Part shown: one piece after another, positions 1-16,000 of the stretch
Position numbering within the stretch: the stretch's first letter is position 1
Layout of the letters: each line of letters opens with the position of its first letter
DNA from: Actinobacillus indolicus
GTDB lineage: Bacteria; Pseudomonadota; Gammaproteobacteria; Enterobacterales; Pasteurellaceae
Direction of reading: 5' to 3'
DNA length: 16,000 nucleotides
NCBI RefSeq assembly: GCF_004519515.1
Contig: NZ_CP038145.1
Coordinates: forward strand, 380,770-396,769
Notes under the pieces: model-generated
What the model was told of the DNA's origin: nothing
The model's input: only the letters and a program-made list of their open reading frames with translations
Database searches by the model: none
Program-made: the position numbers and the translations under genes

Positions 1-33
1 CTTTTCTCGCTCGTTTATTGTAAGATGTCGGTA

Positions 34-109
34 GGAAGTACTCATCATTTGGAAATGGTTTTTGTGTGGAAACAAAATTATATTCTAGTTGATGAGTACT
101 TCTTTTTTT
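34..109 (+). terminator. Long hairpin followed by a T7 run. Probably the rho-independent terminator of a + strand transcript that starts upstream of the window, or the 3' end of a small RNA.
   Basis: Perfect 13-bp inverted repeat: gaagtactcatca (35-47) pairs with tgatgagtacttc (90-102). It is followed directly by ttttttt (103-109). The 42-nt spacer holds a nested 6-bp AT-rich stem (60-65 / 72-77). The opposite strand has no T-run after the hairpin, so the element is directional. Confidence 0.5.
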
Positions 110-188
110 GTTGCACTTGGATTGTAAATTCAGCCTAATAAAAAAGATCCCGATTTTTGGAATACGCTATTTCAAAAATGAAACACCA

Positions 189-671
189 TTAGGGATTAAA
201 GGTATCTCTTAAAGTAGGAATTGCGCTTTCCCATACTATTTCAGCCACTACCGCAGGGTAAAAATTCACATTCTGCTTTGTTAGCGCATAGACTAGGTCA
301 AAGACAAGGGGTAAATGTGAAATAATCAATACATTTTGAGCGCCTTCTTCTCGTAAAAAATGCAAATAATCCATCACAACATCAGGATCTCCAGCTGGCG
401 TAATTTCATCCCAAGTTTCTTGAATATTTGCAAAACTTTGCATAGAACCGACCGCTTGTATTCCCCTCAATACATTTTCCATCGTTTGTTGCGTTCTAAG
501 GTAAGGGCTTACCAGAATCTTATCTAATTTAACCTGTTGATTATTAAATATATTCCCCAATTTCATCCCTTGTTCAAACGCCATTTGATGACCATTTTCC
601 GTTAAGGGTCTTTCATTGTCAGTTTTTGCCTGAAAACTCGCTTCACCGTGACGCATTACCCAAATATTCAT
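189..671 (-). CDS. sixA: Phosphohistidine phosphatase SixA (histidine phosphatase superfamily)
   Basis: 160 aa. The N-terminus MNIWVMRHGEA carries the RHG catalytic motif. The internal LVSPYLRTQQT and ISHLPLV segments align with recalled E. coli SixA (LVSPFLRAEQT, ISHLPLV), and the length fits (about 161 aa). Confidence 0.85.
   Translation of the reverse strand: MNIWVMRHGEASFQAKTDNERPLTENGHQMAFEQGMKLGNIFNNQQVKLDKILVSPYLRTQQTMENVLRGIQAVGSMQSFANIQETWDEITPAGDPDVVMDYLHFLREEGAQNVLIISHLPLVFDLVYALTKQNVNFYPAVVAEIVWESAIPTLRDTFNP
450..459 (-). repeat. Apl-type DNA uptake signal sequence, perfect 10-mer (ACAAGCGGTC on the - strand)
   Basis: The + strand reads gaccgcttgt at 450-459. Confidence 0.8.
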
Positions 672-691
672 CGGTTATCTCCTATTCGTTA

Positions 692-720
692 TTTAAACTC
701 AACATTTTTGAGCGTATAAT
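692..720 (+). promoter_or_regulatory. Candidate sigma70 promoter for pykA
   Basis: Perfect -10 hexamer TATAAT at 715-720. TTTAAA at 692-697 (4/6 match to TTGACA) sits at 17-bp spacing. The site lies about 80 nt upstream of the pykA ATG in the sixA/pykA divergent intergenic region. Confidence 0.5.
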
Positions 721-799
721 GCACGGCGTTTTTTGTTGTTGCAAGCAACAGATAAAAGATTTCTATTTTTCACAATTTAAACAATGGAGTAATTGAATA

Positions 800-2239
800 A
801 TGTCTCGTAAACTCAGAAGAACCAAAATCGTTTGTACAATGGGTCCAGCAACAGATCGTGGCAATACGCTTGAAAAAATCATTGCAGCAGGTGCAAATAT
901 GGTTCGTATGAACTTCTCACACGGTGTGCCAGAAGATCATATTGGTCGTGCAGAAAAAGTGCGTGAAATTGCAAAACGTTTAGGCAAACACGTTGCAATT
1001 TTAGGTGACTTACAAGGTCCTAAAATCCGTGTTTCGACCTTTAAAGAAGGCAAAATTTTCTTAAATATCGGTGATAAATTTACATTAGATGCAGAATTAC
1101 CAAAAGGTGAAGGTCACCAAGATGCGGTTGGTTTAGACTATAAAAACCTTCCAAACGATGTAGTTCCAGGTGATATTCTTTTATTAGATGATGGTAACGT
1201 TCAATTAAAAGTGCTTTCTATTGATGGAGCGAAAGTATTTACTGAAGTTATCGTGGGCGGTCCATTATCAAACAACAAAGGTATCAACAAATTAGGCGGT
1301 GGTTTATCTGCACCAGCCTTAACAGACAAAGATAAAGAAGACATCAAATTAGCTGCAAAAATCGGTGTGGATTACCTAGCGGTATCTTTCCCACAATCAA
1401 GTGCAGATTTAAACTATGCTCGTCAATTAGCAAAAGAAGCGGGCTTAGAGACCAAAATCGTGGCTAAAGTAGAACGTGCTGAAACAGTAGCTACTGAAGA
1501 AGCAATGAACGACATCATTTTAGGTGCAGACGTTATCATGGTTGCACGTGGTGACTTAGGTGTTGAAATCGGTGATGCTGCATTAGTTGGCGTACAGAAA
1601 AAACTTATCCGTCGTTCACGCAAATTGAACCGTGTTGTAATTACTGCAACACAAATGATGGAATCAATGATCAAAAAACCAATGCCAACCCGTGCAGAAG
1701 TAATGGACGTAGCAAACGCAGTATTAGATGGTACTGACGCAGTAATGCTTTCAGGTGAAACAGCAAACGGTGACTACCCTGTTGAAACAGTAAAATCAAT
1801 GGCAGAAGTATGTTTAGGTGCTGAAACAATGCCAAGCATCAATGTTTCACGCCACCGTATGGAAGGTAAATTCGAAAGCATTGATGAAGCAACAGCAATG
1901 TCTGCAATGTACACTGCAAACCACTTAGAAGGCGTTTCTGCAATTATTGCATTAACAAACTCTGGTGAAACAGCAAAATTAATGAGCCGTATCAGCTCTG
2001 GTTTACCAATCTACGCACTTTCTCGTAATGAGCAAGCATTAAATCGCTGTGCATTATACCGTGGTGTGACACCAGTTCACTATGACCAAGACAGTCGCAC
2101 TATTGAAGGTGCGAAAAAAGCCCTTGCACTATTAAAAGAACAAGGCTACTTAGTATCAGGTGACTTAGTGCTTTTAACTCACGGTGATGAGTTAAAAGAA
2201 GGTGGTACAAATACTTGCCGTATCTTACGTGTAGAATAA
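800..2239 (+). CDS. pykA: Pyruvate kinase, PykA type (AMP-activated pyruvate kinase II)
   Basis: 479 aa. The N-terminus [20 protein letters not shown]...MVRMNFSHG is near-identical in pattern to recalled E. coli Pyk[12 protein letters not shown] and the MLSGETA motif are present. A GGAG Shine-Dalgarno at 786-789 precedes the start. Codon usage is strongly biased, as expected for a highly expressed gene. Confidence 0.97.
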
Positions 2240-2253
2240 TCTACTGAGACGAT

Positions 2254-2288
2254 AAAAAATCCACGCAAATGCGTGGATTTTTTTATAT
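2254..2288 (+). terminator. Rho-independent terminator of pykA
   Basis: 8-bp GC-containing stem: atccacgc (2259-2266) pairs with gcgtggat (2271-2278), with loop aaat. An A-run lies upstream and a T-run downstream (2279-2284). Confidence 0.85.
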
Positions 2289-2323
2289 ACTTTCGACATT
2301 CATTTCCTATCGTTATTTTGTCT

Positions 2324-4273
2324 ATGTTAGCCCTACTCCATGATTTAAAAATAGAAAACATAATTTCTGAGTTAAATTACCAATTTGCCAAAATGATTGA
2401 TCGTCAGCAACAAGCTTACGATTACACACCGTTGCAACAAAATCTTGCGATTTTATTAAGTGCTTTAGTTTCAGATAGTGTGATGAAAGGTCATAGCTGT
2501 ATTCGTTTAGATTCTACTTTGGCAAATAACCCTTTTGGCTTACAGAGCAAAAATTTAAGCCGTCCATTCTATCAAGAGATTTTGCAAAAAATTGAAGGAA
2601 TCTCACCGCTTGAATGGCAACAAGTATTACAAAACCACGTCGCATTTAGCCATGATTCTGCACAGGTTGCCCCTTTGCTATTTCATAATCAACGCCTCTA
2701 TTTTTATCGTTATTGGCAAGCCGAAAATCGTATCGCTTATTTGTTAAAACAAGCGGTCAGTTCTATGCCACAAAATGCAAATGTTGAATTGGACAAGCAG
2801 ATTCTCGATCAATTTTTTACTCATCAAGAGAATATTGATTGGCAAAGAATTGCCGTTGCCACGGCTTTGAATAAAAATTTTAGCCTGATTTCAGGTGGGC
2901 CGGGAACAGGGAAAACCAGAACAGTGGCGATCTTGCTTGCCGCACTGCAACTTAAACAACTCAAACAGCAATTACCCCCATTAAAAATTGCGCTTGCAGC
3001 ACCGACAGGAAAAGCCGCTGCACGTTTAAAGGAGTCGATTACGCAAAGCCTGCTTAATCTTGATTTACCCGCGCAGTTAAAAGCCAATATTCCAACACAA
3101 GCTTCTACCATTCACTCGCTGATTGGGATAAAACCGAATCAGGATTTACCCCTTTATCACGTGAATAATCCACTACATTTAGATCTGTTAGTGGTCGATG
3201 AAGCGTCCATGATCGATATTTTTGTGATGGAAAAGCTCTTTAATGCCCTGAAACCCGATACAAAAGTAGTGATGCTTGGAGATAAAGATCAGCTTGCCTC
3301 TGTGGAAGCGGGAAATTCGATGGGGGAATTAGGGGAACTCATTGAGCTTGGTTATAGCGCCGAACATTGTCAGTATCTTGAACAAGTGACAGGCTACACT
3401 CAATCACCCGAAAATCCGAAGGTTGCAACCATCTGTGATTCACTCTGTCACTTACGCCATAGCTATCGTTTCAATGCACATTCAGGTATAGGGCAGATTG
3501 CTAAACAGGTCAATGAACAACAAGCGGTCAGATCTTGGCAAATTTTTGCAAATCCAGAATATACCGATCTTAAGCTGTTTACTTACCCAAGCCCGACAGA
3601 GTTTGCTGAAAAATCCCAATGGATTCAGCACAGTGTCAATATGATCACGTCCAAAGCGGTTGAACTCTATAAAGACTATCTACAAAAAGCCAAGGCACGT
3701 ACACGTTCTCCCGAAACGGTATCCGTCAGTGATATTTTTGACGCTTTTCAGAAAGTTCGCTTCCTATCCGCATTGCGCGTAAGTGAACTTGGCGTTGAGC
3801 AATTAAATCAACGTATTGCGGAAGCCTTACAACAAGCAGGTTATATCCACTTTAAACATAGCCGAGATAGCTACATTGGCAAACCTGTTCTCATCACGGA
3901 AAATGTGCCACATTTACATATCTTTAGTGGGGATATTGGCTTAATGTTGCCAGATGAATCAGGTACATTACGTATCTATTTTGAAACACAACAAAATGGG
4001 CAACATCTCGACATATTGCCGAGCCGTTTACCAGATCATGAACCGGCTTATATTATGACGGTACATAAATCCCAAGGTTCAGAGTTTGAGCATACGCTCT
4101 TAGTGATGCCACTCAACACTTCACCCGTATTAACCAAAGAACTCGTTTATACGGCAATTACTAGAGCCAAATCTCAATTCACGCTCTTTGGTGATGAAAA
4201 GACATGGAAGCAAGCGGTAAAAGCCAATATTCAACGCCAAAGTGGATTAAAAGAGATGTTACTTGCAGAATAA
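2324..4273 (+). CDS. recD: Exodeoxyribonuclease V alpha subunit RecD (SF1 helicase)
   Basis: Walker A SGGPGTGKT, AAPTGKAAARL, Walker B LVVDEASMID, GDKDQLASVEAG and the C-terminal TVHKSQGSEF...VYTAITRA all align with recalled E. coli RecD. I moved the start from the track's GTG at 2273, which lies inside the pykA terminator stem, to the ATG at 2324. The resulting N-terminus MLALLHDL...ELNYQFAKMI aligns with E. coli MKLQKQLL...PLDVQFALTV. Confidence 0.93.
   Translation: MLALLHDLKIENIISELNYQFAKMIDRQQQAYDYTPLQQNLAILLSALVSDSVMKGHSCIRLDSTLANNPFGLQSKNLSRPFYQEILQKIEGISPLEWQQVLQNHVAFSHDSAQVAPLLFHNQRLYFYRYWQAENRIAYLLKQAVSSMPQNANVELDKQILDQFFTHQENIDWQRIAVATALNKNFSLISGGPGTGKTRTVAILLAALQLKQLKQQLPPLKIALAAPTGKAAARLKESITQSLLNLDLPAQLKANIPTQASTIHSLIGIKPNQDLPLYHVNNPLHLDLLVVDEASMIDIFVMEKLFNALKPDTKVVMLGDKDQLASVEAGNSMGELGELIELGYSAEHCQYLEQVTGYTQSPENPKVATICDSLCHLRHSYRFNAHSGIGQIAKQVNEQQAVRSWQIFANPEYTDLKLFTYPSPTEFAEKSQWIQHSVNMITSKAVELYKDYLQKAKARTRSPETVSVSDIFDAFQKVRFLSALRVSELGVEQLNQRIAEALQQAGYIHFKHSRDSYIGKPVLITENVPHLHIFSGDIGLMLPDESGTLRIYFETQQNGQHLDILPSRLPDHEPAYIMTVHKSQGSEFEHTLLVMPLNTSPVLTKELVYTAITRAKSQFTLFGDEKTWKQAVKANIQRQSGLKEMLLAE
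2749..2758 (+). repeat. Apl-type DNA uptake signal sequence, perfect 10-mer ACAAGCGGTC (inside recD)
   Basis: acaagcggtc is read directly at 2749-2758. Confidence 0.8.
3520..3529 (+). repeat. Apl-type DNA uptake signal sequence, perfect 10-mer ACAAGCGGTC (inside recD)
   Basis: acaagcggtc is read directly at 3520-3529. Confidence 0.8.
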
Positions 4274-4369
4274 TTTTAATGAATGAAAGAATTATGATTT
4301 AAGCCAAATTTTCTCAATGAAAAAGCGCATAGAATAACAAGCAGAATTTTTTATTATTGGGTGTGTTGT

Positions 4370-5923
4370 ATGATCATCAATCAAAGTATAGGGAAATTAC
4401 TGAAACAAAACTTTTCATCTGGATTAGTGGTTTTTTTAGTTGCGCTACCGCTCTGTTTAGGTATCGCTTTAGCATCAGGTGCGCCACCGCTTGCAGGTAT
4501 TCTTTCTGGGATTGTCGGTGGAATCGTTATCGGTGCATTTAGTACATCACACATCAGTGTTTCAGGCCCAGCCGCTGGACTTGCTGCTATTGTTTTGGCA
4601 GCAATTACGGAACTGGGCTCTTTTGAACTCTTTCTCTGTGCAGGATTAATTGCAGGTGTTGTTCAGTTTATCCTTGGTTTTGTACGGGCAGGAAGTATTA
4701 CAAACTATATTCCTGTGGCGGTGATTGAAGGTATGCTTGCTGGAATTGGGGTGCTTATTATCCTTAAGCAGTTGCCTTACGCTCTAGGAAGTAATGAGAC
4801 ATTATTAGCATTAATCGAAAGTAGCCAAGTTCATTTGGGTTCTTTACTTATCGCACTCATCTCTCTCGCCATTATGATTGGTTGGGATCACCACCCTAAA
4901 CTCAAAAAAATAAAATTACTTCCATCAGCCCTTGTTGCTGTTATCGTTGGCATTTTATTAAATGACCTTTTTGTTTATTTTAATTTGCCTTTAGCTATTC
5001 CAAATTCACAGCTCGTTCAGCTACCAATTCCCCATTCTTTAGAAGAAGCAGAGAGCCTAATTCGTTGTCCGAATTTTTCAGGATTTACCAACAGTGTCGT
5101 TTGGGTAACTGGGATTACGATTGCGGTTGTCGCCTCCGTCGAGACTCTACTTTCCATTGAAGCTGCCGATCGTTTAGACGTACACCGTAGAATCACTGAT
5201 AATAACCACGAATTACGAGTGCAAGGCTTTGCCAATATTCTAGCTTCTTGTATTGGGGCATTACCAATGACTTCCGTGATTGTGCGTTCATCCGCCAATG
5301 CAAGTGCAGGTGCAACCCATAAAATCTCTGCCGTTATTCACGGTATTTTATTGCTGATCTGTGTTATCTCTATTCCGACACTATTGAATCAAATTCCCCT
5401 TGCTACTTTAGCAGCAGTACTGATTTTAATTGGCTTTAAATTAACCCATCCAAAACATTACAAACATTTTTGGCACAAAGGCATTTATCAATTTATTCCC
5501 TTTGTTGCAACAATGGTTGCCGTTGTCTTTTTGGATTTATTAAAAGGGGTTGGGATTGGCTTAGTCATCAGTATTCTCTTTATTCTCCATGGTAATATGA
5601 AACGTGCTTACTATTTAAGCCGTGAAGAATTAAGCGAAGCCGATGAAATCGTTTTAGAATTAGGCGAAGAAGTCTCTTTCTTGAATAAAGCTGCAATTAA
5701 GAAAACCTTAAAGAACATTCAGCCGAACTCCAAAGTCACTATCAATGCAGAAAAAGCGTTATATATTGCGAGTGATGTTTTAGAACTACTTGAAGATTTC
5801 ACCAATGTTTATGCCCAAGAAAATAATATTCAAGTGAAATTACGTGGTTTCAAATACGATTACGAACATCAAGAAGGTGTAGAACATACCCATATTCGAG
5901 TGGAACATCGAAGTCGTATTTAA
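4370..5923 (+). CDS. SulP-family inorganic anion transporter with a C-terminal STAS domain
   Basis: About 517 aa from the ATG at 4370. The track's GTG at 4361 has no ribosome-binding site. The protein is polytopic and hydrophobic, with the SulP N-terminal pattern GLVVFLVALPLCLGIALASGAPPLAGILSGIVGGIV...SVSGPAAGLA. The soluble C-terminal domain (VLELGEEVSFLNKAAIKKTL...) is typical of STAS. Confidence 0.88.
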   Translation: MIINQSIGKLLKQNFSSGLVVFLVALPLCLGIALASGAPPLAGILSGIVGGIVIGAFSTSHISVSGPAAGLAAIVLAAITELGSFELFLCAGLIAGVVQFILGFVRAGSITNYIPVAVIEGMLAGIGVLIILKQLPYALGSNETLLALIESSQVHLGSLLIALISLAIMIGWDHHPKLKKIKLLPSALVAVIVGILLNDLFVYFNLPLAIPNSQLVQLPIPHSLEEAESLIRCPNFSGFTNSVVWVTGITIAVVASVETLLSIEAADRLDVHRRITDNNHELRVQGFANILASCIGALPMTSVIVRSSANASAGATHKISAVIHGILLLICVISIPTLLNQIPLATLAAVLILIGFKLTHPKHYKHFWHKGIYQFIPFVATMVAVVFLDLLKGVGIGLVISILFILHGNMKRAYYLSREELSEADEIVLELGEEVSFLNKAAIKKTLKNIQPNSKVTINAEKALYIASDVLELLEDFTNVYAQENNIQVKLRGFKYDYEHQEGVEHTHIRVEHRSRI

Positions 5924-6017
5924 ATATTTCTCTATGAAATAGGGTAATTTTTATTTCTTAAGAAATTTTTAAGATTTATCGTGTCTAATAAGCAAAAAAT
6001 TATAAAGAGGCTTATTT

Positions 6018-6527
6018 ATGCAAACACGTTACCCTATTTCAATTATCACACTTCATTGGCTAATGGCTGTATTAGTCGTTATTGCCTATATTACTGGCGG
6101 AAATCCTGTTAGAAATGGCTTTGAAGGTGAAATTCACGCTGTAAGTGGATTACTTATTGCTCTATTACTACTTATCCGCTTACCTGTTCGTCTTTTCTTA
6201 AAGAAAAAAATCCCTGTTCATACGTTACCTCAATGGCAACACCTACTTGCCCAACTAGTGCAAGTGGCATTATATCTCTGCATGATTCTTATTCCTCTGA
6301 CTGGCTTATTAGCGTTATCTGAGAAAACAGATAGCTATATCCTTTTTGGAATGAATCTCCCCCTCTTGGATATGTCATTTCTTGAAACAAGTGACATAGA
6401 AATCGGCGATCTTCATGAATTATTTGCTAATGCTTTCATTGGATTAGCAGGCGTTCACGCAGTAGCCGCATTAATTCACCACTTTGTGTTTAAAGACGGT
6501 GTATTAAAAAGTATGTCTCCACATTGA
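6018..6527 (+). CDS. Membrane di-haem cytochrome b561 family protein (CybB/YceJ-like)
   Basis: 169 aa with four predicted transmembrane helices. All four haem-ligand histidine contexts of recalled E. coli CybB are present: ITLHWL, EIHAVSG, LHELFAN and GVHAVAALIHH. AAAGAGG Shine-Dalgarno at 6005-6011. Confidence 0.85.
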   Translation: MQTRYPISIITLHWLMAVLVVIAYITGGNPVRNGFEGEIHAVSGLLIALLLLIRLPVRLFLKKKIPVHTLPQWQHLLAQLVQVALYLCMILIPLTGLLALSEKTDSYILFGMNLPLLDMSFLETSDIEIGDLHELFANAFIGLAGVHAVAALIHHFVFKDGVLKSMSPH

Positions 6528-6574
6528 TGTGGAAATCTTAACCCCTTAACTTATTTACTTGTGGGAGTTCTTTT

Positions 6575-6946
6575 ATGAACAAAAAACTCAAATCTTTACT
6601 TGCTGTCTCTATCTTAGCTATCACAGTACCAGTATTGGCTAACTCCATTGAAACATCAATGAAACAGATGGATAAACAGATCTCTGTATTATCATCTGCA
6701 ACAGATAGCGAAACATTTTTAAAACATACGCCAACCTTTATTGAAGCAGCAAAAGCATCTCAAAATGCTCGCCCAAAAGGTTTAAACGACCGTCAATTTA
6801 AAGATTATCAATCAGGACTTCAACAGGTTATTGATGTGGTAGGACAGGCAGAAACACTGGCAAAAGAAGGTAAGCTTGATGAAGCGAAATCGGTATTGAA
6901 TCAGTTAGGTCCAATCAAAAAAGCGTACCATAAGAAGTATAAATAA
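6575..6946 (+). CDS. cybC: Soluble periplasmic cytochrome b562
   Basis: 123 aa with a Sec signal peptide (predicted cleavage after VLA). The mature N-terminus NSIETSM places Met at mature position 7, as in E. coli b562 (ADLEDNM). The C-terminus KKAYHKKYK matches E. coli RNAYHQKYR, which contains the His ligand. KEGKLDEAK matches NEGKVKEAQ. GGGAG Shine-Dalgarno lies upstream. Confidence 0.85.
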   Translation: MNKKLKSLLAVSILAITVPVLANSIETSMKQMDKQISVLSSATDSETFLKHTPTFIEAAKASQNARPKGLNDRQFKDYQSGLQQVIDVVGQAETLAKEGKLDEAKSVLNQLGPIKKAYHKKYK

Positions 6947-6969
6947 AACCTCGTTGATTCTTTGAGAAT

Positions 6970-7000
6970 AGCACCAGCCTTTAAACTGGTGCTTTCTTCA
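6970..7000 (+). terminator. Hairpin terminator between the convergent cybC and amidohydrolase genes
   Basis: 8-bp stem: agcaccag (6970-6977) pairs with ctggtgct (6986-6993), followed by ttcttcatt on the + strand. The same hairpin lies just after the - strand gene that ends at 7010, but the - strand has no T-run. Confidence 0.6.
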
Positions 7001-7009
7001 TTATAACGG

Positions 7010-8164
7010 CTAATTAAGGTATTTTTTTGCTAATTGCGCTAAATAATATGCGGTCGGAAACAACACGGAATCATCTACTTTAAATTTTGGATGGTGAAGC
7101 GCATAAGGCCCGCCAGAACCGATCATAATAAATACGCCTGGAATATGTTTTTGATAGAAAGCAAAATCTTCACCGATAGGGCTTGCTTCAATCAGTTTAG
7201 CATTAAATCCACACTCTGTTGCTGTATCTAGTACAAAATCAATCCATTGTGCCGAGTTAATCACAGAAGGTGGACCTTCATGCCAAATTAGCCCAATCTC
7301 AACTTCAAATGTCTCTGCAATGCCTTGTACTATCGTTTTAAAACGTTGAGCAATTTTCTCTCTAACCTCTGAATTAAAAGTTCTTACTGTGCCTTCTAAA
7401 TAAGCAGAATCTGGAATCACATTCCATGTTGAACCACTATGAATTTGGGTAATAGAAACTACTGCATTTTCTTGAGAAGCAATATTTCGACTAATAATAG
7501 ACTGTATAGCACTAACAAGATGCGCTGAAATCACAATCGGATCTTTGCCATCATGTGGGCGAGCGGCATGAGCACCTTTTGCAGAGATTTTAACCTCAAA
7601 ACGATCCACGCCCGCCGTTAATGCCCCCGCTTTGGTGCCTAAATCCCCAACAGCAAGTGTAGGATCATTATGAATGCCAAATATTAAATCAACATCCTCT
7701 AAAACGTTTGTATTTAGGACATCTACAGCCCCCAGGCCTGTTTCTTCCGCTGCTTGAAATAAAATTCTCACTGTTCCTTTTAAAGTTTCTTGTTGTTGCT
7801 TTAATAAAATAGCAGCTCCAAGTGCGGCAGAAAGATGAAAATCGTGGCCACAAGCATGCATCACTCCAGCATTTAAAGAGCTATACTCTACGCCACTCTC
7901 TTCTAAAATAGGTAATGCATCAATATCTGAACGTAGTGCCAACATTTTACCAGGTTGTCTCCCTTTAATTTCAGCAACTAGCCCCGTTTTTAAGGGTAAA
8001 TCAAGTACTGTAATTTGATACTGTTCTAAAATTTCACGGATTTTAGCTGTGGTCTCAAACTCTTGATTAGATAATTCAGGATATTGATGACGCTCTCGAC
8101 GAAATTGAGTGAGAAAATCAGCGAGAGATTGATGTTCGTGAATGATATTTTGAAAAAAAGACAT
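7010..8164 (-). CDS. M20D-family amidohydrolase (N-acyl-amino-acid deacylase, YxeP/SndA-like)
   Basis: 384 aa. It carries the metal-site motif MHACGHDFH, which is characteristic of the M20D/ILR1/YxeP subfamily, plus GTVRILFQAAEE and HNDP. A strong AGGAG Shine-Dalgarno overlaps the upstream stop codon. The length matches B. subtilis YxeP (about 380 aa). Confidence 0.88.
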   Translation of the reverse strand: MSFFQNIIHEHQSLADFLTQFRRERHQYPELSNQEFETTAKIREILEQYQITVLDLPLKTGLVAEIKGRQPGKMLALRSDIDALPILEESGVEYSSLNAGVMHACGHDFHLSAALGAAILLKQQQETLKGTVRILFQAAEETGLGAVDVLNTNVLEDVDLIFGIHNDPTLAVGDLGTKAGALTAGVDRFEVKISAKGAHAARPHDGKDPIVISAHLVSAIQSIISRNIASQENAVVSITQIHSGSTWNVIPDSAYLEGTVRTFNSEVREKIAQRFKTIVQGIAETFEVEIGLIWHEGPPSVINSAQWIDFVLDTATECGFNAKLIEASPIGEDFAFYQKHIPGVFIMIGSGGPYALHHPKFKVDDSVLFPTAYYLAQLAKKYLN

Positions 8165-8172
8165 AAAAACTC

Positions 8173-9504
8173 CTAAATTTTTTCACTATACGTTTGAATA
8201 AAATTAACCAAATTTATCGGGTGGAAAAACTGGCGAATATCACGAATAAAAGCCATGCTGAGTTCTTGATTTTGCAATGCTGTAACTAGTTTTTGTTCCA
8301 ATTCATCTGAACTATATGGATTCATTGGACTACCTTTGGGATAATTAACTCGGCTTTCTAAACATTTTCCATCCATGAAACCAATTTCAATCTTGGCATA
8401 CCGAGGAAATACTTTATCTTCGATATATTCTCGCGTTATTTTTTGCATCAGTTGAACAGTATCAGAATGAATTAGTTCGGTATTAAAGGCATCAAAACTT
8501 AATGACTCCTTGGCAAGGATTTTTGCCACAATATATTCGGCAGAAAAACGTCCTTGCAATGAAGTCTGAGGATATTTATAGATCAACGCACTATCCGCAT
8601 TTGGATTTATCGTTACCTTGATGTACTGGATTTGCGCTAGATCTAATGTATGCGAAGATACTAAACTGTCAGTGGCATCAGCAATACTCGAAGCAGCGGA
8701 GCAATAACTATAATTTTTGAACCATAATTCGCTTATCTGCCATTTTTGTCCCCAATTAGATAAATCTAATATAGCCTCTGAATTTGCAAAAATAGTGAGG
8801 AATCCTACCGCTTGATCGAGGAAATCCCCCGTTACATTTAACCCCAATTTAAGCCACTCAATCGATTGAATAGCTTGTTGTGCCGCAATGCCTGCGTGTA
8901 ATGCTTTCACAGAACTACCAAAGACTAAACGTAGCCCAGAGGCTTGTGTCGCAGCTAACATAAACGCTTGCTCTAAAAATGGGTACTGATGTAAATAACA
9001 AATTGCAGCGACAGAGGCTATTCCACCAAGGGTTGCCGTTGCATGCCATCCTTTCAAATAGAGCGTAGGATTCACTGCTTTACCTAAACACGCCATCACT
9101 TCCACACCAATAATATACGCAGTAAGAAAACGTCGGCTATCAATAAATTGATGCTGAGTTATATCAATACTGGCAAATAATGCCGATAGAATCACCGCCG
9201 AAGGATGTCCTCGAACGAGTTCATGCACATCATCATTGTCTAGCAGATGAGCTTGAAACCCATTGCATAATGCTGCTTGCTTACTTGTTACATATACTTT
9301 ATGTCCAATTAGCCAGCTCGTTTGGATACCTTGTTCCTGAAGAATCGCTTTTTTCAGTTGCTCAATATCATGCTGATTTGTTGCAGGTAAACTTGAGGCA
9401 AAATAATCTATCACCCCATTTATTGCATAATCTAATACAACATCATCAACAATTAATGGCGTATCCATAATCAACTTACTAAACTGTTGGCTTTTCATAG
9501 ACAT
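8173..9504 (-). CDS. MmgE/PrpD-family protein (YxeQ-like); specific activity unknown
   Basis: 443 aa. Family-typical segments are present (DNDDVHELVRGHPSAVILSALFA, WHATATLGGIASVAA). The start ATG overlaps the ATPase stop (TAATG at 9502-9506). The size matches B. subtilis YxeQ (about 445 aa). Confidence 0.85.
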   Translation of the reverse strand: MSMKSQQFSKLIMDTPLIVDDVVLDYAINGVIDYFASSLPATNQHDIEQLKKAILQEQGIQTSWLIGHKVYVTSKQAALCNGFQAHLLDNDDVHELVRGHPSAVILSALFASIDITQHQFIDSRRFLTAYIIGVEVMACLGKAVNPTLYLKGWHATATLGGIASVAAICYLHQYPFLEQAFMLAATQASGLRLVFGSSVKALHAGIAAQQAIQSIEWLKLGLNVTGDFLDQAVGFLTIFANSEAILDLSNWGQKWQISELWFKNYSYCSAASSIADATDSLVSSHTLDLAQIQYIKVTINPNADSALIYKYPQTSLQGRFSAEYIVAKILAKESLSFDAFNTELIHSDTVQLMQKITREYIEDKVFPRYAKIEIGFMDGKCLESRVNYPKGSPMNPYSSDELEQKLVTALQNQELSMAFIRDIRQFFHPINLVNFIQTYSEKI

Positions 9505-10256
9505 TAAATATAAAACTCGACAGGATCTGAAAATTGACGAACAAAACGTTTAGTTAATTCATGTGTTGGATGATCAATCACGGATTTCGCAGCCCCTTGC
9601 TCTACAATACCGCCATTTGCCATAAAAATAACACGATCCGCCACATTTCTTGCAAACTCTAACTCATGGGTAACAATCACCATGGTAATTTTCTGTTTGG
9701 CTAATAGCTGTATGACTTGCAAAACCTCATTCACTCTTTCAGGGTCAAGTGCTGAGGTTGGCTCATCAAAAAGTAACACTTTCGGCTTAACTGCTAAAGC
9801 TCTCGCAATGGCAACTCGTTGCTGTTGTCCACCCGATAAAGTAACAGGATATTGATGAGCTTGAGGTAATAACCCCACTTGTTTTAATAAAGATAAGCCT
9901 AACTCTTTTGCTTGTTCTTTATCCATTCCTTGAGAAACAATCGGTCCTAATGTGATATTTTCTAAGGCTGTTTTATTTTTAAATAAATTATAGTGTTGGA
10001 ATACCATGGCCGACTGATTTCTCAAGTCACTTTCTTGCTTATGGCTATATTTTTTTGTATCTAATGCAATTTCACCAATAGTAATTCTTCCTGAATTCGG
10101 TTTTTCTAATAAATTTAAACAACGTAATAAAGTAGATTTACCCGAGCCAGATGGACCGATAATGGCTACCACTTCCCCTTCGTTAATGGTTAAATCGATC
10201 TGATTTAATACCGTATTATTTCCAAAAGATTTAGTTAATTTTTCAATATTAATCAT
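9504..10256 (-). CDS. Polar amino-acid ABC transporter, ATP-binding protein
   Basis: 250 aa. Walker A GPSGSGKST, Q-loop, ABC signature LSGGQQQRVAIARAL, Walker B LLFDEPTSALD and H-loop VTHE are all present. Confidence 0.95.
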   Translation of the reverse strand: MINIEKLTKSFGNNTVLNQIDLTINEGEVVAIIGPSGSGKSTLLRCLNLLEKPNSGRITIGEIALDTKKYSHKQESDLRNQSAMVFQHYNLFKNKTALENITLGPIVSQGMDKEQAKELGLSLLKQVGLLPQAHQYPVTLSGGQQQRVAIARALAVKPKVLLFDEPTSALDPERVNEVLQVIQLLAKQKITMVIVTHELEFARNVADRVIFMANGGIVEQGAAKSVIDHPTHELTKRFVRQFSDPVEFYI

Positions 10257-10266
10257 GAGATAATCC

Positions 10267-10938
10267 TTAACGTTTATACGGTTGAGATAACTTATTTTCT
10301 AATACTTTTTGAGCCCAAGAGTAAAGCACCACTACCGCCCAATAGATAATACCTACCGCCAAATAGGTTTCGAAAAAGCGATAAGACTCCACAGTTAATA
10401 ATTTCCCTGCGGCAAGTAATTCAGGTACACCAACAAAGAAAGCAACAGAAGAATCTTTGAGTAAGGAAATAAACATATTCCCCGTACCAGGTAGTGCATT
10501 GACAAACGCCTGCGGTAAAATCACATGTTGATAAATTTTAAAGGTGCTTAGTCCCATTGCACTTCCCGCCTCTTTCTGCCCATGATCCACAGATTCTAAA
10601 CCGGCTCTAAAAATTTCAGCTAAATAAGCGGAATATTTTAAGGTGAAACAAATAATAGCTGCGGTCATTGCTGGCATTTGTACTAAGGTAGGAATAATTT
10701 GAGGCGAACCATAATAGACAATAAAAAGCAACACGACGGAAGGCATACTGCGAAATAACGAAATATAAAGTGCCAATAATTGATCAATACCTTGAATTTT
10801 TTTAACACGAATTAACGCAATCACTAAGCCTAAAATGATCGCAAAAAAGATAGACACTATCGCAATCCACAATGTCGTTGGTAAATACACGATAATTTGA
10901 GGAAAAATTCCTAAAAAATAACCTAAGTCAAAATTCAT
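10267..10938 (-). CDS. Polar amino-acid ABC transporter permease (HisM/HisQ/TcyB type)
   Basis: 223 aa, multi-pass and hydrophobic. It carries the EAA loop EAGSAMGLSTFKIYQHVILPQA. Confidence 0.92.
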   Translation of the reverse strand: MNFDLGYFLGIFPQIIVYLPTTLWIAIVSIFFAIILGLVIALIRVKKIQGIDQLLALYISLFRSMPSVVLLFIVYYGSPQIIPTLVQMPAMTAAIICFTLKYSAYLAEIFRAGLESVDHGQKEAGSAMGLSTFKIYQHVILPQAFVNALPGTGNMFISLLKDSSVAFFVGVPELLAAGKLLTVESYRFFETYLAVGIIYWAVVVLYSWAQKVLENKLSQPYKR

Positions 10939-10977
10939 AAAAACTCACAGACAAAAAGGATTAATGGTGGAGAGAAT

Positions 10978-11040
10978 AAACAAGCGGTCGTTTTGATTCA
11001 AAAATTTGCAAAATTTTAGCCATAACGTACCGCTTGTTAC
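10978..11040. repeat. Inverted pair of uptake signal sequences forming a hairpin in the binding-protein/permease spacer
   Basis: ACAAGCGGTC lies at 10980-10989 (+), and taccgcttgt at 11028-11037 is ACAAGCGGTA on the - strand. The arms aacaagcggtcgtt and aacgtaccgcttgtt pair as 10 bp, a 1-nt bulge, then 4 bp, around a loop of about 31 nt. Confidence 0.75.
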
Positions 11041-11054
11041 TTATCTATTTAAGT

Positions 11055-11852
11055 TTATTTGGTAGGTTCTGAAATATCTTCACCATAATATTTCACTGCG
11101 AGTGCTTTAATGGTGCCATTTTCTTTTAATTTAGTGATTGCTTTATCAAACTGTTCTCTCAGTTGGTTACCTTTTTCATTCGGTAAAAATCCATAGCCGA
11201 CCTCTTCAATAACTAATGGTTTTCCAACTAATTTAAAAGGTAAATTTCCACGTTTAATTTCCGCCAATAAAATAGGTTTGGAATTCACATAACCATCAAC
11301 GCGTTTATACACTAAATCGTACATTGCCCCATCACGAGTTTCATAGGTTTTCACATTCACTTCATTGTTTGGAAAGTGTTTCTTCAAATTATTGATATGG
11401 TTAGAACCCAGCACACCCGAAATGGTTTTCCCATGTAAATCGGCATATTCGTTGATATTTTCATTATCTTTATGTGTCACAATTTGGCTACCGTAATAGC
11501 TATAAGGTTGAGTAAAACTATATTTTGCCTTACGGGCTTCTGTGATGGCGACCGCATTTGCGACGGTATCCAATCGACCTGATTCCAACTGCCCCATTAG
11601 TCCAGCAAATTCAGCAGTTGTCCATTCAACACGGTAGCCGAGCTCTTTGGCAATAGCTTCTGTGGTTTCCACATCAAAGCCAACTAATTTCCCATCTTGT
11701 TTAAAGCCATTTGGATAACTTTGCCCTGTACTGCCTACGCGTAGCACCTTTTCAGGTTGACTTGGAGCCACTTGGGTATTTTCACTTTTTTCACATCCTG
11801 CTAAGGCAAGCCCTGATAAAAGTAAGCTGGTAAGAATATATTTCTTAGACAT
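11055..11852 (-). CDS. Amino-acid ABC transporter substrate-binding lipoprotein (cystine/S-substituted cysteine type, YxeM/TcyA-like)
   Basis: I moved the start to the ATG at 11852, which is preceded by AAGGAAA, giving 265 aa. The signal peptide has the lipobox LALAGC. Family-3 binding-protein motifs are present (GFDVE...AEFAGLMGQLESGRLD...ITEARKAKYSFTQPY). The track's longer ORF (to 11918) would overlap the GNAT gene and lacks a ribosome-binding site. Confidence 0.9.
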   Translation of the reverse strand: MSKKYILTSLLLSGLALAGCEKSENTQVAPSQPEKVLRVGSTGQSYPNGFKQDGKLVGFDVETTEAIAKELGYRVEWTTAEFAGLMGQLESGRLDTVANAVAITEARKAKYSFTQPYSYYGSQIVTHKDNENINEYADLHGKTISGVLGSNHINNLKKHFPNNEVNVKTYETRDGAMYDLVYKRVDGYVNSKPILLAEIKRGNLPFKLVGKPLVIEEVGYGFLPNEKGNQLREQFDKAITKLKENGTIKALAVKYYGEDISEPTK

Positions 11853-11886
11853 AATGTTTTCCTTATTTAAAATAAAAATGTTGTGT

Positions 11887-12408
11887 TTACTGAGCTTTTC
11901 GTGTTTGCCACTGCTCAAAAAGCGTTGTATTAATCACTTTTCTAAAATAGATCGTTGTGTGATCATCGGTTAAATTTGCTCGCCCAATTTCGCTAAATCC
12001 CTGATTTATATAAAATTGAGATAACCATGGATGATTCTCTGCGGTGCCTAATGTAACAAAAGGTACTTTAAGTTGTTTTTTCAAAATCGCTTCTTCTAAC
12101 CAAATCAGTAATTTCAATGCATAACCTTGCTTTTTGTAAGTAGGATTTGTGGCAAATAAACCGATATGAGGCACACCAAAAGGGCCAGGATTATTTCCCC
12201 ACGGCAACCGTAGACTGACTGAGCTCACCAGCTTGCCCTCTACAAATAGCCCATACACCAAATTGCTCTCAAGATGGCGTCGAATATCCGACAAGGTCAT
12301 ATTTGAAGCAGCGAAATGAATACCTAATTCAACGACTGGCTTATATGCTGTATGCAACAACTGTTGATAAATTTCCTCTTCCTGTAAGGTAATTTCACGA
12401 AATTCCAT
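11887..12408 (-). CDS. GNAT-family N-acetyltransferase (YxeL/SnaA-like)
   Basis: 173 aa. The acetyl-CoA binding motif A is present (TNPTYKKQGYALKLL, pattern Q-x-x-G-x-A). A GGAG Shine-Dalgarno lies inside the 3' end of the lyase gene, and only 2 nt separate the lyase stop from this ATG. Confidence 0.85.
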   Translation of the reverse strand: MEFREITLQEEEIYQQLLHTAYKPVVELGIHFAASNMTLSDIRRHLESNLVYGLFVEGKLVSSVSLRLPWGNNPGPFGVPHIGLFATNPTYKKQGYALKLLIWLEEAILKKQLKVPFVTLGTAENHPWLSQFYINQGFSEIGRANLTDDHTTIYFRKVINTTLFEQWQTRKAQ

Positions 12409-12410
12409 AT

Positions 12411-13772
12411 TTACTCCAACAGCCCTGAGGATTCGGCAAAATCAACTACTGCATCAACTTTCTCAATCGCAGAACCTAAATAATTATTGGGTTCTAACCA
12501 GTTTGCTAATTCATCAGCACTAATATGTTGAGCCAGCGTAGGATGAGTAACTAAAACATCGTAAAAAGGCTTATTTTGTTCAAAAGCTTGCATCGCTGTT
12601 TCATAAACAAGATGATGTGCGGTCTGTTTACCTAACTGTTTTCCTAACTCAAACATCACTTTTTCCGATAACAACAAGCCTTGTTGCAATACTAAATTTT
12701 TTTGCATCTGTGCTGTATTTACTTTTAAACCACGTAAAATCGCTAATGCAATTTGGAGTTGAGCTGAGAGATAAATATTTAATTCTGGTAAAGCAATCCA
12801 CTCCGCTCGCCAGCTCATTGCATCACGCTCATGTTCTACTCGCATTGATTCATGAATGAGTGCAACACTTTTAAAGACTGGAGAGGTTAAACTTGCTAAA
12901 CCTTCTAAAGCAGCTGGATTGCGTTTATGTGGCATGGTAGAAGAACCAATTTTGCCTTCGCTAAATGGTTCTTCAATTTCATTAATTTCTGTGCGCATGA
13001 GGTTATAAAACTCATTGCCAATTTTGCCTAAAGTGCCACTAATCAATGCGACAACTGAAGCATATTCAGAAAAACGATCCCTTGCAGATTGCCAACTAAT
13101 TAATGGCGTATTTAATCCCAAAATATTCAAGGTGAGAGCTTCAACTTGTGGACCTTTATCACCAAAGGAAGCATAAGTCCCAATCGCACCATTAATATTT
13201 CCGACTAATACCCTTTCCTTTATCTCTTTTAAACGTGTTAAATGGCGAAGAAACTCATCTAACCAGACCGCTAATTTGAAGCCAAATGTGGTAGGTAATG
13301 CTTGCATACCATGCGTTCTCCCAACCATTGGCAAAGCACGATATTGTTTCGCTAGTTTCTTTAACTCTTGAGCTACCAAACGACTATCTCGCTCAATGAT
13401 ATGAAATGCCTCTTTAAGCTGTAATGCTGTTCCAGTATCTACAATATCTTGTGTCGTTGGGCCGTAATGAACAAATTCTCCAGCCTCACCGCATTGAGCT
13501 TGCAAAGTATTGATTGTCGCCATAAATGAATGCTTTAAGCGAGCAATTTCTTGAGAAATCGCCTCTAAATCGAATTGTGCAGGGTCGGCACGCTCTGCAA
13601 TTTTCTGTGCAGCTTCTTTAGGAATTACCCCTAATTCTCCTTCTGCTTTTGCCAAGGCAATTTCAATTGCGACATGTTTTTTAAGACGATTTGTTTCTGA
13701 CCAGACCTCACGCATTTCAGCCGTACCGAAATTATTGCCTAAGGTGAGAAAATCAATGATATGAGATGCCAT
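12411..13772 (-). CDS. Fumarase/aspartase-superfamily lyase of the adenylosuccinate lyase / 3-carboxymuconate cycloisomerase branch; candidate S-(2-succino) lyase
   Basis: 453 aa. All three conserved superfamily regions are present: HYGPTTQDIVDTG, GRTHGMQALPTTFG and the signature loop GSSTMPHKRNP. It is the first gene of the seven-gene operon. Confidence 0.88.
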   Translation of the reverse strand: MASHIIDFLTLGNNFGTAEMREVWSETNRLKKHVAIEIALAKAEGELGVIPKEAAQKIAERADPAQFDLEAISQEIARLKHSFMATINTLQAQCGEAGEFVHYGPTTQDIVDTGTALQLKEAFHIIERDSRLVAQELKKLAKQYRALPMVGRTHGMQALPTTFGFKLAVWLDEFLRHLTRLKEIKERVLVGNINGAIGTYASFGDKGPQVEALTLNILGLNTPLISWQSARDRFSEYASVVALISGTLGKIGNEFYNLMRTEINEIEEPFSEGKIGSSTMPHKRNPAALEGLASLTSPVFKSVALIHESMRVEHERDAMSWRAEWIALPELNIYLSAQLQIALAILRGLKVNTAQMQKNLVLQQGLLLSEKVMFELGKQLGKQTAHHLVYETAMQAFEQNKPFYDVLVTHPTLAQHISADELANWLEPNNYLGSAIEKVDAVVDFAESSGLLE

Positions 13773-13867
13773 GTTTCAACCTTTTCTAATGAACAACGGA
13801 ATTTATGTTAGAAAAGATTGTGAAAGATAGGAAATAACTACTTCGTATCTAAAAGATGATTTAGCTA
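13773..13867 (-). promoter_or_regulatory. Promoter/operator region of the seven-gene operon; the exact elements are not resolved
   Basis: This 95-nt AT-rich gap lies between the upstream terminator and the lyase ATG (AAAAGG Shine-Dalgarno). Only weak -10 candidates exist (TAACAT at 13810-13805, ATAAAT at 13806-13801). The one good -35-like hexamer (TTCACA, 13824-13819) is badly spaced from them. This pattern is consistent with an activator-dependent promoter. Confidence 0.35.
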
Positions 13868-13912
13868 TATAAAAACAAAAGGCAAATACTAGATACCTAC
13901 TATTTGCCTTTA
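13868..13912 (-). terminator. Rho-independent terminator ending the cysB / secreted-protein transcript
   Basis: 15-bp stem with one mismatch: 13878-13892 (aaaggcaaatactag) pairs with 13897-13911 (ctactatttgccttt), with loop atac. On the - strand the stem is followed by TTTTGTTTTT. Confidence 0.85.
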
Positions 13913-13928
13913 TCAACGCTAGATTAGA

Positions 13929-14569
13929 TTACTTCACAAAATCATCAAACGTCAGTTCGTAATTATCACCATCTCGGCTATAAGAAATATAGCGAGGGAA
14001 TTTCTCCCCTTCGAATTTTTTCACTGTAATATATTTGTTATCGGTTTTAAAACGATAAGTAATTTCTTCATAGCTTTGACCTTTTACTTTTACCGTTTTA
14101 GTTGATTGATTTAGCACGACATTCTCTGTTGGATATAACTTCTTACCATTGGTAGTTTGAAAACTATTGGGTAGTTTGCCGTAATAACTTAACTGAAACG
14201 CCACAGAAAAGAGATCAAAAGTAGGCATAGTCATAGGTTCTTTTTTCAAAGGATCTTTTACTCGACCGTACTGAATCGTTTTTGAATCAATTTCCGCCAT
14301 CGCATAGGTTTTACCGTTACGGGTATCTCGATAGCTCAACATATTAAATTGATTATTACGCTCTTGCCCTTTTGCAGTAAAAACAATGTTATATAAAGGC
14401 ACATTGATTTTAGAGACAATCGAATAACTTTGCCCATTATTTTTAAAATGAACATAAGCAGGCATTAAATAATTTGAGCTATATTTGATGTTAAACTCTT
14501 CCGCCATGGCATTTGTAAAAAGACCGACAGAAGTGACCGCTAGTAATAACGCTTTTTTAAATAATTTCA

Positions 14570-14570
<1 letters not shown>
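13929..14570 (-). CDS. Secreted or periplasmic protein of unknown function, beta-rich (possibly DUF3108-like)
   Basis: 213 aa. Sec signal peptide MKLFKKALLLAVTSVGLFTNAMA, with predicted cleavage AMA/EE. The mature part is rich in Lys, Tyr, Asn and Thr with alternating hydrophobic residues, which is typical of beta-barrel or sandwich folds. A GAGGA Shine-Dalgarno precedes the start, and the ATG overlaps the cysB stop. The family assignment comes from memory of the general pattern only. Confidence 0.6.

Positions 14571-16000
<1,430 letters not shown>

Follow-up and report, generated by a model that had tools for sequence, protein, structure and literature searches.

A probable lyase-type S-(2-succino)cysteine salvage operon in Actinobacillus indolicus

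We analysed a 16,000-nucleotide window of DNA from the pig respiratory bacterium Actinobacillus indolicus and conclude that seven of its genes, all co-oriented on the minus strand (positions 7010-13772, Table 1), most probably (roughly 85%) constitute the yxe/scm salvage pathway for S-(2-succino)cysteine (2SC) in its lyase (2SL) variant. The operon very probably imports fumarate-damaged cysteine and recovers usable cysteine from it. Gene content, gene order, homology and clade membership are established directly in this analysis. The initial annotation, made from the letters alone, had proposed a yxe-type module of this kind, and all in silico checks that could be run were favourable to it. 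It had also placed the DNA in the Pasteurellaceae, and the lyase is indeed 100% identical to an A. indolicus protein.

Read from 5' to 3', the operon encodes the lyase, a GNAT protein, a binding protein, a permease, an ATPase, a YxeQ-like MmgE/PrpD protein and an M20D amidohydrolase. The coordinates of the open reading frames reproduce exactly the annotated arrangement, with gaps of 2, 34, 116 and 10 nt, followed by a 1-nt overlap (TAATG) and a gap of 8 nt. An identical seven-gene order is found in seven other Pasteurellaceae loci representing six species-level lineages, and the lyase and GNAT genes are adjacent in 80 of 80 related loci from four phyla. Thus, the arrangement is not due to chance.

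Table 1. Features of the operon and its surroundings, listed in the direction of transcription (positions refer to the window).
Feature	Position	Strand	Basis
CysB, master regulator of the cysteine regulon	14570..15553	-	NCBIfam CysB equivalog, 554 bits (cut-off 436 bits)
Intrinsic terminator of the upstream cysB-orf213 unit; 5' operon boundary	13878..13911	-	-16.9 kcal/mol, z -4.8, then U-run UUUUGUUUUU
Putative promoter/operator region	13805..13871	-	Pasteurellaceae alignment and sequence
S-(2-succino) lyase (2SL) orthologue, 453 aa	12411..13772	-	Pfam Lyase_1 and ADSL_C
GNAT N-acetyltransferase, YxeL/ScmL homologue, 173 aa	11887..12408	-	Pfam GNAT, weak matches
Substrate-binding lipoprotein, YxeM homologue, 265 aa	11055..11852	-	Pfam SBP_bac_3
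Intercistronic hairpin, two Apl-type DNA uptake sequences ACAAGCGGT in inverted orientation	10979..11038	-	116-nt gap between binding-protein and permease genes
ABC permease, YxeN homologue, 223 aa	10267..10938	-	Pfam BPD_transp_1
ABC ATPase, YxeO homologue, 250 aa	9504..10256	-	Pfam ABC_tran
MmgE/PrpD-family protein, YxeQ homologue, 443 aa	8173..9504	-	Pfam MmgE_PrpD_N and C
M20D amidohydrolase, YxeP/ScmP homologue, 384 aa	7010..8164	-	Pfam Peptidase_M20 and M20_dimer
Hairpin between the M20D gene and the convergent cytochrome b562 gene; 3' operon boundary	6970..6993	.	Folding energies

The initial annotation had suggested comparing the lyase with the characterised Enterococcus italicus and Dickeya enzymes and placing it on a tree. 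Over all of its 453 residues it shares 66% identity (609 bits) with the 2SL gene product of the E. italicus DSM 15952 locus, a strain whose 2SL enzyme Hillmann et al. 2022 (PMC9706529) characterised, and 72-73% with its Dickeya orthologues (D. oryzae, 73% and 694 bits). The best solved structure other than a 2SL reached 310 bits in a PDB sequence search. In a neighbour-joining tree the lyase falls inside a clade of 28 locus-linked lyases, together with those of E. italicus and Dickeya, the latter being the closest characterised lineage; the 70 nearest full-length representatives of 50% clusters, all at most 50% identical, lie outside. The superfamily motifs TTQD (residues 106-109), GRTHG (151-155) and GSSTMPHKRNP (276-286) are present. 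NCBIfam contains no 2SL model, and the score pattern of the A. indolicus lyase against this collection is that of the E. italicus and Dickeya lyases. Its predicted reaction is the cleavage of N-acetyl-2SC (2SNAC) to give fumarate plus N-acetylcysteine (NAC).

Six of the seven proteins of the Bacillus subtilis yxeKLMNOPQ (scm) operon have homologues in A. indolicus with 37-58% identity, the E-values for YxeL, YxeM, YxeN, YxeO, YxeQ and YxeP ranging from 2e-49 to 2e-127 in a comparison confined to the A. indolicus and B. subtilis-group loci. YxeL, M, N, O, P and Q of the B. subtilis group measure 165, 264, 224, 249, 380 and 445 aa, the last five as correctly given in the initial annotation, compared to 173, 265, 223, 250, 384 and 443 aa in A. 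indolicus. Identities within the transporter are 48% (binding protein and YxeM), 50% (permease and YxeN) and 58% (ATPase and YxeO). The open reading frame of the binding protein is TTG-extended (11055-11918); from the ATG at 11852 it encodes 265 aa with an N-terminal lipoprotein signal (MSKKYILTSLLLSGLALAGC) and the lipobox LAGC at residues 17-20. With 151 bits, this protein falls short of the 312-bit cut-off of the NCBIfam model for cystine-binding proteins. The GNAT is 41% identical to YxeL (E 2e-49, 161 aa) and 46% identical to the GNAT of the E. italicus locus; it matches no NCBIfam model and no PDB sequence, and is predicted to be the 2SC N-acetyltransferase. For the M20D protein, which is 48% identical to YxeP, the best PDB match is B. 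subtilis YxeP itself (1YSJ, 375 bits; runner-up, 217 bits). It is predicted to be an N-acetylcysteine deacetylase, and ScmP has been demonstrated to be a specific NAC deacetylase (PMC12757645).

The pathway, its enzyme activities and the definition of the locus have been described (PMC9706529), and the acetylate-cleave-deacetylate logic is common to the B. subtilis and A. indolicus operons. They differ in C-S cleavage, for which Bacillus uses the FMN monooxygenase YxeK and releases oxaloacetate, whereas the unrelated A. indolicus lyase is predicted to release fumarate. Moreover, the P and Q genes are indeed in reversed order relative to Bacillus, as had been pointed out. The E. italicus locus (2SL, UniProt E6LDH5; PMC9706529) contains all seven gene families found in A. 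indolicus, although one host belongs to the Firmicutes and the other to the Pasteurellaceae. Identities are 66% for the lyase, 46% for the GNAT, 60% for the binding protein, 58% for the permease, 61% for the ATPase and 55% for the M20D protein, and about 38-41%, depending on the method, for the YxeQ-like protein. Both loci share the core order lyase-GNAT-binding protein-permease-ATPase; in E. italicus, however, the YxeQ-like gene is located upstream of that for the lyase, with the M20D gene coming immediately after the ATPase gene, whereas in A. indolicus the order is ATPase-YxeQ-like-M20D. Dickeya was compared through D. oryzae and D. undicola, D. dadantii, whose 2SL (E0SKP1) is the characterised Dickeya enzyme, not being among the 80 loci. 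Here the identities are 72-73% (lyase), 49% (GNAT), 63% (binding protein), 58% (permease), 70% (ATPase) and 68% (M20D), and the order lyase-GNAT-binding protein-permease-ATPase-M20D as well as the strand are shared with A. indolicus. Unlike in A. indolicus, there is no YxeQ-like gene within 10 kb of the Dickeya, Pectobacterium and Brenneria loci, and several of these have an extra divergent binding-protein gene upstream.

In the proposed pathway, the lipoprotein, permease and ATPase (YxeMNO homologues) would import 2SC, a stable fumarate-cysteine adduct, and the GNAT (YxeL/ScmL homologue) would convert it to 2SNAC. The lyase, a member of the fumarase/aspartase superfamily, would then remove the succinyl group by beta-elimination, yielding fumarate and N-acetylcysteine. 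Finally, the M20D amidohydrolase (YxeP/ScmP homologue) would deacetylate N-acetylcysteine to cysteine and thereby pull a lyase reaction whose equilibrium favours the adduct. N-acetylation and the lyase step have been shown for orthologues (PMC9706529), and so has deacetylation for one orthologue (PMC12757645). An additional step is suggested for the YxeQ-like protein, which may epimerise C2 of the succinyl group and would thereby make both diastereomers arising from non-enzymatic succination usable by a stereospecific lyase. We infer 2SC as the substrate in A. indolicus and the specificity of the transporter, as well as this epimerisation and a link of expression to sulfur supply.

The YxeQ-like protein is 37% identical to YxeQ, and its best PDB match (7BRA, 241 bits) is YxeQ as well, the active-site residues of which are conserved. 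Since 7BRA and 7E9D carry the name 'Bacillus subtilis IRG1', the gene might be taken for a cis-aconitate decarboxylase (CAD) that makes itaconate and is unrelated to the sulfur pathway. This is very unlikely: the protein behind both entries is YxeQ, which lacks H277 and Y318, residues important in human IRG1, and in the PDB search the A. indolicus protein reaches 140 bits with iminodisuccinate (IDS) epimerase, compared to only 64 bits with CAD. Moreover, the gene is present in 49 of the 80 lyase loci and also in the YxeK-type Bacillus operon. In the IDS pathway, the epimerase is paired with a stereoselective C-N lyase. The epimerase of Agrobacterium tumefaciens BY6 (PDB 2HP0/2HP3) is, after YxeQ, the best solved relative; its H99, Y145 and H150 align with H100, Y149 and H154 of the A. 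indolicus protein, which has retained the proposed His/Tyr bases (H100 and Y149). YxeQ itself is about 28% identical to IDS epimerase (PMC7347537), and an (S)-(R)-methylsuccinate isomerase of the MmgE/PrpD family has also been described (PMC12290011). Both enzymes act on a C2-substituted succinate alongside a stereoselective downstream enzyme, as we propose for the YxeQ-like protein with 2SC or 2SNAC, where the substituent would be a thioether instead of an amine or a methyl group. Its contribution may be dispensable, since Dickeya-type loci work without such a gene in the locus and since it is the most divergent of these proteins among Pasteurellaceae (51-53% identity, compared to 73-84% for lyase, transporter and deacetylase).

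Two other alternatives concern the lyase. NCBI names it adenylosuccinate lyase, it passes the TIGR00928 purB cut-off (393 vs 326 bits), and a Pantoea orthologue is 'purB' in RefSeq with a purine-biosynthesis GO term. It could thus be the PurB of purine biosynthesis, placed by chance beside a polar amino-acid ABC transporter of generic kind and genes for an acetyltransferase and an amidohydrolase. However, the cut-off does not discriminate between PurB and 2SL, since the characterised E. italicus 2SL also exceeds it (368 bits), and with the model for PurB of the E. coli/Pasteurellaceae type the lyase reaches only 105 bits, where 446 would be required. Solved PurB, PcaB and Tad1 structures are only about 40% identical to it, no purine genes were seen near the operon, and the invariable GNAT neighbour speaks against coincidence. 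We therefore regard a PurB function as barely credible, and the database label of 2SL-type lyases as adenylosuccinate lyases of purine synthesis as wrong. Less improbable, yet still unlikely, is that the same enzymes and logic serve another S-substituted cysteine or a succinated small thiol, or that the lyase is mainly synthetic. XcbD likewise makes or breaks a bond between cysteine sulfur and carbon beside an acid group. This 3-sulfopropionylcysteine synthase of bacterial coenzyme M (CoM) biosynthesis (NCBIfam NF052536), a C-S bond-forming cysteine adduct synthase of the same superfamily, is the second-best NCBIfam model and the nearest named one besides generic ones; its 449 bits, however, fall short of the 600-bit cut-off, and the genomic context differs, with no CoM genes. 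2SL enzymes are promiscuous and succinate several small thiols, with an equilibrium more than 150-fold towards adduct synthesis (PMC9706529), so that physiological substrate and direction depend on the other enzymes; for other S-alkylcysteines, moreover, B. subtilis possesses paralogous clusters (PMC12757645). On the other hand, characterised 2SL orthologues prefer 2SNAC over 2SC about 40-fold and complement a 2SC-growth defect (PMC9706529), an importer and a deacetylase in the operon argue for catabolism, and with 66-73% identity to enzymes whose specificity is known, a change of substrate is unlikely but not impossible.

Both the terminator upstream of the operon and the hairpin downstream, which had been annotated, proved to be real. 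For the latter, the folding energies are -18.4 kcal/mol on the operon strand (z -6.4) and -16.7 kcal/mol on the plus strand, where it has a T-run and is classed as terminator-like; it therefore reads better as the cytochrome b562 terminator and may be bidirectional. A -10-like TAACAT (13810-13805) with a poor -35 lies upstream of the lyase gene. Ahead of it stand two blocks, TATATAGCTAAA (13871-13860) and GTTATT (13838-13833), both conserved at this place in seven Pasteurellaceae, and to judge from the alignment the region may act as promoter/operator. The cysB gene lies two genes upstream of the operon on the same strand, and expression would therefore probably be tied to sulfur or cysteine limitation, with CysB as a candidate regulator only; in Zophobihabitans, a CysB homologue is encoded about 1.7 kb upstream. 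Within the operon, the uptake sequences (USS) of the intercistronic hairpin occupy 10980-10988 (plus) and 11029-11037 (minus), and the fold of 10955-11050 has -23.8 kcal/mol (z -5.2). The inverted pair is absent from the same gap in the seven other Pasteurellaceae loci; in that of A. actinomycetemcomitans the gap contains one Hin-type USS.

A search of a limited set of papers, among them the text of the 102-locus survey of Hillmann et al., found no experiment on A. indolicus or any Pasteurellaceae orthologue and no paper on the pathway in Pasteurellaceae. The identity and clade of the lyase, the matches to YxeL-Q, the gene content of E. italicus and the synteny among Pasteurellaceae are the grounds on which we consider the operon a well-supported new example of the published pathway (Hillmann et al. 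2022), and not a new system. The 2SC that it would consume may be supplied by the host or formed in the cell itself, and A. indolicus may scavenge it from host tissue.

The seven-gene operon of the window is an orthologous copy of the S-(2-succino)cysteine (2SC) salvage pathway published in 2022, not a new system. An ORF scan reproduces the seven minus-strand genes that the initial annotation had read from the sequence, together with their spacing (gaps of 2, 34, 116 and 10 nt, then a TAATG overlap of one base and a gap of 8 nt), and its gene labels are concordant with the Pfam assignments. Both this observation and its interpretation as a lyase-type 2SC salvage operon are upheld, with a lyase identity of 66-73% to orthologous loci. 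For the binding-protein ORF, the mechanical start is a TTG at 11918; starting from the ATG at 11852 gives the 265-residue protein, which opens with the lipoprotein signal MSKKYILTSLLLSGLALAGC. The two hairpins at the operon's borders are also recovered. The upstream one (13878-13911; -16.9 kcal/mol, z -4.8, with a U-run) ends the cysB-orf213 unit that comes before the operon. Its downstream counterpart (6970-6993; -18.4 kcal/mol on the operon strand) separates the operon from the convergent cytochrome b562 gene and has a T-run on the plus strand.

Coordinates of the features, with BLASTP comparisons against L081, a B. subtilis-group yxe operon
Feature	Coordinates	Strand	Size, score or remark	BLASTP match
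Lyase (S-(2-succino) lyase, 2SL)	12411-13772	minus	453 aa, ORF scan	
GNAT (YxeL-like)	11887-12408	minus	173 aa, ORF scan	YxeL, 41% identity, E 2e-49
Binding protein (YxeM-like)	11055-11852	minus	265 aa, ORF scan	YxeM, 48% identity, E 2e-90
Permease (YxeN-like)	10267-10938	minus	223 aa, ORF scan	YxeN, 50% identity, E 1e-71
ATPase (YxeO-like)	9504-10256	minus	250 aa, ORF scan	YxeO, 58% identity, E 5e-109
MmgE/PrpD (YxeQ-like)	8173-9504	minus	443 aa, ORF scan	YxeQ, 37% identity, E 5e-86
M20D amidohydrolase (YxeP-like)	7010-8164	minus	384 aa, ORF scan	YxeP, 48% identity, E 2e-127
CysB	14570-15553	minus	554 bits vs cut-off 436; two genes upstream of the operon, same strand	
213-aa protein	13929-14570	minus	N-terminal signal peptide	
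Candidate promoter and activator site	13805-13871	minus	blocks TATATAnCTAAA, GTTATT and -10-like TAnnAT; alignment A1 of Pasteurellaceae regions 5' of the lyase gene	
SulP-family anion transporter	4361-5923	plus	~1 kb past the operon 3' end, beyond the cytochrome b561/b562 genes	
Apl-type DNA uptake sequences	451-459, 2749-2757, 3520-3528, two inside 10979-11038			
Pantoea piersonii locus L083	NZ_CP115896.1 plasmid, 8001-13408		same six-gene block as on the Pantoea megaplasmids	

The lyase has the motifs of the lyase class I (fumarase/aspartase) superfamily and scores 164 bits with Lyase_1 and 67 bits with ADSL_C. A scan with one genome per species gave a set of 80 loci, including those of Enterococcus italicus DSM 15952 (L062) and Dickeya (L045 and L047). 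Against the E. italicus protein the window lyase shows 66% identity over 453 residues (609 bits), and against the two Dickeya proteins 73% and 72% (694 and 691 bits). Its closest full-length representative in a 50%-identity clustered library, in comparison, is 50% identical. We placed 28 locus lyases in a neighbour-joining tree together with the 70 nearest full-length representatives; as a distance tree with neither bootstrap values nor named outgroup sequences, it speaks to clade membership only and is not a refined phylogeny. In this tree the locus lyases form a single clade that contains none of the 70 representatives, and the window lyase falls among those of Pasteurellaceae and Orbaceae, adjoining the Pectobacteriaceae including Dickeya. 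Identity and clade together place it with the characterised 2SLs and not with PurB, PcaB or ArgH. Ten representatives scanned from the top twenty stay under every specific NCBIfam cut-off, the top score going to the XcbD or the PRK08937 subfamily model; the 2SL clade thus belongs to a poorly characterised region of the superfamily.

The other assignments considered for the lyase were PurB, PcaB, ArgH, XcbD and nitrosuccinate lyase. The solved structures that score highest are Tad1 (310 bits), the BNC1 'fumarate lyase' (301 bits), PcaB (279 bits) and PurB (248 bits), none of which is a 2SL. The TIGR00928 purB model gives the window lyase 393 bits against a cut-off of 326; the characterised E. 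italicus 2SL, however, reaches 368 bits with the same model, which is therefore non-discriminating. The specific models for all five enzymes otherwise remain below their cut-offs: the window lyase obtains 105 bits with the E. coli-type PurB model NF006764 (cut-off 446), and 69 bits with the argH model. The lyases of the window, E. italicus, Dickeya, Lysinibacillus and Aggregatibacter share one NCBIfam score pattern, all of them above the TIGR00928 cut-off, and NCBIfam has no 2SL model, which explains the database name 'adenylosuccinate lyase'. A canonical purB is to be expected elsewhere in the genome, going by other Pasteurellaceae genomes. Pantoea megaplasmids (~510-530 kb) carry a lyase-GNAT-SBP-permease-ATPase-amidohydrolase block whose lyase is 73% identical to that of the window, and in RefSeq the lyase of this block bears the gene name purB and a purine-biosynthesis GO term. 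The key enzyme of the pathway is systematically misnamed adenylosuccinate lyase or 'purB' in databases, and since the purB cut-off admits characterised 2SLs, metabolic reconstructions mis-assign it.

In the yxe (scm) operon of B. subtilis, YxeL acetylates 2SC to N-acetyl-2SC (2SNAC), YxeK converts 2SNAC by oxygenation into oxaloacetate and N-acetylcysteine, and YxeP then deacetylates N-acetylcysteine (PMC9706529). The last enzyme, also termed ScmP, was described in a 2025 paper as a highly specific N-acetylcysteine deacetylase (PMC12757645). According to the former study, a lyase class I gene (2SL) takes the place of yxeK in 27 of 102 yxe loci (PMC9706529). Two 2SLs, that of D. dadantii (E0SKP1) and that of E. 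italicus DSM 15952 (E6LDH5), complement a yxeK deletion and reversibly cleave 2SNAC to fumarate and N-acetylcysteine, preferring 2SNAC ~40-fold over 2SC (PMC9706529). Under the yxe/scm cluster definition of that study, the window contains homologues of L, MNO, P and Q (four of the five) plus a 2SL in one operon, and a luciferase-like monooxygenase gene was not found in the window. The best-supported reading, as judged from sequence comparison, is that the operon encodes this pathway in its lyase type. The ABC transporter would import 2SC, which would be N-acetylated to 2SNAC; β-elimination would then release fumarate, and deacetylation of the remaining N-acetylcysteine would yield cysteine. 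Deacetylation and fumarate consumption would shift an equilibrium that by itself lies on the adduct side. The enzyme activities behind this scheme are those established in orthologues, and the window contributes gene content, homology and clade membership; for A. indolicus we infer the substrate, the transporter ligand, the regulation and the source of 2SC, be it host-derived or endogenous.

The six other proteins were compared with L081, an operon found through a search with the sequence of PDB 7BRA, to which it contains a 98%-identical match. Its gene products measure 441, 165, 264, 224, 249, 380 and 445 aa, and it is neighboured by eutH-, DUF1206-, deoC-, nucleoside-transporter- and pyrimidine-nucleoside-phosphorylase-family genes, which we take to be the Bacillus map near yxeR and deoR-dra-nupC-pdp. 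All six match their proposed YxeL-YxeQ counterparts, at 37-58% identity. The GNAT alignment spans 161 of the 165 YxeL residues and, as in Bacillus, the GNAT gene directly follows that of the cleavage enzyme. The GNAT has neither a sequence relative in the PDB nor an NCBIfam family, so its identification rests on the YxeL comparison. For the M20D protein the top PDB match is YxeP (1YSJ; 375 bits, the next one having 217). A canonical cystine importer was considered for the transporter and rejected, all three components scoring below the TcyJ/L/N-type cut-offs.

Because the 98%-identical match of 7BRA sits in a yxe operon, the protein deposited as 'Bacillus subtilis IRG1' (7BRA/7E9D) is YxeQ, encoded by the last gene of the yxe/scm operon (L081 9001-10338). 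The structural and the sulfur-metabolism literatures appear to be unconnected, as the structure paper never uses the name YxeQ, whose function is given as unknown in PMC9706529. The YxeQ-like protein of the window scores 241 bits with 7BRA, 140 bits with iminodisuccinate (IDS) epimerase and 64 bits with cis-aconitate decarboxylase (CAD), and no PrpD structure is among its ten PDB matches (E<=0.001). The active-site residues of 'bsIRG1' are fully conserved with IDS epimerase, including the proposed His/Tyr bases, and the epimerisation-base Tyr is missing in mammalian IRG1 (PMC7347537). Residues important for CAD (human H277 and Y318) are not conserved in YxeQ, which also lies outside the CAD clusters (PMC7347537, PMC12290011). 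The Bacillus 'IRG1' is reported to have no demonstrated activity and an undetermined function; another MmgE/PrpD member is an (S)-(R)-methylsuccinate isomerase that acts via His102/Tyr148, and the known substrates of the family all contain a C2/C3-substituted succinate skeleton (PMC12290011). 2SC itself is a C2-substituted succinate. H100, Y149 and H154 of the window protein correspond in the alignment to H99, Y145 and H150 of IDS epimerase; the roles of the His/Tyr pair as C2 bases are taken from PMC7347537 and PMC12290011, and their conservation is not proof of activity. Seven YxeQ residues (D91, R100, H102, Y146, H151, K266 and C271) are all kept in the window protein, and also in 47 of the 49 homologues from the other loci.

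A tentative proposal, with the odds somewhat against it, is that the YxeQ-like protein would be a succinyl-C2 epimerase of 2SC or 2SNAC. Without an enzyme, cysteine thiol and fumarate should by their chemistry yield both succinyl C2 configurations, and lyases of the fumarase superfamily (probably YxeK too) accept one of them only. By deprotonating and reprotonating C2 through His100/Tyr149, the protein would allow a stereospecific cleavage enzyme to use both diastereomers, so that the second half of the damaged cysteine could be recovered as well, much as IDS epimerase feeds a stereoselective IDS lyase and methylsuccinate isomerase a stereoselective CoA transferase. The gene accompanies both the monooxygenase variant, which makes oxaloacetate, and the lyase variant, which makes fumarate; this suggests a substrate-side role and, together with the likeness to IDS epimerase, the conserved bases and the C2-substituted succinate substrate, is what the proposal is built on. 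Since Hillmann et al. prepared their 2SNAC enzymatically with 2SL itself (PMC9706529), any stereochemical limitation would have been masked. Our literature search found neither an epimerase proposal for YxeQ nor stereochemical data on 2SC. Against an epimerase, however, stand the Dickeya-type loci, which have no YxeQ-like gene, the divergence of the protein, which at 51-53% identity varies more among Pasteurellaceae than any other member of the operon, and its tree, in which two distant lineages are joined to similar lyase cores. If true, the epimerase would give B. subtilis YxeQ a function and complete the 2SC pathway.

The YxeQ type of Pasteurellaceae and Orbaceae (window, L001-L009, L058 and L075) is 31-34% identical to that of Sodalis, Erwinia, Rahnella and Thorsellia. 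The loci with this second type are L054, L055, L059, L060 and L064-L067, and the lyases of the two groups are 65-72% identical to each other. This suggests that the YxeQ-like gene was replaced or recruited independently.

One flank of the operon encodes SixA, pyruvate kinase, RecD, the SulP-family transporter, which falls short of the sulfate permease, DauA and BicA cut-offs, and cytochromes b561 and b562; the other encodes an unclassifiable 213-aa secreted protein, CysB and a YjjG-type nucleotidase. In Zophobihabitans entericus (L002 7321-8292) a CysB homologue of 54% identity lies ~1.7 kb upstream of the operon, in the order topA-cysB-corA-operon, and no CysB neighbour was found in the other 78 loci. 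The proximity could be a coincidence or the remnant of an ancestral arrangement. The ATG of the 213-aa gene shares one base with the stop codon of cysB, and the two are probably co-translated; the protein matches no Pfam or NCBIfam family, and none of the other loci showed a homologue of it close to the operon. Conserved blocks precede the lyase start codon in seven Pasteurellaceae, despite differing neighbour genes. The -10-like element among them has a poor -35, a pattern that would suit a promoter dependent on an activator. Neither an Rfam nor a tRNA scan of the window gave a match, which leaves no riboswitch or leader RNA from a known family.

Exact Apl-type DNA uptake sequences (ACAAGCGGT) occur five times in the window, where 0.07 are expected. 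The 116-nt gap that separates the binding-protein gene from the permease gene holds two of them as an inverted pair, which folds into a hairpin of -23.8 kcal/mol. This hairpin may stabilise the mRNA or partly terminate transcription, raising expression of the binding protein relative to the membrane components. The same gap has no inverted pair in the other Pasteurellaceae loci, and that of L075 has a single Hin-type sequence.

Lyase and GNAT genes are adjacent in the window and in all 80 related loci, at lyase identities down to 59%, and the pair spans four phyla (Pseudomonadota, Bacillota, a Prevotella-labelled contig and a Deferribacterales genome). The E. italicus locus has all seven families in the order Q-lyase-L-M-N-O-P, and those of Dickeya, Pectobacterium and Brenneria read lyase-L-M-N-O-P without Q. 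Orbaceae from insect guts have lyase-L-M-N-O plus Q, and an M20D gene was not found within their loci. The window order, lyase-L-M-N-O-Q-P, is kept exactly in seven other Pasteurellaceae loci: Pasteurella langaaensis, Haemophilus parahaemolyticus (two), an uncultured Haemophilus, a Pasteurellaceae MAG, a Mesocricetibacter MAG and an A. actinomycetemcomitans strain; Lonepinella gave a lyase match only. Recent horizontal acquisition was considered; the GC content of the operon (0.378) gives no compositional signal against its flanks (0.386 and 0.358). The flanking genes of the window never travel with the operon in other loci, except for CysB in Zophobihabitans; the block occupies differing neighbourhoods, and the data fit transfer and rearrangement alike. 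The window comes from A. indolicus, its lyase being 100% identical to an NCBI protein of that species. A. indolicus is NAD-dependent and lives in the upper airways of pigs (PMC6940273). A published metabolite-damage salvage pathway is now extended to the Pasteurellaceae, and its carriers there and in the Orbaceae are host-associated bacteria for which cysteine supply is important and whose hosts make 2SC at high fumarate.

Follow-up and report, generated by a model that had tools for sequence, protein, structure and literature searches.

Which reaction does YxeQ contribute to the bacterial salvage of S-(2-succino)cysteine (2SC), a fumarate-damaged form of cysteine? The question is raised by a seven-gene operon (13772 to 7010, every gene on the − strand, gaps of at most 116 nt) within a 16,000-nucleotide stretch of the Actinobacillus indolicus chromosome (the window), which encodes, in order, a 2SL-like lyase, YxeL, YxeMNO, a YxeQ-like protein and YxeP. 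In the literature searched, neither a function assignment nor a biochemical or genetic activity was found for any YxeQ, and the statement in an earlier note on this DNA that YxeQ had no assigned role in the 2SC pathway agrees with Hillmann 2022 (PMC9706529) and PMC12290011. We predict from sequence, with somewhat better than even confidence, that the gene encodes a YxeQ-family epimerase for succinyl C2 of 2SC and/or N-acetyl-2SC (2SNAC), which is the best-supported of the readings considered. The operon and its borders comprise the following features:

13871..13908, − strand: hairpin (GGCAAATA...TATTTGCC) with a T-run after it, preceding the operon, read from the sequence
12411..13772, − strand: S-(2-succino) lyase (2SL)-like class I lyase, first operon gene (Pfam Lyase_1 and ADSL_C)
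11887..12408, − strand: YxeL-like GNAT (2SC N-acetyltransferase; Pfam GNAT)
11055..11918, − strand: YxeM-like solute-binding protein (Pfam SBP_bac_3)
10267..10938, − strand: YxeN-like ABC permease (Pfam BPD_transp_1)
9504..10256, − strand: YxeO-like ABC ATPase (Pfam ABC_tran)
9502..9506, − strand: TAATG, where the stop of the ABC ATPase gene overlaps the start of the YxeQ-like gene, read from the sequence
8173..9504, − strand: YxeQ-family MmgE/PrpD-fold protein, 443 aa, predicted epimerase at succinyl C2 of 2SC/N-acetyl-2SC
7010..8164, − strand: YxeP/ScmP-like M20 amidohydrolase (N-acetylcysteine deacetylase), last operon gene (Peptidase_M20 and M20_dimer)

The open reading frame at 8173–9504 begins with ATG and specifies 443 aa. 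The − strand letters at 9510–9496, across its junction with the ATPase gene, read TATTTAATGTCTATG, so the ATPase TAA (9506–9504) and the ATG of the YxeQ-like gene (9504–9502) share one base. Both Pfam domains of the MmgE/PrpD family are present, MmgE_PrpD_N (1e-35, 120.8 bits) and MmgE_PrpD_C (7e-20, 71.9 bits), each exceeding the gathering cut-off of 32.1 bits, which places the protein in this family; no NCBIfam model matched YxeQ. Reading frame, domains and junction letters agree with the earlier note, which had described a 443-aa MmgE/PrpD protein coupled through TAATG to the transporter ATPase, and its statement that the gene shares an operon with a fumarase-superfamily lyase holds for the Lyase_1/ADSL_C protein encoded on the same strand. 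The AF2 model of the window protein (pLDDT 90.1, pTM 0.91) has the two-domain helical and lid fold of 2HP0, with Foldseek TM-scores of 0.87–0.89 to 7BRA and 2HP0/2HP3.

The best PDB match is 7BRA, which is B. subtilis YxeQ (phmmer, 2e-70), and the 7BRA sequence matches yxeQ of the B. mojavensis yxeKLMNOPQ operon; the closest relatives of the window protein are thus YxeQ proteins encoded in yxe loci. The B. subtilis protein is 34% identical to the window protein (Foldseek, TM-score 0.89), is encoded in an operon of the same type and has matching active-site residues, and the window operon likewise combines YxeL, YxeMNO and YxeP homologues with a C-S cleaving enzyme; the difference lies in that enzyme, which is the monooxygenase YxeK in B. 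subtilis and the lyase 2SL here. The window protein is therefore an orthologue of B. subtilis YxeQ inside a genuine 2SC-salvage operon. The 2SL-like lyase is 74–75% identical to Pectobacteriaceae orthologues encoded in operons of this type (characterisation of 2SL: PMC9706529), the yxeL orthologue of the B. mojavensis operon occupies a position equivalent to that of the window GNAT, and homologues of this GNAT (48–69% identity) come after 2SL at other loci. The TTG start listed for the YxeM-like gene is probably too early, as a signal-peptide-like sequence follows an ATG at 11852. The ribosome-binding site of the YxeP-like gene, whose ScmP function is taken from PMC12757645, overlaps the YxeQ stop (junction sequence TAGGAGTTTTTATG). 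The hairpin at 13871–13908 is likely the terminator of the preceding gene and would mark the 5′ boundary of the operon; it is absent from the output of the terminator scan because its loop exceeds 8 nt, and the scan of the sequence for promoters and terminators returned fewer hits than in shuffled sequence. The same gene order is repeated at three loci in other Pasteurellaceae (L002, L003, and L086), so the arrangement is not due to chance.

Two other identities are suggested by existing labels, namely cis-aconitate decarboxylase (CAD; IRG1/ACOD1) and 2-methylcitrate dehydratase: PDB entries 7BRA and 7E9D, both B. subtilis YxeQ, carry the title IRG1, and homologues go under the name '2-methylcitrate dehydratase PrpD' in some sources. 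CAD and PrpD/MmgE do share the fold of the window protein and a carboxylate-binding core of His, Asp and Lys, but their sequence similarity to it is much weaker than that of iminodisuccinate (IDS) epimerase (1e-16 for CAD vs. 1e-39 for IDS epimerase in the PDB sequence search). No PrpD chain was found by phmmer in the PDB at 1e-3 or better, and BLASTP against E. coli PrpD gave E = 0.13. Ranking by Foldseek follows the sequence ranking (7BRA, 2HP0/2HP3, CAD, then PrpD/MmgE), and IDS epimerase is the sister of the YxeQ clade in a neighbor-joining tree. In sequence and fold, the closest characterised relative of the window protein is IDS epimerase, far ahead of CAD and PrpD. The surroundings are those of sulfur salvage, with no prp or itaconate genes nearby (prpB and prpC are absent from the window), so that neither the detectable similarity nor the context expected of PrpD was found.

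Active-site residues separate these enzymes further. Two codons mark the proposed catalytic pair:

9205..9207, − strand: codon of His100, aligned (to 2HP3) with His99 of IDS epimerase, the proposed catalytic base
9058..9060, − strand: codon of Tyr149, aligned with Tyr145 of IDS epimerase, the proposed second base

H86, D89, H100, Y149, H154, K200, and K263 align with H85, D88, H99, Y145, H150, K198, and K266 of IDS epimerase, so that the window protein contains both the carboxylate-binding and enolate-stabilising set (H85, D88, H150, K198, and K266 in IDS numbering) and, by residue identity in the alignment, the two opposed bases His99 and Tyr145. Six of the seven (H86, D89, H100, H154, K200, and K263) are invariant in all 81 homologues, and the position of Tyr149 is Tyr in 79 of the 81 (the exceptions being L065 and L074); at this position human CAD has Met, and E. 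coli PrpD shows a gap. The residue comparison that the earlier note had proposed as a check thus came out in its favor, with the whole IDS epimerase set present and the Tyr missing in PrpD. This His/Tyr pair has been assigned to the two known epimerases/isomerases of the MmgE/PrpD fold, the only ones in which it is found, and bsIRG1 (B. subtilis YxeQ) has the complete IDS epimerase site (PMC12290011; PMC7347537). H277 and Y318 of hIRG1 are not conserved in bsIRG1 (PMC7347537), the activity of which was never shown (PMC7347537; PMC12290011). The CAD pattern (hIRG1 H277 and Y318, with no Tyr145 equivalent) was not found in the window protein either, where Tyr149 stands against Met of CAD and Cys268 aligns with a CAD His. 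Among 18 conserved YxeQ positions, 15 are matched by IDS epimerase, 11 by CAD and 6 by PrpD. Active-site residues, similarity and context together lead us to reject the CAD and PrpD identities, to which we would assign only a very slight probability, and the "IRG1" label on crystallised YxeQ (7BRA) is a mislabel.

The resemblance to IDS epimerase (Agrobacterium tumefaciens BY6; 2HP0/2HP3) extends from the fold (TM-score 0.87) and every proposed catalytic residue, His/Tyr pair included, to the substrate, which is a succinate with a heteroatom at C2, as is that proposed for YxeQ. The two differ in that identity is only 24–29%, the IDS epimerase substrate has N in place of S and a second succinate where (N-acetyl)cysteine would be, and three YxeQ-conserved positions are changed (Y265/W, R319/K, and Y324/A); furthermore, surveys show IDS epimerase as a single isolated sequence (PMC12290011), while YxeQ occurs widely, with at least 573 genome loci among the matches listed, which span Firmicutes, Alpha-, Beta-, and Gammaproteobacteria, Actinobacteria and Deferribacterales. 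By published description, a second member of the fold, the (S)-(R)-methylsuccinate isomerase Msi (PA0881), also has a His/Tyr two-base site (PMC12290011) and acts as a racemase at C2 of a substituted succinate, supplying a stereoselective downstream enzyme (PMC12290011; PMC9875883); it differs in having a carbon substituent and a carbon-catabolic context (the itaconate/methylsuccinate cluster). Loss of PA0881 halved the yield on racemic substrate (PMC9875883).

By homology with these enzymes, YxeQ would be a cofactor-independent, two-base epimerase. The two succinyl carboxylates would be bound by His86, Asp89, Arg98, His154, and Thr156; His100 and Tyr149, on opposite faces, would take off and give back the C2 proton, and the enolate intermediate would be stabilised by Lys200 and Lys263. 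Spontaneous addition of a thiol to fumarate is expected to give both C2 configurations of 2SC; in the literature searched, no relevant report on the diastereomer composition of 2SC was found. If the C-S cleaving enzymes (2SL here, YxeK in many other bacteria) take one C2 configuration only, as we assume, an epimerase would make the whole 2SC pool usable and improve the yield of a pathway that could run without it. What has been observed is the fold, the family placement, the residue conservation and the gene linkage; the substrate and the reaction, and the view that 2SL and YxeK are stereospecific, are inferred. Published kinetics of 2SL used 2SNAC prepared with 2SL itself, and since the substrate was made in this way the data are compatible with an epimerase and silent on stereospecificity.

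The genomic linkage of YxeQ bears on both the substrate and the step that it would serve. A survey of 80 genomes from several phyla, in which a partner was counted if located within 10 kb of the YxeQ homologue, found YxeK or 2SL at 74 loci, most of which also carry YxeL/M/N/O/P; of the six loci with neither, five lie on cut contigs. The partner is the flavin monooxygenase YxeK at 46 loci and 2SL at 28, with both together at none of the 80, and yxeQ and yxeK are directly adjacent at 27 of the 46. Because many proteobacterial loci are reduced to YxeQ, YxeK and a transporter, YxeQ is tied to cleavage rather than to acetylation or deacetylation. The two cleavage routes yield different succinyl products, oxaloacetate or fumarate (PMC9706529), and for this reason the substrate is the only dicarboxylate that they share.

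It might be supposed that YxeQ is itself a second C-S lyase, performing a PrpD-like E1cB elimination after C3 deprotonation on the diastereomer unusable by 2SL or YxeK. The fold does include a β-elimination enzyme, 2-methylcitrate dehydratase, and 11 of the 102 yxe loci in the Hillmann 2022 survey have neither yxeK nor 2SL (PMC9706529); however, only 1 of our 80 loci lacks both partners with its flanks intact, and a B. subtilis yxeK deletion strain with yxeQ intact does not grow on 2SC (PMC9706529). With the remoteness of the window protein from PrpD (E = 0.13, as above) and its retention of the epimerase-marking Tyr that PrpD lacks, we consider a lyase activity improbable.

A somewhat less improbable, though still unlikely, proposal is that YxeQ epimerises C2 of a substituted succinate other than 2SC/2SNAC in the cell, such as the adduct that a TCA-derived electrophile (itaconate, mesaconate, aconitate or maleate) forms with cysteine or another thiol, or an S-succino compound that the linked transporter brings into the cell. 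The conserved residues shared with IDS epimerase do not fix the substrate of YxeQ, as the active-site set defines only 1,4-dicarboxylate binding and C2 proton exchange; 2SL is promiscuous for small thiols (PMC9706529), and at the proteobacterial loci with YxeQ and YxeK the ABC transporter is of another kind and GNAT and M20 genes are missing, a hint that the substrate there is not acetylated or is a different one. Against this, every other member of the operons that hold the gene in Firmicutes, Pasteurellaceae and Orbaceae has been assigned a part in 2SC breakdown, and the best 2SL substrate among those tested is 2SNAC.

The same linkage alters the setting in which epimerisation of 2SC and/or N-acetyl-2SC would occur. 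The C-N lyase that acts on iminodisuccinate is a fumarase superfamily member, and a recurring module of PrpD-fold epimerase and fumarase-fold lyase had been proposed in the earlier note for succinyl-heteroatom adducts. Since YxeK (46 loci) is a commoner partner than the lyase (28 loci), the association is not specifically one of epimerase with lyase, and YxeK-partnered and lyase-partnered YxeQ proteins are intermixed in the tree. Nor does the description of the epimerase as the logically missing step imply an obligatory one: complete 2SL operons without a yxeQ gene occur at L084/L085, in Brenneria (L166) and Samsonia (L167), and on two metagenome contigs (L087 and L088), so that the epimerase step is either dispensable or provided in trans, and the yxeQ gene is accessory, not essential, to 2SL operons. 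Dickeya poaceiphila, for one, has an operon lacking yxeQ together with a yxeQ gene elsewhere in its genome. Of the earlier note's epimerase reading, what stands is strengthened by YxeQ orthology, the active-site residues and the linkage to C-S cleavage, whereas the lyase-specific tie and the obligatory step have been given up.

If the prediction is correct, the last gene of the yxe/scm 2SC-salvage locus without an assigned role gains a function, and 7BRA, now cited as a bacterial model for cis-aconitate decarboxylase, would need re-annotation. It would also mean that a dedicated epimerase is required, or at least useful, for repairing a damage product that forms spontaneously and without stereocontrol, and that the epimerase combined with 2SL, which has been proposed as a biocatalyst to install or remove S-succino groups, could permit full conversion of chemically succinated material. 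More tentatively, at a little under even confidence, YxeQ may be the S-succino member (2SC/2SNAC) of a general class of MmgE/PrpD-fold enzymes, alongside those for N (iminodisuccinate) and C (methylsuccinate) adducts, recruited wherever stereo-random succinyl adducts meet a stereospecific lyase, monooxygenase or CoA-transferase. With such a class, the repair of non-enzymatic metabolite damage would include a step that corrects stereochemistry, and functions could be predicted for MmgE/PrpD genes that adjoin ADSL-like lyases.

Genes of the latter kind were seen at three further loci (L097–L099). When metagenomes were scanned with 2SL, most hits were distant ADSL-like lyases (38–47% identity) that are not 2SL, leaving L086–L091 usable. 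Separately, the gene for a YxeQ-like protein of Dickeya (P0111) adjoins acnB and does not lie in a 2SL locus.

The operon comprises seven minus-strand genes, running from 13772 to 7010 with intergenic gaps of at most 116 nt:

12411-13772, minus strand, Lyase_1/ADSL_C lyase, resembling S-(2-succino) lyase (2SL)
11887-12408, minus strand, GNAT protein
11055-11918, minus strand, SBP_bac_3 binding protein
10267-10938, minus strand, permease
9504-10256, minus strand, ABC transporter ATPase
8173-9504, minus strand, MmgE/PrpD protein, 443 aa
7010-8164, minus strand, M20 amidohydrolase

The ATPase stop overlaps the MmgE/PrpD start in TAATG, and the MmgE/PrpD stop in turn overlaps the M20 ribosome-binding site; the translational coupling, protein length and shared operon with a lyase described in the earlier note were thus confirmed on the sequence in all details. 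The gene set matches that for S-(2-succino)cysteine (2SC) breakdown of the B. subtilis type, yxeKLMNOPQ (scm), with a class I lyase in the place of the flavin monooxygenase YxeK, a locus variant described previously (Hillmann et al., 2022; PMC9706529); the canonical order yxeK-L-M-N-O-P-Q is seen in the B. mojavensis locus. 2SC is acetylated by YxeL, the resulting N-acetyl-2SC (2SNAC) is cleaved by 2SL to fumarate and N-acetylcysteine, and deacetylation is carried out by YxeP/ScmP (PMC9706529). Orthologues in Brenneria, Samsonia and Lonsdalea, genera of the family that also yielded the characterised Dickeya 2SL, share 74-75% identity with the window lyase. In line with the earlier note, YxeQ has no assigned role: it is listed as of "unknown function" (PMC9706529), and a literature search for YxeQ found no proposed function. 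The YxeQ gene family and structure are already known; the predicted function is the new part.

The window protein, from Actinobacillus indolicus and 100% identical to an NCBI record named "MmgE/PrpD family protein", matched 7BRA/7E9D ("Bacillus subtilis IRG1") best among all PDB sequences (2e-70), followed by iminodisuccinate (IDS) epimerase (2HP3/2HP0, 1e-39) and cis-aconitate decarboxylases (CAD, about 1e-16); no 2-methylcitrate dehydratase (PrpD) chain was found at 1e-3, and E. coli PrpD gave E = 0.13 by BLASTP. Because 7BRA and B. mojavensis YxeQ have almost the same sequence, the "IRG1" crystal structure is that of YxeQ; 7BRA/7E9D are the YxeQ of a 2SC-salvage operon, not a cis-aconitate decarboxylase. 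These entries are used as a bacterial model in papers on the itaconate enzyme. Foldseek comparison of an AlphaFold2 model of the window protein (pLDDT 90.1, pTM 0.91) ranked structures in the same order as sequence did, with TM-scores of 0.89 for 7BRA, 0.87-0.88 for IDS epimerase, 0.84-0.86 for CAD and 0.74-0.84 for PrpD/MmgE, and in a crude neighbour-joining tree the YxeQ clade as a whole has IDS epimerase as its sister, while CAD and PrpD branch outside both.

A gap-free HMMER alignment to 2HP3 pairs seven window residues with those of IDS epimerase (in brackets): H86 (H85), D89 (D88), H100 (H99), Y149 (Y145), H154 (H150), K200 (K198) and K263 (K266). In 81 sequences, the window protein plus 80 homologues each from a different species (the best 80 of at least 573 loci), H86, D89, H100, H154, K200, K263 and C268 are invariant, and Y149 is kept in 79. 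The two exceptions, with Thr in Sporolactobacillus (L065, 10013-11311) and Ala in Liquorilactobacillus sucicola (L074, 9770-11101), are both 2SL-linked and the most divergent of the 80 homologues (about 34% identity). Y149 corresponds to Tyr145 of IDS epimerase, its proposed second base, whereas the position is Met in human CAD and a gap in E. coli PrpD. Fifteen of 18 conserved YxeQ positions are common to IDS epimerase, 11 to CAD and 6 to PrpD. What sets IDS epimerase and (S)-(R)-methylsuccinate isomerase, the two known two-base epimerases/isomerases of the fold, apart from CAD and PrpD is an extra catalytic Tyr, and family substrates all have a 1,4-dicarboxylate backbone that is (de)protonated at C2 (PMC12290011). 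The authors of the 7BRA structure described its active site as "completely conserved" with IDS epimerase, found CAD residues H277 and Y318 not conserved, and reported no activity (PMC7347537). Residues, similarity and context speak against YxeQ itself being a CAD or PrpD, which is very improbable.

The best-supported reading, which we hold at slightly better than even, is that YxeQ is a cofactor-independent two-base epimerase acting at succinyl C2 of 2SC and/or N-acetyl-2SC. Two opposed bases, His100 and Tyr149, would act at C2, with the enolate stabilised by Lys200 and Lys263 and both carboxylates held by a His/Asp/His/Arg/Thr set; a diastereomer that the cleavage enzyme would not accept would be converted to the one that it does. 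Non-enzymatic addition of a thiol to fumarate is expected to give both C2 configurations, and lyases of the aspartase/fumarase superfamily act stereospecifically; judging from L-aspartate and argininosuccinate, (S) at succinyl C2 would be the form accepted. Published 2SL kinetics used 2SNAC produced by 2SL itself and therefore leave stereospecificity unprobed, which is compatible with an epimerase. On racemic substrate, deletion of the related methylsuccinate isomerase PA0881 halves the final optical density (PMC9875883), the phenotype expected of yxeQ loss if YxeQ is an epimerase; such a half-yield would explain how a yxeQ mutant might be overlooked on plates with excess 2SC. Established here for YxeQ are orthology, fold, residue conservation and linkage, and the epimerase hypothesis is well-founded and cheaply testable rather than a surprise. 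If correct, S-succino compounds become a third substrate class for the known epimerases of the MmgE/PrpD fold.

One genome of each species was scanned for relatives, which occur at no fewer than 573 loci; linkage was analysed in the best 80, which come from Pasteurellaceae, Orbaceae, Bacillales, Lactobacillales, Limnochordia, Actinobacteria, Deferribacterales and Alpha-, Beta- and Gammaproteobacteria. Within 10 kb, 46 of these 80 have a YxeK-like monooxygenase (47-100% identical to B. mojavensis YxeK), 28 a lyase of the 2SL type (51-79% identity with that of the window), none both and six neither, five of the six on cut contigs. YxeQ-YxeK spacing is below 150 bp in 27 of the 46; in Gilliamella the YxeQ gene and the 2SL operon point towards each other but are still neighbours. 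The "PrpD-fold epimerase plus fumarase-fold lyase module" of the earlier note is too narrowly drawn, the flavin monooxygenase being the commoner partner. As the two enzymes replace each other, and 2SL-linked and YxeK-linked YxeQs are interleaved in the neighbour-joining tree, the conserved partner of YxeQ is the C-S-cleaving step by either enzyme. The succinyl product differs by route (oxaloacetate or fumarate), so the only common dicarboxylate is the S-succino substrate, which argues that YxeQ acts before cleavage. That YxeQ is instead a second C-S lyase, working by E1cB elimination, is improbable: B. subtilis ΔyxeK fails to grow on 2SC though yxeQ is intact, and YxeQ retains the Tyr and is distant from PrpD.

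In many loci of proteobacteria (Methylobacterium, Pseudomonas, Paraburkholderia, Comamonas, Inquilinus), YxeQ and YxeK are accompanied by an ABC transporter alone, with neither the GNAT nor the M20 gene. In L039, L044, L047-L050, L052-L072, L076 and L078-L080 (Alpha-, Beta- and Gammaproteobacteria), a YxeK-like monooxygenase and an ABC transporter with two permeases are direct neighbours of the YxeQ homologue; no YxeL acetyltransferase or YxeP deacetylase was found within 10 kb, so the pathway may be shorter or the substrate not acetylated. These divergent loci, like the active-site residues, are also compatible with the same C2 chemistry on another adduct, which we consider unlikely. Ureibacillus massiliensis (L026) has the only locus with intact 10-kb flanks among those without 2SL and YxeK; YxeN-YxeO-YxeP-YxeQ are present and no 2SL, YxeK, YxeL or YxeM homologue was detected nearby, and the related U. 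manganicus (L028) has a full 2SL operon. The only locus seen with both cleavage enzymes is metagenomic (L090, OLPK01000055.1, 6215-13612), with the YxeK-like monooxygenase on the strand opposite a 2SL-YxeL-YxeP-YxeQ operon.

When the search starts from the lyase, YxeQ is optional: an MmgE/PrpD gene is present in L086, L089 and L090, and complete 2SL-GNAT-SBP-permease-ATPase-M20 operons lack one in L084/L085, Brenneria roseae (L166), Samsonia erythrinae (L167) and two metagenome contigs (L087, L088), so the "logically missing" step of the earlier note is not an obligatory one. The operons without the gene are collinear with the window operon, the gap falling between the ATPase and M20 genes. 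In Dickeya poaceiphila (L082/L083, 10001-11332) a YxeQ-clade gene lies between acnB and lpdA/aceF/aceE, away from yxe loci. Its product has the complete epimerase residue set and is 64% identical to the YxeQ of the L090 2SL operon, so supply of YxeQ in trans to lyase operons without the gene is possible.

MmgE/PrpD genes may recur beside other ADSL-like lyases (43-47% identical to 2SL), in otherwise unrelated contexts (a TctA transporter with two dehydrogenases, or a Liv-type ABC system). The two genes share a contig in L097 (96-1454 and 6306-7670, about 5 kb apart) and are adjacent in L098 (1312-4048) and L099 (4000-6974). All three MmgE/PrpD proteins match IDS epimerase best; the Tyr is kept in L098 and replaced by Phe in L099 and His in L097, so the latter two may not be epimerases.

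Public records name the window lyase (12411-13772) "adenylosuccinate lyase". At 392.8 bits it exceeds the TIGR00928 purB cut-off of 326.2 (NCBIfam), so automatic annotation will go on mislabelling it. Its second-best NCBIfam match is XcbD (448.6 bits, under the 600 cut-off), a 3-sulfopropionylcysteine synthase, which is a C-S-bond-forming enzyme of the same family. The upstream border of the operon is a hairpin with a T-run (13871-13908) that stands after a minus-strand gene (13929-14570) for a 213-aa protein with a signal-peptide-like N-terminus and no Pfam match, NCBIfam match or homologue among the loci compared. The start of this gene overlaps the stop of a CysB-like LysR gene (14570-15607), which precedes the 2SL operon on the same strand and may encode its sulfur-responsive regulator; Zophobihabitans entericus likewise has a 53% identical LysR homologue (L008, 3044-4024) ahead of its 2SL operon.
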